Source: an uncultured Bacilli bacterium (GTDB lineage: Bacteria; Bacillota_I; Bacilli_A; RF39; UBA660). From it: a stretch of DNA of 64,000 nt. The notes beneath the pieces were generated by a model. It worked only from the letters and a program-made list of their open reading frames with translations. It did no database searches and had not been told where the DNA came from. Below, one piece after another: positions 1 to 64,000 of the stretch. The stretch is taken from NCBI GenBank assembly GCA_947632595.1, contig CANRPY010000002.1, forward strand, positions 23,951 through 87,950. Reading direction: 5' to 3'. Position 1 is the stretch's first letter; the number at the start of each line of letters is the position of its first letter. A program made the translations under genes and the position numbers.

Positions 1-144
1 TGGAGCAAAAACAAAGGAAGAAAGGCACTTTTATTTGCAGTTATCTATTAAAAATAATTATTCTAAAAGAGATGAAGTTTTTAATTAAAAATGATTTAGA
101 ATAAAAATAAAATATAGTGGGAGTAGCAACACGTTTCTTTCTTG

Positions 145-178
145 TAAAAAATAAACGTCGCATTTTTAGTGCGACGAT
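145..178 (-). terminator. Rho-independent terminator ending the tRNA-Cys/tRNA-Gly transcript
   Basis: Minus-strand hairpin, 7-bp stem CGTCGCA/TGCGACG, followed by UUUAUUUUUU. Confidence 0.6.
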
Positions 179-187
179 TTTATCTTT

Positions 188-262
188 TGGAGCGAACGAG
201 GGGAATTGAACCCCCATCACAGCCTTGGCAAGGCCGTATTCTAACCATTGAACCACGTTCGC
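188..262 (-). tRNA. tRNA-Gly (anticodon GCC)
   Basis: Reverse complement reads GCGAACGTGGTTCAATGGTTAGAATACGGCCTTGCCAAGGCTG...TTCAATTCCCCTCGTTCGCTCCA. Acceptor stem GCGAACG/CGTTCGC, anticodon loop TTGCCAA, T-arm GGTTCAATTCC, encoded CCA. Confidence 0.9.
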
Positions 263-271
263 ATAAAAAAA

Positions 272-345
272 TGGAGGGGCCTACCGGATTTGAACCGGTG
301 ATCAGGGTGTTGCAGACCCACGCCTTACCACTTGGCTAAAGCCCC
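272..345 (-). tRNA. tRNA-Cys (anticodon GCA)
   Basis: Reverse complement reads GGGGCTTTAGCCAAGTGGTAAGGCGTGGGTCTGCAACACCC...GGTTCAAATCCGGTAGGCCCCTCCA. Matches the Bacillus-type tRNA-Cys D-arm AGCCAAGTGGTAAGGC, anticodon loop CTGCAAC, encoded CCA. Confidence 0.85.
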
Positions 346-359
346 ATCTCATGTACTTT

Positions 360-388
360 ATTATAACAATAATCAGTAGAAAATACAA
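360..388 (-). promoter_or_regulatory. SigA-type promoter for the tRNA-Cys/tRNA-Gly operon
   Basis: Minus strand TTGTAT-17nt-TATAAT, placed ~15 nt upstream of the tRNA-Cys 5' end. Confidence 0.55.
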
Positions 389-415
389 CTAAATTCTATA
401 AAAAAAGAAGTATTT

Positions 416-1624
416 CTACTTCCATAAATAATATATATTCTTTGCATTATATTTTAATTCGTTATATTCTAATAAAACCTTTATTCCTTCTTTTTCATCA
501 AATAAATATAATTGATTTTCTATACGAAATAAGATCTTATCTCCTACTAGATTCCATTCCTCTACGTTTTCTTTTTCCATTAATTTTACTTTGTTTTTAC
601 CTGGTATTTGTCTATAAAAAGTATTTTCTTCTTTAAAATAATAAATATTATTTTCTTTTACTAAGTCTTTTGATTTGGTAATTTTTTTATTCAAAATTCT
701 TTCATTTTCAAAATACTCATCTTTTTCAAAGAAATCCGTTATGGATAATACTTGTTTCTTATGATCTGTAAATTTAATATAGCCTTCTTCTGTACTCACT
801 TCTTTTAACTCTTCTTTTTTTACATTTAATGTATACTGTTTCTTTGCTTTTCTATCGGTAATATAGACTAAATCATCTTCTACTCCATTGATGTATGAGT
901 CTTTTGAGATTCTGTTTTCTAATGTAATTTGGTTTACTTTCTCTTTCTTTTTATCATACGCATATATTTTTTGAATTCCTTCTACTGGAGTATTTTCTAA
1001 TAAAACAAAATATCTAGATGTTAGGGTTGCTTCTATATTGTCATATAAATCATGATTTAGTATTTTTACTTCTTTTAATTCTTTTTGACTTAAGAGATTA
1101 ATTCCTTTATAGTTCCATATGATTAAAGAGAAATATTCGGGGATATTTGCTTGATATACCTTCATGTTTTTATAATTTTTGGTTTTCCTGTCTTCTTCCT
1201 CTATTGTTATTTTTGCTTTCTTTAGTATTTTTTGAAAGTCTTTGTCTTCTTTTAAAACTTCTTTTGATACTTGGAGATTGTCTTTTGTACAATAGATTTC
1301 TTTTTCTTTTTGATTTATTACTGTGGGAACGATACAAGTAATCTTTTTTTCTTGATAGGTCTTGATTGATTTTACTATTTTTTTTCTTTTATTTACTTTA
1401 TTTTCTATTTGGAAGGAGTATTCTTGTTTTCCTTTTTGAATATCTAATGTATAAATATGTTTTTTATCTTTGATTTCAAAGGTTTCTTCTACTCTATATT
1501 TATCTTTTTCATAGGTTACTTTGTGGTGCGTAATGGTCATTTTATAAATGATGGGAATGAATAGAATTATGACAGCAACGATTAAATATATTTTATATTT
1601 TTTCATATACATCACCATCTTCAT
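416..1624 (-). CDS. Hypothetical Lys-rich membrane-anchored protein (N-terminal TM helix)
   Basis: 402-aa ORF with N-terminal hydrophobic segment IYLIVAVIILFIPIIY. No recognisable catalytic motif. Confidence 0.5.
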   Translation of the reverse strand: MKMVMYMKKYKIYLIVAVIILFIPIIYKMTITHHKVTYEKDKYRVEETFEIKDKKHIYTLDIQKGKQEYSFQIENKVNKRKKIVKSIKTYQEKKITCIVPTVINQKEKEIYCTKDNLQVSKEVLKEDKDFQKILKKAKITIEEEDRKTKNYKNMKVYQANIPEYFSLIIWNYKGINLLSQKELKEVKILNHDLYDNIEATLTSRYFVLLENTPVEGIQKIYAYDKKKEKVNQITLENRISKDSYINGVEDDLVYITDRKAKKQYTLNVKKEELKEVSTEEGYIKFTDHKKQVLSITDFFEKDEYFENERILNKKITKSKDLVKENNIYYFKEENTFYRQIPGKNKVKLMEKENVEEWNLVGDKILFRIENQLYLFDEKEGIKVLLEYNELKYNAKNIYYLWK

Positions 1625-1641
1625 TATAACAAAGAAAAAGA

Positions 1642-2097
1642 CTATTCACTAGTCTTTTCCTCTGCTCTTGTTCCATATTTTTTCTTTTCTTCCATCATGT
1701 AACTTGTAATTTGTGTTTCTATTTCTGTTAAAGCATCGTTACTGATGTTAGAAAGGGTTACGAATTCTTTTATGGTATCAATATATACTTTTCCCCAAAT
1801 AATTCCACTGGTAATTTTTAAGTCATTATACATATCTGGTGTAATGGAGTTTAAAAAGTAACCAAATACGACTCTTTTTCTTCCAATTAAGATTCTTTTA
1901 TTGGTTAGAGCAATTACTGCACTTCCAAATATATTAAATGGATTATCATTTTTTTGGGCAATAAAGGCATAGATTACTTTTTCATCGGGGTTTAGATGTC
2001 TTTCTACTACTGAAGAATTTGCTTTGATTCTCCAACCTATTGTCATTGGATATTTTATTTTAAATTCTAATACTCTTTTATATACTGAGTTTTCCAT
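1642..2097 (-). CDS. Bacterial PH-domain (YokE-like) protein
   Basis: 151 aa. The pattern LNPDEKVIY...ALTNKRILIG...GIIWGKVYI resembles bacterial pleckstrin-homology domain proteins. Confidence 0.4.
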   Translation of the reverse strand: MENSVYKRVLEFKIKYPMTIGWRIKANSSVVERHLNPDEKVIYAFIAQKNDNPFNIFGSAVIALTNKRILIGRKRVVFGYFLNSITPDMYNDLKITSGIIWGKVYIDTIKEFVTLSNISNDALTEIETQITSYMMEEKKKYGTRAEEKTSE

Positions 2098-2112
2098 AAG
2101 AATCCTCCCTTT

Positions 2113-2631
2113 TTATTGTATAAAACCATATGCAGTTAAAAATTCAACATAATGTTCTGTATCTACCAATCCATCGATTAGGTCTACTATTTGATTCTCT
2201 TTCACAATCATTAATAGTGGTGTTCCAAAACCTTCAGAGAATTGTTCATCTGATTTAATAAATTGTGTTTGTGTCTCATCTGTAAATTCATCTGTATCAA
2301 GATAATTAATTTCAATATTATATTGATAAGCTAAATTTTTAAGAATTGGATCTGCAATTTGGCAATATGGACAGCCTTTTCTTCCTACTAGGATTAGTTT
2401 TTGTTCACTTCCTGCATAGTACTCTAGATATTTTGCTACATCGATTTTGGTATGCTCTTTCATTTCTGTTTCTTTTACAGCTTTGCTTTCTTTCTGAGCA
2501 TTTTCTAAGATTGCATTAGGATCAGAAGAAGAGGTTTCTCCTCCTGTTTTTGTTCCTACAAAGAAGGACGCAACGATCAAGACAATCACTAATACGATAG
2601 CAGCAACAAATAATATTGTATTCTTTTTCAT
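2113..2631 (-). CDS. Membrane-anchored thioredoxin-like thiol-disulfide oxidoreductase
   Basis: N-terminal TM helix plus a GCPYCQ (CxxC) thioredoxin-fold motif. Confidence 0.6.
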   Translation of the reverse strand: MKKNTILFVAAIVLVIVLIVASFFVGTKTGGETSSSDPNAILENAQKESKAVKETEMKEHTKIDVAKYLEYYAGSEQKLILVGRKGCPYCQIADPILKNLAYQYNIEINYLDTDEFTDETQTQFIKSDEQFSEGFGTPLLMIVKENQIVDLIDGLVDTEHYVEFLTAYGFIQ

Positions 2632-2681
2632 AACTTTCTCCTTTCTTTCAATATATAAAATTGTCTTTTCTGTGTCAACAT

Positions 2682-4280
2682 TTATTTTTCAATTCGATCA
2701 ATATATTCTTCATATGGAATTTGACGATCGATAATGGTTCCATCTTCTTGAATTTCGATTACTCGATTGGCAACTGTACTATTTAATTCATAGTCACGGG
2801 TTGTAAAGATGATTTCTCCTTGGAAATTACATAACCCTTTATTTAGAGATGTAATACTTTCCAAATCTAAGTGATTGGTTGGTTCATCTAAGATTAAGAA
2901 GTTTGGTTCTTCTAACATCATTTTGGATAACATACATCTTGCTTTTTCTCCTCCGGATAAGACATTTACTTTTTTGAAAACATCGTCTCCTGAGAATAAC
3001 ATTCTTCCTAAGAAACCTCTTAGGACTGTCTCATCTTTAATATCATAGAAATTACCAATCCATTCCATAATATTTTTTTCACTTTGGAAATACTCTGTAT
3101 TATCTTGTGGTAAATAGCCAGGATTCATGGTTTTGCCCCACTCTATGGTTCCTTTATCATATTTTTCTTTTCCTATTAAAATATTAAATAGTGTTGTTTT
3201 TACCATGTCGTCTTTTGCAAGAATACAAATCTTATCTCCTTTTAATACCGTGAAAGATACTTTATCTAATACTTTTTTACCATCTACTATTTTGGTTAAG
3301 TTTTCTACTTTTAAGATTTCTTTTCCTGCTGGCTTTTCTATTTTAAAATCAATATATGGATATTTTCTACTACTTGGTATAATTTCATCTAATTCTATTT
3401 TTTCTAACATTTTCTTTCTAGAAGTTGCTTGTTTAGACTTAGAGGCATTGGCAGAGAATCTTGCGATAAATGCTTGTAATTCTTTTATTTTCTCTTCTTT
3501 TTTCTTATTAGATTCTTTCATTTGTCTTTGTAATAATTCACTTGATTCATACCAGAAATCATAGTTTCCAATGTATAATTTAATTTTTGAATAATCAATA
3601 TCACATATATGTGTACATACTTTATTTAAGAAATGTCTATCGTGTGAAACAATGATTACGGTGTTATTAAAGTTAATTAGGAATTCTTCTAACCAACGAA
3701 TGGCTTCTAAGTCTAAGGAGTTTGTTGGTTCATCTAAAAGTAAGATATCTGGATTTCCAAATAAACTTTGAGCAAGGAGTACTTTAACTCTTAATTTTAC
3801 AGGAATTTCTTTCATCAACATATAGTGATTTTCTTCTGGAACTCCTAGGTTATTTAGTAATTGTGCTGCATCTGGTTCTGCATTCCAACCATCTAGTTCC
3901 ATGAATTCTGCTTCTAGGTTTGCAAGTTTCATACCATCTTCTTCAGAAAATTCTGTTTGTTGATACATCTTATCTTTTTCTTCCATGATTTCGTATAATT
4001 TGCTGTTCCCCATAATGACAACATCAATCACTCTTTTTTCTTCAAATTGATAGTGGTCTTGTTTTAAGAAAGAGATTCTTTCTCCTTTGGATACGGTAAT
4101 TTCTCCTGTTGTTGTTTCTAATTCTCCACTTAATAGTTTTAAGAAAGTAGATTTTCCAGAACCATTTGCTCCAATTAGTCCATAACAGTTTCCATTTGTA
4201 AATTTTAAATTTACATCTTCAAATAAGGTTCTCTTTCCAAATTTCAAACTTACATTGTTTACTTGTATCATTTGCTTCAC
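2682..4280 (-). CDS. ABC-F family ATPase (two NBDs, no TMD). NBD1 signature and NBD2 Walker A/H-loop are degenerate
   Basis: NBD1 Walker A GANGSGKST. NBD2 signature LSGGEKARC and Walker B LILDEPTNHLD. Inter-domain linker of ~70 aa. 532 aa. Confidence 0.8.
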   Translation of the reverse strand: MKQMIQVNNVSLKFGKRTLFEDVNLKFTNGNCYGLIGANGSGKSTFLKLLSGELETTTGEITVSKGERISFLKQDHYQFEEKRVIDVVIMGNSKLYEIMEEKDKMYQQTEFSEEDGMKLANLEAEFMELDGWNAEPDAAQLLNNLGVPEENHYMLMKEIPVKLRVKVLLAQSLFGNPDILLLDEPTNSLDLEAIRWLEEFLINFNNTVIIVSHDRHFLNKVCTHICDIDYSKIKLYIGNYDFWYESSELLQRQMKESNKKKEEKIKELQAFIARFSANASKSKQATSRKKMLEKIELDEIIPSSRKYPYIDFKIEKPAGKEILKVENLTKIVDGKKVLDKVSFTVLKGDKICILAKDDMVKTTLFNILIGKEKYDKGTIEWGKTMNPGYLPQDNTEYFQSEKNIMEWIGNFYDIKDETVLRGFLGRMLFSGDDVFKKVNVLSGGEKARCMLSKMMLEEPNFLILDEPTNHLDLESITSLNKGLCNFQGEIIFTTRDYELNSTVANRVIEIQEDGTIIDRQIPYEEYIDRIEK

Positions 4281-4334
4281 CTCGAAATCTCTTATATTTT
4301 ACACTATATTTTAGAAAATGACAAGGTTCCTAGA

Positions 4335-4364
4335 AAAAGAAAGATAGATACTTTTTGATCTATC
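4335..4364 (-). terminator. Intrinsic terminator downstream of the 4365-5036 gene
   Basis: Hairpin AGATAGAT...ATCTATCT followed by a U-run on the minus strand. Confidence 0.5.
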
Positions 4365-5036
4365 TTATCCAATCTTTTTGACTAGCGTTTTTATAGAATC
4401 TTGTCCTTTTAATAATTGTTTCATATAACTACTACTGGACTCATCATTATCTTTTAATCTTAGGATTTCTCTCATTTTATTTATGGTTTCTGATTGTTCA
4501 TTGGATTTATGCATATCTTTTATGATGAGTTCTGTTATTAATAAGTGAAGTTGATAGGCATTTAGTTTGTGTAGTTCTTCTCTTCCTACCTGTTCTAGGA
4601 TACTATAATCTGCTGGATTTACTACATAGAGTTCTCCATTATATAGAGTGTATCCTGGTATTAAGTTATTTAATAAGACTTTTTTATCACTTACTGTTTC
4701 AACGTCTTTTTCTAATTCTCGAATACTATCTATTACTTCTATACTTGGAGTAGTGATCAATCTTTTTCCTGCTCCTTTATTGGATACTAGTTTCATTGTA
4801 TATCCTTTAAAGGCATTATTATAAAATAAGAGATGTTTTGGTAATAAGATTCTACCAGTAGAAATTTCTGTTAAGTATTCTGCTGTTTCAAGGGGCATTC
4901 CTACTTCTTGTTCTTTAAAGACTCTAAGTGCACAATTCTTATAACGATAGGTATCTCCTACTTTCATTCCTGGTGCAAACTTCAATCTTTTTAGTTTTGC
5001 CAGGTCTACTGGCCTATTATCTATTCGATATCCCAT
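4365..5036 (-). CDS. Hypothetical protein
   Basis: 223-aa ORF with no confident motif. Weak kinase-like beta3 pattern ALRVFK. Confidence 0.4.
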   Translation of the reverse strand: MGYRIDNRPVDLAKLKRLKFAPGMKVGDTYRYKNCALRVFKEQEVGMPLETAEYLTEISTGRILLPKHLLFYNNAFKGYTMKLVSNKGAGKRLITTPSIEVIDSIRELEKDVETVSDKKVLLNNLIPGYTLYNGELYVVNPADYSILEQVGREELHKLNAYQLHLLITELIIKDMHKSNEQSETINKMREILRLKDNDESSSSYMKQLLKGQDSIKTLVKKIG

Positions 5037-5059
5037 ATTTCTTCATCCTACCCTCGCTT

Positions 5060-5647
5060 TTATTTTCTATAAAAGTTCGAAATAAATTTTGCAAATTCAT
5101 ATAAGATGATAGAACTCTTATTTATGGCGAAACTTTTTCCCATTGCTTTTCCACCGATTGTTAATGATGCAATGACTGCAGCTACTACAAGACCTGTTAT
5201 GAATATATTCCAATGATAGGTCGTTGATAAGATTGCTGTGATGGTTGTTCCTGCAGCACCGGAAATAATTCCGCAAATATCTCCAATGACATCGCAACAG
5301 AAACTAGATACTTTATCGGCATTCTTTTTAAATTTTACAGCAACACTTGCTCCTTTTACTTTTCTTGAATTCATAGAATGGAAAATCGATTCTTCTGCTG
5401 TTGTTACGGATACTCCTATAATATCAAATAAAATACCTAGGACAATAAATAATAAAGTTACTATAATTCCTAACCATAATGGAAAATTCGGAATGGTCAT
5501 TTGTGATACAAAAGATAAGGAGAAAGAGATGGCAAAAGATATGATAACAATTGTTAGAATCCATTTCCAATTCACATGTTCTTTCTTTATCTTTTCTTTC
5601 TTTTTGGTTACTTCAATTAAATTTTTTAATTCATTATTTTTTTTCAT
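5060..5647 (-). CDS. Small 4-TM membrane protein; candidate OapA-like partner of the upstream large ncRNA
   Basis: 195 aa with four predicted TM helices (WILTIVIISFAISF, LWLGIIVTLLFIVLGILF, FCCDVIGDICGIISGAAG, IFITGLVVAAVIASLTIG). RBS GAGGGAAAA before the ATG. Lies 30 nt after the ncRNA terminator. Confidence 0.6.
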   Translation of the reverse strand: MKKNNELKNLIEVTKKKEKIKKEHVNWKWILTIVIISFAISFSLSFVSQMTIPNFPLWLGIIVTLLFIVLGILFDIIGVSVTTAEESIFHSMNSRKVKGASVAVKFKKNADKVSSFCCDVIGDICGIISGAAGTTITAILSTTYHWNIFITGLVVAAVIASLTIGGKAMGKSFAINKSSIILYEFAKFISNFYRK

Positions 5648-5675
5648 TTTTCCCTCACACTTTAATTATATCAAA

Positions 5676-6302
5676 AAAAAAGTAGATTCTCTACTTTTAT
5701 CCTTCTTGAAATTGTTTGGCTTTCTTTATAGTAAACTTTGAGCCTTAGGTCAAGTAGGATTTCCCTAATTCTTACAAACTCGTTACCAAGCTTGCGGTTC
5801 CCCTTTACTAGAATTAATATGGTGTTACCATCCCATACGACTTGATTACCACTTAGTGCCCACTGCAATCCTATAATGAAATACACTCTAGGAGATTTCC
5901 TCTCCAACACTTTATCTCTAATTCTTTTTTGCAAGAATAATTTCAAAATGCAATACCTATTCATAAGTGGCCGCTTATCAATAGTTTGTTCATTTTTCCC
6001 AATATTCTCACTCAAGACAGGCTACACTGCACATAGCTTGCGCCACAATACAGGTTCATCCCTAATTCGTAACAAGTCATCAGTTGTTGTTCGTATAGAT
6101 TTGTCACAAGGTTAGGTCTCCGCGAAAGTTGGGTCGGGATCCATATGCCATTATGGGTCGCCCAAAATTCTCTCTCCAGCATCCACCCCAAACTGGGCGT
6201 AAGAAGCAGACACCAAAGGTTTCATCGATATGCCCTTTAACGACTTTTTACATTCGTCTTCCAAATAAAGTAATTGACTAGAATAATGTGCCATCAATTA
6301 CG
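5676..6302 (-). ncRNA. Large (~620 nt) GC-enriched structured non-coding RNA of unassigned family; OLE-like RNA is one candidate
   Basis: Bounded by a consensus SigA promoter and a U9 intrinsic terminator. Local GC ~40-50% against a ~28% background. Contains many short self-complementary segments, e.g. CGCCCA...TGGGCG and GGAGA-ggaaa-TCTCC. The only ORF inside uses a TTG start, has no RBS and uses rare CGG/AGG codons. Confidence 0.55.
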
Positions 6303-6308
6303 TGTTAC

Positions 6309-6337
6309 ATTATAACATATTTTTAAAAATATGTCAA
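6309..6337 (-). promoter_or_regulatory. Consensus SigA promoter driving the large ncRNA
   Basis: Minus strand TTGACA-17nt-TATAAT, a perfect consensus, directly after the histidine kinase stop codon. Confidence 0.7.
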
Positions 6338-6347
6338 ATGTGTAAAG

Positions 6348-8834
6348 CTACTTTTCTCTTCCTAAGAATTTTCTTAGGATATCCATCATTTGTTTTGTAA
6401 GTTCTATTAATTCATCAAAAGATGATTTAATTTCTTCTACGTTTTCTTCTTTACTTGCTAATTCATGTTTATAAGCAAGATCTGCAAGCTTCATCATACC
6501 CATGTATTTTGCATCACTTTTTAGAGCATGTGCTACTACACAGTAATTTTTCATATCATTTGCTTCTAGATATTTCTTTAAGTCTGCCATTTTATTATCA
6601 GAGTCATCTAATACATCTACTGCTGTATCTGCATAAATATCCATATCCATTAATGTCTCTAATGCTTTATTAATATCTAATCCAAAAGATTCTAGGTATT
6701 CTCTACTATGAACAGGATTTCCTTGGAAAGATGATGTGATTTCTTCTTGTTTTTCTTCCACAACTTCTTCCTCTATTTTCTTTTCTTCCACAGGTTCTGT
6801 GGATTTTTCCTGTGGTTCATTATCCCAATCCAATTCTTCGATTTCTTCTTGTTTTTCTGCTACTTGTTGAGGCATTGTTTCCGGTGTTGTTTCTGGAACG
6901 GTTACTGGAGTTGTTTCTGGTTTTAGTGGTTCTCCATTTCCAGATGTTTCTATTGGTGCAGGAGGAATTGTTGTGTTTTTCTTATTTCCTAAGAATTTTA
7001 CTAATAGTTCATCTAATAAAATCTTATCAATTGGTTTAGATAGATAATCATCAAATCCACATTCCATATATTTTTCTTTCATACCTGAAATTGCATTTGC
7101 GGTTAAGGCTATTGTTGGTACGTGGAATCCTACAATATCTTTTAAGTGTTTAATGGTTTCTACTCCTGTCATACCAGGCATTTGATCATCTAGTAAGATT
7201 AAATCATAATGACGTCCACTTGCTATTTTATCAATACATTCTTTACCACTTGTTGCGAAATCTAGTTCTAATTGATAATTCTTTAAGAATCTGCTTGCTA
7301 CTTTTAAGTTAACATTATTATCATCTACAACTAATATTTTTTCTCCTTGTCCTGTAAACGTTCCTCTTGCAACTAATGGATCAATTTGTTCAATATCTTC
7401 TGCTGTTTTATGAACAATTTTTTGTTTTAGTTTAATTGTAAATGTAGATCCTACTCCATATTTACTTTCTACTTTAATTTCTCCACCCATTAAATCGACA
7501 AGATTCTTTGTTAAGGCAAGTCCTAGACCAGTTCCTTCAATATTTACATTTTGTTTCATATCTAATCTTGAGAATTTAGAGAATAGTTTCTTTAAGTCTT
7601 CTTCTTTAATACCGATACCAGAGTCACTTACAGATACTACTAAGTAACCAACTTCATCATCTATTTTCTCATAGTTCATGGCTAGTTTTACGTATCCTTC
7701 TTTGGTATATTTTACTGAGTTTGTTAATAAGTTAACGATGATTTGTTTAATTCTTACACAGTCTCCATATAAAACAGGTGGCATATTTTTATCATATTCA
7801 TGAATAAACTCTAGTTGTCTACTTCCAATTCTTCCTTCTGTCATGGTTACTAAATATTTATATACTTTATTGACTGCATATTCTACATCAATAATTTCAA
7901 ATTTTTCGGATTCAATTTTAGAGATATCTAATACTTCGTTTACGAGTTCTAGTAAGGTATCTGCTGCACTTACAATGTCTTCTACATCATCTTTTATTTG
8001 ACTATCTAGATTTTGTTCTAGTAATCCTTGGGAGAAACCTAATATTGCATTTAATGGGGTTCTTAACTCGTGTGACATACTAGATAAGAATTCTGATTTG
8101 GCGTTAGATGCTTTAATAGCGTCGTTTCTTGCGACTTTAATCTCTTCTATCATTTCTAGGTCTGGGTTTTCAATTGTAAATACTGAGAAGTACATAATAC
8201 TTATTGAATATGCTAAGGCTGCTGTTACCAGTAGGATTTGAGGATTAAATAATTGGACTAAGGCTGCAAGACCTCCAAATACAATGACTCCAACAATTGG
8301 AAATGTTTTTCTTGCTGCTAAATTTCTTACTCTTACGATTAATAAAGCAATCCATAGGAAAATACTAATTCCACAAATAATATATGCGATAGAAGTTGCT
8401 GGTCCATAGGAATACATAACATTGGTTCCTCTTGTATAAATACTTACTGGAGCTATGATAATTGCAAGAGCACATAATATGGTAATTCCTATATATATAA
8501 ATCTTGTTTTCTTATATTGGTCCAATTTTTCTTCGTTATTTAAACTATTATTGGTAATAATTACGGCATAGTTTGTATAGATAATACAGAAGATTGCTAA
8601 GGATATTAAATAGGCTTTTGCGAAAATCATGGTAAAGATGCTATCTGGTACTTGAAAAGCGGATACAATGGATGCAATATCTAGTATTACACTAAAAAAA
8701 CCTACTATAATTAAGTTTCTAAAGATATAGTTTTCTGCACTAGGCATTTTTTTCTTTACAAAAAAAATCCCTCCAATTAACACGATGTAAAATAGGGATA
8801 TTATTTGAAAAAACGTATTTGCGTATAATACCAT
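6348..8834 (-). CDS. Hybrid sensor histidine kinase (multi-TM sensor, HisKA, HATPase_c, REC, Hpt)
   Basis: H-box SHELRTPLNAILGF. G-box region GTGLGLAL. Receiver ILVVDDNNVNLKV...LDDQMPGMTG. C-terminal Hpt HALKSDAKYMGM. 828 aa with ~6 N-terminal TM helices. Confidence 0.85.
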   Translation of the reverse strand: MVLYANTFFQIISLFYIVLIGGIFFVKKKMPSAENYIFRNLIIVGFFSVILDIASIVSAFQVPDSIFTMIFAKAYLISLAIFCIIYTNYAVIITNNSLNNEEKLDQYKKTRFIYIGITILCALAIIIAPVSIYTRGTNVMYSYGPATSIAYIICGISIFLWIALLIVRVRNLAARKTFPIVGVIVFGGLAALVQLFNPQILLVTAALAYSISIMYFSVFTIENPDLEMIEEIKVARNDAIKASNAKSEFLSSMSHELRTPLNAILGFSQGLLEQNLDSQIKDDVEDIVSAADTLLELVNEVLDISKIESEKFEIIDVEYAVNKVYKYLVTMTEGRIGSRQLEFIHEYDKNMPPVLYGDCVRIKQIIVNLLTNSVKYTKEGYVKLAMNYEKIDDEVGYLVVSVSDSGIGIKEEDLKKLFSKFSRLDMKQNVNIEGTGLGLALTKNLVDLMGGEIKVESKYGVGSTFTIKLKQKIVHKTAEDIEQIDPLVARGTFTGQGEKILVVDDNNVNLKVASRFLKNYQLELDFATSGKECIDKIASGRHYDLILLDDQMPGMTGVETIKHLKDIVGFHVPTIALTANAISGMKEKYMECGFDDYLSKPIDKILLDELLVKFLGNKKNTTIPPAPIETSGNGEPLKPETTPVTVPETTPETMPQQVAEKQEEIEELDWDNEPQEKSTEPVEEKKIEEEVVEEKQEEITSSFQGNPVHSREYLESFGLDINKALETLMDMDIYADTAVDVLDDSDNKMADLKKYLEANDMKNYCVVAHALKSDAKYMGMMKLADLAYKHELASKEENVEEIKSSFDELIELTKQMMDILRKFLGREK

Positions 8835-8901
8835 ATATAACCACCCACTTCTCTATTATATGTTTATTATACACCAAGTTATTCTTTAAAGTAAATTCTT
8901 T

Positions 8902-9981
8902 TTAGACATTTTGTTGGGTGTTTGTATAAGAGGCGATTCTTTTTAAGAGGGGTTTTTCTAAATATACCTTTTCTGGGGTTTGATAGGTATTTTTTAGTTC
9001 TGTTGAAAAATAAGGGATTGTATAGATTCCTTTTTCTTCTATATAGTTTAGATAATGAGTATAAGAGTCTTCTTCTGCCATTTCTTTTAAAAGTTCTCTT
9101 AGATAGTAATAGTATTCTATTTTTTCACGAGTCGGTTCTTTTTTATATTTATTGATAAAGAAATAGTCGGTATAAGATAACATCTTTTCTAATTGTTCTT
9201 TTCCTACTCTTCTTTCTTGTTTGTATTCTTGGAAGACGTTATTTACACTTTCCATAAAGGTTTTGGTCTCTTCTTTGGAGATTTTCTTTTCTAATTCTTT
9301 TTCTATATGACCTAGGTTGCCGTCGGTAAATGTTTCTAAGACTTTATCAGATCCTACCATTTCACAGAGTAGCTTTACCATAATTGTCTCATAAGGATAA
9401 GAAGATTCTTCTAAGAATGGTGTTTCCGATGCATACTCATCGGTTAATAGTTGAGTTGTTCCTTCTACGAAATAATCTGGTAAGTGAAATGTTCCATGAT
9501 TGTTATAGATACAGTGAATGATTTCATGAACCATTATTTTTGATGGTACCTCTTCTTTTCTTCTAAAAACATGGATTGTATTATCATAAGAAGAATAGAT
9601 GGCAATTGTGGAATCTTGGTATTGATTATTGCTTTCTCCATACGATATTCTTAAATCTTTTAGAGCAATTCCTGCAAGATCGGGGTTTAGATTAGGATTT
9701 TCTTTTAACATGTCTGCTAGATCATAAATCATGGCTTTTTCTGATTCATCTAAGTTTGGATTTTCCATGACATAGTAAAAGACTCTTGCCTTATCATTGG
9801 AATCGGTAGTAACAGGTGTTTTTTCTTCTACTTCTTCTAACATCGTTTGAAAGGCTTCGGTTGAAGTTGGGATTCCATATCTTATATGATAATCTTGATC
9901 CCCTAGTAATGAAATAGTCGTGGAGATTGTCAATGTTAGTAATCCAATTTTTCCAATTTGTTTTAACGTATTCTTTTTCAC
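8902..9981 (-). CDS. Secreted hypothetical protein with an HExxH metallopeptidase-like motif
   Basis: Signal-peptide-like N-terminus. Contains the motif HEIIH. Confidence 0.45.
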   Translation of the reverse strand: MKKNTLKQIGKIGLLTLTISTTISLLGDQDYHIRYGIPTSTEAFQTMLEEVEEKTPVTTDSNDKARVFYYVMENPNLDESEKAMIYDLADMLKENPNLNPDLAGIALKDLRISYGESNNQYQDSTIAIYSSYDNTIHVFRRKEEVPSKIMVHEIIHCIYNNHGTFHLPDYFVEGTTQLLTDEYASETPFLEESSYPYETIMVKLLCEMVGSDKVLETFTDGNLGHIEKELEKKISKEETKTFMESVNNVFQEYKQERRVGKEQLEKMLSYTDYFFINKYKKEPTREKIEYYYYLRELLKEMAEEDSYTHYLNYIEEKGIYTIPYFSTELKNTYQTPEKVYLEKPLLKRIASYTNTQQNV

Positions 9982-10030
9982 TTTCTATTATCCCCTTAAA
10001 AATTGGCTCTATTATATCATCTTTTTTACT

Positions 10031-10066
10031 TTTTTTCAAAAAAAAACTACAAAATTTGTAGTTTTA
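10031..10066 (-). terminator. Intrinsic terminator downstream of the glucosaminidase-like gene
   Basis: AAACUACAAA/UUUGUAGUUU hairpin followed by U9. Confidence 0.6.
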
Positions 10067-10753
10067 ACTATTTCTTATTTTATTTACAAACCAGTTAATG
10101 TGTCCTGCCCATTCATTTCCTTCGCAATATTTTGGTCCGATTGTCTCTGGTGTTGTTAGCCCTATTGCAAAGTAATTTCTAGATAGGTTGTCAATCATTC
10201 CTACTAAGCCTTCTTCTACTGTATCATATCGTTTGAATGATCCACCATTGCAGGAAGGGGAACCTTTTTGCCCTCCAAAGTTATTGCAGTTTCTTGCTAG
10301 ATTGGAACAAGAACTTCCACATCCCGTTTCTTGAAGAATAATGGCAACTGTAATGTAGGGATCTACTCCTTTGTTGATACACTCTGATGCGATTAATGCT
10401 CCTTGCCCTGCTACTTTATCATTTCCTAAATGTTGATTTAGTTTATTTGCTAATTCTTCTAGAGTCATTCCCTCATAGACTTCTACTCTTGGTGGAGTAA
10501 TGACAGAAGATGGGGTTACTTCCATTTCTACTTCTGTTAAGGAAAAAACAGGAGTATCTTCTTTTTCTGGTACAAGAGGATCTACTTCTTTTACAATCAT
10601 ATTTGCACTAGCAGCCATATTTCTAATATCAAAACCACTTGTCTCTGTTTTTTTATTGGTATTCATTTTTTCTTGTTGCAATACCAAACCAATACATATC
10701 ATGAAAATACCAAGTATTGATGTTAAAAAACTCATTTTTCTAAATCTCTTCAA
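10064..10753 (-). CDS. Peptidoglycan hydrolase, mannosyl-glycoprotein endo-beta-N-acetylglucosaminidase (GH73/FlgJ-like) family
   Basis: VAIILQETGCGSSCSNLARNCNNFGG resembles the glucosaminidase core. N-terminal TM anchor. Probable TTG start after the RBS AGGTGAGG. Confidence 0.6.
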   Translation of the reverse strand: MKRFRKMSFLTSILGIFMICIGLVLQQEKMNTNKKTETSGFDIRNMAASANMIVKEVDPLVPEKEDTPVFSLTEVEMEVTPSSVITPPRVEVYEGMTLEELANKLNQHLGNDKVAGQGALIASECINKGVDPYITVAIILQETGCGSSCSNLARNCNNFGGQKGSPSCNGGSFKRYDTVEEGLVGMIDNLSRNYFAIGLTTPETIGPKYCEGNEWAGHINWFVNKIRNS

Positions 10754-10820
10754 CGATCCTCACCTCATAGTTTCATGTCTATTCCTATTTTATAATATTG
10801 ATTCTTCTTTGTCAATTTGT

Positions 10821-10853
10821 TTGCCTACAAAAAAGCCTTGCATTTCGCAAGGA
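10821..10853 (-). terminator. Intrinsic terminator downstream of the 3D-domain gene
   Basis: CCUUGC-gaaau-GCAAGG hairpin followed by CUUUUUUGU. Confidence 0.55.
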
Positions 10854-10856
10854 TTT

Positions 10857-11468
10857 CTACCAATTTACATAGATATCGACTACTCCGTGAGCACATCCAC
10901 TATCATATACTTTTCCTGGTCCAAGAGAAGTTAGTACAAGAGAGCCCTTTGCTAAATAGCTAGGGTTTGCTGCCACACAAATGTAGCCTTCTTGGTCTCT
11001 AATCGTTCCATCTTCTGCCACATGTCTTCCTGGAATATTTAGCGTTGTTCCTGGTAACACTTTTTCGGAATAATAGGTTTCTTTGTGTCCATTAAAGTAG
11101 ATTGCTCCTTTACTTAGAGATAATCTATCTCCTGAATATGTGTATAGACCGGAATATTCTAGATAAAGTGTTTTGGCATGCATTGCACTTTCTCTTTCTT
11201 GAATACTCATTGCGTCATAAATTTCTACTGGCGTTTTTTCAACAGATGCAGGAGTCACTTGCATATCCACTGCTAGAAAGTTACTCATCTCTTCTTTTTT
11301 GGATGTTTTTTCTTCTTTCTTTTCTTCTGGCACTGCTAACTCTATTCCTGCTGCCATCTTTTTTATATCTAAAGTTTCCACTATCTTTTCTCTATTTATG
11401 AATAACATTGTAAGTACAAATGCCATTAATCCTAAAAGAGCACAATAGCGAATCACTCTTTTTTTCAT
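10857..11468 (-). CDS. 3D-domain (MltA/YuiC/YabE-like) cell-wall protein
   Basis: C-terminal GSLVLTSLGPGKVYDSGCAHGVVDIYVNW fits the 3D-domain pattern. Start reassigned to MKKRVIRY, preceded by the RBS GAGGTGA. Confidence 0.55.
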   Translation of the reverse strand: MKKRVIRYCALLGLMAFVLTMLFINREKIVETLDIKKMAAGIELAVPEEKKEEKTSKKEEMSNFLAVDMQVTPASVEKTPVEIYDAMSIQERESAMHAKTLYLEYSGLYTYSGDRLSLSKGAIYFNGHKETYYSEKVLPGTTLNIPGRHVAEDGTIRDQEGYICVAANPSYLAKGSLVLTSLGPGKVYDSGCAHGVVDIYVNW

Positions 11469-11632
11469 GATTTGTTTCACCTCGCAAAACTCGTTGCTAG
11501 AAGAAATTGTACAATATTTTTCTTGGGAAGTCAAATCACTGTTGCCACTCTATCCTATGCAACAAGAGCCTTGTTATATTATCTTCACTATACCACAGTT
11601 TTATCCTGTGATATAATATTCTTGGTGATTTT

Positions 11633-12364
11633 ATGAATGAGGTTGACACATTACTATCTTGGATTAAAGAGTCAAATAAAACTGTTTTCTTTGGAGGTGC
11701 AGGAGTTTCTACAGAGTCTGGTTTGAAAGACTTTAGAAGCAAAGACGGCCTTTATAATCAACAATATGACTATCCACCTGAAGAAATTTTATCTCATCAC
11801 TTTTTTGTCAAAGAGCCGGAGAAATTTTACAAATTTTACACTGACAAGTTGAATACAAATGGGTGTAAACCTAACATTACCCATATTGTACTTGCTGAAC
11901 TAGAAAAGATGGGAATGCTTTCTTCTGTTATTACCCAAAACATTGATGGATTTCATCAAGAAGCCGGTTCTTCTCATGTTTTAGAACTACATGGGTCAAT
12001 TCTCAGAAATCATTGCGTTAGCTGTCATAAGTTTTATGATGCATCTTATGTCTTTTCTCAAAAGGGCGTTCCTCACTGTGACTGTGGCGGAATCATAAAG
12101 CCAGATGTTGTTCTTTATGAAGAGAGTCTAGATTCTAATGTTATGAGAGAAGCTATTCATGAGATTTCTACTTGTGACTTACTAATCATTGGTGGAACGA
12201 GTCTTAGTGTCTACCCTGCTGCATCCTTTATTCAATACTTCCACGGAGGGCACATGGTTCTTATTAATCGAGATCACACACCATATGATCAAACTTGCGA
12301 TCTCGTTATCCATGACTCTTTAGGAAATGTTTTTCAGAAAATAAAAAAAGAAATTTGCAAATAA
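11633..12364 (+). CDS. cobB: NAD-dependent protein deacylase (Sir2/CobB family)
   Basis: GAGVSTESGLKDFRS. Zn-binding CxxC...CxxC (CVSCHK...CDCGG). 243 aa. Confidence 0.85.
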   Translation: MNEVDTLLSWIKESNKTVFFGGAGVSTESGLKDFRSKDGLYNQQYDYPPEEILSHHFFVKEPEKFYKFYTDKLNTNGCKPNITHIVLAELEKMGMLSSVITQNIDGFHQEAGSSHVLELHGSILRNHCVSCHKFYDASYVFSQKGVPHCDCGGIIKPDVVLYEESLDSNVMREAIHEISTCDLLIIGGTSLSVYPAASFIQYFHGGHMVLINRDHTPYDQTCDLVIHDSLGNVFQKIKKEICK

Positions 12365-12376
12365 TTTCTTTTTTTC

Positions 12377-12871
12377 TTATCTTATTTCTTCTATTTTTAC
12401 TTTTCCATCATAATCATTATAGTAGTAATACCAATTCTTTTTTATTTTTTCTCGAATCAAAATGTTATTTCCTTCTCCTGTTTCTTCTTTTTCATCATAT
12501 ATTACGAATTCTTTTTCTCCATAGATTGTAGAATCTTCTGAATAAATAAGTCCTATGGTTTGGCCACCAAGGAATCCTTGTGCTTTGATATCAAACTGTA
12601 CATAGGAAGCTTGCTCCAGGTGATTTTCTTTCTCATAGGAAGCATATCCTATTTTTTTGTATGGATTTTTCTTAGAGGATTTCGTTTTTAATAACTCTTT
12701 TGCTATTTTTTCAAGATCTTTTTCATTTTCTTTTAAATAAGTTCTTATATATTCTTTTCCACTATCGTAAGTAAAGTCTTTCGTAATTCTGTGTAAAAAG
12801 AATATATATCCTATTATTCCTATTATTACAACAATGGCAGTAATTATTATGATAATCCTTGTTTTCTTCAT
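12377..12871 (-). CDS. Hypothetical single-TM protein
   Basis: N-terminal TM helix IIIITAIVVIIGIIGYIFF. No other motif. Confidence 0.45.
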   Translation of the reverse strand: MKKTRIIIIITAIVVIIGIIGYIFFLHRITKDFTYDSGKEYIRTYLKENEKDLEKIAKELLKTKSSKKNPYKKIGYASYEKENHLEQASYVQFDIKAQGFLGGQTIGLIYSEDSTIYGEKEFVIYDEKEETGEGNNILIREKIKKNWYYYYNDYDGKVKIEEIR

Positions 12872-12885
12872 ATTATTTCCTTCTT

Positions 12886-14463
12886 TTAATTTAATTTAAA
12901 TGTTCTTGGGGCAATTTTATAGACTAGGGTTAAAGCAAGTGGGATATAGATTATGACAAATAGAATGCCTAATACCGATAAGATTTCTGCTGATAAAACA
13001 AAGTCTACTAAAAAGTAACTTATTAAATATGTTCCTAATGTTACAAAGGAATAACTTGCTTTTTTGACTTCCATTTCTTTATTAAATGGTTGTAGTAGAT
13101 AGTAAATTACTAAGTAATGGACCGAGAAGAAGATACTTAAACATATGATAAATAAGAATGTCGTGATATGAGTTGTTATACTAATAGGAGTATTTGATAA
13201 ACTATATAAAATAGAGTTTCCTATTCCAATTACTAGGGCAGGTAATAGATTTACTTTTACTACGGTTTGTAGTCTTTTCTTAAATAATTCTAATATGATT
13301 TTTGGTTCTCTATAAAAGTTAAATCTTAACATGGCGTGGTCACAGTTAAAAAACATTGCTTGGGTAATAATTGCTCCTCTATTGATAAAAAACATAATCA
13401 TTACAAAACAAGAAAGATGTAGTTGAAGGAAGTTTGTGGCACTCTCATTATACTTTGTATACTTCCACATGAGATATGCTACTACTATATAGATGATTCC
13501 TAGAACCCATGAATATTTTTTGGCACTTCTAAGTAAAATTTCTTTGTGTCTTTCAAAGAAAATGGTATTAAAGAAATCATATCCTTCCTTTTTCTCAATT
13601 ATTTTTTTATCAATTACTTTATCCTTTTCTGTTACATCTACCATAGCTTGTTTTAAATAATCTTTTTCATTTTTAGAATCCATGACATTGGTCATTTGAC
13701 TTAATCTTTTATAGATTAATTTATAGTCTTTTATTTTCATTAAATACATAAAAGATAATGTTCCTGTTATCGAGAAGATTACTGTTGCGATTAGCATGAT
13801 TCTAAAAGGAATTAAGACATCGATTAAAGGTAAGAAGCATGCTGCTAGATGAAGGATTAATATTGGAAAATATAGAGCACTGTTACTATACCATATGTAA
13901 TTATATTTTCTTAAATATAAAATATTTAGAGCTTCTCCTGTTAGTCTTACCATAAGAGTATATAGGATTAAGATTGGGGTATAGATAATCGAAGGAGATA
14001 CTAAGAAGATATTTACAAATAAGAAAATACAGATTGTATTCATGATGGTTGATGTGAAAAGATTCCAAAATAGATTTGCCCTAAAAAAAGAGGTGGCATC
14101 CATTTGAAATACTAATAAAGAAAAATATTTCTTTTTACTGGTATTTAATAATTTATTATTAATAAACATTCCTAATAATGTTAATACAAAATATATGTGA
14201 AAAAAAGAACGAACTACATTATCAGGAAACATTCTATAACATATAAATAAGATAACAAAGAAGTACATAAACTTTAAAAAGATAGCTCTTGCCATAGAAA
14301 ATAAGATTCCTATTATGCCTACTACTTTTTTTAATGTTTTACTTTTATAGATATCTTCTGTCATTAAATCTTTTAAAATTGGTAATTTTCTTAGAACATA
14401 GAGAAAAGAATTTACAGAATAAGCAATATCTATTTGTAATGTTTTTCCTAAAGCATTAATCAT
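12886..14463 (-). CDS. Polytopic membrane protein, putative ABC transporter permease partner
   Basis: 525 aa with more than 10 hydrophobic helices. Overlaps the upstream ABC ATPase gene by 8 nt. Confidence 0.5.
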   Translation of the reverse strand: MINALGKTLQIDIAYSVNSFLYVLRKLPILKDLMTEDIYKSKTLKKVVGIIGILFSMARAIFLKFMYFFVILFICYRMFPDNVVRSFFHIYFVLTLLGMFINNKLLNTSKKKYFSLLVFQMDATSFFRANLFWNLFTSTIMNTICIFLFVNIFLVSPSIIYTPILILYTLMVRLTGEALNILYLRKYNYIWYSNSALYFPILILHLAACFLPLIDVLIPFRIMLIATVIFSITGTLSFMYLMKIKDYKLIYKRLSQMTNVMDSKNEKDYLKQAMVDVTEKDKVIDKKIIEKKEGYDFFNTIFFERHKEILLRSAKKYSWVLGIIYIVVAYLMWKYTKYNESATNFLQLHLSCFVMIMFFINRGAIITQAMFFNCDHAMLRFNFYREPKIILELFKKRLQTVVKVNLLPALVIGIGNSILYSLSNTPISITTHITTFLFIICLSIFFSVHYLVIYYLLQPFNKEMEVKKASYSFVTLGTYLISYFLVDFVLSAEILSVLGILFVIIYIPLALTLVYKIAPRTFKLN

Positions 14464-15166
14464 TTTCTTCTTCTTCCTTTAAGATTTCAATGATTTTTTC
14501 TTTGTACTTATTAGAATTTAAATCCTTCTTTTCTATTAATTCTAAATTTTTATTACTTAACACTACAATTTCATCGCATAGATCGGTTGCGAGTTCTAGG
14601 ATATGGGTTGAGAAGATAATAATATGATTTTGCTTTAAAGATAATAATAGTTTTTTCATTTCTTCTTGAACGACAATATCTAGGGAAGTTAATGGTTCAT
14701 CTAAAAGGATAATTTTGGGATTTGAAATTACGTTTACTAAGATTTGGATTTTATTTTTCATACCATGAGAATATTCTTTTAATAAAATATCTTGGTCTTC
14801 TCTTTTTAATTTTACTAAATCAAAGTATTCATCGATTCCTTTTAAATCTTTTATTTTCTCTTTATTAATGTCTAGATAGAATTTTAGAAATTCTCTTCCT
14901 GTTAAAAATTCTGGTACTACAGGAGTAGATACTACATAACCAATATCTTTGGTTTCTAATTTTCTTTTTCCATATTCATCTTCTAAGTAAAAACTTCCTT
15001 GATCAATTGGAATGTCATTATTTAGGGCATTAAAGAATGTTGTTTTTCCTGCTCCATTTCTACCTAGTAAACCATATATTTTTCCTTCTTCAAACGTAAA
15101 AGATATGTCTTTTAATACTTCTTTTTTTCCATAATTTTTTTCTAAGTTATTTACTTCGAGTTTCAT
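14456..15166 (-). CDS. ABC transporter ATP-binding protein
   Basis: Walker A GRNGAGKTT. Signature-like YSHGMKNKI. Walker B ILLDEP. Confidence 0.8.
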   Translation of the reverse strand: MKLEVNNLEKNYGKKEVLKDISFTFEEGKIYGLLGRNGAGKTTFFNALNNDIPIDQGSFYLEDEYGKRKLETKDIGYVVSTPVVPEFLTGREFLKFYLDINKEKIKDLKGIDEYFDLVKLKREDQDILLKEYSHGMKNKIQILVNVISNPKIILLDEPLTSLDIVVQEEMKKLLLSLKQNHIIIFSTHILELATDLCDEIVVLSNKNLELIEKKDLNSNKYKEKIIEILKEEEEND

Positions 15167-15178
15167 ATCATCACTCCA

Positions 15179-15445
15179 TTAGTCTAATTCTTTTTGTAAT
15201 AATTTTAATAAAAAGTCTCTTGTCTCTTCTTTTTCTTCTTTCTTGATTTCTGTACATAGTTCTTTTATTTTTTGTTTTTTCTCTTCTGGTAAATTCATAT
15301 ATTCTAATTTTTCTTCAAATTGTTCTATGCTTTCTTCTAAAGACTCTTCTTCATCCATTTCTATCATCATCGTTTGCATTCTGGTTGTTCTTTCTCTTTC
15401 TTCTTCGTCCATATACTTCTCCTTTCTATCTCCTAAATTGTTCAA
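15179..15445 (-). CDS. Small acidic coiled-coil protein
   Basis: 88 aa, Glu-rich. First gene of the ABC operon. Start may be an internal Met. Confidence 0.35.
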   Translation of the reverse strand: MNNLGDRKEKYMDEEERERTTRMQTMMIEMDEEESLEESIEQFEEKLEYMNLPEEKKQKIKELCTEIKKEEKEETRDFLLKLLQKELD

Positions 15446-16409
15446 TTTTTCCTTTTTTATTCTGGTAAGTTATTTTGGCATAACTTCCGTTTACTAATGT
15501 CATTTTAGGGGCAACATGTCCAATATCGGCATCTAAAATGAAAGGGATTCCCGGGAAGTTTTCTTGTATGGCTCTTTCATACGTCATAGAGGTATATCCT
15601 CCTGGGTATGCCACTCTTCCTACTATGATTGCTTTTAGATATTGGAACCACCCTGCTTCTTTCATTTGAAATAACGTTAGATAGAAGTCATCTGTTGTCA
15701 TTGTAAAAACATCTAAATACCAAATGATTCCCTCTTCTTTGTATTTTTCAATAAACTCTTTTGTATAGTCATATTTTGTTCCTAGTAAGTAACGAAGGGC
15801 GTCTAGGCATCCTCCTAGTAATCTACCTTCACATTCTATTTTTTCATAAGGAGATTCCCACTCTACTTTTTCGGTTAAGTGATAGGATCCTTCTACTCTT
15901 CCTTCTCTATCTTTTTCATAGAGAGGATAGCTTTCTTGGGGAAGAAAATTTCCTTTTAAATATTCGATTGCTGTTTGTTGGGCAGGATGCAGAGTCTTCG
16001 CATCAAAGCTTCCTGCATTATGTCCATACATGGTAGCGATGTCATACTTTGTTGTGATGTAGTACAAAAGATTGGTTGGATCACTTGCTCCCATTACCCA
16101 TTTTGCACCTGTTAACTCTTTTTCAGATAAAGATGGCAACATGTCAGTTAGAAATTCTCCTCCTGTTGCGCATAGAATGGCATCTACTTTTGGATTTTCC
16201 CAGCATTCCCAAAATTCTTTTGTTCTTTCTTCTTTCGTTGATGATACTTCTTCTTCGGAACGAACATTTTCTGTTTCTAGTATTTGCCAATGATTCTTTT
16301 TTAACGTATCGAGTGACTTTTCATATTCTTCTATGTATTTTCCTACTCCCGCAGAAGGAGCTGTAATACCAATACATGAATTTTCTTTTAAGAAATTAGG
16401 ATATTTCAT
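15426..16409 (-). CDS. LD-carboxypeptidase (peptidase S66, LdcA/MccF-like)
   Basis: GASDPTNLLYYITTKYDIATMYGHNA aligns with the S66 nucleophile region (GYSDITAL). 327 aa. Confidence 0.6.
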   Translation of the reverse strand: MKYPNFLKENSCIGITAPSAGVGKYIEEYEKSLDTLKKNHWQILETENVRSEEEVSSTKEERTKEFWECWENPKVDAILCATGGEFLTDMLPSLSEKELTGAKWVMGASDPTNLLYYITTKYDIATMYGHNAGSFDAKTLHPAQQTAIEYLKGNFLPQESYPLYEKDREGRVEGSYHLTEKVEWESPYEKIECEGRLLGGCLDALRYLLGTKYDYTKEFIEKYKEEGIIWYLDVFTMTTDDFYLTLFQMKEAGWFQYLKAIIVGRVAYPGGYTSMTYERAIQENFPGIPFILDADIGHVAPKMTLVNGSYAKITYQNKKGKIEQFRR

Positions 16410-17154
16410 CTTCTTTCTCCTTCTTTTCTTCTTCCTCTTCTATCTCTTCTTTTTTCTTACTTGTTTTCTTTTTTTCTTCTTTAGAAGAGCTCTCTTTTTG
16501 GATGATTTTCATTATTCTTGCGATTACACAGTAAATTAAATAAATAATGACTCCTGTTACGATTAAGAAAAGGGCTGGACTAATGATGGCATTTAATGTA
16601 ATTTCACTCGTTTCCATTGCTTTTTGTAGATAATCTCTTATCCATACACCAGATCCATATAATAGACCTCCACTTAATACAAGAGAGTAACATGCGTTTT
16701 TTATCCATTTAAAGATTGATTTTTGACAAAGCATAATTATGATGATTTCTAATCCCATGAGGATGATTAAAATTCCTTTTAGTTTCGTGTTTTGTAAAAA
16801 TTGAAAGAATTTCCAAGCAAAGTATTCAGCTTTTCCTCTTTGTTTAAATTCTTCTTCTATTTTTTCTTCAATATCTGCTTTTCCTTCTTCTATCTTTTCT
16901 TCTATTTTTTCTTTTGAAATTTCAATTCCTGTTTTCTCTTTGATTTTATCTAATAATTCTTGATTGTTTAATAATTCACTAATCTCATCACTTGCTTCTT
17001 CTACTGTTTGTAGAGTCTCTTCTGGTATATATTTTTTTATTGCGGCATCTATAATTTCTTTGGTTACTGTTTTTATAGAAAGCGTTAATACTAACAAAAT
17101 CATTAGAATAGAAAGTGTTATGGTTGCGGTTAGTGTTTTGATTATTTTTCCCAT
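16396..17154 (-). CDS. Hypothetical membrane protein with a Lys/Glu-rich C-terminal tail
   Basis: TM helices plus a coiled-coil segment and a charged tail. Confidence 0.45.
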   Translation of the reverse strand: MGKIIKTLTATITLSILMILLVLTLSIKTVTKEIIDAAIKKYIPEETLQTVEEASDEISELLNNQELLDKIKEKTGIEISKEKIEEKIEEGKADIEEKIEEEFKQRGKAEYFAWKFFQFLQNTKLKGILIILMGLEIIIIMLCQKSIFKWIKNACYSLVLSGGLLYGSGVWIRDYLQKAMETSEITLNAIISPALFLIVTGVIIYLIYCVIARIMKIIQKESSSKEEKKKTSKKKEEIEEEEEKKEKEDEIS

Positions 17155-17201
17155 ATTTTCCTCCTCCTTCTTATTATACCATAAGAAAAGAAGAAAACCT
17201 T

Positions 17202-19304
17202 CTAGATTCTCTTCTTCACAACAAATTTCTGATTTACGTAGTTTACTACTACTGTATCATGTTCTTGTAGAGCACCTTCTATTAGTAATTTGGATAGATC
17301 TACTTCTATCGTTTTTCCTACTAATCTTTTTAATGGTCTTGCTCCAAAATTACTATCGTATCCTTCTTCTATGAATTCTTCTCTTGCTGCAGGTGTGACT
17401 TCTATCTTAATATCTAAGTCTTTTAGACGCATTTCTATTTCTTGGATGATTTTATCTAAGATTTCATTGGTTGCTTCTTTCGATAAGGTATTGAAGACTA
17501 TGATTTCATCAATACGATTGATAAACTCTGGACGGAAGGATTGTTTTACTTCTTCTAAGACTGCTTCTTTTTTGTTTTCAAGAACTAAGTCACTTCCAAT
17601 ATTAGATGTCATAATAATAATCGTATTTTTAAAGTCTACGGTTCTTCCGTTTGAGTCAGTTACTCTTCCATCGTCTAAGATTTGTAATAATAAATTTAGA
17701 ACTTCTGGATGCGCTTTTTCTATTTCATCAAATAGGACAATACTATAGGGATTTCTTCTTACCGCTTCTGTTAATTGTCCTCCTTCTTCATAACCGACAT
17801 ATCCTGGAGGGGAACCAATTAATCTTGAAACACTAAATTTTTCCATATACTCTGACATATCAATTCTTACCATATGACGTTCATCATCAAATAATTCATA
17901 GGCAAGTGTTCTGGCAACTTCTGTTTTTCCTACTCCTGTTGGACCTAAGAACATAAAAGAGGCGATTGGTCGATTTGGATCTTTAATTCCACTTCTTGAT
18001 TTTAGAATGGCTTCACTTACGACTTTTAATACTTCTTCTTGTCCTTTTACTCTTTTTTTCATATCTTCTTCTAAGTGAAGAAGTTTTTCTTTTTCAGATT
18101 CTAGTAATTTTGTTACTGGAATATTCGTCCATTTTGCGATAATCTTACAAATATCATTATCGGTTACTGTGTCACTTAATAATTTATTTTTCTCTACTTT
18201 ATTTAACTCTTCTAATTCTTTTTCTGCTTTTGGAATTTCTCCATGACGTAGAATAGCAGCTCGTTCTAGATCATACTTGTTTTCTGCCTGATCTAGTTCA
18301 AATCGTAATTGTTCTAGTTGTTTTTTCTTTTTACTGATTTGGTTGTTGATGTCTTTTTCTTTTTCCCATGCTTCTGTTAATTCTTTTTCTCTTGCTTTCA
18401 TGGATTCTAGTTCTCTATCAATATCATGTCTACGATTGATGGATAACTCATCTTTTTCTTTTTTGATGGCTTCTTTTTCAATTTCTAGACGCATGATTCT
18501 ATGGGTTAAGCTATCTAGTTCAAAAGGAACAGAGTCCATTTGTACACGAATGGTTGCGCATGCTTCATCTACAAGATCAATTGCTTTATCTGGTAGGTAT
18601 CGATCGGTAATGTAGCGATTCGATAAGGTTGCTGCAGAAATTAAGGCTTTATCTTGTATCGTTACTCCATGATGAATTTCAAAACGTTCTTTTAATCCTC
18701 TTAGTATCGTTATCGTGTCTTCTACATTCGGTTGTTCTACTTTGATTTTTTGAAAACGTCTTTCTAGGGCTCCATCTTTTTCAATATATTTTCGATACTC
18801 ATTTAGTGTGGTTGCTCCTATTACATGAATTTCTCCTCTTGCAAGCATTGGTTTTAAAATATTGGAAGTATCCATAGATCCTTCGGTAGCTCCGGTTCCT
18901 ACTATCATGTGAATTTCATCAATAAACATGATAATGTCTCCTTCGCTTTTTTTCACTTCATTTAAGACATTCTTTAATCTCTCTTCGAATTCTCCACGGT
19001 ATTTTGCTCCGGCAACTAAAGAAGCCATATCTAGTTCCCAAATCTTTTTGTTTTTTAGAGAATTTGGAACATCTCCTTTTAGAATTCTTAGTGCTAAGCC
19101 TTCTACAATTGCTGTTTTTCCAACACCTGGTTCTCCGATTAGTACGGGATTATTCTTTGTTTTTCTTGATAAAATTCTTGTGATACTTCTAATTTCTTCA
19201 TCTCTACCAATCACGGGATCTATTTTTCCATTCTTGGCATCTTCTACTATGTCCCTTCCATATTTTTCTAAGACATTTTCTTCTTGTTCTTCTGTGTTAT
19301 ACAT
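17202..19304 (-). CDS. clpB: ATP-dependent chaperone ClpB (two AAA+ domains, long M-domain, no N-domain)
   Basis: Hsp100 D1 signature [40 protein letters not shown], a long coiled-coil middle domain and a D2 with GPTGVGKTE. Start reassigned to MYNTEEQ, preceded by the RBS GAGGGG. Confidence 0.85.
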
Positions 19305-19339
19305 AATATCACCCCTCAATTGTTCATTATACTCACTTT

Positions 19340-19366
19340 TTAGCACTTGTCAATATAGAGTGCTAA
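19340..19366. promoter_or_regulatory. CIRCE element (HrcA operator) overlapping the clpB promoter
   Basis: TTAGCACTT-N9-GAGTGCTAA against the consensus TTAGCACTC-N9-GAGTGCTAA. On the minus strand the N9 spacer contains TTGACA, followed 16 nt later by TATAAT. Confidence 0.75.
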
Positions 19367-19372
19367 TTCTTT

Positions 19373-19402
19373 TTCAAAAAAAGAAGAAGTTCCTACTTCT
19401 TC
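19373..19402 (-). terminator. Intrinsic terminator downstream of the 19393-19776 gene
   Basis: GAAGAAGU-agga-ACUUCUUC hairpin followed by U7. Confidence 0.55.
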
Positions 19403-19776
19403 AATAAAACCTTTTGATAAAAATCTTCCGGATGTTCTCCTCGATACGTTATTTTCGTTCCTCCTCTTATTAAGGCAAGAACTTGTCCATCTTCTTCTGG
19501 AAAAGGAATTATGTTTCCTTCTTTTTGCAAACGAGAGAGAAACCTTCTTAATTTTTTGGTTTGATCTACATTCATTCTTAATGCTCTATAGTAAAAGGAT
19601 GCTTGCTCTACACTATTTTTTTCTTTTGATTCTTTTACTACTTCGTCTTCTTTTAGGTACTGTGTTCTATATTTATACCCAAATTGATTTTTACCAGAAT
19701 CTATTGCATACGCCATAGTATCTTTTTCAAAATCAAACACTTCTACATGCACTACTTTACGCAGCCCACTTGTCAT
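19393..19776 (-). CDS. Hypothetical protein
   Basis: 127-aa ORF with no motif. Confidence 0.4.
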   Translation of the reverse strand: MTSGLRKVVHVEVFDFEKDTMAYAIDSGKNQFGYKYRTQYLKEDEVVKESKEKNSVEQASFYYRALRMNVDQTKKLRRFLSRLQKEGNIIPFPEEDGQVLALIRGGTKITYRGEHPEDFYQKVLLKK

Positions 19777-19837
19777 ATCTTCATCTCCAAACAGATATTC
19801 ATTTTATCATATCCTGTTTGTTTTTACAATAGAGATT

Positions 19838-20413
19838 TTACTTACTTTCTTCTTTTGTATATTCCATATATAATTTTTTTAATCTTTTTTTGTTTAAAAC
19901 AGGAAGTAGGCCTTCTATACTGACTTCTGTATAGACTTTTTCTAATAATTTTTCCATCACAGGATGCATTTTTGCTTTTTGTTTGACACGGGTCCAGTAA
20001 CTTAATTGGTATTCTTTTGTCCAATCTTTTCCTTGATAAGTCATTCCTGCTGCAAAAGTATCACATAACATCTCTAAAAAATAGGGAAATGGCATAATAG
20101 GAGATGGGATTCTTGCATCATAGTCATACCAATATTCATAGTGGTGTTTATTATGATTAATGTGATGAATCCAAGCTAGACTATATCCTTTTTCTTGTTT
20201 ACATTTTCGAATAGGACTATATTTTCCCTCTTCAAAGTATCTTGCGGTTTCTAAGAATTCTACTGGTTGAAATTTGGATAAGTCATGTACTAGTCCTCGC
20301 CATGGGATTCCTACTCTACAACATAGACAAAACACTTTAAAACGGTGGCGTGTTACTACTTTGAAATGTCCCCATATTTTTTTGAATGTTAATTTTTCTT
20401 CCATTTCTCTCAC
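19838..20413 (-). CDS. Hypothetical protein with HD-like His-rich motifs
   Basis: VHDLSKF...WIHHINHNKHHYEY suggests a metal-binding phosphohydrolase-like fold. Low certainty. Confidence 0.4.
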   Translation of the reverse strand: MREMEEKLTFKKIWGHFKVVTRHRFKVFCLCCRVGIPWRGLVHDLSKFQPVEFLETARYFEEGKYSPIRKCKQEKGYSLAWIHHINHNKHHYEYWYDYDARIPSPIMPFPYFLEMLCDTFAAGMTYQGKDWTKEYQLSYWTRVKQKAKMHPVMEKLLEKVYTEVSIEGLLPVLNKKRLKKLYMEYTKEESK

Positions 20414-20443
20414 CTATTTTATTATATCACAAAAAAAGAAACT

Positions 20444-21118
20444 CTATGGTTTCTTCTTGTAAACCTTCTGTAGTTTTGCAGGAGGAATTTCTTTTTCATC
20501 TAAATAGAGATTTGGTATGACATCTGTTTGGGCAAATGTTTTGATTGCACTTTGAAAATTAACATTTCTTTGTTGACCATTGCTTAGTAAGATTACGATT
20601 TTATCTTCTAAGATAACGACTCCTTTAATTTCTTGATAATCAAAAGCATCTAATCCTCTATCGGATAAGGGATAACGAAATTCTAATCTTCCTTTTACAT
20701 CTGGATAATAATCGGCTGTTTCTATTCCTTGTCTTCTACTATCTTTTAAGGCATCTTTTAGAACATAAGGATCTCTTGCGAACCATAGTTCTTTGGGAGG
20801 ATTTGTTTTATCTTTTTCATAGTTTAGGAAAGATACTTCATTATACTCTATTTTTCTAGTTGCTAAAATGTGTTTTAATTCTTCTTTCGATACTGCTCCA
20901 TCTTGCATGATTAATATTAATTTATCGGCTTCTTCACAATAGAATATGGTATCAAACTGAATATCGATTTTTCTGCTTCCTAATCGTAAATAAGAAAGAC
21001 AATTTTGAAATAAAATGTTTTTGGGAGAAGATTCTACATTTTCAAGGGCTGGATAAATATCAGACGAAACTCCTTGAACTGCCCAGATGTTTAATCGACT
21101 TCTTTTCATGTCCCTCAC
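20444..21118 (-). CDS. Hypothetical protein
   Basis: 224-aa ORF with no motif. Confidence 0.4.
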   Translation of the reverse strand: MRDMKRSRLNIWAVQGVSSDIYPALENVESSPKNILFQNCLSYLRLGSRKIDIQFDTIFYCEEADKLILIMQDGAVSKEELKHILATRKIEYNEVSFLNYEKDKTNPPKELWFARDPYVLKDALKDSRRQGIETADYYPDVKGRLEFRYPLSDRGLDAFDYQEIKGVVILEDKIVILLSNGQQRNVNFQSAIKTFAQTDVIPNLYLDEKEIPPAKLQKVYKKKP

Positions 21119-21151
21119 CTCTTTTTGTTCCCTATTTTACCATAAAAAAGA

Positions 21152-21745
21152 CTATTTTCCAATAGTCTTTTCTCCTTTTTGACGTAGAGGAGCATAAACG
21201 GATTCATACTCTTTTAATGCCTCCTCTACTTGAATGGTATAATTTTGTTCTTCTTTTCCATCCATTACAAATTCTTCTATTAATTTTGCCCCTAAAGCAA
21301 GCATTGTTCTGCTGGATGCTGGATTGTCCTTATAGCAAGACAACATTACTTCTTCGATTCCATTTTCTTGACAGACTTCTAGGGCCAAATAAAGATTAAT
21401 CTTATTATATCCTTTTCTTCTTTCGGTTGGTCGAATTCCATATCCAATATGTCCACCGGACTTTCGAAGTCTTTCATTAAGAGCTAGACGAATATTGGTC
21501 ATTCCAATAATTTTATTATCGCTTTCTCTTACCAAAAAGTACGTTTTGGCAGGGACTCTTCCTTCTCCTGGATTTGCTGTCTGATCCTTCTCTAGTTTTA
21601 AAAGCCACTCTTCATAATTTGATAGATAATGATCTAGTCCACCGCATCCATTAATATTTGACTGATAAGCATAGTGCTCTTCTATATATTCTATGGCATC
21701 TTTTTTTCTTGCTAACGAGGGCACTTCATAAAATAATCTATCCAT
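21152..21745 (-). CDS. GNAT family N-acetyltransferase
   Basis: Motif A-like RRKGYNKINLYLALEVCQENG. Confidence 0.6.
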   Translation of the reverse strand: MDRLFYEVPSLARKKDAIEYIEEHYAYQSNINGCGGLDHYLSNYEEWLLKLEKDQTANPGEGRVPAKTYFLVRESDNKIIGMTNIRLALNERLRKSGGHIGYGIRPTERRKGYNKINLYLALEVCQENGIEEVMLSCYKDNPASSRTMLALGAKLIEEFVMDGKEEQNYTIQVEEALKEYESVYAPLRQKGEKTIGK

Positions 21746-21760
21746 TGGAATCCCTCCTTT

Positions 21761-22567
21761 CTATTTCGTATTCTTTTTCTTTTTTTCTTTGTTTATATGA
21801 AAATTAATTAAGATTCCTTCATCTTGATAGCCTACATCTTGGTATGCTTTATTGGATGCTTTATAATGGTAGTCTGTATAAAGAATTGGTTGAAACCCTT
21901 CTTCTTTTAATTTTTTTGATAGGCAATAGATTAGATACTTACAATATCCTTTCTTTCTCTCTTCTACTGGTGTATATACATGAGTAATTTTAGCAAGATC
22001 ATCCATTACTCTGTATCCTGCCATACAAACTATTTTTCCTGTTGCATCTTTTAAGACATAAAAGTTTTTTTCTTCTAACCATTGTTGTGCTTGATTTAAT
22101 GCATCTACTTCTTGAATTTCTTCTTGTCTCATTTCTTTTTCCGTTGCTTTCCAATAGGCTGCTAAAGTAAGTTTATCGGAATAATTTGGTCTTACAAATA
22201 CCCCTTTCCCTTTTAATGGATGAATTGGTTCTTTGCAAGATAGATAACCCATCTCAAAATAGGATGATGTATCATAATCTTTTTCTAGGATATGATATAG
22301 TCCTTTTTTACAAGTAATTTTATTTACATTTTCTTCTAGCATAGCATCTAAATCTTTTTCTAATTCTAATACTTGCTCTGGTGTAATACCCTCTTTTGTC
22401 CAAATCCATATTGGGTAGGATGTTTCACTTCTTCCTATTATATAAGAAGAGAGGTCTGAATAAAATATTGGAGATGGGGCTTCTGCGATTACAGATAATA
22501 GACTAAATTTTCCTTTTTCTTTCACAAAGCCATCTACTTTTTGTAAACATTCCTTTGTTACTTGCAT
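21761..22567 (-). CDS. GNAT family N-acetyltransferase
   Basis: ERKKGYCKYLIYCLSKKLKEEGF acetyl-CoA binding-like motif. Confidence 0.55.
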   Translation of the reverse strand: MQVTKECLQKVDGFVKEKGKFSLLSVIAEAPSPIFYSDLSSYIIGRSETSYPIWIWTKEGITPEQVLELEKDLDAMLEENVNKITCKKGLYHILEKDYDTSSYFEMGYLSCKEPIHPLKGKGVFVRPNYSDKLTLAAYWKATEKEMRQEEIQEVDALNQAQQWLEEKNFYVLKDATGKIVCMAGYRVMDDLAKITHVYTPVEERKKGYCKYLIYCLSKKLKEEGFQPILYTDYHYKASNKAYQDVGYQDEGILINFHINKEKKKKNTK

Positions 22568-22577
22568 AATATCCCTC

Positions 22578-23372
22578 CTAAATTCTTGCGTTCATTAGGT
22601 TTGTACTACTATATCTTTTTAATCCTTTATAGAAGATAAAGAATGCTAAAAAGATAAAGAATATCGTACCTAAGATAATAAAGATTATCCATTTCCACTC
22701 AAGGTGTGAGATTAATTGAACGGGTACATATGTTGTAATTCCAAGTGGTAAAATGGTATAAAATAGAATTTTTACCAAACCTTTAAAGATTCCTTCTGGG
22801 TAGGTTGCGAAATTGGTCATTAAACTATTTACGGTATTGGCAAGCATCTCTGTTTTTCCAAACCAAAAAGATAAGGAAGAAAAGATAATGGCAATGCTAA
22901 CAATTACTAGAGCTCCACATAATCCGCAAAAAAGGAATAATAGAATTGTGTGTGGTTTTAGGCCAAATAGAAAAAGCATAATTAGTCCATAAATCATATC
23001 TCCGATAGCAGATACTTCTACACTACTAGTAATACATGAGATTAGAACATTTTTTGGTTGAACTAAGTAATTGTCTAATTGTCCACTGTTAATAATTTCG
23101 GATAACTCGAAAGAGTCTTTAAAAAAGAATCTGGAAATTCCATAGGTCATGGCTGCCATTCCCCAAAGCAATAATACTTGTTTAAAACTATATCCCCCTA
23201 CATTGTCTTTTAGGGAATAAAGAATGATCCATTGAACAATAAAACAAGCATTATTTAAAATCATGAAAATAATATTTGTTAGAAACGTTACTTTATTTAA
23301 CATTTCTCTTTGTAATGCAAATTTAATAGATTGTGCGGTTACAATGATTTGATTTTTAACCTCCGTTAACAT
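22578..23372 (-). CDS. ABC-2 family transporter permease
   Basis: Six-TM hydrophobic profile. In an operon with the DrrA-like ATPase. Confidence 0.6.
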   Translation of the reverse strand: MLTEVKNQIIVTAQSIKFALQREMLNKVTFLTNIIFMILNNACFIVQWIILYSLKDNVGGYSFKQVLLLWGMAAMTYGISRFFFKDSFELSEIINSGQLDNYLVQPKNVLISCITSSVEVSAIGDMIYGLIMLFLFGLKPHTILLFLFCGLCGALVIVSIAIIFSSLSFWFGKTEMLANTVNSLMTNFATYPEGIFKGLVKILFYTILPLGITTYVPVQLISHLEWKWIIFIILGTIFFIFLAFFIFYKGLKRYSSTNLMNARI

Positions 23373-24147
23373 TTAACTTCTTTACCCCCTTTCTATAAAT
23401 CCAATGCGTTAATAAGAAGGCAACGATTAGATAAATTCCTTGTATGATAAATGCTTCTAATAATTTTGGATAACTAAAATCCACAAATAATTTTGCAGGA
23501 GCATAGCTTACTGCGTAAATTGGACTATATTTCATGATTGGTTGTAGGAAGGCTGGGAAAAATTCAATTGGGAAGATTGTTCCTACTACTAAGATTGCTT
23601 TGGAATATAACCAAAATAATGGAGAGGCATCTTCTATAAAGAAAGAAAATAAACCTAATGCTGTGATTAATAAAATATTAATGATGGTTGCGAAAAGACA
23701 AGATAGTAAGACTCCTATTACCTTTACGAAAGATAGAGTTGGAATACTTTTTAAATAGATTAGTCCAATTCCTAGACCAAGTATTGTTACCATAACAAAC
23801 TTTAGAGTCGTTACTCCAAGATGACTAAATAAAATATATTCTACATAGTTATATGGTTTCGTAATGTTATATGTAATATTTCCACTTCTAACATCATTAC
23901 AAATCTTTCTATTTAATTTTCTTGATCCTAAACTCATCCATAATATTTCTGTTACAATGACATACCAAATCATTTGATTCATTGTATATCCTTTAATGAC
24001 TTCACTAGGATCACTATAGATATAATTCCATAAATTTAGAAAGATAAAAATCATAATACAATAACTGATAAATCCTATTAAAATATCAAAAATATACTGA
24101 AGATTGGTCATTAATTCTGATTTAAAAATATAGAGGTATTTTTTCAT
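23356..24147 (-). CDS. ABC-2 family transporter permease
   Basis: Six-TM hydrophobic profile. Overlapping gene ends, consistent with an operon. Confidence 0.6.
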   Translation of the reverse strand: MKKYLYIFKSELMTNLQYIFDILIGFISYCIMIFIFLNLWNYIYSDPSEVIKGYTMNQMIWYVIVTEILWMSLGSRKLNRKICNDVRSGNITYNITKPYNYVEYILFSHLGVTTLKFVMVTILGLGIGLIYLKSIPTLSFVKVIGVLLSCLFATIINILLITALGLFSFFIEDASPLFWLYSKAILVVGTIFPIEFFPAFLQPIMKYSPIYAVSYAPAKLFVDFSYPKLLEAFIIQGIYLIVAFLLTHWIYRKGVKKLNVNGG

Positions 24148-25136
24148 TCTTTTTCACCATCTTTATAAATCTCACTAATAATATCTTCTAGAGGTACGTT
24201 GGATATATTAATATCAATCATATTATCGGTATTTAATAATTTAATGGCATCTGCTATTGTTTTTTTCTTTAAATCTACTTCTAGTTTTAAATTGTAATCT
24301 TTATCTTTTAGAATGGTAATTCCATCTACTTCTTCTAGATTTACTTTTTCTTTCATTTTGACATCGATTATTTTTTTATTTAAGTAATGGTATTTTAAAT
24401 TTTCCATGGTATCATCTAAAACAATTTGTCCTTTATTTACGATAATAACTCTTTTACATAATTTTTCTATATCAGATACATCGTGAGAGGTTAAGACAAT
24501 GGTTGTTTTAAATTCTTTATTCATTCGTTTAATCAAGGTTCTTATCTTTTCTTTTACAACAGGGTCTAATCCTATTGTTGGTTCATCTAAGAACAAGATT
24601 TTTGGTTCATGAATTAAGGATGCTACGATTTCACATCGAATTCTTTGTCCCAAACTTAGGTTTCTTACTGGAGTATTGATGAATTCGTCTAATTCAAAGA
24701 GTTCTCTCATTTCATCAATTTTTTGTTCTACGACAGATTCTGGAATATCATAGATGGCTCCGAAGAATTTAAAATTATCATATGGGGTTAAGTGTGTCCA
24801 TAATTGTTCTTTTTGTCCAAAGACACAACCGATTTCATATGCTAACTTTTTTCTATCCTTTGTTGGATCTAATCCTAAGACGTCAATTTTTCCACCGTCT
24901 GGGAATAAAATTCCTGTCATCATTTTAATCGATGTTGATTTCCCTGCACCATTTGGTCCAATGAAGGCAATCATTTCTCCTTTTTCTACGGAAAAAGAGA
25001 TGTTTTTTACAGCTTTGATGATATTGTATTTTGGCTTGATAAAGGATTTAATACTGCCTTTTAATCCTTTTTCTTTGATTTTTACTTTGAAACTTTTGGA
25101 TAATTTTTCAACGGTTATTACAGCCATACTAATCAC
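24144..25136 (-). CDS. ABC transporter ATP-binding protein (DrrA-like with C-terminal extension)
   Basis: Walker A GPNGAGKST. Signature LSLGQRIRC. Walker B LFLDEPT. RBS AAAGGAGTGA. Confidence 0.85.
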   Translation of the reverse strand: MISMAVITVEKLSKSFKVKIKEKGLKGSIKSFIKPKYNIIKAVKNISFSVEKGEMIAFIGPNGAGKSTSIKMMTGILFPDGGKIDVLGLDPTKDRKKLAYEIGCVFGQKEQLWTHLTPYDNFKFFGAIYDIPESVVEQKIDEMRELFELDEFINTPVRNLSLGQRIRCEIVASLIHEPKILFLDEPTIGLDPVVKEKIRTLIKRMNKEFKTTIVLTSHDVSDIEKLCKRVIIVNKGQIVLDDTMENLKYHYLNKKIIDVKMKEKVNLEEVDGITILKDKDYNLKLEVDLKKKTIADAIKLLNTDNMIDINISNVPLEDIISEIYKDGEKE

Positions 25137-25218
25137 TCCTTTCTAAATCTTTCGCTTTCATAGACTTCCTATCATCAAAACTATTATATTATACTTTGTG
25201 GTTCTTTTTCGATAAAAA

Positions 25219-25307
25219 AACACGGAAAAACTATTCTTGATAGTGACTCCGTGTTAACCGTGTAGGATTTCTTCCCTATGCAGCTCGTCTCCTTATGCAT
25301 ACTCACT
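25219..25307. repeat. Structured direct repeat, copy 1 (~89 nt)
   Basis: AACACGG...CCGTGTT stem. Core TAGTGACTCCGTGTTAACCGTGTAGGATTTCTTCCCTATGCAGCTCGTCTCCTTATGCATACTCACT. Confidence 0.7.
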
Positions 25308-25340
25308 TAAATCTATGAAAACTGGTCGAGAAAACAAAAA

Positions 25341-25427
25341 ATACGGGCACTACTAAACTTAGTAGTGACTCCGTATTAACGTGTAAGATTACTCCCTATG
25401 CAGCTCGTTTCCTTATGCATACTCACT
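25341..25427. repeat. Structured direct repeat, copy 2 (~87 nt, ~88% identical to copy 1)
   Basis: ATACGGG...CCGTATT stem. Inner palindrome CACTACTA/TAGTAGTG. Core TAGTGACTCCGTATTAACGTGTAAGATTACTCCCTATGCAGCTCGTTTCCTTATGCATACTCACT. Confidence 0.7.
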
Positions 25428-25778
25428 CGACTTGTCTAACATGTTACATCAAAAACAATCGTTTGTCAACCTTTTTTTGTTACCATTTCATCTTCTTGTG
25501 ATGAATCGTTTTTGGAAAAAATTGTTCTACCGTATAATATACTACTTAAGAAAAGAGTACAAGCTATACATTTAAACTTGACTTTCACAGATAATTCGTG
25601 TAAATTATAAAGCACCAAGCAAGAAAATGATTCAGTATATTTACTTATTTAAATATATTTGTTATACTTTTCTTGTGAGTTTGATATAATAATATTGTAG
25701 AATATTTATTGTATCTACATTTGGTCTATTATTTCTTTAATGGATCAAACCCGTGTTAGCGCCAAGCGCTGCTTAAAG

Positions 25779-25805
25779 AAGCAACCTTAATGGTTGCTTT
25801 TTTAA
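25779..25805 (+). terminator. Intrinsic terminator on the plus strand ending a short transcript that converges on the DUF3800 gene
   Basis: AAGCAACC-ttaa-GGTTGCTT hairpin followed by TTTTTT. Confidence 0.6.
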
Positions 25806-25811
25806 TGTGTT

Positions 25812-26480
25812 TTAAAATCTTTTCTTGTTTAGTTCTTTTAATATTTTTCTTATTTCTTCTATTGAGAAAAAATATTTTTCGCTCTTTGTAAATGACATTT
25901 TATTTTTATATTTATAATCATATTTATCAATATAAGTAAGCATATCAGATACTTGAAACAGTCTTTTTTCTTCGTGATTGAAATCTACTCTATGTTCAAA
26001 TCCATCATATCTTGAAAAGATTGAGTCGAGAATTATACCTAATGTTTCTTGACCATTATCATAATACATCACAATCTTATCAAACCTACTCAAATAACCT
26101 TCCTGTTCTTTTATCATCTTATTTATTTCAGTAGAAACTTGTTGTCTTAATATACGACTACTATCCGTATACTTTTTATCAATGATTATTGAATGATATT
26201 TTACAGGTATTTTTCTTGAAAATTGGTATATAGCATTAAATATACTTTTTCTTTTTTTGATATCAAAGCTAGAATAATCTCCACGTTTCATTATTAAATC
26301 AGCCATGTGAATCATTTTAGTATAGCCAATTCTATTAAGTCTATCATTTAAATTGGCAAGTTCCGGCATAATATCATCATTGTGTTCATGAAAAGTAAAT
26401 GAAACGCCATAAAGTTCTGATGCTCCCTTACCAAAACCGAATTCTCCAGTTTCATCTACAAAAACATTTAGTCTTTGCAA
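25812..26480 (-). CDS. DUF3800-like protein with an N-terminal RNase-H-like D-E motif
   Basis: N-terminus MQRLNVFVDETGEFGF, where a beta-strand is followed by DE+G as in DUF3800 and RuvC/YqgF-like folds. Probable TTG start, 8 nt after the RBS GGTGGGGG. The ORF track extends 6 codons further upstream. Confidence 0.45.
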   Translation of the reverse strand: MQRLNVFVDETGEFGFGKGASELYGVSFTFHEHNDDIMPELANLNDRLNRIGYTKMIHMADLIMKRGDYSSFDIKKRKSIFNAIYQFSRKIPVKYHSIIIDKKYTDSSRILRQQVSTEINKMIKEQEGYLSRFDKIVMYYDNGQETLGIILDSIFSRYDGFEHRVDFNHEEKRLFQVSDMLTYIDKYDYKYKNKMSFTKSEKYFFSIEEIRKILKELNKKRF

Positions 26481-26596
26481 GATATTCACCCCCACCAAAT
26501 AAATTATATACTATTTTGGAGAATGTTTAAATGTGGTTTCAGTAATCTCAGGAAGCTTATGAATCGTCGTAGTCTCACTTAACTTTGTATAATATT

Positions 26597-26630
26597 AAAA
26601 CATCAAAAGATATTCTTTCGATGTTTTCAA
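26597..26630. terminator. Bidirectional intrinsic terminator between the catalase gene and the DUF3800 gene
   Basis: 13-bp stem AAAACAUCGAAAG/CUUUUGAUGUUUU with loop AAUAU, flanked by U-rich tracts on both strands. Confidence 0.6.
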
Positions 26631-26652
26631 AATGGTTTGATGCCTTTTTTTG

Positions 26653-27336
26653 TTACCTATAAAAGTTGTTATCCATATAAAGCTGTTCTACTAAGGTATC
26701 TCCTCCAATTGGATAGAAGTTTCCTTTTAGATTTTCTTTCATCAAAGGCATTTCTCCTTTTGGCAATTCATTTGCTCCATTTTTTAACTTCTTTTGGTAG
26801 TCTTCAAATAATTCTTTAAATCTAGCATAGTGTACTACTTCTCTTTGCCTTAACCATAGTAATGGTCCTATGACATCAGGATCATCTGTTAAGTCAATTA
26901 AGTTTTCATACACTGCTCTTGCTTTTTGTTCTGCTGCCATATCTTCGGCTAGGTCGGCAAGAGGATCTCCTGTTGTTGCGAAGTAAGTTGCCGTAAAGGG
27001 TACGCCATTCGAGTCTGTTGGGTATAGGGCTTTTGCATGTTCTGCGTAGTGAGCATCAAGTCCTGCTTCTTTTAATTCTTCTAGGGTTGCATCTTTCATT
27101 AATTGATAGACCATAGTCTCAAGCATTTCCACATGTCCTAATTCTTCGGTTGCGATATCATTTAATAAGGCTTTTCCTTTGTTATCTGGCATCGTCATTC
27201 TCTGATTCATATAACGAAGTGCCGCTGCTAACTCCCCATTGGATCCTCCATATTGTGTTACGATATATTTTGCCATTCTTAAATCCTTTTTTTTAATATT
27301 TACGGGATATTGTAATCGTTTTTGATAACTAAACAT
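26653..27336 (-). CDS. cotJC: Manganese catalase family protein (CotJC-like)
   Basis: YGGSNGELAAALRYMNQRMTM...EELGHVEMLETMV is the Mn-catalase ferritin-like motif. Overlaps the upstream cotJB-like gene by 8 nt. Confidence 0.75.
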   Translation of the reverse strand: MFSYQKRLQYPVNIKKKDLRMAKYIVTQYGGSNGELAAALRYMNQRMTMPDNKGKALLNDIATEELGHVEMLETMVYQLMKDATLEELKEAGLDAHYAEHAKALYPTDSNGVPFTATYFATTGDPLADLAEDMAAEQKARAVYENLIDLTDDPDVIGPLLWLRQREVVHYARFKELFEDYQKKLKNGANELPKGEMPLMKENLKGNFYPIGGDTLVEQLYMDNNFYR

Positions 27337-27796
27337 TTCTTCCCTCCCATGGCCATGTGGATGATACCCAGTTGAAGGATGTCATTTCACCATTTATGGT
27401 TAGTGGCCCATATTTTTTCTCATACTCTTCTACTAATCGATTTGCTTTTTGTTCATAATCTCTAAATAGTAGAAACATGCTTTGATCTTCTGGATGAAGA
27501 TCTAGGTATAGATTTAACTCGTGTGCAGCAAAGGCAATGGCAGATAATTCATAAAGGCATTTTTCTTGTTCTGTTTGGGGAGTAAGGGTTGCTGGTTGAT
27601 AGTTCTTATAAGGACTATATAGTTCTTTCCATAAATTTCCTTTTAGGAAAGCTTCGGTTGGATTGAATAAGTTATTTTCTGGAAGTGGCATGGGAGATGG
27701 ATAAAAATTCGTTGGTTGGTATAGGTTTTCATTTCTTATCCAATCATAGTTTATCTTATTATTCATAAATTCTCCTTTCTTATTAATGTATTCCAT
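27329..27796 (-). CDS. cotJB: Spore coat protein CotJA-CotJB fusion
   Basis: The N-terminal half, NLFNPTEAFLKGNLWKELYSPY, is CotJA-like. The C-terminal half, ELNLYLDLHPEDQSMF...YGPLT, is CotJB-like. Confidence 0.6.
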   Translation of the reverse strand: MEYINKKGEFMNNKINYDWIRNENLYQPTNFYPSPMPLPENNLFNPTEAFLKGNLWKELYSPYKNYQPATLTPQTEQEKCLYELSAIAFAAHELNLYLDLHPEDQSMFLLFRDYEQKANRLVEEYEKKYGPLTINGEMTSFNWVSSTWPWEGRNV

Positions 27797-27854
27797 CTTC
27801 CTTTTTCTATTAGGGCATTGGCCTACTTTTTTCGGTAAAATCTATAAATAATAC

Positions 27855-27883
27855 TTGTCAAATGTTGGATTTACTGATAGAAT
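27855..27883 (+). promoter_or_regulatory. SigA-type promoter for tRNA-His
   Basis: TTGTCA-17nt-TAGAAT, ~20 nt upstream of the tRNA 5' end. Confidence 0.55.
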
Positions 27884-27902
27884 ATATTTGTATTTTTGAA
27901 AT

Positions 27903-27979
27903 GGCGCCATTGGTGAAGTGGTTAACACGCTAGTTTGTGGCACTAGTATGCAAGAGTTCGATTCTCTTATGACGCCCCA
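27903..27979 (+). tRNA. tRNA-His (anticodon GTG) with G-1
   Basis: G-GCGCCAT TG GTGAAGTGGTTAACAC...anticodon loop TTGTGGC...T-arm GTTCGATTC...ATGACGC C CCA. The extra 5' G is diagnostic for His. One C-A mismatch in the acceptor stem. Confidence 0.85.
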
Positions 27980-28017
27980 TTTTTGAAAATTGTCGATGAA
28001 TTTCGACTTACAGATAG

Positions 28018-28045
28018 ACTCAATGATTGTTATTGAGTTTTTTTG
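28018..28045 (+). terminator. Intrinsic terminator after tRNA-His
   Basis: ACTCAAT-gattgtt-ATTGAGT hairpin followed by TTTTTTT. Confidence 0.65.
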
Positions 28046-28313
28046 TGCCTCAAAAAGCATTCGTTGTTCCCTATTTATTCCAATATTAAGGTTCGGGGAG
28101 AAAAAGAAAAGAACTTGTAAAAGCTCAATTTTTATGTTATTCTGTATGTAGCAAGAAATCTTGCGTAAAATAAAAAAGGGAACATTCAGTTTTTCAGAGT
28201 TGAATGTCTACCCAAATTTAATTGTGTTAGGCACTTATTCTAGCGAATGAGTGTTATTTTTTTATAACTACTATCATAAAAGACCAATTCTTAGAATTGA
28301 TCTTTTTTGTTTT

Positions 28314-29072
28314 TTAATAACTTGTTTTGATACAGTAGTACATATTATAAGTAGATGGATTGATCATAACCGCATCTCTTTCTAGGACTTGGACTGCTAT
28401 TTCATACTCGGAGTGATATTTTTCTTGTTGTTTTACTCCATTATTTACAAATTCTTCTCCATCTAAATCAATCATATAGTAAAGGGCATCAGAGCCTTTA
28501 CTTTTTTCTGGTTCTTCTTCATACGTAAAGGTTCCATATACATGGTTGCTTTCCTCATCTTGATACTTGTTCCATACAAAGGACTGATCAGAATTTAATT
28601 TCATTGTTACTATAAAATCTTCTCCTGGTTCTTCTCCATTATATGATTTACAATCCCACGTTCCAAGTAAGTATTGATCTGCCAGTGCATCTCGACTTTC
28701 TTCCATTAACTTTGATGTGGAATAAATACCAAGTACTACTAAGATTATAAAAACCATTACAAAACTTATGATAATACTTACGGAATTTAAGATAATTCCT
28801 ACTATTTTTTTCTTTGTTTTTTCTTTACAACAAGCACCTACTACAATTCCAGTTATAGCAAGGGGTATCGTAAAAACATTTAAAATGAATGATAAAATAA
28901 CTGCTATTACTCCTATTACTAAACTAACGGTTCCTAAAGCACTCTTCTTTTCTTTTGATGATTCTAATGGGGAACCACATTGAGTACAAAATTTTGTAGT
29001 TTCATTATTATTTGCTCCACACTTTTTACAAATCATGGTAATCCTTCTTTCTAAAACAAAAGAACAATTCAA
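28314..29072 (-). CDS. Zinc-ribbon plus TM-helix protein, extracytoplasmic C-terminal domain
   Basis: N-terminal CKKCG...CTQCG zinc ribbon followed by two TM helices. Confidence 0.5.
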   Translation of the reverse strand: MNCSFVLERRITMICKKCGANNNETTKFCTQCGSPLESSKEKKSALGTVSLVIGVIAVILSFILNVFTIPLAITGIVVGACCKEKTKKKIVGIILNSVSIIISFVMVFIILVVLGIYSTSKLMEESRDALADQYLLGTWDCKSYNGEEPGEDFIVTMKLNSDQSFVWNKYQDEESNHVYGTFTYEEEPEKSKGSDALYYMIDLDGEEFVNNGVKQQEKYHSEYEIAVQVLERDAVMINPSTYNMYYCIKTSY

Positions 29073-29077
29073 TTGTT

Positions 29078-29476
29078 CTATAATCTTGGGATATTTGTTT
29101 TTTCTACAGCAACAACTTTATGGGTTACTTCCACACTTGGCTTTGTGGTAGTTGGTGCTGTTCTTGTTGGAGCAGGGCTTTGTGAATAGGTTCTTGAGAT
29201 TGCTGTTTTTCTTCTATTTACAGGTAGACTTAATAATGTCTCCGTCATATGATTCGCACTTGCTTGGAAACTATCATTTAAGTCATACATTTCCCCTTGA
29301 ATTCTCTTAATAAAATCGTAGTTTTCTTCTCTTTCTTTTAGATAACTACGTTGTTCATTTCTTTCTTGTTCTTTTCTTTTTTCTTCTTCTTCCGCAAGTC
29401 GCTTTTCTTCTTCTTTTTTTCTTGCGACTTCTTCTTCATATTCATGATATTCTTTTTCATTATACATTGGTATCAC
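29078..29476 (-). CDS. Charged coiled-coil hypothetical protein
   Basis: 132 aa, Glu/Lys/Arg-rich. Confidence 0.4.
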   Translation of the reverse strand: MIPMYNEKEYHEYEEEVARKKEEEKRLAEEEEKRKEQERNEQRSYLKEREENYDFIKRIQGEMYDLNDSFQASANHMTETLLSLPVNRRKTAISRTYSQSPAPTRTAPTTTKPSVEVTHKVVAVEKTNIPRL

Positions 29477-29562
29477 CTACGTTCATACATTTCCCAACCC
29501 TACTATAAATATAACAAAAACTTTGATTAAAGTAAAATAAAAAGAACAAAAACTTGTTCATT

Positions 29563-30048
29563 TTATTTTTTAGTTGTCACTTCTTTTTTCTTTTTATTTA
29601 AGAGGTAACATGTGGTATATAAGAATATCAAGGTAACGACAAAAATTACTTTTCCGGATGTCGATTGGAGATTGTAAATCAAGTAACCTATTTTTGGTAA
29701 GGAGTAAAGATATTTTCCATAATAATTTCTTCTGGTTGTTGGTAGGCCATCTACATGATGATTGGCATCTCCTTTGGTATGGATTTCTGTTTCTGTAATT
29801 TCAATGATTCGATGAATTACTTTTTGTTTTGGTTCTTTAAAGACAATGATATCCCCTACTTTTAAGTCTTCATAGGGATATCTTGTGTTAATAAAACACA
29901 GACTACCGGTTGGTATTGTGGGATACATGGAACCAGAAGTAACGATGGTTGGATCTACTCCAAAAAGATGTAGTCCAATTAAGAAGATTCCTGTCCAGGT
30001 TACTCCTAAAACGATAATGTCTAATATGATTGTCAGTATTTTTTTCAT
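29563..30048 (-). CDS. Signal peptidase I (S26, SipW-like)
   Basis: N-terminal TM helix. Nucleophile box VTSGSMYPTI. Downstream KGDAN region. Confidence 0.7.
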   Translation of the reverse strand: MKKILTIILDIIVLGVTWTGIFLIGLHLFGVDPTIVTSGSMYPTIPTGSLCFINTRYPYEDLKVGDIIVFKEPKQKVIHRIIEITETEIHTKGDANHHVDGLPTTRRNYYGKYLYSLPKIGYLIYNLQSTSGKVIFVVTLIFLYTTCYLLNKKKKEVTTKK

Positions 30049-30067
30049 GTACTCACCCTTTTATCTT

Positions 30068-32365
30068 TTATTCTTCTATTTTTTTAATCATTTGTTTTGC
30101 GGATGCATTTGGTACCATAGTCTCTGTTGCGATTGCGATCATTTGATCTAAGAAGATATCCATATTGTCTTTATATAACAATAGTACCTTTTTTAGTGTT
30201 TCTCTAATTTCTTCTTCTGGAATTCCTAAGAAAGAAGAGATTGCTTCTATTTCAAAATATTTTCCATCTACATATCCTAGACGAAGAGAAATAATGATGG
30301 CTTCTTTGACACTTAATTTTCCAAGCATTTTCTCAAAGGAAGGAGTACGAAGAAGCTCTAACATTTTTTCACAATCTTCTTTTACAATGGTTCCTGCTGT
30401 CTCTTGTTTTTGGATTGGTTTAGGAGAATCTACTGGCACCTTTTGTTCTTCTGTTGGAGGCACTGGAGATACAGGAGTAGCTGGTGTTGGAGTCTCTGCT
30501 TGCGCTACTACATTTTCTACTGAAGAGATTTTACGCGTTGTTCTTCTCTTACTAGGTGGTCTTTTTCCCGTAATTTCTTGTAGAATTCTTTTCATCTTTG
30601 GAACAAGAGATGTATAAAATCTTGTTTGTTCTTCTTTGGTCATTTTTGAAGATACAGGATGCTCTAGGTCATCTCCATAACGAAGTCTTACTAATTCTCT
30701 ATCTTCTGGGGATAGTCTTGTTAACATCTCATCTACTTGTTCTTTTGTATAATCACTAAAATATTGATAAATGGATTTTAATCTTGCCATATTTTCTTTT
30801 TCCTTCTTTCTTGCTCTTTTTGATTGGGTAACCCCTGCTTCTTTTAAAAAGGCTTTATTGGAACCTTCGGAATTTCTATATGCTGCCCGATATTCTTTGA
30901 CATTTTGTAGAGATTGTTTTGGGTTATCGGTATAGATTGCAAAGTCATCTACTTTTTTCTTGCTTCTTAGTTTTCTTAATGCTTTGGATTCTATTTGTCG
31001 AATTCTTTCTCTTGTTACATTAAAATATTTACTTACTTCTTCTAAGGTTCTTGTTACATTGTCTTCTAATCCATATCGTAGGGTTAAGACTTGTTTTTCT
31101 CTTAACGTTAGACAAGAATCTAGATATCTTTGTAGTTCTTCTGGTAGGCTGTTTCCTACTGCAACATCTTCTGGAGAATCTTTATCGGATGGGATAAAGT
31201 GTTCTAACTCGGTATCTTCGTCATCTCCTACAAAGGAATTAATACTAATAGTATCTTGTTGAGAACTATATAATTTTTTTGCTTGCTTTAAGGAGATGTG
31301 CATTTCATTGGCTACTTCTGATAAGTTAGGTTCTCTGCCAAGTTTTCCTTCTAGTTTTTGCCAGGTTTTTCGAAACTCTCCTATTTTTTCTACTACATGA
31401 ACAGGAAGTCTTACATTTCTTCCTTTGTCTGCGATTGCTCTTGTGATTGATTGGCGAATCCAGGTAATTGCATAGGTTGAGAATTTAAATCCTTTCGTTG
31501 GATCAAACCTCTCTACTGCTTTCATAAGACCAAGGTTCCCTTCTTGAATTAAATCCATAAAGGATAGGCCTCTTCCTACATATCTTTTCGCAACGGTTAC
31601 CACTAGTCGGAGATTACTCTGAATAAATAAATTTCTTGCTTCTAAATTTCCTTCTAATATTTTATGAAATAGTGCTTGTTCTTCTTCTCGATTTAGTAAT
31701 TTATATTTTCCAATTTCTCGTAGATAGTCTCCTACGATACTACTAGACATTTCTTGTTCGATAATGGTTGTTTGCTGTTCTTCTTCCTCTTCCTCTTCTT
31801 TTTCTTTTTTCTTAATATCATGTAGTATCGCATAAGCATCTATTAAAGAAACTAGGAAAGTGTCTGATAAATACTCTTCTAAAATATCTTCTTCGTAATA
31901 CTTTTGATATTTTTTAAATTCTTTTTCCACTAATTTATCAAATAGACTAGACTCTTTTAATAGAGATAACATATGATCTGGATCTAGTGGATATTGATAG
32001 ACTGTTAAAAATTCATTTAGGGATTGTAGTTTTTTCTCGAAGTCTTTTTCTCGATTCATTGTTAAGTAATTTTCTACAATCCTTGTTCTATCTTTTGGTT
32101 TTCTTAGGCAATCATGGAAGAATGAAGAGAATGCTTCATTTAGTTTTTCTTCCATGAGTTTTTCAAATGAGTTTGCTTCCTTATATTCTTTTTGTTGTTT
32201 TGCAATTTCTTCCCGGAGTCTCTTTCTTAAGGTATCTACTTCTAGGGCAAACCTTTTTGCTCTCTCTTCTATTTGGTTAATGAGAGGTGTTAAAAGGCGC
32301 CATAAGTCTTCTGGATTTTGTTGCATTGTTCCATTCATTGTTGCTTCCAAGGCAAAACCTCCCAT
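30068..32365 (-). CDS. Sigma-70 family RNA polymerase sigma factor (RpoD-like core) with ~200-aa N-terminal and ~290-aa C-terminal extensions
   Basis: Region 2 [43 protein letters not shown]. Region 3 [13 protein letters not shown]. Region 4 [18 protein letters not shown]...[27 protein letters not shown]. Two more region-4-like HTH units: [16 protein letters not shown]... and [43 protein letters not shown]. Confidence 0.8.
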
Positions 32366-32434
32366 CTTTTCTTATTTTTATTGTAACACTCTTTATTCTT
32401 TTACGAAAAGAAAAATATGAGATTTCTCCCATAT

Positions 32435-33943
32435 TTAATCTTCTTCATAGATAGATAGTTTGTTTTTTAAATCTTCAATTTCTATTTCTTGTTGTTCAAT
32501 TAACTCTTCTTTTTCTTCGATTTCTATATCGCGATTTCTAATCTCTGTTTCTTGACTCGATAGTCTCTCTTCATACTGATCAATGATATCATAGTAGTTA
32601 TCTGCTTGTTTTTTTAATTTTTCAATATTCTCTTTTGATGCATAGACTCTTGCATAGAAGGGATCCGTATCTAAAATTCTTACTTTTTTACTATTTAATT
32701 CTCTTATAAATTCTTTGATGGTTTCTATTCTATTTTTATCTGTACATACAAAGTCCACCATGCCAGATTCTCTTATAAATGTCTCTACCTTACAGTTTTT
32801 ACAGGTTGGAACTTCTATTCGAATATTGTCTCTTTCTTCTTCTATGTATTCTACATGAGGACTAAAGAAAATGGTATCGGATACTGGGAACTCTTCTCGG
32901 TAAATCTTTGTTGAGACTTCTTCATATTTTAAGTCTAAGGCAGCTACTACGGTGGTACCACATCCTACTCCTAGGGCAATTACTGCTAGAATGAAGGTCC
33001 AGATCATTGTCTTCTTATTGCTTTTTCTATTTGTGACAAAGTTAAATAGTACATAGATTGGAACTCCTAATAGAACTCCTGCCGAAATAAGAGAAATGGC
33101 AACTCCTATGAAGAATAATCCACTCTTCCAAAATGTAAAAGATGCGATTAAAGCAAAGGATACTAAAAATAAGAGAAAGAGTAGAAAAACGGCTAGGCCT
33201 AATGCACAAAACTTAATTCCAATAATCATTACTTTATAGATGGCATTGATAAAACGATATTCTCCATCTTTTGGATCTCTTATAATAATTTTTTCTTCTT
33301 GTTTATATTCGATTTTCGTATCTTGTTTTTCTGTTTGTTCTTTTCTTTCTTCTTTTTGCTCTTGCCACTCTTCATAATAATTTAAGTATCTTACTTTAAA
33401 TACTTTTACTAGAATAATGGTTCCTAGAGTTATCGCTAATAAAACATAGATGATTTCTAAGAATCTTTGAATCACTTCATAGACATGATATGGCAATAGA
33501 GAATATAAGAAGGCACTTACTGCATTTCCAATTACTAGATAGAATATCCCAACAAAAATCAATAATAGAAAGATTATAATAGCTTGTTCAAAAAGACATT
33601 TGATTTTACTTTTCCATTTCATATTGAAAAGTAGATTAATGGTATCTGTTATGAACTTCATAAAGTCCTCTACTATCTTATTTAAATTATTTTTGGTTTC
33701 TTCCTCTTCTTTTACCTCTTTAATATCTTTATTTAATAAGTCATCAATATTTAAGTGAAATTTATTACATAAGGTTAAGATTTTGTCCATTTCTGGATAG
33801 GCAGTACCAGACTCCCATTTGGAGATTGCTTGGCGAGAAACTCCTAATTCTTCTGCAAGTTGTTCTTGAGATAAGTTGTGTTCTTTACGAATCTTTTTTA
33901 AATTATCTTTTAATTTATGATTCATCTTTTTTCCTCCTTTCAC
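32435..33943 (-). CDS. XRE-family HTH protein fused to a multi-TM domain and a C-terminal coiled-coil
   Basis: N-terminal LKKIRKEHNLSQEQLAEELGVSRQAISKWESG HTH_3, four or more TM helices, then a Glu-rich coiled-coil tail. Confidence 0.65.
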   Translation of the reverse strand: MKGGKKMNHKLKDNLKKIRKEHNLSQEQLAEELGVSRQAISKWESGTAYPEMDKILTLCNKFHLNIDDLLNKDIKEVKEEEETKNNLNKIVEDFMKFITDTINLLFNMKWKSKIKCLFEQAIIIFLLLIFVGIFYLVIGNAVSAFLYSLLPYHVYEVIQRFLEIIYVLLAITLGTIILVKVFKVRYLNYYEEWQEQKEERKEQTEKQDTKIEYKQEEKIIIRDPKDGEYRFINAIYKVMIIGIKFCALGLAVFLLFLLFLVSFALIASFTFWKSGLFFIGVAISLISAGVLLGVPIYVLFNFVTNRKSNKKTMIWTFILAVIALGVGCGTTVVAALDLKYEEVSTKIYREEFPVSDTIFFSPHVEYIEEERDNIRIEVPTCKNCKVETFIRESGMVDFVCTDKNRIETIKEFIRELNSKKVRILDTDPFYARVYASKENIEKLKKQADNYYDIIDQYEERLSSQETEIRNRDIEIEEKEELIEQQEIEIEDLKNKLSIYEED

Positions 33944-33974
33944 CTATCATTCTAGACTTTCTACCGGTTGCGAA

Positions 33975-35336
33975 CTACCACTTTTTGGTTGTTTTTTGTA
34001 TAAATTTAGTTGCTTTTTTCTTATTTTTCTCATTAAAGATTCTTTCTATACTAATTCCTAGTAATAAAAATACAAACATGTGTAGGTTATAGGCATATCT
34101 TGGAGAGATTTCAATCAACATATATACTCCATAATATAGGGCTAATATAATTTTTAGGAAGATAATTTCTTTTTCTTCTTCTTTCTTTTTTGGGAATAGA
34201 CTTACTACGAATAAAATCATAACGACGTTTAAAAAGCCTTGGTTATACCACCCTAAATATTTCATAATATTAGGAGAGATTTCATTTTTTATTCGCAAAT
34301 CATAATTGGTTTGGGTCCATAAAATGACTTCTTTTTTTAAGAATAAAACAGGGAACTTTTTATAATCTTGTTTGATTCTATTTTTTAATAATTCTTTTTC
34401 TTGATTGGTATTAAAGTAAGCTTCTTGATCTTCTACATTATAAATCCCATTATATTTATCACTTAATCCGCAATAGAATTTCCATAATGTTACATTTTTA
34501 TCTAAAGAATTAGAGTTTGTTTCTTTGTGTAGTGGACTTAGGTTAATTGCCATGGAGAAAGAGGAAGTTACTAGAAAATAAGTTAAGAGACATACTAGGG
34601 AACTTGTAAGGGTCTCTTTCCAGTTCTTTTTTGATAGATATGCAATTTTATAGACAATAATTCCTAAAATAATGATAATGGATTCTGTTCGAAAGAAGTT
34701 AGCGATAGCAAGTAAAATGGCAATACATATCCAATTTTTCCAAGTATCTTCTTTGGATAAGATCCAATCGATTACGATTAATGTAAGTAATGCAGGGATA
34801 TGTTGATTGGTTAAGACAGAATTTAGGTAGAGAGGATATAAGTAAAAGAGATAGGCAAATGAGATAATTCTTGCGGTTTTTTCTTTTACTAATTTTTTAC
34901 TTATTTGATAGATCATTACTACTATCATAGAGGTAATGATGCTATTCATTACTCTTAAGAAAAACGTGTGATTGATGATTTTTAATAAAATTGCTTGATA
35001 GAGAACAAGTCCTAATTGGAAAGGATATGTTTGAAAGTAAAAGCCATTCATAAAATCAAGATTACCAGATAAAAGACTTCTACTTGCCTCTAACATGGTT
35101 TGAAAGTCATCTGTTACTTCTACTTTTAAAAAGGTAATAGTAATGAGACGAATGAGAAAAGATAGGATTCCTAAAAAAAGAGGGAAATTCTTAATCTTTT
35201 CTTTTTTATAAAAGAAATAGAAAAATATTAGTATTGGAATGGTTAAAAAAATTGTCCACTTTTCTTTTTCAAAAAATAATAGAACAAAAAATAAAATCCA
35301 TACAAGATATTCTGCAATCTTTCTTAATTTTTTCAT
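33975..35336 (-). CDS. Polytopic membrane protein (glycosyltransferase-39/YfhO-like topology)
   Basis: 453 aa with more than 10 TM helices. No catalytic motif resolved. Confidence 0.45.
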   Translation of the reverse strand: MKKLRKIAEYLVWILFFVLLFFEKEKWTIFLTIPILIFFYFFYKKEKIKNFPLFLGILSFLIRLITITFLKVEVTDDFQTMLEASRSLLSGNLDFMNGFYFQTYPFQLGLVLYQAILLKIINHTFFLRVMNSIITSMIVVMIYQISKKLVKEKTARIISFAYLFYLYPLYLNSVLTNQHIPALLTLIVIDWILSKEDTWKNWICIAILLAIANFFRTESIIIILGIIVYKIAYLSKKNWKETLTSSLVCLLTYFLVTSSFSMAINLSPLHKETNSNSLDKNVTLWKFYCGLSDKYNGIYNVEDQEAYFNTNQEKELLKNRIKQDYKKFPVLFLKKEVILWTQTNYDLRIKNEISPNIMKYLGWYNQGFLNVVMILFVVSLFPKKKEEEKEIIFLKIILALYYGVYMLIEISPRYAYNLHMFVFLLLGISIERIFNEKNKKKATKFIQKTTKKW

Positions 35337-35414
35337 CGTATCATTCCTTCTTTATTTAGATAATAACACATGTATTCTTTCATTTCAAATCTTTCTGTGT
35401 TAGAATGAGATTGG

Positions 35415-36878
35415 GTGAAATTGATTATGAAAAAAGTCTTAAAAAAAGAGAACTTGATCTATGTTTTTCTATTTATCTTATTGGTTTTTATTCATTTTCC
35501 TTTAATGGGTAATTCTATTTTAACTGCAGATGTCTTATTGAATAATGATTTTTATAATGGATTTTCTTGGGAGATTTCTTTAGGAAGATTTGGGTTATTT
35601 CTAGTTGGAATCTGCAAGTCTTATTTGTCTTTTGCAGGTATTGATTTCTTTATTAGTTCTCTTCTTATTGTTTTGATTACTTATTTTTTAAACCAATTAT
35701 TTGAAGTCAAGTCTCTTGTTAGTAAACTATTCTTAGTTGGTCTTATGGCTCTTAGTCCCATTATTTCTGCTACTTTACTTTTTCATTATTGTTCGATTGC
35801 TTATTTACTTGCCTTTTTAGGATGTGTTTTGGCTATTTTCTTTTTCTATCATGCGAAGAATAAAGTCTTAAAGTATGTTGTTCCGCTTCTTCTTATTCCC
35901 TTTAGTTTATCTATTTATCAAGCTTATTTTTCTCTTCTAGTTACTTTATTTGTTTTTTATCAATTTCATTTACTTTTTCAAAAACATTTTTCTTATCGAG
36001 ATACCCTATCTTTTCTTCTTATTTTTCTAGGAGGAGGTATTCTATACTATCTTGGAATGAAGGGTTCTCAACTTATTTTCCATATTGATATGGCAAGTTA
36101 TAGTAATGCGAATCAAATTGGTCTTTCTACTCTCCTTCAATTTCCTAAAAAAATCGTTTCTTCTTACCAATTATTCCATCAAATGTTTTTTACCGATTCT
36201 ATTATGAAAAATACGTATTTATGGAATCCTATCTTGAATGGTATTCTCTTTGTTCTTTTTACTTGTAGTTTTGGATATCAAGTATTTACTTCTAAGATTA
36301 CTCTTTCTAAAAAAATCCTTAGTATTCTTTTCTTTCTTCTAATTCCCGTTTTTACGAATAGTGTTATCTTTCTTATTGCAGATAGTAAACTACAATTGCT
36401 TATGAGTGCATCTTATCTTATTATATTCTTCTATTTTCTGTCTACACTACAGACAAAGGTATTAAAAATTAGTAGTTTCCTTGTTTTTGGACTTTTACTT
36501 AGAAATTATCTGATTCAAGATGAGGCTACTTATCTTACTCTTCAAAATACAAAGAAACAGTATGATACTTATTTCCAAGCTGCGATTAGTGAACATATTC
36601 ATGAGTTAGATAAACCTTTTCTTGTGATTGGGGAAGTTAGTCCTAAAAACTTAGAGGTTTCTAAGAGAAATTATGGATATATATCAGATGATGGTATTTT
36701 CTGGGAAGAATATCATTTACGAAAATTAGGGGTTGAGAGATATGTTCTACAAGAGTTTGGACTTTCCATTACTTTTGGTAGTGAAGAGGATTATCAATCT
36801 CTCCTTGAGGAGAAGGATTCTAAAGAGGTTCTTTCTACTTACCGAGATAATATTGTTCTTGATTTTTCTAACACATAA
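35415..36878 (+). CDS. Polytopic membrane protein (YfhO/GT39-like topology)
   Basis: 487 aa with more than 10 TM helices. Divergent from the preceding membrane protein gene. Confidence 0.45.
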   Translation: MKLIMKKVLKKENLIYVFLFILLVFIHFPLMGNSILTADVLLNNDFYNGFSWEISLGRFGLFLVGICKSYLSFAGIDFFISSLLIVLITYFLNQLFEVKSLVSKLFLVGLMALSPIISATLLFHYCSIAYLLAFLGCVLAIFFFYHAKNKVLKYVVPLLLIPFSLSIYQAYFSLLVTLFVFYQFHLLFQKHFSYRDTLSFLLIFLGGGILYYLGMKGSQLIFHIDMASYSNANQIGLSTLLQFPKKIVSSYQLFHQMFFTDSIMKNTYLWNPILNGILFVLFTCSFGYQVFTSKITLSKKILSILFFLLIPVFTNSVIFLIADSKLQLLMSASYLIIFFYFLSTLQTKVLKISSFLVFGLLLRNYLIQDEATYLTLQNTKKQYDTYFQAAISEHIHELDKPFLVIGEVSPKNLEVSKRNYGYISDDGIFWEEYHLRKLGVERYVLQEFGLSITFGSEEDYQSLLEEKDSKEVLSTYRDNIVLDFSNT

Positions 36879-36879
36879 A

Positions 36880-36908
36880 AAGAGATGGATCATCTCTTTT
36901 TTTTATCG
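36880..36908 (+). terminator. Intrinsic terminator after the 35415-36878 gene
   Basis: AGAGATG-gatc-ATCTCT hairpin followed by T8. Confidence 0.6.
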
Positions 36909-37055
36909 GTTTCCATTGTAATTGCCATTACCATTCCATCCCCAGAATAGGAAGAAAATAATAATGATTACAATAAAGATTGCCCACCATCCACCAAAGC
37001 CATCATTGTTGTTTTGGCCTACTGGATAGGGATATGAATAACCATAACCGCACAT
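36903..37055 (-). CDS. YjcZ-like small sporulation protein (50 aa), missed by the ORF track
   Basis: Translates to MCGYGYSYPYPVGQNNNDGFGGWWAIFIVIIIIFFLFWGWNGNGNYNGNR, a Gly/Tyr-rich N-terminus plus a hydrophobic helix. RBS AAAGGAGA sits 8 nt before the ATG. Confidence 0.5.
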   Translation of the reverse strand: MCGYGYSYPYPVGQNNNDGFGGWWAIFIVIIIIFFLFWGWNGNGNYNGNR

Positions 37056-37107
37056 AAATATTCTCCTTTCATTATATTTTATTTGGAATATTTATGAGTG
37101 TTCGGGT

Positions 37108-38856
37108 TTATTCCACGGTTACTGACTTTGCTAAGTTTCTTGGTTTATCAATATCTAGTCCTCTTAATTTTGCTGTATAGTATCCAATTAATTGTAATGT
37201 TGGGACTACCAACAATGGTTCAAAATAAGAACTTGTTTTTGGAACAATATAACGAAATCCATGATTTGGAATTTCTTCCGTATTGGTTATTGTATAGATG
37301 AAGGCATCTCTTGATTTAACTTCCATGACATTGGATTCTGTTTTATCAGCAATAGCTGGGTCTGTAATGATTGCGAAGACAGGAACTCCTTTTTTGATCA
37401 GTGAGATTGTTCCATGTTTTAACTCTCCTGCTTGGAAGGCTTCACTATGAATGTATGAGACTTCTTTTAGTTTTAAGCTTCCTTCTAGGCACATTGCATA
37501 GTCAATTCCTCTTCCAATAAAGAAGGCATCTTCTGCTTTATACATACTTTTCGCAACGTCTAAGAAGATTTCTTTCTCATCTAATATTTTTTGTAATAGA
37601 ATTGGGATTTGTTTCATTTCTTTTAAGGCATCTTCATCTTTTACTGTTTTCATTACAATTAAAGATAATAAAGCAGCTTGTAGAATATAAGCTTTTGTCG
37701 TTGCGACTGCGACTTCTACTCCTGCTCCTATTAGAAGAGTCTTATCACATTCTCTTGCAATGGTAGAAGTTTCTGTATTTACAATACCTAGTGTTTCTAC
37801 TCCATTTTCTTTTGCTTTTCGCATCGCTGCAATGGTATCGGCTGTCTCTCCTGATTGAGAGATTACAATCACTAATGTTTTGGGACGATAAAGCACTGTT
37901 TTATAACGATATTCTGATGCACATTCTACGTAACACTTCTTTTTACATTTTTCTTCGATTAAACTTGCTCCTACTAATCCTACATACATAGCGGATCCAC
38001 AAGCAACAATGTGAATCTCATCATATTGCGATAAATCTGGTAAGTCTTTGTCTTCGTATCTTGAGATTAAGTTTCTAAGAACGGTAGGTTCTTCCATTAT
38101 CTCTTTTAACATAAAGTGTTCATATCCTGATTTACTTGCAGAATCTTCTTTTAAATTGGATTCTAGAATTTCTTTTTCTACTTCTTTTTCTTCATAAAAG
38201 ACTTGTACTTTATTAGGATCTAGTACGGCAATTTCTCCTTCTTTTAGGAGACTATATCGATTGGTTTCTTGTATCATGGCAGCAATATCACTTGCGATAT
38301 AATTTTCTTGTTCTCCATAGCCTATCATTAAAGGAGAATCTTTTCTAATTGCATATAATTTGTCTTTTCCTTCCAATAGAATTCCAAAGGCATAAGATCC
38401 TTTTAATCTTTTTGTTGCTTTAGTAATTGCCTCTATCGGATTATCTTCATAGTATTCATTGATTAGAGCACAAGCAACTTCTGTATCTGTTTCACTTTTT
38501 AAAGATACCCCTTTTGCTTCTAATTCTTTTCTTAGTTCTCTTGCATTTTCAATAATTCCATTATGAACAAGAGTTACTCTCCCTACTTTATGAGGGTGTG
38601 CATTTACTTCATTTGCTTCTCCATGAGTTGCCCATCTCGTATGACCAATTCCTAGGGTTGCAGTAATACTTTTTTCTTCTTGTAATTTCTTTTCTAGTTC
38701 GACTATTTTTCCCACACTCTTTATGATTTGCGTTTCTTCTTCATTTTCTAGAGCAATTCCACTCGAATCATACCCTCTATATTCTAGTTTTTTTAAACCG
38801 TTTATTAAAAATTCTTTCGGATGTTTTTTTCCAACATATCCTACTATTCCACACAT
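37108..38856 (-). CDS. glmS: Glutamine--fructose-6-phosphate aminotransferase
   Basis: N-terminal MCGIVGY nucleophile. Two SIS domains. C-terminal KSVTVE. 582 aa. Confidence 0.95.
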   Translation of the reverse strand: MCGIVGYVGKKHPKEFLINGLKKLEYRGYDSSGIALENEEETQIIKSVGKIVELEKKLQEEKSITATLGIGHTRWATHGEANEVNAHPHKVGRVTLVHNGIIENARELRKELEAKGVSLKSETDTEVACALINEYYEDNPIEAITKATKRLKGSYAFGILLEGKDKLYAIRKDSPLMIGYGEQENYIASDIAAMIQETNRYSLLKEGEIAVLDPNKVQVFYEEKEVEKEILESNLKEDSASKSGYEHFMLKEIMEEPTVLRNLISRYEDKDLPDLSQYDEIHIVACGSAMYVGLVGASLIEEKCKKKCYVECASEYRYKTVLYRPKTLVIVISQSGETADTIAAMRKAKENGVETLGIVNTETSTIARECDKTLLIGAGVEVAVATTKAYILQAALLSLIVMKTVKDEDALKEMKQIPILLQKILDEKEIFLDVAKSMYKAEDAFFIGRGIDYAMCLEGSLKLKEVSYIHSEAFQAGELKHGTISLIKKGVPVFAIITDPAIADKTESNVMEVKSRDAFIYTITNTEEIPNHGFRYIVPKTSSYFEPLLVVPTLQLIGYYTAKLRGLDIDKPRNLAKSVTVE

Positions 38857-38874
38857 ATTTTTTCCTCCACTATA

Positions 38875-39020
38875 AAAACATATAGTGTTGATATATCATT
38901 TGTTGTAATCTTGATTTTACTTTTTGTAATATATCTTACGAATCACTTACTCCGTAGTAGTACCCGCCGAATCTTTCGATACCCTACTATCCTCGTCAAC
39001 CTATTATGGTCCTGGCGCTA
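38875..39020 (-). ncRNA. glmS ribozyme (GlcN6P-sensing self-cleaving riboswitch)
   Basis: Minus strand reads A^GCGCCAGGACC...GACGAGGA...AGAUUCGGCGGGU, which are the core glmS ribozyme motifs, in the 5' leader of glmS. Confidence 0.8.
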
Positions 39021-39095
39021 AATGAAGATACTCCTTTCTCTTTCTCTCATCTTATTAAACATTATACCGAAAAATAAAAAAGATGACAAATTCTT

Positions 39096-40148
39096 CTAAC
39101 GGAAAATGTCATCTTTTGTAAAGACATAATGTAATTTTTCTTTGGTATCTTTTCCATCCTTGATTAATTTATCTTCATAGGATGCATCATCTTTAATCGA
39201 TGAGAATTTATCTTTTAGGGCTTTACTATTTTGAAGAAGTTCTTCATCACTATCGGATAGACCATATTCTTTTTTATTTTTTTCTAACTCATCAATTAAG
39301 TCGGTATTTCCTTTCATTAAGAAGTAATCTTGATCATCACTTTCAAAGTATAGGTAAAGACTTTTTCCTTTATTATTGAGTAGCATATACATATTGTATC
39401 TTTTTACTCCTACTACTTCAATGACACAGGCAAGTTCTCGTAATTCTCCTTCTACTTTGTAGACATCAAGGGAGTTATATACTTGTCTTCCAAGTGATCT
39501 ACAGTTTGCTTCATTGGTACCATTTTCACTCCAAAATTTAGAAGTTTTGGTATTCCAGTTAAAACTATAAAAACTTAGGATAACTGCTGCTAAAAAGAAG
39601 AAGAAGATTAGAAGTGGAAAGAATACATTTACTCCACCTTTTTTCTTACATAGAGCTTCTAGGTTTTCTCCTTCTTTGGCATTTCTTTCTAATTTATCTA
39701 CTCTTTTTTCTACGATATCTAAGTATATTTTATTAAAGAATAATCCACAAAATACCATAGATAGTACAATATAAGGTACAATTACAATTTGAGCAAATCG
39801 AAGAATAATTCCTGTTACGAGTAGGCCAATGATTCCAATAATATAAAGTTTACGATATAAGAAATATATCCAACTTAATAGTAATGCGTAAATATTAAAC
39901 GGTCTTTTTACAATCCATTTATAGTCTTCTCCAATATAACTTCCCATTAGAGGATCTTCATCGGGATTATATTCTACAACTTCTTTTTTTACTTTTTTTG
40001 GTTTTTCTACAGGAGGTTCTGTTTCTGGTGCAATGTCTTCTTCTGCTGCATCAGACTCTAATGAAGCATCTAAATCATTATAGCAACCACATATGGTACA
40101 AAACTTTTCATTGTTTCGTAATTGATTTCCACAATTTTTACATACCAT
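39096..40148 (-). CDS. Zinc-ribbon domain membrane protein
   Basis: N-terminal CKNCG...CTICG zinc ribbon, acidic linker, three or more TM helices, C-terminal soluble domain. 14 nt downstream of the AAA+ gene. Confidence 0.5.
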   Translation of the reverse strand: MVCKNCGNQLRNNEKFCTICGCYNDLDASLESDAAEEDIAPETEPPVEKPKKVKKEVVEYNPDEDPLMGSYIGEDYKWIVKRPFNIYALLLSWIYFLYRKLYIIGIIGLLVTGIILRFAQIVIVPYIVLSMVFCGLFFNKIYLDIVEKRVDKLERNAKEGENLEALCKKKGGVNVFFPLLIFFFFLAAVILSFYSFNWNTKTSKFWSENGTNEANCRSLGRQVYNSLDVYKVEGELRELACVIEVVGVKRYNMYMLLNNKGKSLYLYFESDDQDYFLMKGNTDLIDELEKNKKEYGLSDSDEELLQNSKALKDKFSSIKDDASYEDKLIKDGKDTKEKLHYVFTKDDIFR

Positions 40149-40162
40149 AAGTATCCTCCTTT

Positions 40163-41146
40163 TTAATCTTCTCCTAATCTTTCATAGGTTCCTTGCGTTT
40201 CTTCTTCATATTCTTTTAATTGGTCTTCAAATAATTTATCAAATTGAGGCATTGATTTTTGAATGACATCTGGGTAGATATTTTTACTTGTTGTAATCGC
40301 AGTACGAATGTCGTGAATATTGACATCTCTTCTATTATTAAATAGCGCATTTGAGAATGCTTGTTGAATAATTGTTAGAGAAACATCTGGATATCTAGAG
40401 CCAATTTCATAGATTCTTTTATATTCACTTGTAATATCCGTAATAAACTCCATAATTCTTCTTTGAATGAAAGGAGTATACATTAATTTTGCTCCTGTTC
40501 TTGTTTCAATCTTTGGTAGAGTTCCCACTAAAATTTCGATATTTTCTTCTCTTGTTGGTTCCATAACTTCTACTTTTTGGAAACGTCTTACAAAGGCTTT
40601 ATCTCTTAAAATGTATTGTTCATACTCTTCTGTTGTCGTTGCTCCTATGACTTTAATGTCTCCTCTATCAAGGGCTGGTTTAAACATATTGGCAAAGTCT
40701 AGTGCTTCTCCTTTGGTACCCATTAACGTATGGATTTCATCTATAAATAAAATTAATTTTGTTTTATCTTTTAATTCATCAATTAAGGTTTGTACTTTAG
40801 ACTCTCCCGTTACAGGGTCTTGTCCTAGTAAAGCAGCGGTATTTAGTTTAATCACTTGATATCCTTTTAATACATCTGGTACTTGGTTTCTTTGAATTCG
40901 ATAAGCAAGTCCTTCTACAATTGCCGTTTTACCTACACCAGGTTTTCCGATTAAGACAGCGGATTTATCCGGTGTTAAGAGAATTAAGATTAATTGTTTA
41001 ATTTGCTCATCTCTTCCGATTGCTGGATTGGTAATATAGGTATTTTTTTGGAAATTTTCCCCATAATTTTCCAACATACTAATTCTTTTTGACTTAATAT
41101 CAAAGTTTTCTTCTACTTTTCTGTCAAAATATTCTTCTAGGTTCAT
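40163..41146 (-). CDS. Single-domain AAA+ ATPase homologous to the D1 module of ClpA/ClpB/ClpC
   Basis: [42 protein letters not shown] (Clp D1 Walker A region). Walker B LILFIDEIHTLMG. Sensor region RRFQKVEVMEPTREE. No N-domain, no D2, 327 aa. Confidence 0.7.
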   Translation of the reverse strand: MNLEEYFDRKVEENFDIKSKRISMLENYGENFQKNTYITNPAIGRDEQIKQLILILLTPDKSAVLIGKPGVGKTAIVEGLAYRIQRNQVPDVLKGYQVIKLNTAALLGQDPVTGESKVQTLIDELKDKTKLILFIDEIHTLMGTKGEALDFANMFKPALDRGDIKVIGATTTEEYEQYILRDKAFVRRFQKVEVMEPTREENIEILVGTLPKIETRTGAKLMYTPFIQRRIMEFITDITSEYKRIYEIGSRYPDVSLTIIQQAFSNALFNNRRDVNIHDIRTAITTSKNIYPDVIQKSMPQFDKLFEDQLKEYEEETQGTYERLGED

Positions 41147-41183
41147 CTTAACACTCCCTAACTTCTATCATTATATCATAAAC

Positions 41184-41825
41184 TTATCCTTGTTTCCTAA
41201 TATATTTTATATCTTCTATCGATTTGTCAATGTTTGAAAAACCATTTCCTACGGGATAGAAAACAGGGTAACAAGAAAAGTCTTTCTTTACAAATTTCTG
41301 TCTTCTTACTTTGCTTACACTAATTTTATCTTCTAAGACAATACTAGAAACTTGGTTTCCAAATAGAATGATTTTTTTGGGTTTTACATATTCTATTTCT
41401 TGCCAGAATAAATCTAGGTACTGTTTGTAGATTTCATCTTTTAGAGGTCTTGCATCTATTTGGGTACATTTTGCAAGATTGGTAATAAAGACTTTATTGT
41501 CTGCTACCTGCTTATATACTTTTTCAGCAAACTCTGGAGTCCAATCTTTTCCTTTCCTTTTCTTGATTTCTTCATAGGTTTTTTGATCAATTACTTTTAA
41601 TTCTTGAAAGAGATACCAAATATTTTTGGTTCCTATCCAAGGGGATTTGATTCCTGTCCAACTCTTATCTGCGGTTATATTTCTTCCAGTTGGATTCATA
41701 AAAACAAAGCATATTTCAGGATTTTCGGTACAGCCTCCAAACGTAATGGCATCTAGAGAAGGATCTCCATATTTTGTTTGCATCTCTTCATACCTTTTCT
41801 TTAATTCTTCTAGCATGTCCATCAC
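41184..41825 (-). CDS. Uracil-DNA glycosylase superfamily protein (family 4-like)
   Basis: Motif A-like FGGCTENPEICFVFMNPTGRN, compared with G-x-APG of family-4 UDGs. C-terminal region CYPVFYPVGNG. Confidence 0.45.
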   Translation of the reverse strand: MMDMLEELKKRYEEMQTKYGDPSLDAITFGGCTENPEICFVFMNPTGRNITADKSWTGIKSPWIGTKNIWYLFQELKVIDQKTYEEIKKRKGKDWTPEFAEKVYKQVADNKVFITNLAKCTQIDARPLKDEIYKQYLDLFWQEIEYVKPKKIILFGNQVSSIVLEDKISVSKVRRQKFVKKDFSCYPVFYPVGNGFSNIDKSIEDIKYIRKQG

Positions 41826-41884
41826 CTACTAATAAAATATCATAAATTGATGGGGATTACTAGTCATCTAAAAAGATAAGAATT

Positions 41885-42754
41885 TTATTTCTTATCTTCT
41901 GTTGGGTTTACATGAATAATTGTTAAATAGATTTCTGGAATTTCTTTTTCTATTTCTCTTTCCATTTTATTCGCAATCTCATGACTTTCAAAAGTCGATA
42001 AGTTTCCATCTACAAAAATGGTAAAAGAAATTTGATAACGATATCCTACTGGTGTGGAATTAAAATGATTAATTTTTTGTACTTCCTCATATTTTTCAAT
42101 TACTTTTAGTACTTTTTCTTTTGTCTTTTTATCCATACTTTTATCCATCAATACATCATAACTTTCTATGAATAACTGAATTGCTGTTTTGATAATCCAT
42201 AGAGAAATTAAAATACCTGCAATGGAATCTAAATAGCGAAACCAACTATTTAGAGTGATGGATAATAAGGTTAGTGTTGTGATTGCTAAATCATTTCTAT
42301 GATCTTTACTATTTGCTAAAATTAATATGTTTTTTGTTTTCTTGTAAAGATGGGTAGTATATAGATAAAGAGATAACTTTATAATGATTGTTAAGACACA
42401 TACAAGGACTAACCATATAGAGTATGTCATATACTCTTTCTCGACTAAATTTTCAAATACATTTTTAATCATCGTTATCGATAATAAAAACATGGAAATA
42501 CTGATTAACATGGAGTAAATATACTCGGCTTTTCCATGTCCTAGAGGATGATCATCGTCTGCTGCTTTGGATGCAATCTTATTTCCAATAAAGGTCATAA
42601 GGGAAGAGAAAATATCTCCTGCACTGTTGAATGCATCGGCAAGTAAAGATTGACTGTTACTCACTAGTGCTGCAACCGATTTGATGATTAATAAAAATAT
42701 ATTTCCTATGATTCCTAAAATTCCTGTTACTTGTGCTGATTTGTAGCGATCCAT
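41885..42754 (-). CDS. Cation diffusion facilitator family transporter
   Basis: Six TM helices plus a C-terminal cytoplasmic domain. SQSLLADAFNSAGD aligns with the CDF TM2 metal site but lacks the His. Confidence 0.65.
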   Translation of the reverse strand: MDRYKSAQVTGILGIIGNIFLLIIKSVAALVSNSQSLLADAFNSAGDIFSSLMTFIGNKIASKAADDDHPLGHGKAEYIYSMLISISMFLLSITMIKNVFENLVEKEYMTYSIWLVLVCVLTIIIKLSLYLYTTHLYKKTKNILILANSKDHRNDLAITTLTLLSITLNSWFRYLDSIAGILISLWIIKTAIQLFIESYDVLMDKSMDKKTKEKVLKVIEKYEEVQKINHFNSTPVGYRYQISFTIFVDGNLSTFESHEIANKMEREIEKEIPEIYLTIIHVNPTEDKK

Positions 42755-42768
42755 GTTGATTCTCCTTT

Positions 42769-43122
42769 TTATTTTTTTCTTAATTCTTCGTATTCTTTTT
42801 TCTTAAATCCGATTATTATTTTTTCTTCTCCTACCAATAGAGGTCTTTTGATTAACATACCATCACTCGATAGTAATTCTAATTTTTCCTCAAATGGTAG
42901 TTCTTTTATTTTTTTCGTCGCATTGATTTCTCGATACTTGATTCCACTTGTATTCCATAGTTTGTCAATTTCTAAATGGTATTTTTCTATCCAAGAAGAC
43001 AACTCTTCCTTGGTTGGGGTTTCTTCTGTGATAGAACGATCTTCAAATGAAATATGATTTTCTTCTAAATAAGCTTTTGCTTTCTTACAAGTGGAACATT
43101 TTGGATATTCAATAAACTGCAT
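42769..43122 (-). CDS. ArsC/Spx family protein (Spx/YusI-like thioredoxin-fold)
   Basis: N-terminal IEYPKCSTCKKAKAYLEE with a CxxC at the canonical Spx position. 117 aa. Confidence 0.6.
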   Translation of the reverse strand: MQFIEYPKCSTCKKAKAYLEENHISFEDRSITEETPTKEELSSWIEKYHLEIDKLWNTSGIKYREINATKKIKELPFEEKLELLSSDGMLIKRPLLVGEEKIIIGFKKKEYEELRKK

Positions 43123-43131
43123 GATGTCCTC

Positions 43132-44208
43132 CTATTTCTTACGATTTCGTAAATATTCTACGAAACCTCTTAATAAAGCTTTCTTTTCTTCTTTTATCCA
43201 GCTAATCTTTTCAAGAATTTGTAGAGATTCATCGTAGAAGGTATTCATCTTCTCTACTGCTTTTTCATAAGCTCCGGATTCTTTTAATAAATCTTGTACT
43301 TTTTCTATCTCTTCTTCCGTTAATTCTTTTTTCCCATAATACTTTAAAAATTCTTTTTTCCATTTTGTCTTTAAAATATAGGAATATAGGATGGTTTGTT
43401 TGAATTCTTTGATGTCGGATCCTTTTATTTTTCCCATTTCATCTGAATAGATTCCTAAAATATCATCTTGAATTTGAAAGGCAATTCCTGCTTTCTCTCC
43501 AAACTTTGCGATATCTTTCATTTGATCTTCTGTACCATCTGCTAAAAGGATTCCTACTGAAAGAGGTCCAATGATTGTATAATGTGCTGTTTTTAAGCGA
43601 TAAATATCCATGACATTATCTTCTAGTTTTTCTTCTTCTAAAATTCCTGCTTTTCCTTGGAATGGTAAAATGACATCAATTAGTTCTCCTCTGATGGTTG
43701 TTAAAACGGTATTGATGAAGTTTGTTAGAATTGCCCCTAGATTTTTCGTATCATGATATTTTGTAGAGATTAATCTAGCAGCATCATACATGCCATACGT
43801 TCCCATACAGATTGCTAGAGAGTCTCCTAAATGACGTGCTTCCTCTTCTCCATACTGTTTATATTTTTCATAATTTGCATAATGAATCGTGTCTTTTCCT
43901 CTTCTTTTTTCATCTTCATCAATAATATCATCGTGCACTAAGATTCCTGTTTGAAATACTTCGTAAGCTAATGCAAGATCTAAGGCATAGTCTTTATCTT
44001 CTTTCAAAAGATAATATCCTAAATCGACTAATGTTCCACGAACTAGTTTTCCATCAGAATTTAGATTTGTAAAATAAGAAAAATTAGGTTTTAAAATGGG
44101 TCCCTTATCTTTTTCTAAATTTTCATTGTATTCTTTTATTTTTTCATTTAGTTTTTCTTTGGTGTCTTTATAATATGTCATAAATTTTTCTGTATCATTC
44201 ATCTTCAC
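43132..44208 (-). CDS. Polyprenyl diphosphate synthase (trans-isoprenyl synthase family)
   Basis: First DDxxD as LVHDDIIDEDEKRRGKD. Second DDxxD as FQIQDDILG. Confidence 0.8.
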   Translation of the reverse strand: MKMNDTEKFMTYYKDTKEKLNEKIKEYNENLEKDKGPILKPNFSYFTNLNSDGKLVRGTLVDLGYYLLKEDKDYALDLALAYEVFQTGILVHDDIIDEDEKRRGKDTIHYANYEKYKQYGEEEARHLGDSLAICMGTYGMYDAARLISTKYHDTKNLGAILTNFINTVLTTIRGELIDVILPFQGKAGILEEEKLEDNVMDIYRLKTAHYTIIGPLSVGILLADGTEDQMKDIAKFGEKAGIAFQIQDDILGIYSDEMGKIKGSDIKEFKQTILYSYILKTKWKKEFLKYYGKKELTEEEIEKVQDLLKESGAYEKAVEKMNTFYDESLQILEKISWIKEEKKALLRGFVEYLRNRKK

Positions 44209-44677
44209 TCTGCTCCTTTTTCTTTGGTTTCCATACCATTATTAATAGACAGATGGTTCCCACTGTAATTCCAATGTCTGCTATATTAAAGATTGGAAAA
44301 TAGTAATTCAAAAACTTAAAGGAGAGAAAGTCCGTTACTCCCTGTTGTAGAACTCTATCGATTAAGTTTCCATAAATCCCACCCATGATGATTCCTAAAG
44401 TTAGGTTACTTGCCATGGTTAGATTTTTTTCTTCTTTTTTTATGAAGTAATTCATTCCTAATAAGAATAATACACTGAGAATGATTAAAAATAAAGTTTT
44501 ATTTTCAAAGATAGAGAATGCTGCTCCTGTATTTTTTTGGTGATTCAAAAAGAAGAAGTTTGGAATTATAGTAATTTCTTTATATAAGGGTAAAAATTTA
44601 TGAATGAAAGCTTTACTGATTTGATCGATTGCTATCCATATTCCTGCAACCATTAGAATTATTTTTCTATTCTTCAT
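44195..44677 (-). CDS. lspA: Lipoprotein signal peptidase II
   Basis: NTGAAFS, GNLIDR and FNIADIGIT motifs. Four TM helices. Confidence 0.85.
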   Translation of the reverse strand: MKNRKIILMVAGIWIAIDQISKAFIHKFLPLYKEITIIPNFFFLNHQKNTGAAFSIFENKTLFLIILSVLFLLGMNYFIKKEEKNLTMASNLTLGIIMGGIYGNLIDRVLQQGVTDFLSFKFLNYYFPIFNIADIGITVGTICLLIMVWKPKKKEQSEDE

Positions 44678-47621
44678 GTTCTTCTCCTTGTAATGATTTT
44701 ATTTTTTCTACAATCACTTGAATTTCATTTAATCTTTTTTCTACTTTTCCTCTTATTTTTACAACCATTCCTTTTTCTATTTGTTCGATTTGAGAGAATG
44801 CTTTTGGAAAGAGAATAAACTCTTTCATTCCTGTTTCATCACTGCAAGATAAAAATGCCATTTTATCTCCTTTTTTGGTAGTAATCGCTTTTATTTTCTC
44901 TACAATCACAATGGTATCTATCGTTTGGTTATAATGATTCTCAATCTCTTTAATTGGAATACAGTATGGATTTTCTTCTTTATAAATTGAAGTTGGATAT
45001 GCAGTTAGGTAGAAGCCAAATACTTCTTTTTCTTTTTCTAATAGATAGAATTCATCATACTCTTTTTTTCTTTCAATCTCTGGTTTCATTACTAGAGAAG
45101 GATCGATATCTTTTGTTAATTCTGCATAGTTAAATAAACTATCTAAGTTATCGATTAGAGTTCTTCTATTATATCCAAATTCTTGGAAGACGTCTGCATA
45201 GATTAAGGTTTCGATTGTTTTCTTGCCAACTCCTGCGATATAGAGACGACTTAGACAATCATAAATATCTTGGAAAGGACCTTCTTGTTTTGCTTTTTCT
45301 AAGGCTTCACAGACTACTACCCCAATGGATTTAATATTCGATAAGGGATAGATAATTTTATCCTCTTTTACTTGATACGTTGCTTTACTATCGTTAATTG
45401 TTGGTTTTACGATTTCTATATTATTTTTTCTTGCTTCTTGAATATACTCACTCGTTTTTGTTTCCGAACCGATTACGTTTGTTAAAAGATTTGCAAAGAA
45501 AATCGTTTTGTAATAACACTTTAAGTAAGCCATTTTATAAGCTACTACCGAGTATACAACAGAGTGAGACTTATTAAAACCATATCCAGCAAAGTTTAGA
45601 ATTAAGTTAAAGATTTTTCTTGCTTGTTCTTCTTTGTGATTTCTTTCTAGACTTTTTTTAATGAATTTTTCTTCTTCATTCTTTAGAAGTTCTTCTTTTT
45701 TCTTTGACATCGCTCTTCTTAGGATATCTGCTTCTCCTAATGTATATCCTGCATAGGTACTTGCTGCCTGCATAATTTGTTCTTGATAGATTAGAAACCC
45801 ATATGTATTTTTTGTAATTTCTTCTAGGGAAGGATCTAGATATTCTATTTTTTCTTCTTTATGCTTTCTTTTAATATAACTATCTATATTGACGGCAGCA
45901 CCTGGTCTAAATAAAGCGATTGCTGCAACAATGTCTTCAAAAGTATTTGGACGAAGTCTTTTTAAGAAGGAACGCATTCCACTGGATTCAAATTGAAAGA
46001 TTCCACAGGTATTTGCGGTTTCAAATAATTTTATCGTTTCTTTGTCATCTAATGGGATTTTTGCAAAATCGATTTCTTTTCCTTCTATTTTTTTGATGTC
46101 TGTTAAGATATTGTCGATTAATGTTAAATTTTTAATGACTAGGAAGTCCATTTTTAAGAGTCCTAGTTCTTCTAGATACTCCATAGAATAGCTTGTTAGA
46201 TAGAGATTGTCTATTTTTTGTAGAGGAATTACTTCATCTAGGTCTATACAAGACATAACAATTCCTGCGGCATGTTGGGAAGTGTGTCTTGGAAAGCCTT
46301 CTAGGCGACATGCAATTTTATATAGGTCGGATAAGATTGTATCACTTGCTACTCTCGTTTGAAAAGTTTTGTTTTCCTCATAGATTTCTTTTAGAGAGTG
46401 TTTAGATGCTTCTGGAATTAATTTTACAAGAGAGTCCACTTTATAAGCAGGTACATTTAAGACTCTTGCCACATCTCGTAAGACTTGTTTTGCTGCCATT
46501 GTTCCAAATGTAATGATTCCGGCTACTCTTTTTTCTCCATATTTCTCTTTTACATATTGGATGACTAAATCTCTTTTATTATCTGGAAAATCGGTGTCAA
46601 TATCCGGCATGGTTTTTCTTTCGGGATTTAGGAATCTTTCAAATAATAAATCATATTTTAGGGGATCAATATCGGTAATTCCTAAGGTATAGGCTACTAA
46701 ACTTCCGGCAGCACTTCCTCTTCCTGGTCCCACTAAGATTTTATTTTTTTTGGCATATTTAATAAAGTCATAGACAATTAAGAAATAATTGGCAAAACCC
46801 ATATCATTGATGACTTTTAATTCATATAGGAGTCTATCTTGATAGATTTTTGGTACTTGTTGATTTAATCTCTTATTTAGACCTGCTTTACATAGTTCAA
46901 ATAAATAAGCTTTTGGATCTTCGCATTCATAGATTGGTAATAAGTTACGAAAGGGAGGAAACTCTATTTTACATTTTTCTGTTAAGTTTAATGTGTTTAC
47001 GATTCCTGTATTATCGGATAAGGAAAGCGGATTTTCTCTTTCTAATTCATGATTTACTAAATCATAATCCATTTCCTCTGATATGGTTTTTCCATCTCTT
47101 ATTCGATATAGGTATGGTAATAAGACTTGGTCTTCTTTTGTCCCATATACATTTTTTGGAAAGAAAATTACACGATTTGTTTCTAAATAGGCTTCTTTTT
47201 CTTCTTCTTTTTTCGTAAAGGCTAGATAAGAGTCTCTAAAAATCGTTTCCCACATTTTCCAACTTGCTTTGGAATCAAAAGGAACTACTGCGATTACTTC
47301 TTGATTATGTTCTTCTACTTCTTGTTTGGTAAGAGGATGTTCATTTTGAATGGTAGATAATTTGATTAGGCTCTGATACCCTTTATAATTTTTAGCAAAT
47401 ACTACAAGGGTTGTTCCTTCTACCTTTATTTCTAATCCGATGACAGGATTTATGTTTTCTTTTTCACATTTCTTGATAAACTCCATTGTTCCATACATAT
47501 TGGTATCTGCAATGGAAATTGAGGGAAGATGATTTTTTTTGGCATAGGCAATTATGTCATCTATTTTTAATAGACTAGATAAGAGTGTATAATTACTAAC
47601 ATTCCATAATGGTATATACAT
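44667..47621 (-). CDS. dnaE: DNA polymerase III alpha subunit DnaE
   Basis: N-terminal PHP domain. Polymerase core GPGRGSAAGSLVAYTLGITDIDP. 984 aa. Confidence 0.85.
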   Translation of the reverse strand: MYIPLWNVSNYTLLSSLLKIDDIIAYAKKNHLPSISIADTNMYGTMEFIKKCEKENINPVIGLEIKVEGTTLVVFAKNYKGYQSLIKLSTIQNEHPLTKQEVEEHNQEVIAVVPFDSKASWKMWETIFRDSYLAFTKKEEEKEAYLETNRVIFFPKNVYGTKEDQVLLPYLYRIRDGKTISEEMDYDLVNHELERENPLSLSDNTGIVNTLNLTEKCKIEFPPFRNLLPIYECEDPKAYLFELCKAGLNKRLNQQVPKIYQDRLLYELKVINDMGFANYFLIVYDFIKYAKKNKILVGPGRGSAAGSLVAYTLGITDIDPLKYDLLFERFLNPERKTMPDIDTDFPDNKRDLVIQYVKEKYGEKRVAGIITFGTMAAKQVLRDVARVLNVPAYKVDSLVKLIPEASKHSLKEIYEENKTFQTRVASDTILSDLYKIACRLEGFPRHTSQHAAGIVMSCIDLDEVIPLQKIDNLYLTSYSMEYLEELGLLKMDFLVIKNLTLIDNILTDIKKIEGKEIDFAKIPLDDKETIKLFETANTCGIFQFESSGMRSFLKRLRPNTFEDIVAAIALFRPGAAVNIDSYIKRKHKEEKIEYLDPSLEEITKNTYGFLIYQEQIMQAASTYAGYTLGEADILRRAMSKKKEELLKNEEEKFIKKSLERNHKEEQARKIFNLILNFAGYGFNKSHSVVYSVVAYKMAYLKCYYKTIFFANLLTNVIGSETKTSEYIQEARKNNIEIVKPTINDSKATYQVKEDKIIYPLSNIKSIGVVVCEALEKAKQEGPFQDIYDCLSRLYIAGVGKKTIETLIYADVFQEFGYNRRTLIDNLDSLFNYAELTKDIDPSLVMKPEIERKKEYDEFYLLEKEKEVFGFYLTAYPTSIYKEENPYCIPIKEIENHYNQTIDTIVIVEKIKAITTKKGDKMAFLSCSDETGMKEFILFPKAFSQIEQIEKGMVVKIRGKVEKRLNEIQVIVEKIKSLQGEEHEE

Positions 47622-47770
47622 AATATTCCCTCCTTTTAACTTTATTTTATCATAAAAAGAAAGAGACTGTATAGGTCTTTTCCTTTGTGAAAATTGTTAT
47701 TTTATTTGACTTTATTTGGGTTTTATGTTAAAGTTATAAAGCAGTGAAGAAATACCGAAGGAGGGATAGT

Positions 47771-47950
47771 ATGGCAGTTAATATTACTACAAGAAAAGAT
47801 AATGTAAAAAATAAAAGATCTCACGCTTTAAATGCTACTAAAAAGAGACAAAATTTAAATTTACAAGTTTATAGACTTGAAGATGGAACAAAAGTTAGAC
47901 TTTCTACAAAAGAAATTCGTACTTTAGCAAAGAATGAAAAAGCTGCATAA
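47771..47950 (+). CDS. rpmB: 50S ribosomal protein L28
   Basis: MAVNITTRKDNVKNKRSHALNATKKRQNLNLQ matches the L28 core KRSHA.NATKR. RBS AAGGAGGG. The ORF-track start at 47744 is upstream of the RBS. Confidence 0.85.
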   Translation: MAVNITTRKDNVKNKRSHALNATKKRQNLNLQVYRLEDGTKVRLSTKEIRTLAKNEKAA

Positions 47951-47967
47951 ATTTGCAGCTTTTTTTG
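47942..47967 (+). terminator. Intrinsic terminator after rpmB
   Basis: GCTGCA-taaatt-TGCAGC hairpin followed by T7. Confidence 0.7.
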
Positions 47968-47976
47968 TGTCCTTTT

Positions 47977-48666
47977 TTATTTGCAAGTATAACCTTGACT
48001 TGTCATATTTGTTTGTACATCGTTTTTAGACATATCTAATTTATTAGTAATGCTAAAACGATAATTTTGTTGATGGGATTCCGGAATTTTTGTCATATCT
48101 ACTGTTGTGAAATCTACTTCTGTTGTTGTGATAGAACCTCCATCGATTGTTTGTACAGAAACTTTATATCCTGTTGTTTGCATTAAGAATGCTTGTAGAG
48201 CTGTTAAATAACTTGCTAACTCTGGTGGATCTTGTGTTACTCCGGCAGACTTAATTAATTTATAATCTTTTTTTACATTTGTTAATTTATCTCCTTTAAA
48301 GGTGAATGTTGCATCTACAATTTCATCTGTTTGATTTGGATTATTTAATCTTTCCCAATGACAAACCATTTGGGTTTCTTCTAATTTTGCAGCATCTTCT
48401 TTTTGTTCTCTTCTTTCAATTTGTTCTCTTGATTTTTCTGCTTGGTTTCTTGCAGAAATGGATTGAACTGTTGGTACTGCATTTCCTACACTAATAAATA
48501 ATAAACCAATTAATGCTAAAATAATAGATGGTTTTTTACTGGATAATTTTTCTATACGTGCAGTTTCTTTAAAATCTTTTAAATTTAAAACTTGTGTACG
48601 TTGTAATTCTTCATCTGATAATTGTTGATTTCTTTGTGTTCCTACCTCTTTCTGTGCCATGTACAA
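47977..48666 (-). CDS. Hypothetical membrane-anchored protein
   Basis: Single TM helix SIILALIGLLFISVGNAV. Extracellular domain with no known motif. Confidence 0.45.
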   Translation of the reverse strand: MYMAQKEVGTQRNQQLSDEELQRTQVLNLKDFKETARIEKLSSKKPSIILALIGLLFISVGNAVPTVQSISARNQAEKSREQIERREQKEDAAKLEETQMVCHWERLNNPNQTDEIVDATFTFKGDKLTNVKKDYKLIKSAGVTQDPPELASYLTALQAFLMQTTGYKVSVQTIDGGSITTTEVDFTTVDMTKIPESHQQNYRFSITNKLDMSKNDVQTNMTSQGYTCK

Positions 48667-48730
48667 TCACCTCTATCCTAATTACATTATAATCAATTCT
48701 TTGTTTGAATTCAAGAAAAAATAACTATTT

Positions 48731-50548
48731 CTAGTTATTTTTCATTCTGGCATCAAATTTTTTTCTTTCTTCTGTATTTAAGATTCTTTTTCTAAGACGA
48801 ATATTATGTGGAGTTACCTCTACTAATTCATCTGAATTGATATAGTCTAGGGCATATTCTAGAGAGATTGGTCTTGGTCGTTTTAATACGACTGTATGAT
48901 CACTTCCAGCTGCACGTGTGTTGGTTAATTGTTTTCCTTTTACAACGTTTACGGCTAAATCATTTTCTCGATTGCATTCTCCTACAATCATTCCTTCATA
49001 AACTTCTGTTCCTGGTTCGATAAACATAATCCCGCGGTCTTCTAAGTTACCAATAGAGTATGCAGTTGCATTTCCATTTTCCATAGAAACTAGGGTTCCT
49101 AATTTTCTTTCCCCTACTTCTATATTTTCGTATGGCATGTATTCTTTAAAGGAATGATTCATGATTCCATATCCTTTTGTCATGGTCATAAAGTCTGTTG
49201 AGAAACCAATTAATCCACGAGAAGGAATGGTATAAATTAATCTTACTTGGTTTTCATAGTTGGTCATATTTTCCATTTTTCCACCACGAATTCCTAGTTG
49301 TTCTATTACGGTTCCTACGGATTCTTCTGGTACTTCAATTTGTAATTCTTCGTATGGTTCCATTTTTACGCCATCAATTTCTTTGATGATTACCGTTGGT
49401 TTTGATACTTCTAATTCGAATCCTTCTCTACGCATGTTTTCAATTAAAATTCCTAAGTGTAGTTCTCCTCTACCACTTACTAAGAAAGATTCATTGGTTG
49501 CTTGTGCAACTCTTAGGGAAACATCTCTTTGGGTTTCTCTTTCTAGTCTTTCTTGAATTTTTCTAGCGGTAACAATTTTTCCATCTCTTCCTACTAATGG
49601 AGATGAGTTTGCACCAAAAGTCATTTGTAGAGTTGGTTCATCAATATGTAGAATTGGTAGTGGAATAATATTGTCGTTATTACAAATCGTTTCTCCAACA
49701 GAGATATCGGCAAGTCCTGATACAGCTACGATGTCTCCTGCTTCTGCTTCTTCAATTTCTACGCGGTTGTATCCTAAGAAACCAAATAATTTTTGAATTC
49801 TAAATTGTTTTGTAGATCCATCTAATCGGCAACAAGTAACTACTTCTCCTGTTTTAATTTTTCCATTTTGTACTCTTCCAATTCCAATTCTTCCTACAAA
49901 TTCATTGTAGTCTAATAGTGCTGGTTGGAATTGAAGAGGAGCATTTGGGTCTCCTTTTGGTGCTGGAATTAATTCAATAATTTTATCAAGAATTTCTTGG
50001 AATCCTTCGGTTTGTGTTGATAAGTCATCTGATAAGGAACAAGTATTATTTAGAGCAGATGCATAAATTACTTGGAAATCTAATTGATCATCATCGGCTC
50101 CTAATTCAATAAATAAGTCTAGAATTTCATCTACTACTTGTTTACATCTTGCACTTGGTTTATCTACTTTATTAATGACAACGATTGGTTTTACTCCTGC
50201 TTCAAAAGCTTTTTTTAATACGAATCTGGTTTGTGGCATAGCTCCTTCATAAGCATCTACTACTAATAGAACACCATCTACCATGTTCATGATACGTTCT
50301 ACTTCACCACCAAAGTCGGCATGTCCTGGAGTATCTAAGATATTAATTCTTACTCCTTTATAATCTAGGGCCGTTGTCTTTGCTAAAATCGTGATTCCTC
50401 TTTCATGCTCTAAGGCATTGGAATCCATTGATAAATTACTTAAATCTTCATTCTCACGAAACATTCCCGAATGCTTTAAAATTCCATCTACTAATGTTGT
50501 TTTTCCATGGTCTACATGGGCAATAATTGCTACATTTCTCTTTTCCAT
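48731..50548 (-). CDS. typA: Translational GTPase TypA/BipA
   Basis: G1 [10 protein letters not shown]3 DTPGHADF. G4 NKVD. 605 aa with EF-G-like domains. Confidence 0.95.
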
Positions 50549-50614
50549 TTTTGTCCACCTCTTTACACGTCGCTACTCATTATAGCATAATTTTGCAAAA
50601 AAAACTAGAAAATT

Positions 50615-51199
50615 CTATTTTTTTATATGCTTATATAGAAAGTAGACAATTAGTATGAGTAGACCTAAGCCGATTGGTTTTTTGAGAATATCTAAGTAGG
50701 AACAGACAATTACCCAATGATCTCCTAAGAGATAGCCGAAATAGACAAAGGCTAATGTCCAAGGAATGGAACCAATGGTTGTATAAAGAACAAATTTTGG
50801 AAAAGAGAGACGCATGATTCCTATTGGAAGGGATATTAGGGTTCTAACGATTGGAAAATTTCTGCCAATGAGAGAGGCTTTTAGTCCATACTTTGCAAAC
50901 CAAGAATCACTTTTTTCTAAGTCTTCTTCTTTCATCATAAAGTACTTTCCATACTTTCTTACAAAAACTTCTCCACCAAAATATCCCATATAGTAAATCA
51001 CAATGGCACAAAAGAGGCTTCCAAGTAGTCCTGTTAAGAAGACTAACCAGAAGGAAAAGATTTTTTTACTTGCCAGAATGCCTCCTGTTGCTAAAATAAG
51101 TTCACTGGGTATGGCAATAATGACTGCTTCTAAAACCATTCCTAAAAAGATTCCTAAATAACCAAATTGCTCAATTAGATTTATGATAAATGATTCCAT
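50615..51199 (-). CDS. DedA/SNARE-associated family membrane protein
   Basis: GRNFPIVRTLISLPIG DedA motif. Four TM helices. Confidence 0.75.
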   Translation of the reverse strand: MESFIINLIEQFGYLGIFLGMVLEAVIIAIPSELILATGGILASKKIFSFWLVFLTGLLGSLFCAIVIYYMGYFGGEVFVRKYGKYFMMKEEDLEKSDSWFAKYGLKASLIGRNFPIVRTLISLPIGIMRLSFPKFVLYTTIGSIPWTLAFVYFGYLLGDHWVIVCSYLDILKKPIGLGLLILIVYFLYKHIKK

Positions 51200-51247
51200 T
51201 TCATCACCTAAAAAACTATATGAAAAAAAAGAGAATTTTATCTCTTT

Positions 51248-51949
51248 TTACGAATTCATTATTTCTTCTATATAGTCTTTTAACGTTTCGTATTCTTGTT
51301 TCTTTAATCCTTCTAGAATTGGGTGATGTTTTTTGATGACTGCTCCAGGGTATGTTTTTAACATTTCATAGTCATTATCATTATCCCCTATTACTCGTAG
51401 TTTTGCTCGATCTAGGTTTTCTAGTTGGATTAAGGTTTCTAAGGCTATTTCTTTGTTTACTGTTTTGTGAATAATATTTACATGTGTTCTACTTGCATAG
51501 ATATGAACATCGGCATTTTTCTTGACAACTTCTACGATATGATTCTTTACAGACTCTTTTTTACAATTGACAACTATTTTAACACAATCATTTACATTTT
51601 CTGTTTTGTTATAACCATCATCTAAATAATAATCTGCTTGTTCTTGATCTAGAATTTTTTTGATTTTTTCTATCTCTTCTTTTTCTAAATAGGTTGTTGA
51701 TAAACAATAATCTACATTATTAAAAATCTTTGCCCCATCATCACAGATTAAGTAACTATACGCTATATTGTTTTCTTGTAAAAGAATCTTTAAATCGGAA
51801 TAGTTTCTACCGGTTACTATACAGAAAATATTTCCATATGCGACAAATTTACGAATTGCTTCGACATTTTTTTTATTCTTCTCTTCGTCATCTAAAAAAT
51901 AAATGGTATTGTCAAAGTCACTTGCTAAAATATTCATTTCTTCACCCAC
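51248..51949 (-). CDS. HAD-superfamily hydrolase (Cof-like, subfamily IIB)
   Basis: N-terminal DFDNT motif I. C-terminal GDNDND motif IV. Confidence 0.65.
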   Translation of the reverse strand: MGEEMNILASDFDNTIYFLDDEEKNKKNVEAIRKFVAYGNIFCIVTGRNYSDLKILLQENNIAYSYLICDDGAKIFNNVDYCLSTTYLEKEEIEKIKKILDQEQADYYLDDGYNKTENVNDCVKIVVNCKKESVKNHIVEVVKKNADVHIYASRTHVNIIHKTVNKEIALETLIQLENLDRAKLRVIGDNDNDYEMLKTYPGAVIKKHHPILEGLKKQEYETLKDYIEEIMNS

Positions 51950-51953
51950 ATTT

Positions 51954-53786
51954 TTATTTTGTTTTTACGTTATCAATTAATTCTTCATTTGATGTTTCTT
52001 CTTCTACTTGTTCTAGTAGTTCTTCTTCTTGTGCAAATTTTTTATTCTTATGTTTCATTTCTTCTTCATGGATTAGGACATTGTAGGCAACTTTTCCTAC
52101 TAATGTTTTTGGTAGACTTTCTCGGAATTCATATTCATATGGCCATGAGAATCTTGCTAAATTCTTTTCTACTAATTTTTTAATAGAATCTAGGATTTCA
52201 TCGGTTGATTCTACGCCTTCTTTTAGAACGATAAAGGCTTTTGCAACGGTTACTTTATATGGATGAGGGATTCCAATTACACATGACATACTAACTTCTG
52301 GATGAGAATCAATGACATTTTCTATATTATTTGGATAGACACAGTAACCAGATGTAATAATCATTCGTTTTAATCTTCCTTTAAAGTAGACGAATCCATC
52401 ACTATCCATCATTCCTTCGTCTCCTGTGTGAAGCCATACTTTTCCATCTTTATGTTTTCTTAATGTTTGTTTTGTTTCTTTGTGATTATGAATATACCCT
52501 GCCATTACTGTAGGTCCCGTAATCACAATTTCTCCATCTGTTCCGTATGGTACTTCTTTTTCGGTACCGTCTTGTACAATCTTGTAATACGTATCTGGAT
52601 AAGGAATTCCAATACTTCCTGGTCTATAATGATGAAGAGGAGTAAAGCAACTTGCAGCACAACATTCTGTTAGACCATATCCTTCTCGAATGGTTGTTGG
52701 AGAATGATGTTTTTCTAGCCAAGTATCGAACTTTTTCTTTAATTCTATGGATAGAGAATCTCCTCCTGAAATTACACAGGTTAAATAATCTAATTTCATG
52801 TGATTAAAGTTTTTATTTTGTGTCATTGCTTCAAATAGTGTTGGTACTCCGACAATGACATTTGGTTCATACTTCTTTACAATCTTATCAAAGGTTTTTG
52901 CTTTAAACTGAGGAATTAAAATACTCGTTCCTCCAAAATATTGTACACAGTGAATACATACCGATAAACCAAATCCGTGGAAAATTGGCATGATTGCTAA
53001 AACCTTATCTTTTTCTGAGAGACATGCTACATGTTCAAAGTTTTGCATTGCAGATGCATTTAAATTTAAGTTTGTTAGTTTGACTCCTTTTGGTGTTCCT
53101 GTAGTTCCACCGGAATAGAGAATAGCAGCTAAGTCTTTTCCTTTAAAATCATCTTCAATTTCTTTTGTATATTCTTTTCCTAATTTTAGGAATTCTTTCC
53201 AATGTAGTTTCTTAGAACTTGGAACGACTTTGTTATTGGTTCCTGTTTTTGGGCGTAGTGATTTTACAGATTTTGGTACATTGGTTGCGGTATAGATTGA
53301 TTTTAAAATGGTAGGCATAGACTCTGCTACACTTACTAAAATGACTTTCTTTACTTTTGTTTCTTCTAATATTTTTTCTATTTTTTCAAAAGTAAAATCT
53401 ACTGCAATTAGCCACTCTGATTTTGAAATCGTAAGATAATGTTTAATTTCATTTTCTGCAGATAATGGGTGAATCATAGAAGCAACTGCACCTATTTTAT
53501 TTGCTGCATAAAAGGAAATAATTCCTTCTGGAGTATTTGGCATACAAATAGAAATGACATCTTTGTGCTTTACTCCAATTGCTTTTAAAGATCTTGCTAC
53601 TTCATCAATTTGTTTTAAGAATTCATGATATGTTTTTTTGGTTCCGTAATAATTATAACTAATATTATTTAAGTGTTTACTTGCAGTATATTCAATTAAT
53701 TTATATGCTGAAAAATTAGGATATTCCAAGTGAGGTTTTTCTTCTCCATAAAATTTGCGCCAAGGGGCTTTCATACTCTTTCCCAT
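51954..53786 (-). CDS. AMP-dependent synthetase/ligase (acyl-CoA synthetase family)
   Basis: AMP-binding box YSGGTTGTPKGV. 610 aa. Confidence 0.85.
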   Translation of the reverse strand: MGKSMKAPWRKFYGEEKPHLEYPNFSAYKLIEYTASKHLNNISYNYYGTKKTYHEFLKQIDEVARSLKAIGVKHKDVISICMPNTPEGIISFYAANKIGAVASMIHPLSAENEIKHYLTISKSEWLIAVDFTFEKIEKILEETKVKKVILVSVAESMPTILKSIYTATNVPKSVKSLRPKTGTNNKVVPSSKKLHWKEFLKLGKEYTKEIEDDFKGKDLAAILYSGGTTGTPKGVKLTNLNLNASAMQNFEHVACLSEKDKVLAIMPIFHGFGLSVCIHCVQYFGGTSILIPQFKAKTFDKIVKKYEPNVIVGVPTLFEAMTQNKNFNHMKLDYLTCVISGGDSLSIELKKKFDTWLEKHHSPTTIREGYGLTECCAASCFTPLHHYRPGSIGIPYPDTYYKIVQDGTEKEVPYGTDGEIVITGPTVMAGYIHNHKETKQTLRKHKDGKVWLHTGDEGMMDSDGFVYFKGRLKRMIITSGYCVYPNNIENVIDSHPEVSMSCVIGIPHPYKVTVAKAFIVLKEGVESTDEILDSIKKLVEKNLARFSWPYEYEFRESLPKTLVGKVAYNVLIHEEEMKHKNKKFAQEEELLEQVEEETSNEELIDNVKTK

Positions 53787-53835
53787 GCTTGTTCACCTCT
53801 CATACAAAACTAAGAATATCATACTATATCCCCTT

Positions 53836-54882
53836 TTAAATTGCAAATCTTGAACTCTTTTTTTCTTGCTCTAAATCGCTTTCTTTTATTGTATAAATTA
53901 TGATCTCTTTTTTCGTGATTCGATAAAATTCACATTTTCTATTTTCTTGAATGATATGATAATTAATTTTTTCTTCTTCTTTCTTGCCTTCTAATAAACT
54001 CTCAAAATGATTCACTTTTCTTCTTTTCTTTTTTCCTGTAGGAGGATGATCTACTTTTACAATATCCTCTTTATATTTCTTTGTTATTTTTTCCACAGTT
54101 CTTGTGTATAAAGATTTTTCTTTGATGGTTGGTAAAATGAGATATAAAATTTCTGTTAGAAAATAAGCTGCACTGAATCCAGATAAGATTCCTAATATTA
54201 GAAGAAGAGGATACTTTAGAAAAATACTTGGTTTTTTAGGGACTCTTCCTTCTGCTTTTAATGGGATATTTTCTGTTTTATTGTCTTCTAATGCGATTCT
54301 TGTGTCTATTTTTTCATCGGGATAATCTTTTTTTCCAAGTCGTTTTTTTATATTTAGAGAAAAGATTACTGTAGTCTTTTGCTCTTTGTTTTTCTTTTCT
54401 TTTAGAAGTTCTTCTATTTCTTTCCAATTGATTTCTAGTGTTAATTTTTTAGAGTAAGATTTTGCTGAAGTTTTCGTATCTCTTACTTCTTTCCATGTCT
54501 TGAGGGTTCTTTTCTTTTTTCCTTCTTGTGTTTCTATTTTCCAAAAGTAGGTATACTCCATATCTACTTTTTCATTTACCATTAACTTGTAGTTTGCGGT
54601 TACTTTTAATTTTTCACTTTCTGGTAGAGGGGTATTTTCTGGTAGAGGTTCTTTTTCTTTTCCATATTTTTCTACGATTTCTTCTCCACTTTCTTGGTAG
54701 CGAATATTTTTGATTTCATTTCTTCCAAAGGAACGATAAAGTAAGAATACAGAAACAATTGAAAAAAGAGCAAGACAAAGAATACTTCCAATCAATCGAA
54801 AGGTATATCCAAAATAGATTTTCTCTTTCTTTTTGGGAGAAAAGTCTTCAATATAAAATTTTTCAGTACTCTTTTTTTTCAT
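53836..54882 (-). CDS. Hypothetical Lys-rich membrane protein
   Basis: Two TM helices. Charged repeats. Confidence 0.4.
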   Translation of the reverse strand: MKKKSTEKFYIEDFSPKKKEKIYFGYTFRLIGSILCLALFSIVSVFLLYRSFGRNEIKNIRYQESGEEIVEKYGKEKEPLPENTPLPESEKLKVTANYKLMVNEKVDMEYTYFWKIETQEGKKKRTLKTWKEVRDTKTSAKSYSKKLTLEINWKEIEELLKEKKNKEQKTTVIFSLNIKKRLGKKDYPDEKIDTRIALEDNKTENIPLKAEGRVPKKPSIFLKYPLLLILGILSGFSAAYFLTEILYLILPTIKEKSLYTRTVEKITKKYKEDIVKVDHPPTGKKKRRKVNHFESLLEGKKEEEKINYHIIQENRKCEFYRITKKEIIIYTIKESDLEQEKKSSRFAI

Positions 54883-54897
54883 TTTTCATCCTTCTTT

Positions 54898-55980
54898 TTA
54901 TTGATGATTCATCCATAGTACAGGTAGTCCTAAATATTTTATTTTCCAAGAAATTGTTCCTGTAATTTGTTCTCTTGTAATGTTTGTTTTTTCATCCCTT
55001 TCGGTTGCTAGAAAATAGGTTTCTTCTTCTTTTGAAAGAATTCTTCCAATTTTTAGATGATTCTCATCTTGATAGGCAATTACTTTTCCTACTTCATAGG
55101 TTTCTTTTTCTTTTTGATCAATGATTACTAAGTCTCCCCTATCAATTGCTGGTTGCATATTCGTTGTTCCTATTACTATTATGTGATAACGAAATAATCC
55201 TGAGAAGACATAGACTGCTAGTATAGTTAAAAGAGCTGGAAACATTAAAATGAATAAATTTATCTTATTATCTTCTATGGTAGAGGATTGTTCTCTTCTC
55301 TCATCAAAGGAACGCATTCTAACCCATAGTAGTATTGGTAATATGGTATAGATTGTTGTATTTAAAAATATACTGGCATTGGGTATTGCAGGAAGAATGA
55401 TTGGATATAGGCATATTACTTCTTCATAAAAAATTACAGGAAGAAAACCTTCTTTTTTCGTAAGGTGTGTTGCGACTATATTATTTGTTAGTACTTCTGG
55501 AAGAAGAAGAGCTAGGAGAAATATTTTTTCATAAGCTTCTTTATTTTGAAAGGCTCCTAAATAATTGGAACAATCTAATAATAGAAAAGTAAGGATTGTT
55601 AACCATGGATATTTATTTTCTGCTTGACTCAATAAATTATTTCTTAAAACTTCTTTTTCTATTATATAGATTCCTAGAGGGATAAGGGTTTTTCCTATTG
55701 TTTCTATTGTCCAAAGATTTCCACTTCTCGTAAATCCGATTGCTAGTCCAAATAAATAATATAGAATGAGAAAAGTAAGTAAAAAGATGGTTACTTCTAA
55801 AAAAGTTTCTTTGACAGAGAATTTTGTTTTTGCTTCTTTTTTGTATAGAAGAGGATATAGAATCAATAGGAACAGTAACATACCATAACTTTTTAAGAAG
55901 TCGTTTGTTATGATACTGATGGTTGCGATTACAAGGATGATTCCTTCGATGATTTCTATTTTATTTATCCTTTTTTTCAT
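54898..55980 (-). CDS. Polytopic membrane protein with a C-terminal S26 signal-peptidase-like domain (nucleophile Ser replaced)
   Basis: About eight TM helices, then IGTTNMQPAIDRGDLVII aligning to the S26 box GSSMEPTL..GD with Asn in place of the Ser. Confidence 0.5.
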   Translation of the reverse strand: MKKRINKIEIIEGIILVIATISIITNDFLKSYGMLLFLLILYPLLYKKEAKTKFSVKETFLEVTIFLLTFLILYYLFGLAIGFTRSGNLWTIETIGKTLIPLGIYIIEKEVLRNNLLSQAENKYPWLTILTFLLLDCSNYLGAFQNKEAYEKIFLLALLLPEVLTNNIVATHLTKKEGFLPVIFYEEVICLYPIILPAIPNASIFLNTTIYTILPILLWVRMRSFDERREQSSTIEDNKINLFILMFPALLTILAVYVFSGLFRYHIIVIGTTNMQPAIDRGDLVIIDQKEKETYEVGKVIAYQDENHLKIGRILSKEEETYFLATERDEKTNITREQITGTISWKIKYLGLPVLWMNHQ

Positions 55981-56037
55981 TTTTATCCTCTTTTCACTCT
56001 ATCCACTTACTATTTTAACACAATTTAGAAAAACAGT

Positions 56038-56709
56038 TTATTTTTGATGTGTATTTCTTTCTTCTTGATAAGTTTCCATTGCTTGTTCAACAAGACTTGC
56101 TAAAGCTTCTACTTCTGGATAGTCTTTCTCATCTAAGGATGCTAAAACAAATTTATCTCTTACACTATATCGATAGACGTCTCCATCTTCTCTATATTTT
56201 CTTGATAAATTATCCATAAATAGTTTCATATCTAGAGGAAATTTATGGGCTTTCGCAAATAAGTAAGCAAAGGATAAAATTGTCCTAGTATTTCCATCAC
56301 GAAAAGGATGTACTTTCCATAAAAGAGCCATTTTTCTTGCGAAAAGCATCGGAATTTCTTCTTTTGGAAGGTCTTCCCAGGATATGGCATTGATTTCTTT
56401 TAGTCGTTCTTTTAAGTCTTTTGGAACATCTTTTGGTGTTGAATATGGAATGCTATAACCAGGTAGAACTAATTCTGACTTTACAAGGGGAACCGTACGA
56501 TATTTTCCTGCCCAGTCGTATATATCTTCAAAAATATGTTTATGAATTTTTTGAATTAATTCTTCATCAAAAGTATCACAAGATATGGCATCTATATTGA
56601 TTAATTTTACAAATCCAATATCCGCTTCTGCACGACGAAGTTTTTGGTAATCATCAATCTGTAATCTATTTTTTAAGACACCGGAAGCATTTACATAGGG
56701 ATCTCTCAT
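56038..56709 (-). CDS. Fic/Doc family protein (class I, VbhT-like) with the non-canonical motif HPFRDGNTRT
   Basis: N-terminal Fic helix region IHKHIFEDIYDWAGKYRTV. Active-site loop HPFRDGNTRTIL, against the canonical HPFx[DE]GNGRxxR. Confidence 0.75.
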   Translation of the reverse strand: MRDPYVNASGVLKNRLQIDDYQKLRRAEADIGFVKLINIDAISCDTFDEELIQKIHKHIFEDIYDWAGKYRTVPLVKSELVLPGYSIPYSTPKDVPKDLKERLKEINAISWEDLPKEEIPMLFARKMALLWKVHPFRDGNTRTILSFAYLFAKAHKFPLDMKLFMDNLSRKYREDGDVYRYSVRDKFVLASLDEKDYPEVEALASLVEQAMETYQEERNTHQK

Positions 56710-56909
56710 TCAATTTTTCCCTCTTTCTCATATTTTGCTACGACCATCTTTTGAATCTCTGATAGTTCTTTTTTTCCATCGATATAATCATTTACTAATT
56801 CTAATACCTCTTGTGAGGGTGCTTCTGCTCCTGATAGAGAAATTGCCATCGCTCGCTCTACTGCTTCAAGTCGTTCTTCCATTGTTTTTTTCTCTTCCTG
56901 ATTCTTCAT
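56706..56909 (-). CDS. VbhA/FicA-like antitoxin
   Basis: AISLSGAEAPSQEVLELVNDYIDGK resembles the VbhA inhibitory helix (...LEGLEPSEEAL..YVDGE). 4-nt overlap with the fic gene. Start chosen at MKNQEEKK, preceded by the RBS AAGGAAA. Confidence 0.6.
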   Translation of the reverse strand: MKNQEEKKTMEERLEAVERAMAISLSGAEAPSQEVLELVNDYIDGKKELSEIQKMVVAKYEKEGKIE

Positions 56910-57041
56910 CTTATTTCCTTCTTTCACCTTTTCTTTATTATATAGAGTCTTGCTTTTAAAAGTCAATGGAAGGGAGTTCTTCATTCTTTTCCTTTCTTTT
57001 TCAAGATGTCATGTTATAATGAAAATAGAGAGGTGATTGAT

Positions 57042-57590
57042 ATGTGGCTATACATCCTTATAGCAGTAGTCGTTGTTCTTATTTTACTTATATTATTTAC
57101 CTATAATAGTTTTGTAAGATTAAACAATCAAGTCAAAGAGGCATTCGCCACAATGGATGTTTATTTGAAGAAAAGATGGGATTTAATTCCTAATATTGTG
57201 GAGTGTGTAAAAGGGTATGTTAAACATGAAAAGGATACGCTTGAAGAAGTTGTAAAGATTCGAAATGAAGCATATGATGGAATGTCATCAGAAGAGAAAC
57301 TTCATACGAATCAAGCATTAACTAAGGGAATTACTAAACTTATGGCGCTTGCGGAAAATTATCCCGATTTAAAAGCGAATGAAAATTTCAAAGATTTAAG
57401 TGCACAACTTGCAAAGGTGGAAGAAGATATTGCGAATGCTAGAAAATATTATAATGCTGTTGTTCGTAAATATAATGATAAAGTACAAATGTTTCCAAGT
57501 AATTTGATTGCTAAAATGTTTGGTTATCACGTTGCTGATATGTTTGAAGCAAGTGATCATGAAAGAGAAAATGTTAAAGTAGAATTTTAG
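57042..57590 (+). CDS. lemA: LemA family protein
   Basis: N-terminal TM helix, then SFVRLNNQVKEAFATMDVYLKKRWDLIPN and the C-terminal YNDKVQMFPSNLIA LemA signature. RBS AGAGGTGA. Confidence 0.85.
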   Translation: MWLYILIAVVVVLILLILFTYNSFVRLNNQVKEAFATMDVYLKKRWDLIPNIVECVKGYVKHEKDTLEEVVKIRNEAYDGMSSEEKLHTNQALTKGITKLMALAENYPDLKANENFKDLSAQLAKVEEDIANARKYYNAVVRKYNDKVQMFPSNLIAKMFGYHVADMFEASDHERENVKVEF

Positions 57591-57598
57591 GAGGATTT

Positions 57599-59923
57599 AT
57601 GAAAAGAATTATTAAGGGTATTTCTTGTCTTCTCATTCTTTTAACCTTTCTCTTTTCTTTTTTGCCTTTCTCAGTATTTGCAGCAGGAGAAGAAAGCGGA
57701 CTCTTGGATATTCATCAAAAAGATGCTTCTTTTCAAACGGGAGAGTTAACTTTTTCTCATCTTAATTTTCATGACAATACGAATAATTCTAGTAACTCTT
57801 TTGGGTTTGTTGGAATTGTTTCTAATTTCTCTTCTGTACCAATTTCTTATGTTGCAATCCTATCGTTTTATGATGCTGAAGGCAATTATATTGTTTCTAA
57901 TAAAACCTACGGAGAAGCTCCTGTTGGAGAAAGTACTTATTTTCAATTAATGGACACTAGTATTCTGAATGGTAGAGATGTCAGTGTACTTTCTAAATAT
58001 AAGCTTTTTGTAGAAACTTATTATGATGAAGAGGAAGAGGAAACAATCGATGAGATTACGGATTCCTATAGCCCATCTTATCAAGATTATGAAATTAGTA
58101 AGTATCATGTAGATATTAAGGTTAATGAAGACAATTCTTTTGATATTAAAGAGTCTATTCAAGCAAATTTTTATGTTCATAAACATGGTATTATTCGAAA
58201 TATTCCTTTGAGAAATACTATTCAAAGAGAAGATGGAACTACTTCTTGGAACTTTGCGCGTATTTCTAATTTAAAAGTTAGTGATCCTTGTACTACTTCT
58301 CGAGAAAGTGGAGAATATCAAATTAAAATTGGGGATGCTAAGGAAACAATTCAAGGAGAAAAAGATTATACGATTTCATATACTTATCGTCTTAGTTCCG
58401 ATAAGATCAAAGATTATGATGAACTATATTTTAATATTATTGGGGATCAATGGGATACTTCAATTCGTAATATTACGTTTCGAATTCAAATGCCTAAAGA
58501 GTTTGATTCCAGTAAGTTAGGTTTTTCTTCTGGTACGTATGGTTCTTTTGATAATCATTTGATTTTGTATCAAGTGGATGAAGAGAATCATGTTATTACA
58601 GGAAGTTATGAAGGAGTATTACCAAGTTATTCTGCAATTACTGTTCGTTGTGAATTAGAGGAAGGTTATTTCAAACAAGAAAGAATTTCACTTTCTTTAA
58701 TTCTTATGTATCTTATTCCTCTTCTTTTCCTTATTATTTCTCTTATCTTATGGTTTGCTTTTGGAAAAGATGATCCTGTTGTTGAGACCGTTGAATTTTA
58801 TCCACCTGATAATCTAAATAGTTTAGATGTTGCTTTCTTCTATAAAGGAAAAGCAGATGATAAAGATGTTATTTCTCTTCTGATTTATTTAGCAAATAAG
58901 GGATATATTGAGATTACAGAAAAAGAAAGAGATGGTATCTTTCATCAGAATTTTCACTTTAAAATTACGAAATTAAAAGACTATGATGGAAAAAATTCTA
59001 TTGAAGAGAGATTCTTGAAGGGATTATTTTCTGGTAAGAAAGATCATATCAATAAAAAAGGAGAAGTAAAGCTTGCTAGTGTTACGGATAAGGGATTAGA
59101 AAATAAGTTTTATCGTACTATTAACAATATTTTATATAGTACCAATAAGAAAAAGAATAAGAATTTAATCTTTATGGAAAAACATAAATGGGTAACTTTC
59201 TTTTCCGTTCTTTGTATTCTTCTTTCTACTTTTACAATCATTGCCATTCCTACCCTAAAATATGGATATTTGGATGAAGCGATAGGAGATTTTTTGATTT
59301 TATGTTTGTTTTCTCCTTTCATCTTGTATTCTATCTTTTCACGTTCTATGCCTGTTTTACTTAAACTTCCTATCTTACTGATTCTTTTGCCATTTTTAGT
59401 GATTGTTTTAAGTGTTTCTCTTTTTGGAAAAGTTCTCTCTTCTGATCCTTATTATTTGGTAGGAGCAATCCTTGGATTAAGTTGTGTTATTGGAATGATT
59501 CTATGCTTTGTTTTTCTACCAAAGAGGACTCAATATGGAACACAAATTTTAGGTAGAATTCGAGGATTTAAAAACTTCCTAGAGACTGCCGAAAAAGAAA
59601 AATTAGAGGCATTGGTAGAAGAAAATCCAACATACTTCTATGATATATTACCTTATGCTTATGTATTAGGGGTATCTGATAAATGGATGAAGAAATTTGA
59701 ATCCATTTCTGTTATGGAACCATCTTGGTGTCACTTCGACCGTGATTTTAATTATGACAATTTTCACTCCTTTATGAATTCCACTATGAAAAGTGCAGAA
59801 TCTTCTATGAACTCTGCTCCTGCTTCTGGTAGTTCTTCTGGTTCTAGTGGATTCAGTGGTGGCTCTTCTGGAGGAGGATTTTCTGGAGGCGGCTCTGGAG
59901 GTGGAGGAGGAAGTTCTTGGTAG
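57599..59923 (+). CDS. DUF2207 domain membrane protein (LemA partner) with a Gly/Ser-rich C-terminal tail
   Basis: Signal peptide, large N-terminal ectodomain, multiple TM helices, C-terminal SSGSSGFSGGSSGGGFSGGGSGGGGGSSW. Immediately downstream of lemA. Confidence 0.75.
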   Translation: MKRIIKGISCLLILLTFLFSFLPFSVFAAGEESGLLDIHQKDASFQTGELTFSHLNFHDNTNNSSNSFGFVGIVSNFSSVPISYVAILSFYDAEGNYIVSNKTYGEAPVGESTYFQLMDTSILNGRDVSVLSKYKLFVETYYDEEEEETIDEITDSYSPSYQDYEISKYHVDIKVNEDNSFDIKESIQANFYVHKHGIIRNIPLRNTIQREDGTTSWNFARISNLKVSDPCTTSRESGEYQIKIGDAKETIQGEKDYTISYTYRLSSDKIKDYDELYFNIIGDQWDTSIRNITFRIQMPKEFDSSKLGFSSGTYGSFDNHLILYQVDEENHVITGSYEGVLPSYSAITVRCELEEGYFKQERISLSLILMYLIPLLFLIISLILWFAFGKDDPVVETVEFYPPDNLNSLDVAFFYKGKADDKDVISLLIYLANKGYIEITEKERDGIFHQNFHFKITKLKDYDGKNSIEERFLKGLFSGKKDHINKKGEVKLASVTDKGLENKFYRTINNILYSTNKKKNKNLIFMEKHKWVTFFSVLCILLSTFTIIAIPTLKYGYLDEAIGDFLILCLFSPFILYSIFSRSMPVLLKLPILLILLPFLVIVLSVSLFGKVLSSDPYYLVGAILGLSCVIGMILCFVFLPKRTQYGTQILGRIRGFKNFLETAEKEKLEALVEENPTYFYDILPYAYVLGVSDKWMKKFESISVMEPSWCHFDRDFNYDNFHSFMNSTMKSAESSMNSAPASGSSSGSSGFSGGSSGGGFSGGGSGGGGGSSW

Positions 59924-59937
59924 AACTTCTTTTCTTC

Positions 59938-59968
59938 CAAAGAAAAAGGTATTTTGCAATACCTTTTT
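59938..59968. terminator. Bidirectional intrinsic terminator
   Basis: AAGGTATT-ttgc-AATACCTT hairpin with T/A runs on both sides. Confidence 0.6.
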
Positions 59969-60601
59969 TTAAAACTCTTTTTTGGAAAATGTTTTTAAGG
60001 AGATTCTATAAGAAATATATACCATTAAAATTCCAAGTAAAATAAGAATTTCTATTATATAGCCTTCTAGAAAACTTAGTGTTTTTCCAACAACTGATAA
60101 ATCGATAAAACTTAAGAGTAATCCCCCTACTCCAATTAAACCAAATACCATGATAAAGATAGCAATTCTTGCTTTTTCTACTCCTAATTTATAAATAATT
60201 GGATACATTAATACAAGCATTAAGATGGTGCCAAAAACAGTACCAAGCATTGTAAAACCAATTTTTTCTATTGGGATAGATTTCGTTGTTAAATAAGAGA
60301 TAGCACAAGATAAGATAAAAGTTATTATTGTTGCGATTAGAATCATAATAATTGTTGTGATATATTTTGCTCTTACACTATTTTTTCTACCATTTGGTAA
60401 TGATAGAGAATAGGCATTCCAATTGTTAAAACTATCGTAACTAAATGTTTGAATCATAACCATAACTACCATAAATGGTAAGATGAAGGAAATATCCATA
60501 TCTCCAAAGATTCCCATTGCTACATACAAAAGTGTTAAAAGAACTAATATTTTGATATTGCTTTTCATTACTGCAATATCCTTTTTAATGAAACCTATCA
60601 T
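59969..60601 (-). CDS. ABC-2 type transporter permease (YtrC/D-like)
   Basis: Six TM helices. Overlaps the ATPase gene stop. Confidence 0.55.
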   Translation of the reverse strand: MIGFIKKDIAVMKSNIKILVLLTLLYVAMGIFGDMDISFILPFMVVMVMIQTFSYDSFNNWNAYSLSLPNGRKNSVRAKYITTIIMILIATIITFILSCAISYLTTKSIPIEKIGFTMLGTVFGTILMLVLMYPIIYKLGVEKARIAIFIMVFGLIGVGGLLLSFIDLSVVGKTLSFLEGYIIEILILLGILMVYISYRISLKTFSKKEF

Positions 60602-61458
60602 TATTCTTCCCCCTTTATCATAATGACCATAAAGTCATCTAAAGTAACTTTGTCTACTACATCTACTTTGTATTTTGCTTTAAATTTCTTTTTGTCTTCT
60701 ACTAAGACTTCGTATTCATATTTTGTTTTTCTGTATTTTATAAAATCTTTTTTCTCTATTTTTTGAAATTGTTCTTCTGTACATTTTACAACTCCATATT
60801 TTTCTAATAATTCATTTGTTGTTTCTGATAAGATAATTTCTCCATGGTTGATGAAAGTAATATAGTCAGCAATATGTTCTAGGTCTTTCGTGATATGACT
60901 AGATAGTAGGATAGAACATTCATCATTTTCTATAAAACTTTGGAAGATTTCAATTACTTCTGCACGAGCTACAGGATCCAGCCCACTGGTTGGTTCATCT
61001 AAGATTAAAAGTTTTGGATGGTGTGAGAGTGCTGTTGCAATCTCTAGTTTTTTTCGCATTCCTTTGGAGAATGTTTTTAGTTGTTTGTTTGGTAAAAGGT
61101 CAAACTCTTTTAGATAATCATTATACATTTTAGAGTCCCAATTTTGAAAGACTCCTTTCATAATATCATTTATATCATTTGGAGTAATGATTTCTGGGAA
61201 GAACATATCATCTAAGACTACTCCAATATCTTCTTTGACTTTTGCTTCTTCTTTTCGATTATCCAATCCAAATATTTTAATTTCTCCTTCGTAAGAAGTA
61301 ATGATATTTAAGATTGCTTTAATGGTTGTTGTTTTTCCGGCACCATTTTCTCCAATAAAGCCCATAATCATTCCTTTTGGAAGTTTCATTGAGACATTTT
61401 TTAATTCAAAATTTTCATACTTTTTTCCTACATTTTTTAATTCTAAACTGTATTCCAT
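60601..61458 (-). CDS. ABC transporter ATP-binding protein
   Basis: Walker A GENGAGKTT. Signature FSKGMRKKL. Walker B LILDEPTSGLD. Confidence 0.85.
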   Translation of the reverse strand: MEYSLELKNVGKKYENFELKNVSMKLPKGMIMGFIGENGAGKTTTIKAILNIITSYEGEIKIFGLDNRKEEAKVKEDIGVVLDDMFFPEIITPNDINDIMKGVFQNWDSKMYNDYLKEFDLLPNKQLKTFSKGMRKKLEIATALSHHPKLLILDEPTSGLDPVARAEVIEIFQSFIENDECSILLSSHITKDLEHIADYITFINHGEIILSETTNELLEKYGVVKCTEEQFQKIEKKDFIKYRKTKYEYEVLVEDKKKFKAKYKVDVVDKVTLDDFMVIMIKGEE

Positions 61459-61461
61459 TTG

Positions 61462-61839
61462 TTATTTTTCCTCCTCGTATAAAATTTTTATCATTTCTTC
61501 TAATGTCTTTTTTGGTTCATCTATTTCTTTTGCAATCCATATTGCTTTTTCTAATAATTCTTCTATCTTATTTAATTGTTCTTCTCTTGCAATTTTTCTA
61601 TTGATTTCTGCAACATAAAATCCTTTGGAAGGGACTGGTTTTATATATCCTTCTTTTACTAATTCTTCATAGGCATTTTTGGTTGTAATAACGCTACATC
61701 GTAAGTCTTTCGCAAGAGTCCTGATAGATGGTAGCAATTCATTTGCTTTTAATTCATTTGAGACAATTTTATTTTTCAGTTGCTCTTTAATTTGTTCGTA
61801 GATTGGTACTCCACTTGAGTTACTAATAATAATTTCCAT
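61462..61839 (-). CDS. GntR family transcriptional regulator (YtrA subfamily)
   Basis: Winged HTH LPSIRTLAKDLRCSVITTKNAYEELVKEGYI. Short 125-aa YtrA-type C-terminus. First gene of a GntR-ABC operon. Confidence 0.8.
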   Translation of the reverse strand: MEIIISNSSGVPIYEQIKEQLKNKIVSNELKANELLPSIRTLAKDLRCSVITTKNAYEELVKEGYIKPVPSKGFYVAEINRKIAREEQLNKIEELLEKAIWIAKEIDEPKKTLEEMIKILYEEEK

Positions 61840-61847
61840 ATTCTTTC

Positions 61848-61872
61848 ACCTGTATATACTGATTATATACAG
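61848..61872. promoter_or_regulatory. Perfect 10-bp inverted repeat, candidate YtrA-type operator
   Basis: CCTGTATATA-ctgat-TATATACAGG, 9 nt upstream of the GntR start codon. Confidence 0.5.
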
Positions 61873-61926
61873 GATATACACAGATGTCAATTGTTTTATC
61901 AAAAAAAGAAATACCATTGGTACTTC

Positions 61927-62703
61927 TTATTCAAACTCTAGAATCATTGGTAGATGATCGGATACGTCTTTTTCTAGGACTTGGAAATTTTTTACTGTTA
62001 CTTTATCATTTACAAAGATGTAGTCACAAACAACATTTCCTTTATCTAGTCCATCATCAAATGTAGGACGTGTTGTTTGGATGTGATACTCTTCTATTAA
62101 GTTATGCATTTTTTTATTTAACATTTGAATGCTTTCTGATTCTGGAAGGAGATTGAAATCTCCCACTACGATGCAGGGAATATCTTCTCTTATTCTGGAT
62201 AAAATAAAGTCTGATTGTTCTTTTGTTCTCTCATCCCCTACTTTATCTTTATTCCAGATTCCATGAACATTAATGATTTGTATTTCTTTTCCGTTCTTGT
62301 CGATAATCGCATTTTGAATAGAACGACACCAGTCTTTTTCTCTAAATTCTGTTGCGTCATATTCATAACGATATTCATTATAGTAAAATTCGTTTTTATG
62401 TTCTTTCACTGGATATTTGGATAATAAGAAGTTTCCTTGTTCTGCTTTTCCACCAAAATCTCTCGTTATTTTTCCATTTTTGTTAACACCTTTCGCAACA
62501 AATAAGGGAGCAAATTCATGATAGGGATAACTGTCTATTTTTTCTAATTCGTTTTTTGATTGATATTTTGGAAAACAACTATCTTCTTTTTTATTCATAG
62601 CTTCTTGAAAAGTACAAATATCGGCATTCTCTTCTTTTACAAGATTGATGACTTCTTCATTATTATCTAATTTGATTGAGATATTTAAGTTTAGGAGTTT
62701 CAT
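61927..62703 (-). CDS. Endonuclease/exonuclease/phosphatase (EEP) family protein
   Basis: N-terminal TFQEAM, VVGDFN and the C-terminal SDHLPMILEF EEP motifs. Confidence 0.75.
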   Translation of the reverse strand: MKLLNLNISIKLDNNEEVINLVKEENADICTFQEAMNKKEDSCFPKYQSKNELEKIDSYPYHEFAPLFVAKGVNKNGKITRDFGGKAEQGNFLLSKYPVKEHKNEFYYNEYRYEYDATEFREKDWCRSIQNAIIDKNGKEIQIINVHGIWNKDKVGDERTKEQSDFILSRIREDIPCIVVGDFNLLPESESIQMLNKKMHNLIEEYHIQTTRPTFDDGLDKGNVVCDYIFVNDKVTVKNFQVLEKDVSDHLPMILEFE

Positions 62704-62816
62704 TTTCTCACCTCTTTTTTATTATAGCAAACTTTTCTTATGAATCGTGAATGGAAATCTAGAATTAACTATAGTATAATAATCCTAATGAACGATTTCA
62801 GATAGGAGGTCTTCTT

Positions 62817-63266
62817 ATGAGTGATTCTGAATATATCGATATTGCGATTGAGATTAGTAAGCGTGCAAAATATCCTTATGGAGCCATTATTGTAAAAGAT
62901 GGGAAAATTATTGGAAGAAGTGATGATGCAACTCTAACGGAAAATGGTATGTATTCTCATGCGGAGTTGGAAGCAATTGAGAGTGCTTCTTCTCATAAAA
63001 ATTTATATGGAGACTTAAAAGGTGCTACTCTATATGTTTCTTGCGAGCCTTGTATGATGTGTATGGGTGCTATTCTTTATGAAGAAATTTCAAAAGTTGT
63101 TTATGCAGCTACTTTACAAGATAGCAATGATTTGTATTGTCCAGAGATGATTACCAATATCGAGGAACTTGCGAAGTACGCTAAAAATAAAATCGAAATT
63201 GTAAAAGAGTTTCATAGAGATAAAGCAGTTGAAGTTATTAAGATGAGAGGAGAAAATCATGAATAA
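62817..63266 (+). CDS. Cytidine/deoxycytidylate deaminase-fold zinc enzyme (guanine/nucleoside deaminase-like)
   Basis: HAELEAI...CEPCMMCMGAI zinc-binding H(A)E / PCxxC motifs. Confidence 0.8.
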   Translation: MSDSEYIDIAIEISKRAKYPYGAIIVKDGKIIGRSDDATLTENGMYSHAELEAIESASSHKNLYGDLKGATLYVSCEPCMMCMGAILYEEISKVVYAATLQDSNDLYCPEMITNIEELAKYAKNKIEIVKEFHRDKAVEVIKMRGENHE

Positions 63267-63951
63267 AAATCAAGAAGTGGATGAGATGATGCAGAAAGCC
63301 TCTTCAGAAGAAAAGAGAGAATCTGTCAAAGTAGATTATGATAAAATCGCAGAGGATTATGCTTTGGAATTTGGTAGAAAATATGAAGACTTTGAAGTTA
63401 TTGAAGAGTTTATGTCTTATTTGAAGTCTGGTGCTAAAATACTAGATTTAGGTGGTGGAACTGGTAAGTATACGGATTTGTTTCTTCAAAAAGGGTATGA
63501 TGCTGTTTGTTATGACTTTTCCAAGGAAATGATGAAAAAAGCAAAAGAATTATATCCTAATGTTCCATATCTATTAGATGATATTGTACATGTTAAAAAA
63601 CATTTTTCTAATGAAACTTTTGATGGAATTCTTGCTTTTTACTCTTTATTTCATATTCCTAAAGAAGAAATTGATCAGGTATTTTCTAATATCTATGATT
63701 TATTAAAAGAAAATGGTATCTTCTGTTTTGTTGTACAACTTGGAGAAGGAGAAGATTTTATTGATGAACCTTATTTAAAAGAAGATGGAAAAAATATATT
63801 ATATTTTCATTACTTTACCAAAGAGCAAATTGATTATTTTATTCAGCAACATCATTTTCAAAAATTATATGAAAGCATGAAAGAAGAAGTTGGAGAAAAT
63901 GAACTTGGTGATCTAGGAAATAGCAAAGTATTTGTTATTGTGAAAAAATAG
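63259..63951 (+). CDS. Class I SAM-dependent methyltransferase
   Basis: Motif I ILDLGGGTGKYT. Motif II DGILAFYSLFHI. Confidence 0.75.
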   Translation: MNKNQEVDEMMQKASSEEKRESVKVDYDKIAEDYALEFGRKYEDFEVIEEFMSYLKSGAKILDLGGGTGKYTDLFLQKGYDAVCYDFSKEMMKKAKELYPNVPYLLDDIVHVKKHFSNETFDGILAFYSLFHIPKEEIDQVFSNIYDLLKENGIFCFVVQLGEGEDFIDEPYLKEDGKNILYFHYFTKEQIDYFIQQHHFQKLYESMKEEVGENELGDLGNSKVFVIVKK

Positions 63952-63961
63952 GAGGAGAAAA

Positions 63962-64000
63962 ATGAATCGTTATTTTATTATTCATGGAAGTTTTGGAAAT
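63962..64000 (+). CDS. Partial ORF (N-terminus only), possibly an alpha/beta-hydrolase YdeN-like
   Basis: MNRYFIIHGSFGN... runs off the window edge. RBS GGAGGAG. Confidence 0.3.
   Translation, partial: MNRYFIIHGSFGN

Follow-up and report, generated by a model that had tools for sequence, protein, structure and literature searches.

Which gene product is specified by the minus strand between a hybrid histidine kinase gene and the gene of a 195-aa protein, where the genome of an uncultured gut bacterium carries a G+C-rich segment framed by a promoter and a terminator-like hairpin? A sequence-only reading of the window, by which we mean the whole stretch of 64,000 nucleotides that was analysed, had proposed a noncoding transcript of about 620 nt, an OLE RNA with oapA downstream, and had kept an unclassified large noncoding RNA as its fallback. 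We carried out the Rfam comparison that it had recommended, with the whole window against all 4227 families at curated gathering thresholds. OLE RNA (RF01071) matched at 6310..5700 on the minus strand with 405.9 bits (gathering score, 50), the E value of 8.8e-116 placing the match far beyond chance, and the alignment spans positions 1-616 of the 616 in the model and is not truncated. RNase P, tmRNA, SRP, ROOL, GOLLD, HEARO, and raiA gave no match in the region among these families, and the other Rfam matches across the window were three tRNAs and one glmS ribozyme, nothing else. We conclude, with a probability of about 0.97, that the region is an ole gene with oapA next to it downstream, and that the RNA it specifies is an OLE (ornate, large, extremophilic) RNA of the full-length type. 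The host, which is AT-rich, is probably a spore-forming anaerobe of the gut that belongs to the Bacillota. The fallback is rejected on the combined grounds of the Rfam match, which covers the whole model, the conservation and covariation of the RNA in homologous loci, the lack of conservation of the internal open reading frame (ORF), and the results obtained for the OapA protein. The features of the locus are as follows.

6309..6337, minus strand: sigma-70-type promoter, TTGACA-17-TATAAT, score 12/12
5700..6310, minus strand: OLE RNA of the full-length type (RF01071), inferred transcript ~6302..5673
5671..6015, minus strand: internal ORF with a TTG start, 114 aa, rejected as a gene
5673..5695, minus strand: terminator-like hairpin AGTAGA-GAA-TCTACT with a T-run, between OLE and oapA, extendable with A-U pairs
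5665..5693, minus strand: second, weaker promoter-like site, TAGAGA-17-TATAAT with an upstream TG, score 10/12
5060..5656, minus strand: oapA including its ribosome-binding site (RBS, GAGGGA, 5656-5651), ATG at 5647, ORF 5647..5060, 195 aa

The base composition of the RNA stands out, with 39.3% G+C versus 30.9% for the window, a value at the 99.97th percentile among 611-nt windows, and with peaks of 48.5% over 200 nt and 55% over 100 nt. The local peaks of about 50% that had been claimed are therefore real, whereas the background is 31% and not the ~28% given with them. No stretch of the window is richer in G+C than OLE, but the cotJ stretch at 26931-27541 equals it, so that G+C content alone would not single out the RNA.

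Projection of the Rfam structure onto the window copy retained both partners of 155 of the 159 consensus pairs, and 136 of these 155 (88%) are canonical or G·U, the remaining 19 being noncanonical. The P11 hairpin is absent from this copy, which accounts for all four lost pairs. With helix names taken from PMC12265935, PMC11332333, PMC7936274, and PMC9723947, the structural elements, all on the minus strand, are the following.

6277-6265 with 5915-5904: P3/P3.1 (OLE nt 34-46 with 396-407), 12 bp with one bulged U
6258-6239: P4, with an A-rich loop (UAAAAA)
6219-6173: P5/5.1, GCCCA loop at 6198-6194
6170-6124: P6/6.1, AUGGCA loop at 6151-6146
6116-6061: P7, long (OLE nt 195-250)
6053-6027: P8 (OLE nt 258-284), GCAA loop
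6018-5922: P9, long arm (OLE nt 293-389), palindromic GGCC tip at 5972-5969
5902-5892: P10
5881-5721: P12-P15 domain
5838-5817: P13, the OapB-site hairpin, GUAA loop at 5828-5825

Several of these elements correspond to sites with published functions. The elements of dimerisation are intact by sequence, namely, the A-rich loop of P4, the complementary loops of P5.1 and P6.1, and the palindromic tip of P9, and the loop motifs GCCCA, AAUGGCAU (P6/6.1), UAAAAA, and GGCC are all present. OapB binds within the P12.2/P13/P14/P15 junction, at a P13 hairpin that is capped by a GNRA tetraloop and contains a bulged nucleotide (PMC7936274), and the window copy reads GUAUGG-GA-UG[GUAA]CA-CCAUAU in P13, i.e., a GNRA loop with a bulge of apparently 2 nt. 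OapC recognises a K-turn built from J4a/5 and J5/6 (PMC9723947); the bulged strand of this K-turn, AUC-GAU-GAA, is identical to the consensus, and facing it is a GAGAGAGA run, with which several registers are possible. The distal part of P7 (6061-6116) contains UCUAUACG...CUGAUGA, a near variant of a recurring element, CCUAUAS-[short hairpin]-YUGAYGGA, which we found in 14 of 66 OLE copies from both clades (L008, L010, L016, L063, L067, L086, and others) and which could not be assigned to a known motif such as the k-turn. Two of the self-complementary segments cited in the sequence-only reading have to be amended. CGCCCA and TGGGCG both occur but are not partners, the former being the loop of P5.1 and the latter part of the P6 stem, and a pairing between them lies outside the covariation-supported fold. 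The palindrome GCAAGCTTGC is not present, the actual sequence at 5794-5787 being CAAGCTTG, one base off.

The window copy has P7, P8, a complete P9, and the P13 site, and by its sequence we therefore assign it to the full-length type defined by Fernando and Breaker in 2024 (PMC11332333), and to neither of the two variants described in the same work. OLE variant 2, commonly found in the RF39 clade, lacks P7 and P8 entirely, whereas the window copy has both, and paired. Variant 1, commonly found in the TANB77 clade, has a shortened P7-P9 region and lacks an OapB site at the P13 tip (PMC11332333), whereas the window copy has a full-length P9 and an intact P13 GNRA hairpin. Its ecological setting resembles that of both variants, which occur in uncultured gut Bacillota known from metagenome-assembled genomes (MAGs) alone. 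With full-length OLE RNAs, it shares the length class, helices P3-P10 and P12-P15, the invariant nucleotides, the P4, P5.1, P6.1, and P9 elements, the GNRA loop and bulge of P13, and an oapA gene immediately downstream on the same strand. It differs from the characterised examples, those of Halalkalibacterium halodurans, Clostridium acetobutylicum, and C. botulinum, in lacking P11 and the usual neighbouring genes, and its host is an AT-rich, uncultured gut bacterium and no extremophile. The bulge of P13 is a single nucleotide in H. halodurans, compared to the apparent 2 nt here. The H. halodurans ole gene lies inside a long polycistronic transcript (PMC12265935), whereas the window ole gene has its own promoter and a terminator-like hairpin before oapA.

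Relatives of the 195-aa protein are numerous (more than 5,000 in a collection clustered at 90%, forming 1,092 clusters at 50% identity) and almost all unnamed. A profile of 54 diverse members retrieved the best 80 loci from species-representative genomes, H. halodurans not being among these, and the nearest loci come from gut-sample MAGs titled Bacilli, Bacillota, or Mollicutes. In a taxonomically spread set of 20 loci, including Clostridium oceanicum, Rfam detected a full-length OLE immediately before the OapA gene and in its orientation in 18, with 355 to 540 bits, a range in the middle of which the 406 bits of the window copy fall. A local nhmmer profile extended this result to 73 of the 80 best loci, each with OLE directly upstream of the OapA gene.

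We aligned 66 full-length OLE sequences with MAFFT, independently of any structure, and counted the pairs of the Rfam structure together with those of the P3/P3.1 helix, which is known from the literature and stands outside the Rfam structure line. Paired cells amounted to 84.8%, compared to 38 to 46% when the 3′ partners were slid by one to three columns, and changes on both sides, i.e., compensatory ones, occurred in 133 of 167 pairs. The covariation score of 0.522 contrasts with 0.11 to 0.17 for the slid versions and was reached by none of 500 shuffles, and P3/P3.1 by itself covaries in 11 of its 12 pairs. There are 112 positions that are invariant across the 66 sequences and a further ~80 that are at least 90% conserved, and the window copy carries all of them; in the literature, strictly conserved nucleotides make up ~25% of OLE. 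The tip of P9 is palindromic in all 62 relatives that keep it, with 24 different sequences, and such a variable but always palindromic tip fits the published self-kissing dimer contact. The conservation and covariation anticipated for homologous loci are thus borne out.

The alignment also revealed where the family varies (P11 occupies columns 611-632, P9 columns 468-540, and J5/6 columns 142-161). No Bacilli-clade copy has P11, which the copies from Clostridia and Oscillospiraceae do have. L027, L037, L050, and L053 lack the distal half of P9 and with it the dimerisation loop, and five Oscillospiraceae-type copies (L041, L049, L057, L076, and L079) carry an extra G+C-rich hairpin between P5 and P6.

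Three other explanations of the region can be weighed against these data. That it encodes a small protein, its RNA-like features being incidental, would be suggested by the 114-codon ORF at 5671..6015, which does exist, with the TTG start noted before, and by gene callers, which on metagenome contigs predict an ORF of 47 aa within the region. We regard this explanation as extremely improbable: the 114-codon ORF matches no Pfam or NCBIfam family and has no RBS upstream of its TTG, the latter as already stated in the sequence-only reading, and the aligned frame in relatives stays open for a median of just 10 codons. Moreover, the TTG itself belongs to a conserved RNA motif, CUUGAGUG, found in 64 of 66 copies, and conservation tracks base pairing rather than codons. 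We therefore rejected the ORF as a coding gene on account of its unconserved frame, the lack of a family match, and the lack of an RBS, and the noncoding reading holds. Just as little credence can be given to a different large RNA (ROOL, GOLLD, raiA, HEARO, RNase P, tmRNA, SRP, a group II intron, or an unclassified noncoding RNA), which has size and G+C content in its favor, nothing more, and is opposed by the fact that OLE alone matches here among the 4227 families, over its entire model.

It could also be asked whether the window copy is a decaying, nonfunctional relic of an OLE RNA, as the missing P11 and the 19 noncanonical pairs might be taken to indicate. The loss of P11 is, however, common to the whole clade, all 112 invariant positions are kept, the promoter is perfect, and oapA is intact, its invariant residues included. 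The locus recurs in identical form on contigs of several independent metagenome assemblies, the score is mid-range for the family, and we consider decay very improbable. We retain the interpretation that the region is an ordinary, full-length OLE RNA gene, and none of our results speaks against that identity.

The promoter of the ole gene comprises TTGACA at 6337-6332, a 17-nt spacer ending in TG, and TATAAT at 6314-6309. It begins 10 nt past the TAG stop (6350-6348) of the hybrid histidine kinase, in agreement with what had been read from the sequence, and it is the sole perfect (12/12) site within 5000-7000. At the other end, the hairpin at 5695-5681 runs into a T-run that ends at 5673, with nine T, the first of which closes the stem, so that this part of the earlier description also stands. 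Its predicted folding energy is -10.8 kcal/mol (z = -2.8 versus shuffles), and with just two G-C pairs in its stem, it escaped a scan for consensus terminators. A transcript that starts 7 nt past the -10 box and stops where the T-run ends would be ~630 nt long, close to the ~620 nt first proposed. The RBS of oapA follows 16 nt beyond the T-run, not 30 nt as had been stated, and 25 nt separate the T-run from the ATG. The weaker promoter-like site at 5693-5665 overlaps the terminator hairpin and ends 9 nt before the RBS of oapA, and by its sequence and position it could be oapA's own promoter.

A promoter scoring at least 10/12 and ending 10 to 20 nt before the invariant G19 was found in 42 of the 66 homologous loci. 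Loci with such a near-consensus promoter are almost all gut "Bacilli/Mollicutes" MAGs nearest to the window, and most Clostridia and Oscillospiraceae copies are without one. A hairpin with a T-run occurs in the OLE-oapA spacer of ~20 Bacilli-clade relatives (including L007, L008, L011, L016, L019, L021, L025, L029, L033, and L036), with unrelated stem sequences. Given that the positions of promoter and terminator are conserved across the clade, OLE in these gut "Bacilli" MAGs is predicted to be transcribed as a unit of its own.

The 195-aa protein had no match in Pfam, NCBIfam, or PDB sequences, even when a 54-sequence profile was used with E values up to 10. The libraries that we searched contain no curated OapA family, and we therefore tested OapA membership by motif, linkage, and fold. 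The protein carries the DxxxD motif as DVIGD (residues 119-123), D119, G122, and D123 being invariant in 54 diverse homologues. The AlphaFold2 model (pLDDT, 93; pTM, 0.81) contains four long helices (residues 27-54, 57-83, 110-144, and 148-176); hydropathy strongly supports three of them, the DxxxD-bearing helix being less hydrophobic, and the model is consistent with four transmembrane (TM) segments. The top four Foldseek matches of the model are CorB and CorC structures (7M1T, 7M1U, and 7CFF; probability, 0.98 to 1.00), with CorB 7M1U as the best structural match and everything else being noise, which points to a CNNM-like fold without CBS or CorC domains. In comparison with MpfA, CorB, and CorC, the CNNM Mg2+ transporters, OapA has the DxxxD motif and is devoid of the CBS pair and of the CorC domain; CorB has three TM helices, versus four in OapA, and the protein yielded no significant match to Pfam CNNM. 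The published proposal is that OLE RNA supplies functions of these CNNM-family domains that OapA lacks. The occurrence of mpfA is known from published work to be anticorrelated with that of OLE.

With known OapA proteins, the window protein has in common the four long helices, the DxxxD motif, the CNNM-like fold, and the position of its gene immediately 3′ of ole, and it shares just ~40 to 45% sequence identity with the Clostridium-type OapA proteins. The tie to characterised OapA runs through published criteria (position, motif, TM segments, and fold) and not through a direct alignment with H. halodurans. In every feature that can be tested from sequence, the 195-aa protein is what is expected of an OapA, and the proposal of an OLE RNA with oapA downstream is upheld on the protein side as well as by the full-model match of the RNA.

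Six of the "Bacilli" MAG loci (L009, L013, L020, L023, L054, and L056; 23 to 27% G+C) have a clear OapA homologue (~47 to 60% identity, at ~3001-3600 in each locus), with no OLE detected within 3 kb upstream of it by unfiltered nhmmer (E ≤ 10); in L009, ORFs fill the space upstream of the homologue. In these loci, OLE has either moved elsewhere in the genome or been lost, and loss would be unusual given the published tight correlation between OLE and OapA. These still more AT-rich relatives hint that the partnership between OLE and OapA can be dissolved.

Only ole and oapA are syntenic among the relatives. Upstream lies the ORF of the hybrid histidine kinase (6348..8834, minus strand), with HisKA, HATPase_c, Response_reg, and Hpt domains. 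Immediately after oapA comes a 223-aa ORF (4365-5036, minus strand), which has no Pfam or NCBIfam match, gives one weak match in L007, is otherwise absent beside the oapA genes of relatives, and is probably unrelated to the OLE system. An ABC-F gene follows oapA in the three closest relatives only. We examined the hybrid histidine kinase, the 223-aa protein, the ABC-F protein, and the other flanking genes as conserved partners of OLE and discarded them, as they are not syntenic. None of the classic neighbours of ole occurs within six genes of the locus or among 35 ORFs, about half of those in the window, scanned with Pfam, and the sole isoprenoid gene found, a polyprenyl synthetase gene, is 37 kb away. 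No gene for OapB, OapC, or bS21 was detected among the 20 window ORFs scanned for them, which says little, given that these genes are normally unlinked.

As for the host, a cotJC-like gene (Mn catalase family) and a cotJB gene at 26653-27796 (minus strand) suggest a spore former, and their presence is consistent with the published correlation between OLE and sporulation genes. Among the other contents of the window, the glmS ribozyme (RF00234, 62 bits) at 38880-39030 on the minus strand lies directly upstream of a 582-aa ORF (37108-38856) whose N terminus resembles GlmS, a standard ribozyme-gene layout. The Rfam scan placed tRNA genes at 191-262 (minus), 275-345 (minus), and 27904-27976 (plus), and spurious ORFs at 41-256 and 27842-28060 overlap two of them. 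A 765-aa sigma-70-family protein (30068-32365, minus strand) has its regions 1.2-4 confined to residues 211-467, with an N-terminal extension of ~210 aa and a C-terminal extension of ~300 aa, both without a family match.

The peculiarities of the Bacilli clade raise the possibility of a clade-specific, streamlined OLE ribonucleoprotein that has lost P11, forms an autonomous unit, is uncoupled from the isoprenoid/DNA-repair/translation cluster, and maybe works with OapA alone. The clade-wide absence of P11, set against its presence in Clostridia and Oscillospiraceae, speaks for such a subtype, as do the promoter and terminator conserved in the Bacilli clade only, the synteny restricted to ole-oapA with no classic neighbours within six genes, and the lack of OapB and OapC among the 20 ORFs scanned, two proteins reported to be missing in some gut clades (PMC11332333). 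However, the elements of the OapB site (GNRA loop, bulge, and four-way junction) and the bulged strand of the k-turn are kept, and the retention of these RNA sites argues that the OapB and OapC partners are still in use. Furthermore, the search for oapB and oapC was confined to ORFs of the window, and the presence of P7 and P8 sets the RNA apart from the published variant 2. We view a subtype of this kind as possible but on the whole doubtful, and it would refine the main explanation, a full-length OLE RNA followed by oapA, rather than replace it.

Our working model of how this ole-oapA locus operates combines its anatomy with the published work on the H. halodurans and Clostridium OLE RNAs, from which dimerisation, membrane anchoring, and the roles in stress are known. 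Judging from the layout, the strong promoter, of the housekeeping-sigma type, would start the RNA ~8 nt into the Rfam match, and the weak, A-U-rich terminator would stop most transcripts after ~630 nt, an arrangement expected to produce a large excess of the RNA over oapA mRNA. oapA would be expressed by read-through, from the overlapping weak promoter, or from both. By analogy with the characterised systems, two OLE RNAs may dimerise via the A-rich loops of P4, the kissing loops of P5.1 and P6.1, and the palindromic tip of P9, and OapA, a dimeric, CNNM-like, putative transporter of divalent cations, may anchor the RNA in the membrane, which recent cryo-EM work suggests that OLE spans as a dimer. 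The resulting particle would help the cell to cope with Mg2+, cold, alcohol, and carbon-source stress. On the same analogy, the most likely role of OLE is to sense or regulate the transport of divalent cations by OapA, the protein probably being the ion-transport component and the RNA the sensor or regulator.

The weak terminator that is conserved between ole and oapA may fix the ratio of RNA to OapA or adjust it conditionally, and it also enters a more speculative suggestion, which we advance as rather unlikely, namely, that the gut "Bacilli" clade has a distinct, streamlined ole-oapA cassette with P11 lost, a strong promoter, no gene cluster, a ratio-setting terminator, and perhaps no OapB or OapC. 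These details of the clade (the lack of P11, the own promoter and terminator, and the loss of the neighbourhood) are minor and partly new within the literature that we searched.

The OLE RNA of the window is an ordinary member of an already catalogued family, and its identification is routine annotation and no discovery. It matters little beyond correct annotation, the copy being a standard full-length member from a lineage already surveyed in the literature. OLE is among the most intriguing bacterial RNAs without a known biochemical function, and the window copy leaves that unchanged. What the clade does offer is a compact two-gene cassette of ~1.3 kb, with a consensus promoter, a terminator before oapA, and no conserved neighbours, which could be a minimal construct for heterologous expression, and the clade provides a natural setting for asking whether OLE can do without P11 and the surrounding operon.

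Follow-up and report, generated by a model that had tools for sequence, protein, structure and literature searches.

Introduction

Transcriptional riboswitches can be arranged in tandem with one terminator per aptamer, as is the case for the TPP riboswitches of Bacillus anthracis and for the combination of SAM and AdoCbl riboswitches of metE in Bacillus clausii. A multi-helix junction with many conserved unpaired bases is typical of metabolite aptamers. Riboswitches of ykkC subtype 2, which respond to ppGpp, PRPP or nucleoside diphosphates, are ON-type terminator switches, and some of them control NUDIX hydrolases or transporters. Guanidine-IV and Gd4v RNAs are built from two hairpins, the conserved loops of which form a kissing interaction and the second of which is the terminator. 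Gd4v, a guanidine-IV variant, is described as an orphan gut riboswitch candidate that is enriched in gut metagenomes, is tied to GNAT N-acetyltransferases and exporters and acts through a terminator, a nitrogen-rich amine being the suspected ligand; its main associations given there are a transaminase and MATE transporters (PMC9788692).

Here, we report on two repeated units on a 64-kb stretch of DNA (the window) that lie upstream of an operon encoding an ABC-2 exporter and GNAT acetyltransferases. We consider it probable, judging from sequence and conservation, that the repeats are tandem copies of a so far undescribed structured leader RNA and a candidate ON-type transcriptional riboswitch of an orphan class. 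A full-text literature search gave no description of the motif, and the nearest hit was the unrelated Gd4v motif.

Two Related Units Upstream of the Operon

In the window, two units of ~97 nt are located 120-122 nt apart. The two copies described in the original prediction were confirmed at their positions by a repeat search, which returned one direct-repeat family at 25214-25258 and 25336-25380 (73% identical, spacing 122) and a second one at 25273-25307 and 25393-25427 (97% identical, spacing 120). The identity of ~88% over 67 nt given there is about right, as global alignment yields 58/64 (91%) for the aptamer cores of 62 and 64 nt and 80/99 (81%) for the whole units. A 29-nt core, TATGCATAAGGARACGAGCTGCATAGGGA, is present exactly twice in the 64 kb with 0.00 occurrences expected in shuffled sequences. 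The octamer CCGTGTTA indeed recurs at 25751, as had been noticed, which makes 2 sites in the window, a number that is reached in 4 of 100 shuffles; as a third unit this site was rejected, since it shares the 8-mer only and the covariance model described below, run with filters off, finds just two units in the window.

The function of the units resides on the minus strand, between the promoter (25469-25441) and the start codon of the ABC ATPase gene (25127). The stems that had been named earlier all exist, but read on the minus strand, they are assigned to two different elements. Two intrinsic terminators have AACACGG/CCGTGTT and ATACGGG/CCGTATT at their base, and in the upstream unit CACTACTA/TAGTAGTG makes up the upper part of the terminator stem. 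TATGCA/TGCATA corresponds to helix P2 of a conserved domain (Table 1).

Table 1. Positions of leader elements and regulated genes in the window.
Feature	Position	Strand	Details
Leader promoter, sigma-70 type	25441..25469	-	-35 TTGACA 25469-25464, 17-nt spacer, -10 TAACAT 25446-25441
Bracket helix P0-1, long-range, around unit 1	25325..25431	-	GUCGAG 25431-25426 / CUCGAC 25330-25325
Unit 1 sensor domain, four-way junction	25365..25426	-	covariance model 76 bits, E 8e-18
Unit 1 P1	25426-25423 / 25368-25365	-	GUGA/UCAC
Unit 1 junction G	25422	-	
Unit 1 P2	25421-25416 / 25402-25397	-	UAUGCA/UGCAUA
Unit 1 internal loop	25415-25413, 25406-25403	-	UAA, GAGC; flanks P2a hairpin 25412-25407
Unit 1 P3	25396-25385	-	followed by ACA 25384-25382
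Unit 1 P4	25381-25372	-	followed by GAG 25371-25369
Terminator 1	25335..25376	-	stem AUACGG..UCACUACUA / UAGUAGUG..CCGUAU, then UUUUUUGUUUU
Bracket helix P0-2, long-range, around unit 2	25155..25321	-	UUUUCAUAGAUUU 25321-25309 / AAGUCUAUGAAAG 25167-25155
Unit 2 sensor domain	25243..25306	-	covariance model 77.2 bits, E 4e-18
Unit 2 P1	25306-25303 / 25246-25243	-	
Unit 2 P2	25301-25296 / 25282-25277	-	
Unit 2 internal loop and P2a	25295-25283	-	UAA 25295-25293; P2a 25292-25287; GAGC 25286-25283
Unit 2 P3	25276-25264	-	followed by ACA 25263-25261
Unit 2 P4	25260-25250	-	followed by GAG 25249-25247
Terminator 2	25214..25254	-	stem ACACGG...CACUAU / AUAGU...CCGUGU, then U7
Conserved block, terminator 2 to RBS	25170..25188	-	TATAATAGTTTTGATGATA; alignment of 16 tandem-group leaders
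Regulated operon	21152..25140	-	RBS AGGAG 25140-25136
ABC ATPase	25127-24144	-	closest to DrrA subfamily, under family cutoff
Two ABC2_membrane_6 permeases	24147-23356, 23372-22578	-	
Two GNAT acetyltransferases	22567-21761, 21745-21152	-	

Fold and Covariation of the Sensor Domain

Each unit contains a four-way-junction domain composed of P1, P2 with P2a, P3 and P4, in which ~25 junction bases are near-invariant (G, UAA, GAGC, GGG, YUACAC, and GGAG). Folded alone, the segment of unit 1 adopts exactly the P1-P4 structure with -8.9 kcal/mol, and that of unit 2 gives the P1-P4 fold with -9.7 kcal/mol. The same helices were predicted independently by RNAalifold from a MAFFT alignment of 86 units found by regular expressions. 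The covariance model R1 has 119 matches in the window and 82 loci, all of them (119/119) on the operon strand, with E-values from 1e-10 to 1e-18 for complete matches and weaker values for two matches clipped by contig ends.

The pairing is well conserved: 97.3% of the cells are paired, 13/17 pairs show double, i.e., compensatory, changes, 0/500 shuffles were as good, and slid registers result in only 30-46% pairing (30-50% over all tests combined). A metagenome set independent of the 5' half, which comprises 106 distinct sequences, agrees with this, as 97.4% of its cells are paired. The closing pair of P2a covaries between G:C (102), G:U (41), A:U (24), and U:A (6). Moreover, 102-104 of 106-107 sequences have G-U as the first pair of P3, and therefore the fold exists on the operon strand only. 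An orthologous species keeps the tandem and carries compensatory changes in P3 and in the terminators, and the lengths of the helices vary by hairpin insertions of up to ~75 nt. P1 has 4 bp and hardly varies, no more than 1-5 sequences carrying compensatory changes; because P1 is so short and constant, its competition with the terminator rests mainly on geometry.

Promoter, Terminators and Proposed Mechanism

The predicted leader promoter matches the consensus at 10/12 positions, with a predicted transcription start at ~25434, and its TTGACA and -10 box are kept in orthologous loci. In 76/76 first units the -10 element of a promoter ends 4-14 nt before GUGAG, and in 75/76 at a distance of 7-14 nt; the test applied allowed for <=3 mismatches of 12, which random positions pass at 5.8%. 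The original prediction had proposed a tandem riboswitch-like leader on the condition that the promoter of the ABC operon lies further upstream, and it is this option which is favoured by the promoter at 25469-25441 and its equivalents in the other first units. Both units are predicted to be transcribed on the operon strand, each with a terminator of its own. The overlap of the first motif with the -35 region of the operon promoter rests on a weak TCGAAA-18-TATAAT match at 25212-25183; this may represent a secondary promoter, but the promoter conserved across species is a different one. The conserved block that follows terminator 2 (Table 1) may be the -10 element of this secondary promoter or part of a 5'-UTR structure, and its TATAAT could serve the tandem group as a promoter bypassing the switch.

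Both units are bracketed by long-range helices. P0-1 is shared by the tandem group and by relatives that have a single unit, including the variants AGUCGAG/CUCGGCU and AGUCAAG/UUUGACU, and as its 3' strand just follows terminator 1 it is possible only in read-through RNA. P0-2, which was picked up by the repeat search, has 11-16 bp in 15 tandem-group loci, among which compensatory changes such as UUUUUAUAGAAUC/GAUUCUAUAAAAA, CUUCAUAAGUUU/AAACUUAUGAAG, and AUUUUCAUAGUUU/AAACUAUGAAAAU are observed.

The 5' arm of terminator 1 includes the 3' strand of P4, GAG and the 3' strand of P1 of unit 1, and the minimum free energy (MFE) of the full unit is -26.1 kcal/mol with the terminator compared to -12.0 kcal/mol with P1 enforced. 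Terminator 2 overlaps with its 5' arm the 3' strand of P4, GAG and UCAC of unit 2, for which the MFE values are -22.5 kcal/mol with the terminator and -12.7 kcal/mol with P1 enforced. An intrinsic terminator follows 104/105 units, and its 5' arm takes in UCAC in 89 and the 3' strand of P4 in 78 of them.

From this arrangement the following mechanism can be proposed. Transcription of the minus strand would start at the promoter at 25469-25441, so that the units form the 5' end of the mRNA of the ABC-2 exporter/GNAT operon, and each copy would be a complete regulatory unit in which the junction domain is followed by an intrinsic terminator. By default, the far more stable terminator would form and transcription would stop after unit 1 or unit 2. 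If the folded form of the junction domain is stabilised, most probably through binding of a small-molecule ligand, the UCAC/ACG strands would be sequestered, the terminator would be blocked and RNA polymerase would read through, which corresponds to an ON switch. Two units in series would impose two independent read-through decisions, and since both are needed, a lowered leakiness and a sharpened response are expected.

Regulated Genes, Distribution and Possible Ligand

In the operon downstream of the units, the GNAT genes are followed by further co-directional genes encoding a 224-aa protein and a DUF5662 protein. In a metagenome set that was collected without bias toward particular genes, the first regulated genes encode GNATs (27) and ABC ATPases (21), and moreover a PNP_UDP_1 phosphorylase with a nucleotide pyrophosphatase, a nucleotidyltransferase and an HD-GNAT protein. 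The regulon of the gut Bacilli comprises the ABC-2 exporter, GNATs, HD-GNAT, PNP with a phosphodiesterase, and a nucleotidyltransferase, and in Clostridia the genes that follow the motif encode double GNAT, dCTP deaminase and NUDIX proteins, the ABC transporter being absent. Several of the regulated protein families have no match in Pfam, PDB or PHROG. A ~190-aa regulated family had been considered to resemble the C-terminal domain of Spo0A (Spo0A_C), which was dismissed because profile searching against PDB sequences and against Pfam came back empty.

In total, 204 distinct units were collected with the covariance model. The motif is present in 77/80 related species, all uncultured gut Bacilli, as well as in metagenomes, which include a separate Clostridia lineage. 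In the 77 species it is arranged as single unit in 41, as tandem in 26 and as gene-separated units in 10. Among metagenome units with >=700 nt of downstream sequence, 73/82 have an ORF on the same strand that starts within 450 nt. Upstream of double-GNAT orthologues that are more distant (identity of 62-63%), the motif was not found; Clostridium thermosuccinogenes has an annotated double-GNAT homologue (P0128). A phage origin was rejected, as a pattern scan of viral contigs gave 5 matches of which 0 were confirmed by the covariance model, and blastn against plasmids returned no match that would point to a plasmid origin.

Features by which a riboswitch class is commonly recognised are found here together: a conserved, covarying structured domain with four helices and P2a, an expression platform and a sensor fold that exclude each other according to the terminator overlap and the computed energies, a 5'-UTR location between promoter and start codon in the orientation of the gene, and functionally related genes across lineages, i.e., in gut Bacilli and Clostridia.

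The regulon points to a toxic primary-amine compound, possibly nucleoside- or nucleotide-like, as the ligand; this guess is weak because the regulon is heterogeneous and contains several protein families without database match. An aminonucleoside or an aminoacyl-nucleotide antibiotic from anaerobic communities would be examples of such a compound. The supposed detoxification regulon would combine acetylation by RimJ/RimL-like GNATs, export by the ABC-2 transporter, and cleavage by NUDIX, HD, phosphorylase and pyrophosphatase enzymes. The full proposal that the riboswitch class senses a toxic primary-amine nucleoside- or nucleotide-like compound, turns on a detoxification regulon, and uses the bracket helices to insulate or process the serial units is offered tentatively and with rather low confidence.

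Alternative Explanations

The same RNA fold and the same competition with the terminator might be controlled by a protein, i.e., an antiterminator or RNA-binding regulator, or by another macromolecule. Sequence analysis does not separate a protein from a ligand, the invariant single-stranded UAA, GAGC, YUACAC and GGAG could represent the footprint of a protein, and several of the regulated genes encode small uncharacterised proteins. However, no gene of an RNA-binding regulator (ANTAR, CAT/PRD, PyrR, TRAP-like) is consistently linked to the motif, the flanking genes varying by lineage; two bacterial classes have retained the motif before unrelated genes, and a multi-helix junction with ~25 conserved unpaired bases fits metabolite aptamers. 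We therefore infer a small molecule rather than a protein as the effector of the proposed ON switch and regard control by a protein as rather unlikely.

The original prediction had also offered duplicated small RNA genes, in which case the units would be two short trans-acting sRNAs, the first starting at the promoter and ending with terminator 1, the other reaching from a second start to terminator 2, rather than cis-regulators. Terminated riboswitch transcripts can act in trans, as exemplified by SreA and SreB of Listeria, and as each unit is closed by a strong terminator, short RNAs of ~100 nt and ~220 nt are expected. Yet the motif always shares the orientation of the gene that directly follows it and lies 6-230 nt before its start codon, which in many species leaves no space for an additional promoter; unit 2 lacks a separate promoter, the spacer being a strand of the P0 helix, and the terminator overlaps the conserved domain. 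As many species have single units directly before the RBS, free-standing sRNA genes are very unlikely as the primary role.

The repeats could be elements of the DNA, either iterated operators of a transcription factor, as had been considered, or a dispersed repeat of the REP/BOX type, as palindromes are present and the location is intergenic and proximal to a promoter. We regard this as highly improbable: the conservation is RNA-like, covariation preserves pairing over sequence, the strand-specific G-U pairs would be A-C on the other strand, and hairpin insertions change helix lengths. The dispersed element that the original prediction had named as its refuting case was not found, given only two copies in 64 kb and, in 77 species, a constant position and strand with respect to the gene that follows. 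Just as improbable is ribosome-mediated attenuation, in which the conserved core would encode a leader peptide (MSMHKETSCIG...) that steers terminator formation. A 40-aa ORF does start from GTG at 25306, and the lone core difference between the copies (GAG/GAA) is synonymous in this frame, but the ORF has no Shine-Dalgarno sequence before it, the frame closes after 11, 16, 34 or 40 codons depending on the copy, and P2a and P3 differ between copies and species by indels that are no multiple of 3 and by paired substitutions. Finally, a type III toxin-antitoxin RNA array or a motif associated with the upstream 228-aa gene, which would be suggested by tandem structured repeats 3' of a small gene labelled DUF3800 earlier, has a negligible probability and was rightly called a poor fit for the toxin-antitoxin case, as there are only two self-terminated units, the downstream gene encodes an ABC ATPase, a ToxN/AbiQ-like gene is absent downstream, no Rfam ToxI or DUF3800 model matches at E<=10, a related species without the 228-aa gene keeps an intact tandem leader beside cotJC, and the DUF3800 label itself was not upheld (no Pfam match at E<=10, no PHROG match).

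If the candidate riboswitch is confirmed, it would be a class with >200 distinct representatives and an unusually clean covariation, hosted by abundant uncultured Bacilli of gut and rumen and by Clostridia of digesters. The regulon suggests that these hosts sense and neutralise one specific toxic gut compound, and the RNA is a possible handle for tracing this compound as well as substrates of the many GNATs that lack annotation. Furthermore, the frequent tandems with covarying bracket helices provide a natural test case for how misfolding between serial riboswitches is prevented.

Comparison With Known RNA Families

Three scans of the window and of motif loci against Rfam 15 revealed no family that matches the motif. 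At E<=10, the region 24900-26000 gave chance matches only (15-24 bits), those on the units being just mir-302 and mir-451. No family came near its gathering score at the motif, including guanidine-I/II/III/IV, yybP-ykoY, NiCo, T-box, the DUF3800 motifs and ToxI; the ykkC models, for which a scan had been suggested as for guanidine and other transporter-associated riboswitches, gave no match either. Ten further motif-bearing loci have no Rfam match at the motif either. A preQ1-II match at 25680-25789 on the plus strand was rejected, as it reaches 22 bits compared to a gathering score of 47 and is located outside of the repeats. In a scan of the whole window at gathering score, OLE, glmS and tRNAs were the only families reported.

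The ykkC subtype 2 riboswitches resemble the present system in their NUDIX and transporter targets, which are similar to part of the regulon described here, whereas the architecture differs and the motif has no match to ykkC models. With Gd4v the motif shares the orphan status, the enrichment in gut metagenomes, the link to GNATs and exporters, and the terminator-based control. Nevertheless, it was placed outside of guanidine-IV and Gd4v by its predicted four-way junction and by the missing Rfam match; its conserved bases differ and its exporter is of the ABC-2 type.

The yybP-ykoY (Mn2+) and NiCo (czcD) riboswitches have a four-helix junction with highly conserved junction nucleotides as well, and they are terminator-based ON switches of efflux and detoxification genes. 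In contrast to these, the motif matches neither of the two Rfam models at E<=10, and because GNAT acetyltransferases and nucleotide-processing enzymes dominate the gene set, a metal ion as ligand is argued against. With the tandem transcriptional riboswitches the locus shares the arrangement of two units, each with sensor and intrinsic terminator, serially in one 5' UTR, so that each is able to end transcription. Unlike in those systems, the sensor matches no known aptamer family and the proposed logic is ON-ON with a direct overlap of aptamer and terminator; moreover, the units are bracketed by a covarying long-range helix, and to our knowledge no such helix has been described for other tandem riboswitches.

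Two Tandem Units on the Minus Strand

The original prediction of two tandem repeats at about 25200-25440 holds, as a repeat search of the window returned two in-register families, 25214-25258/25336-25380 (73% identical, spacing 122 nt) and 25273-25307/25393-25427 (97% identical, spacing 120 nt). Within the 64 kb of the window a 29-nt core is found at exactly two sites, compared with none in 100 shuffles, and by global alignment the identity of units 1 and 2 is 91% for their 62/64-nt cores and 81% for the ~97-nt units in full. With filters off, the covariance model described below detects only these two copies in the window; the 8-mer reported to recur at 25751 is real but does not belong to a third unit. 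The stems described earlier exist as well, but the "outer stems" are terminator bases and the "inner palindrome" TATGCA/TGCATA is helix P2.

Judged from its sequence, the region is most easily understood when read on the minus strand. Sigma-70-type promoters with a -10 element ending 4-14 nt before GUGAG precede all 76 first units (75 of them at 7-14 nt), while the same criterion selects 5.8% of random positions, and the domain would thus constitute the extreme 5′ end of the predicted transcript.

Features of the leader region and of the surrounding window
Feature	Position	Strand	Description
Promoter	25469-25441	-	TTGACA-17-TAACAT; sequence match
Conserved domain, units 1 and 2	25426-25365; 25306-25243	-	AGUGAG-UAUGCA-UAA-hairpin-GAGC-UGCAUA-hairpin-ACA-hairpin-GAG-UCAC; sequence
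Intrinsic terminator after each domain		-	G+C-rich hairpin and U-run; sequence
First bracket helix	25431-25426 with 25330-25325	-	GUCGAG with CUCGAC; sequence
Second bracket helix	25321-25309 with 25167-25155	-	UUUUCAUAGAUUU with AAGUCUAUGAAAG; inverted repeat
Conserved block	25188-25170	-	TATAATAGTTTTGATGATA; 3′ of terminator 2
RBS	25140-25136	-	~75 nt beyond the units
ATG of ABC ATPase	25127	-	~75 nt beyond the units, with the RBS
Genes downstream of ABC ATPase		-	two ABC2_membrane_6 permeases, two GNAT acetyltransferases; domain matches
228-aa ORF	25812-26498	-
Hairpin and T-run	25773-25805	+	strong; promoter-like sites upstream at 25640-25668
PreQ1-II-like match	25680-25789	+	sub-threshold; 22 bits, E 0.64
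tRNA gene	27904-27976	+	lone; 57.3 bits
72-aa ORF	27842-28060	-	upstream of cotJB/cotJC-like genes
OLE RNA	5700-6310	-	full-length; 405.9 bits against Rfam RF01071
glmS ribozyme/riboswitch	38880-39030	-	62 bits; gathering score 37

Several neighboring features were recorded alongside. The 228-aa ORF, previously labeled DUF3800, has no match in Pfam (E ≤ 10) or PHROG; it lies between cotJC and the leader in the window and is absent in a related species (loci L002/L004), where cotJC adjoins the leader directly, and therefore the gene with its flanks (~25470-26650) looks like an insertion of ~1.2 kb. The plus-strand hairpin region 25680-25810 could give a small convergent transcript or merely be a bidirectional terminator of the 228-aa gene. 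The tRNA gene lies within the 72-aa ORF, so that the two overlap unless the ORF call is spurious. The OLE RNA puts the organism among the anaerobic Bacillota carrying OLE.

Distribution and Covariation of the Domain

Close relatives of the ABC ATPase are numerous in MAGs of uncultured "Bacilli/Erysipelotrichaceae" from gut, rumen and caecum. At one orthologous locus (90% protein identity), which has no 228-aa gene, two tandem units again sit next to cotJC, and P3 as well as both terminators have undergone compensatory changes. A protein-guided scan with one genome per species yielded 80 loci (77-91% identity), and a loose regular expression collected 86 distinct units, whose MAFFT alignment, in which RNAalifold independently predicted P1, P2, P3 and P4, formed the basis of the covariance model. 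The model has 119 matches in the window and 82 loci, all on the operon strand; complete matches reach E-values of 1e-10 to 1e-18, which are rough owing to a shortened calibration although complete matches and chance are still ~35 bits apart, with none in between, and the two weaker matches are clipped by contig ends.

In the genome-set alignment, standard pairs occupy 97.3% of cells and both partners have changed in 13 of 17 pairs; none of 500 shuffles reached the observed covariation values, and slid registers pair only to 30-46%. Because the first regular expression fixed several blocks, a second sampling applied a DNA pattern constraining the 3′ half of the domain only. Metagenome contigs contained at least 120 loci with this pattern and, among the matches listed, 91 loci hold 115 model-confirmed units, bringing the distinct units of both sets to at least 204; viral contigs gave five chance pattern matches, none model-confirmed. 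The same pair statistics were obtained for the metagenome set (97.4% paired, 13/17 pairs compensatory), and the 5′ blocks left free by this pattern (GUGAG, the A-U closing P2, UAA) were again at least 75-97% conserved. P2 changes as a whole helix among UAUGCA/UGCAUA, GAGAUA/UAUCUC, GGGAUA/UAUCCC, UGUGCA/UGCACA and AGGGAA/UUCCCU, and of 180 units 173 retain the closing pair of the variable hairpin P2a (G:C, G:U, A:U or U:A); P1 is a short helix with almost no variation. More than 95% of sequences have G-U as the first P3 pair, and therefore the fold exists on this strand only.

Putative Terminator Switch and Bracket Helices

Of the 105 distinct genome-set units, 104 are followed by a hairpin with a folding energy of -6 kcal/mol or lower and a U-run; the P1 3′ strand UCAC lies in the 5′ arm of this hairpin in 89 units, and the P4 3′ strand does so in 78. 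Folded alone, the sensor segments adopt exactly P1-P2-P2a-P3-P4 as minimum free energy structure (-8.9 and -9.7 kcal/mol for units 1 and 2), while the full units favor the terminator fold (-26.1 and -22.5 vs. -12.0 and -12.7 kcal/mol with P1 enforced). Since the terminator fold wins in the full unit, the simplest logic would be termination by default, with a stabilized junction fold allowing read-through; such an ON switch fits inducible export and detoxification genes.

Among 77 motif-bearing species loci, 41 carry a single unit, 26 two adjacent units (spacing 107-310 nt, mode ~120) and 10 a separated pair, with one unit ahead of an upstream gene and the other ahead of the ABC genes. Covarying long-range bracket helices enclose each unit and its terminator in the tandem group and some single-unit relatives only; the second one comprises 11-16 bp and covaries between species. 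In the tandem group they can form only after read-through, and they might keep two near-identical aptamers apart, or stabilize or process the read-through mRNA. The block TATAATAGTTTTGATGATA is conserved across 16 tandem-group leaders and could be a secondary or internal promoter with switch-independent expression; alternatively, it may be a 5′-UTR hairpin that competes with the second bracket helix for its 3′ strand.

Downstream Genes and Putative Ligand

The metagenome set is unbiased by gene, and among the matches listed the first downstream gene is a GNAT of the window's 197-aa type for at least 27 units, an ABC ATPase for at least 21 and a PNP_UDP_1 phosphorylase for at least 6, in most cases with a type I phosphodiesterase/nucleotide pyrophosphatase as the next gene; the remainder comprises uncharacterized small-protein families, further GNATs and singletons including one Pol-beta-type nucleotidyltransferase. 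In the genome set, an HD-GNAT fusion also follows the motif. None of the GNATs scores above an NCBIfam family cutoff, and their matches to RimJ/RimL, BlmB and AAC(6′) are weak. A second lineage from bioreactor and fermentation metagenomes, including a Clostridiaceae MAG, shares the domain, here with G+C-rich stems, ahead of double-GNAT, bona fide dCTP deaminase, GNAT and NUDIX genes, without the ABC transporter. The theme common to the regulon is amine acetylation, export and nucleoside/nucleotide cleavage, on account of which we propose, at low confidence, that the ligand is a toxic compound carrying an amine and possibly resembling a nucleoside or nucleotide. It is also possible that the effector is a protein rather than a small molecule.

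Further observations concern individual loci. The Clostridia domain tolerates a P2a insertion of ~75 nt in loci L217-L219 (L217 3740-3905) and a long P4 in locus L216 (3625-3771), where a partial duplicate of the domain 5′ half (CCGUGAGUAUGCAUAGG) lies just upstream. At L216 525-1520 and at L217 1461-3086 and 7941-9029, Clostridia double-GNAT genes preceded by the motif adjoin class I aminoacyl-tRNA synthetase genes (tRNA-synt_1b, tRNA-synt_1/1g) and a HisRS-like gene, which could be coincidence or a hint of aminoacyl-nucleotide-type toxins. Proteins of ~150-215 aa sharing the conserved motif LGYPMDExGTYLYKEVI form a family whose gene repeatedly comes first after the domain (L019 3207-3803, L034, L056, L067, L078, L043 and metagenome relatives) and which has no match in Pfam, PDB sequences or PHROG; other orphan families under putative control by the domain measure 143, 161 and 285 aa.

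Comparison With Known Riboswitches

Rfam 15, scanned with the window and further motif-bearing loci, contains no family for the domain, and full-text literature searches found no description of it. The four-way-junction exporter switches yybP-ykoY and NiCo are similar in shape, but the domain belongs to neither, and the orphan motif Gd4v (PMC9788692) has a similar ecology and similar gene associations without the domain being a member. Since databases and literature offer no match and these likenesses fall short of membership, the domain, which would act in tandem as a terminator-type ON riboswitch, is classed as a new class of candidate riboswitch of this kind.

Follow-up and report, generated by a model that had tools for sequence, protein, structure and literature searches.

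A putative alternative sigma-70 factor of uncultured gut Bacilli with a portable C-terminal cassette related to region 4

Few bacterial proteins have been studied as thoroughly as sigma factors, whose arrangement of domains, sigma1.1-2-3-4, is regarded as invariable. An open reading frame from an uncultured Bacilli bacterium, encoded in the 64-kb stretch of DNA analysed here (the window), raises the question of what kind of sigma factor continues for about 290 residues beyond its region 4, and what this tail might do. Three region-4-related units had been recognized in this frame from the letters of the DNA alone; the earlier note regarded the two additional ones as reiterated -35-binding modules and proposed that the tail is auto-inhibitory or mimics an anti-sigma factor, or else is a device for recognizing multiple promoters. 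We refer to the additional units as the YF module and the CTD, and to the RpoD-like tailed sigma factors as class A (Table 1). The start of the frame leaves a small ambiguity, as the ribosome binding site of M1 is poor whereas M10 is preceded by GGAAG 5 nt upstream, so that the protein comprises 765 or 756 residues. Free-standing YF-CTD genes can sit directly 3' of sigma genes, and it is conceivable in principle that a frameshift or an error of assembly joined a sigma gene to the gene downstream, which the earlier note had considered as a refutation. However, an identical 765-aa frame is present on independent ENA and Logan assemblies from different samples, over 50 independent genomes and hundreds of clusters at 50% identity share the fused architecture, and the junction between sigma factor and tail, marked by the motif behind region 4, is itself conserved. 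An artefact is thus effectively refuted and its probability negligible. Homologs in other genomes share the extension; one full-length homolog (P0003) is 47% identical across 99% of the query.

Table 1. Features of the tailed sigma factor and their positions in the window.
Feature	Residues	Position	Strand	Basis or remark
Whole reading frame, class A tailed sigma-70 factor	765 aa	30068..32365	(-)	
NTD, family-specific all-helical domain in place of region 1.1	~15-188	31802..32323	(-)	AF2 of the NTD alone
Acidic low-complexity linker	189-208	31742..31801	(-)	pLDDT <50
Sigma-70 region 1.2	211-240	31646..31735	(-)	PF00140, 31.2 bits, E 2e-7, above cutoff
Sigma-70 region 2	248-316	31418..31624	(-)	PF04542, 85.7 bits, E 2e-24, above cutoff
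Sigma-70 region 3	326-400	31166..31390	(-)	PF04539, 56.8 bits, E 2e-15, above cutoff
True region 4, canonical recognition helix	404-475	30941..31156	(-)	PF04545, 77.0 bits, best stretch 418-467, above cutoff
Post-region-4 segment, then basic spacer	476-527	30785..30940	(-)	Motif YxDNPxQ...YRxxY...SNKAFLKE, conserved in class A alignment
YF module, putative degenerate sigma4 copy keeping the region 4.1 part	531-599	30569..30775	(-)	One copy here, 0-15 in relatives
Linker, basic then Pro/Thr/Glu-rich, predicted disordered	600-660	30386..30568	(-)	pLDDT 30-41
CTD, acidic sigma4-like terminal domain	661-749	30119..30385	(-)	Clean CTD profile, 131 bits, E 3e-40

Membership in the sigma-70 family follows from regions 1.2, 2, 3 and 4, all of which score above the Pfam cutoffs. 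The recognition residues for the -10, extended -10 and -35 elements are of the SigA type. Region 2 keeps the -10 recognition motif RQSITRAI, with ITW in place of TWW, and the key residues in the recognition helix of the true region 4 (100 bits with the clean R4 profile) are identical to those of canonical SigA. Judging from these residues, the protein should guide RNA polymerase to SigA-like promoters. An ECF sigma factor with a C-terminal extension, which would consist of sigma2 and sigma4 only, was rejected because regions 1.2 and 3 are present. The segment behind region 4, used as a query, matched many class A loci. A scan for promoters and terminators gave results equal to chance expectation.

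The SigA-like regions 1.2-4.2 and recognition residues would also be expected of a housekeeping sigma factor (RpoD/SigA) with lineage-specific decorations; the top NCBIfam matches are indeed RpoD models, and the 64-kb window contains no second sigma gene. However, none of the RpoD equivalog models comes close to its cutoff, the best one being NF006666 with 329 bits against 572. Region 1.1 (PF03979) is absent, unlike in canonical proteins, and no dnaG occurs in the window: as had been noted before, the gene immediately upstream encodes an XRE-TM protein, which places the sigma gene outside a dnaG-sigA operon. The core is only about 50% identical to any SigA, compared with about 71-92% among true SigA orthologs; between the related genomes L070 and L042, the SigA native to the lineage shows 92.5% conservation, and its identity to SigA of other Firmicutes is about 71%. 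Both of these genomes harbor a tailed sigma factor together with a canonical SigA, and in L070 the order dnaG-sigA (368 aa)-trmK is found with a separate tailed paralog 5 kb away. The rate of evolution of class A cores is also about three times that of SigA, with mean distances of 0.85 and 0.26, respectively. These direct identity and distance figures replace a neighbor-joining phylogeny of class A and SigA, which was too noisy owing to fast-evolving sequences, fragments and midpoint-root artefacts. The failed equivalog cutoffs, the missing region 1.1, the low core identity and the gene arrangement in L070 therefore render a housekeeping role very improbable. The protein appears to be an alternative, SigA-derived (group-2-like) sigma-70 factor, the coexisting SigA being known from related genomes only.

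In place of region 1.1 the protein carries an N-terminal domain (NTD) that AF2 models well on its own (pLDDT 85, pTM 0.75). The earlier description of some 200 N-terminal residues devoid of sigma homology is borne out: the NTD has no match in Pfam or NCBIfam, and it could be explained neither as a hidden region 1.1 (hhalign against canonical SigA N-termini, 0.5%) nor as a degenerate sigma2, sigma3 or sigma4 (at most 1% against these regions, class B, YF and CTD). A Foldseek comparison of the fold with PDB and BFVD returned nothing significant. Class A proteins carry the NTD, even P0064, a member of the class that has no tail.

Are the units in the tail really related to region 4? A HMMER search had been suggested for all three; the true region 4 scores above the cutoff whereas the other two are sub-threshold when searched alone. 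YF reached 17.2 bits with Sigma70_r4_2 (E 0.004, aa 542-569) in the first half of the model only, and CTD 15.4 bits with Sigma70_r4 (E 0.013, aa ~681-728, model positions 2-45 of 50), against Pfam gathering cutoffs of 25.7 and 24.1 bits. At the level of profiles, the relationship of all three units is supported: with clean family alignments, hhalign aligned the true region 4 with YF at 95.5% (E 1.6e-8, 52 columns) and with CTD at 96.6% (E 5e-10, 56 columns), and the profile of the tail matches region 4 of solved SigA structures in the PDB (E 4e-6). All ten free-standing tail proteins that were compared match Sigma70_r4 or Sigma70_r4_2, four of them with scores that pass the gathering threshold. 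Iterated HMMs for YF, CTD and R4 drifted into one another, which is informative on homology but useless for labelling; modules were labelled with non-iterated clean profiles instead, and the YF module of the 765-aa protein obtains 115 bits (E 3e-35) with its own profile and a pLDDT of 85-90. From these comparisons, YF and CTD are judged to be homologous to region 4 but too divergent for Pfam membership by score. Four relatives (P0352, L074, P0012 and P0280) have less degenerate, intermediate second copies of region 4 that look like intermediates of duplication. The Pro/Thr-rich linker described previously between the additional units is predicted to be disordered and varies in length and sequence across the class A alignment. 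Conservation within the family is highest in the CTD, with a mean pairwise identity of 56% as against 49% for the core. The AF2 model of the full-length protein (pTM 0.30) is uninformative on docking of the tail to the core, and Foldseek searches with the whole model recovered sigma cores only.

In region 4 the helices H1, H2 and H5 touch the beta-flap of RNA polymerase while H3-T-H4 reads the -35 element, and the exchange F563Y in sigma70 weakens the binding of AsiA (PMC2988021). The basic helix-turn-helix with TRERIRQ that characterizes a functional region 4 is found in neither tail module, where CTD reads GIeexEVietTKK and YF reads LiPKMkrlL. The -35-reading stretch TRERIRQIE of the recognition helix is replaced by eexEVietT in CTD, in which every -35-reading position is changed, and by iPKMkrlL in YF. 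Net charge shifts from +5.3 in the true region 4 to 0.1 in YF and -4.1 in CTD. In addition, Pfam matches of YF span only model positions 1-22 or 2-29, i.e. region 4.1, and AF2 predicts its C-terminal part as one long helix without a helix-turn-helix or a separate H3. As the -35-reading residues are lost and the CTD is acidic, reiterated -35 binding by the tail is unlikely; neither the description of the modules as -35-binding nor the proposed multi-promoter recognition device is supported by these observations.

The tail is not restricted to this protein. Judged by its distribution, it is a portable cassette with the grammar (YF)n-linker-CTD and n = 0-15, which 1,154 protein clusters (50% identity) follow strictly. 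Its carriers are the RpoD-like class A, sigma factors resembling SigE/K (class B) and free-standing proteins, which are often encoded beside tailed sigma factors; this portability, the repeats of up to 15 copies and the canonical SigA in the related genome L070 go beyond what had been noticed in the single sequence. Almost all cassette-bearing clusters come from uncultured gut Bacilli, a low-GC lineage that is common in the intestines of humans, rabbits, ruminants and chickens. The copy number of YF ranges from 0 to 15 even between close relatives and arrays also occur as free-standing proteins, whereas the CTD is single and terminal in 95% of cases and takes the place of the true region 4 in only two of 252 tailed sigma factors. 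CTDs do not group according to sigma class; the closest similarity is often between those of one genome. The class B genes did not prove to be sigE of a spoIIGA-sigE-sigG operon. In the window, the neighboring genes named earlier, an XRE HTH_3 protein with a TM segment upstream and an S26 signal peptidase downstream, were both confirmed. A functional link to them is unsupported: homologs show no conserved synteny with the window neighbors (XRE-TM, S26 peptidase, Zn-ribbon, CotJB/C), and systematic clustering of neighbors yielded other sigma or tail genes as the only recurrent ones. The XRE and signal peptidase neighbors are incidental.

What, then, could the cassette do? We consider a sigma4-mimicking appendage for protein interaction or regulation the best reading, to which we assign about even chances as a description of this alternative sigma factor; of the two proposals in the earlier note, the auto-inhibitory or anti-sigma-mimic tail is favored. 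Sigma4 mimicry is the most likely mechanism because the modules appear to keep the region 4.1 half (H1-H2), which forms the beta-flap and protein contact surface in a real sigma4, and have lost the DNA-reading residues of H3-H4. Instead of reading -35 elements again, the cassette would bind a usual partner of sigma4, be it the beta-flap tip of core RNA polymerase, a sigma4-directed regulator or anti-sigma factor, or sister sigma4-like domains. In cis, the tail may tune the access of its sigma factor to polymerase by auto-inhibition or tethering; in trans, free-standing paralogs may compete and thereby tune which sigma factor is loaded, with the copy number of YF setting the valency. A partner common to all tails would agree with the portability and strict grammar of the cassette, the conservation of the CTD and the sigma and tail genes as sole recurrent neighbors. 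The rarity of CTDs in place of region 4 lends little support to occupancy of the flap site. A more specific form, in which (YF)n-CTD proteins constitute an unrecognized system of decoy arrays that compete for the beta-flap docking site or a sigma4-directed regulator, with repeat number as avidity, seems to us possible but rather doubtful.

Two other functions have to be weighed against sigma4 mimicry. The additional modules could be DNA-binding units that touch upstream DNA such as UP-element-like, AT-rich or -35-like boxes and thus extend or multiply promoter recognition. YF and CTD both descend from a DNA-binding helix-turn-helix domain, the final helix of YF is basic (+3.9), as is the K/R-rich spacer that follows, so that non-specific DNA binding by YF is compatible with its charge, and the host genome is AT-rich (31% GC). 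In a few relatives the second region 4 has retained residues resembling TRxRxxQIE, as exemplified by P0352, where the near-canonical VTRARLNQIE scores 62.8 bits; both the basic YF helix and these copies speak against mimicry. However, the invariant and most conserved unit of the cassette is the acidic CTD with its altered -35-reading positions, YF resembles only the region 4.1 half and is modelled without a helix-turn-helix, and variable copy numbers among close relatives as well as free-standing arrays fit poorly with a defined promoter geometry. We regard additional DNA contacts as unlikely. Homotypic oligomerization, in which CTDs bind each other through their long terminal helix and YF arrays serve as spacers or multivalent adaptors, appears similarly improbable. 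Such a scaffold would cluster RNA polymerases or sequester sigma factors in heteromeric complexes, and it would suit a single terminal CTD that ends in a 30-residue helix (aa 717-747 in the AF2 model), the clustering of tail genes, and CTDs that are often more alike within than between genomes irrespective of sigma class (L038 83%, L057 55-67%, L030 70%). Still, co-resident CTDs of L070 and L069 are only 24-26% identical, and similarity within a genome could equally result from recent shuffling of cassettes.

We found no curated family for the tailed architecture in Pfam or NCBIfam and no relevant literature on reiterated region 4 or C-terminal extensions of sigma factors in this lineage, in line with the earlier statement that the architecture is not a described one. 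Like the group 2 sigma factors (RpoS, cyanobacterial SigB-E, Streptomyces HrdA-D), the 765-aa protein has regions 1.2-4.2, SigA-like -10 and -35 residues and no region 1.1, and a separate housekeeping SigA coexists, here in the related genome L070. It differs by the family-specific NTD of about 190 residues and the C-terminal cassette of about 290 residues that probably derives from sigma4; no described group 2 sigma factor with such an NTD or cassette was found. With ECF41, ECF42 and the SnoaL_2 type of ECF56 (e.g. SigG1, PMC7730460) it shares a fused C-terminal extension that probably modulates the sigma factor in cis, and a gene for a cognate anti-sigma factor is not encoded alongside. However, those proteins consist of sigma2-sigma4 with extensions of the SnoaL or TPR type, whereas the tailed sigma factors are RpoD-like or, in class B, SigE/K-like and their extension would consist of sigma4 duplicates that occur in 0-15 repeats and also free-standing. 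PhyR, whose sigma-like domain serves as an anti-anti-sigma decoy, offers a functional analogy only: a degenerate sigma-derived domain that does not read promoters competes for a sigma-binding partner, as is proposed here. PhyR is a response regulator and a separate protein, its sigma2-sigma4 domain being ECF-like, while in the cassette sigma4 alone seems to be copied, in tandem and fused to real sigma factors, with neither a NepR-like partner nor a receiver domain. Auto-inhibition by region 1.1 and the factors AsiA and Rsd are comparable in that an acidic sigma domain or a factor at sigma4 and the beta-flap governs how the holoenzyme forms and how promoters are bound (PMC2988021); here the acidic domain is C-terminal and homologous to sigma4, and the arrangement includes no protein resembling AsiA or Rsd. 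MzaA of the MZA anti-phage system (NF041931) is likewise a sigma-70 family protein of more than 700 residues, and its model matches the 765-aa protein at E 1e-89. Membership was rejected, as the score of 301.8 bits compares with a cutoff of 800 and only model positions 475-717 of 726, the sigma core, are matched; the extra sequence of MzaA is N-terminal and unrelated, and no Mza partner genes lie nearby.

More than 1,000 clusters (50% identity) thus break the sigma plan with one to more than 15 apparently degenerate sigma4 copies on two unrelated sigma classes. YF and CTD represent two unannotated domain families which, together with the equally unannotated NTD, would fill what is currently blank in the databases. 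If the modules bound DNA, they would constitute a new way to extend promoter recognition. If they are mimics of sigma4, they would represent a new way to regulate the competition between sigma factors without classical anti-sigma factors, and if they even act as decoys, the principle would be new as well: lineage-wide control of sigma competition by decoys made from the sigma factor's own region 4.

The 765-aa protein encoded in the window belongs to the sigma-70 family and is not RpoD/SigA, an ECF sigma factor or MzaA. A frameshift or an assembly fusion has a negligible chance of explaining the long reading frame: the identical ORF with the same neighbors is present on an 89-kb ENA contig and in an independent Logan assembly, and homologs align over the full length (P0003 with 47% identity over 99% of the query, and also P0004, P0005, P0011 and P0014). 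Whether related genomes share the extension, a question raised in the earlier note, was answered by searching 185,579 species genomes for matches to an alignment of the tail. This retrieved 115 relatives; the same architecture is common to 53 ORFs among the 80 loci kept. Two canonical RpoD matches, P0006 (696 aa) and P0013 (456 aa), contain exact internal duplications of regions 2-4 or region 4 that look like assembly artefacts rather than biological reiteration of sigma4. The start of the window ORF is ambiguous. The ribosome-binding site of the annotated ATG (M1) is poor. The ATG at codon 10 lies 5 nt after a GGAAG and fits the starts of homologs better in alignments.

The core keeps the determinants for the -10 (RQxITRAI), extended -10 (VHxxE) and -35 (TRERIRQIE) elements, so that the protein should recognize SigA-like promoters in the manner of group 2 sigmas. 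In region 2.3, 'YATWWIRQ' of SigA reads 'YAITWIRQ' (TWW to ITW); the first Trp of the conserved pair is replaced by Thr here, by Asn in P0003 and by Ser in P0002. That the protein is itself the housekeeping sigma is nevertheless highly improbable. Every RpoD/SigA equivalog model scores far below its cutoff (at best 329 versus 572 bits), and region 1.1 (PF03979) is absent from the tailed family and present in canonical matches. At the related locus L070, classical dnaG is directly followed by sigA (368 aa, region 1.1 present) and then a trmK-like gene, and a tailed paralog with three free-standing tail genes lies about 5 kb downstream of dnaG-sigA. A 363-aa canonical sigma was also found at L042. 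These two SigAs are 92.5% identical to each other and about 71% to those of other Firmicutes; tailed cores are only about 50% identical to any SigA, including that of their own genome, and diverge about threefold more among themselves (mean distance 0.85 versus 0.26). A second, canonical rpoD, for which the earlier note proposed to look, thus exists in related genomes, and no other sigma gene is present in the window; from the relatives we infer that a canonical SigA coexists in this organism.

The earlier description of three region-4-like units was accurate, but single-sequence HMM support for the two extra ones is weak. Scanned alone, the first (YF module) matched Sigma70_r4_2 with 17.2 bits (E 0.004, model positions 2-29 of 54 only) and the second (CTD) matched Sigma70_r4 with 15.4 bits (E 0.013, positions 2-45 of 50), both below the Pfam cutoffs. 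We therefore compared clean alignments of non-overlapping instances from relatives (true region 4, n=120; YF, n=206; CTD, n=181) by hhalign. CTD matched region 4 with 96.6% probability (E 5e-10, 56 columns across 4.1-4.2), YF matched region 4 with 95.5% (E 1.6e-8, 52 columns), and YF matched CTD with 62%. The tail profile also matches region 4 of solved SigA structures (E 4e-6), and clean profiles cross-match on the window protein itself (region 4 on CTD, i-E 6.6e-5; CTD on region 4, i-E 0.005). Each of the ten free-standing tail proteins tested matches Sigma70_r4 or r4_2, and in four the match exceeds the gathering score. Judged by these profiles, both extra units are, with high confidence, real sigma4 homologs. 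Some relatives carry much better-preserved second copies, placed after true region 4 and before the YF modules (P0352 with 62.8 bits and 'VTRARLNQIE', L074 with 54 bits, P0012 with 41 bits). They resemble evolutionary intermediates, an indication that region 4 was duplicated internally to give rise to the tail.

Features of the window and of related proteins (window nucleotides unless given as aa or with a locus)
Feature	Position	Strand	Remark
Sigma ORF	30068..32365	minus	765 aa, from ORF listing
Ambiguous start	32339-32365
N-terminal domain	31802-32323		~190 aa
Region 2.3	31418-31624
Region 1.2	aa 211-240		Pfam, above gathering score
Region 2	aa 248-316		Pfam, above gathering score
Region 3	aa 326-400		Pfam, above gathering score
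Region 4 (true)	aa 418-467		Pfam, above gathering score
YF match	aa 542-569
CTD match	aa ~681-728
cotJB-cotJC	26653-27796
tRNA-His (GTG)	27904-27979	plus	between cotJ genes and Zn-ribbon membrane gene
72-aa ORF	27842-28060	minus	rejected as spurious, overlaps tRNA-His
Extra region-4 copy, P0352	aa 656-727		between true region 4 and YF
Extra region-4 copy, L074:8243-10792	aa 491-563
Extra region-4 copy, P0012	aa 593-664
Extra region-4 copy, P0280	aa 533-599
Extra region-4 copy, P0022	aa 599-740
SigE/K-like tailed sigmas	e.g. L021:9308-10726		L002, L005, L009, L021-L023, L025 and others; P0130, P0145, P0151, P0178
Free-standing YF-YF-CTD arrays	L070:9746-12670; L057:8701-11083

The tail forms a portable cassette. 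A search using aa 481-765 alone retrieved the same tail at 45-50% identity on sigmas of about 450-490 aa whose N-terminal halves carry a SigE/SigK signature (best NCBIfam models SigK/SigE, below cutoff) and lack the pro-sequence part of those models; in relatives of 190-290 aa the tail is the entire protein. An exhaustive HMMER search of 1.84 billion representatives yielded 1,154 clusters at the threshold of E <= 1e-3, of which 712 also reach E <= 1e-10. The 134 newly listed proteins strictly follow one grammar, in which an RpoD-like sigma, a SigE/K-like sigma or nothing precedes (YF)n-linker-CTD and n ranges between 0 and 15. In 95% of them no domain follows CTD; with n = 1, the window protein represents the minimal form. 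Since 13 of 252 tailed sigmas lack YF and only 2 lack true region 4, CTD is the constant element and is added to region 4 rather than substituting for it. In these two, CTD follows region 3 directly (P0237, 484 aa) or YF and CTD follow region 2 (P0360, 494 aa); they may be deletion derivatives or have CTD in place of sigma4. The SigE/K-like proteins span 444-515 aa, and the longest, P0273 with its 15 YF copies, reaches 1,607 aa; an assignment to spoIIGA-sigE-sigG operons was rejected, as their genomic context is not of that kind. Almost all carriers are uncultured gut 'Bacilli/Tenericutes/Erysipelotrichaceae' MAGs from rabbit, human, ruminant and chicken. Cassette contigs L007, L050, L076 and L062 are filed under Methanobrevibacter, Muribaculaceae and Roseburia MAGs, probably through binning errors or contamination, because the distribution is otherwise exclusively in Bacilli.

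The neighbors named earlier were confirmed, namely an XRE HTH_3 gene with a TM segment upstream and an S26 signal peptidase downstream, and neither lies beside homologs. Clustering the neighbors of all 53 RpoD-like tailed genes revealed other sigma or cassette genes as the only recurrent ones (22 genes at 11 loci, among them L030, with a SigE/K-like followed by an RpoD-like gene, L046, L057, L069 and L070) and no conserved anti-sigma-like partner. At L070 and L057, three to four free-standing genes in tandem directly adjoin the tailed sigma, downstream or upstream; the L070 array CTDs are 70-84% identical mutually and only about 25% to that of the adjacent sigma. The window is ordinary chromosome with glmS, glycosyltransferases, tRNA-His and cotJB-cotJC (CotJB E 4e-23; Mn-catalase-type CotJC E 3e-57), the latter pair indicating a spore-forming or recently spore-forming lineage. 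Within the 155-aa CotJB ORF, aa 41-63 weakly match CotJA, which suggests a fusion of CotJA with CotJB.

The N-terminal 210 aa have no credible match in Pfam or NCBIfam, and a profile comparison of the N-terminal domain with the N-termini of canonical SigA gave no similarity (0.5%). The model of this domain gave weak, non-significant fold matches enriched for whole compact sigma factors (sigma28/FlgM, WhiG, sigmaE/RseA, phage sigmas) and for the sigma-like domain of PhyR, a likeness absent from its sequence profiles. Mean identity is lowest in this domain (29%), intermediate in YF (47%) and the core (49%) and highest in CTD (56%). Sigma class does not separate the CTDs, and several genomes have CTDs that are closer to each other than to those of other genomes; together with their conservation, this points to a partner that is shared and co-evolves or to cassettes being exchanged frequently.

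In sigma70 region 4, H1, H2 and H5 contact the beta-flap and H3-turn-H4 reads the -35 element (PMC2988021). The region 4.1 part 'LtxRExxVLxLRfG' is conserved in the duplicates as '[15 protein letters not shown]' and 'LseeekxLixlRYG', and Pfam matches of YF are confined to this first half. Where region 4 has '[18 protein letters not shown]' as its recognition helix, CTD has '[18 protein letters not shown]' and YF 'LiPKMkrlL'. In the duplicates the protein-contact half is thus preserved and the half that reads DNA is lost. Mean net charge falls from +5.3 in true region 4 to 0.1 in YF (-3.2 in the first half, +3.9 in the last helix) and -4.1 in CTD. AF2 (mean pLDDT 72; domains 75-90) predicts CTD as a sigma4-like helical bundle with a long final helix (717-747) and YF with one continuous C-terminal helix (577-599) in place of the HTH; with a pTM of 0.30 the model carries no information on tail docking.

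Additional DNA binding by the extra modules would agree with the basic YF helix and spacer and with the near-canonical second region 4 of P0352; in the relatives that have them, the better-preserved copies could truly serve as second readers of the -35 type. These points do not extend to CTD, and we consider DNA binding unlikely, as we do homotypic scaffolding via CTD. The best-supported mechanism, a tentative one, is a group-2-like alternative sigma whose tail would mimic sigma4 in protein interaction; what we state on the identity of protein and tail is much firmer. YF, CTD, the N-terminal domain and a sigma with reiterated sigma4 have no description in Pfam, NCBIfam or the searchable literature. 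The tail would bind a sigma4 partner (the beta-flap, a sigma4-directed regulator or sister sigma4-like domains) and modulate holoenzyme formation or activity in cis, and the free-standing cassette proteins would act in trans. The protein would then work like a group 2 sigma carrying a cis-regulatory extension comparable to those of ECF41/42/56 and, if the mimicry idea holds, would share the principle of sigma mimicry with PhyR.
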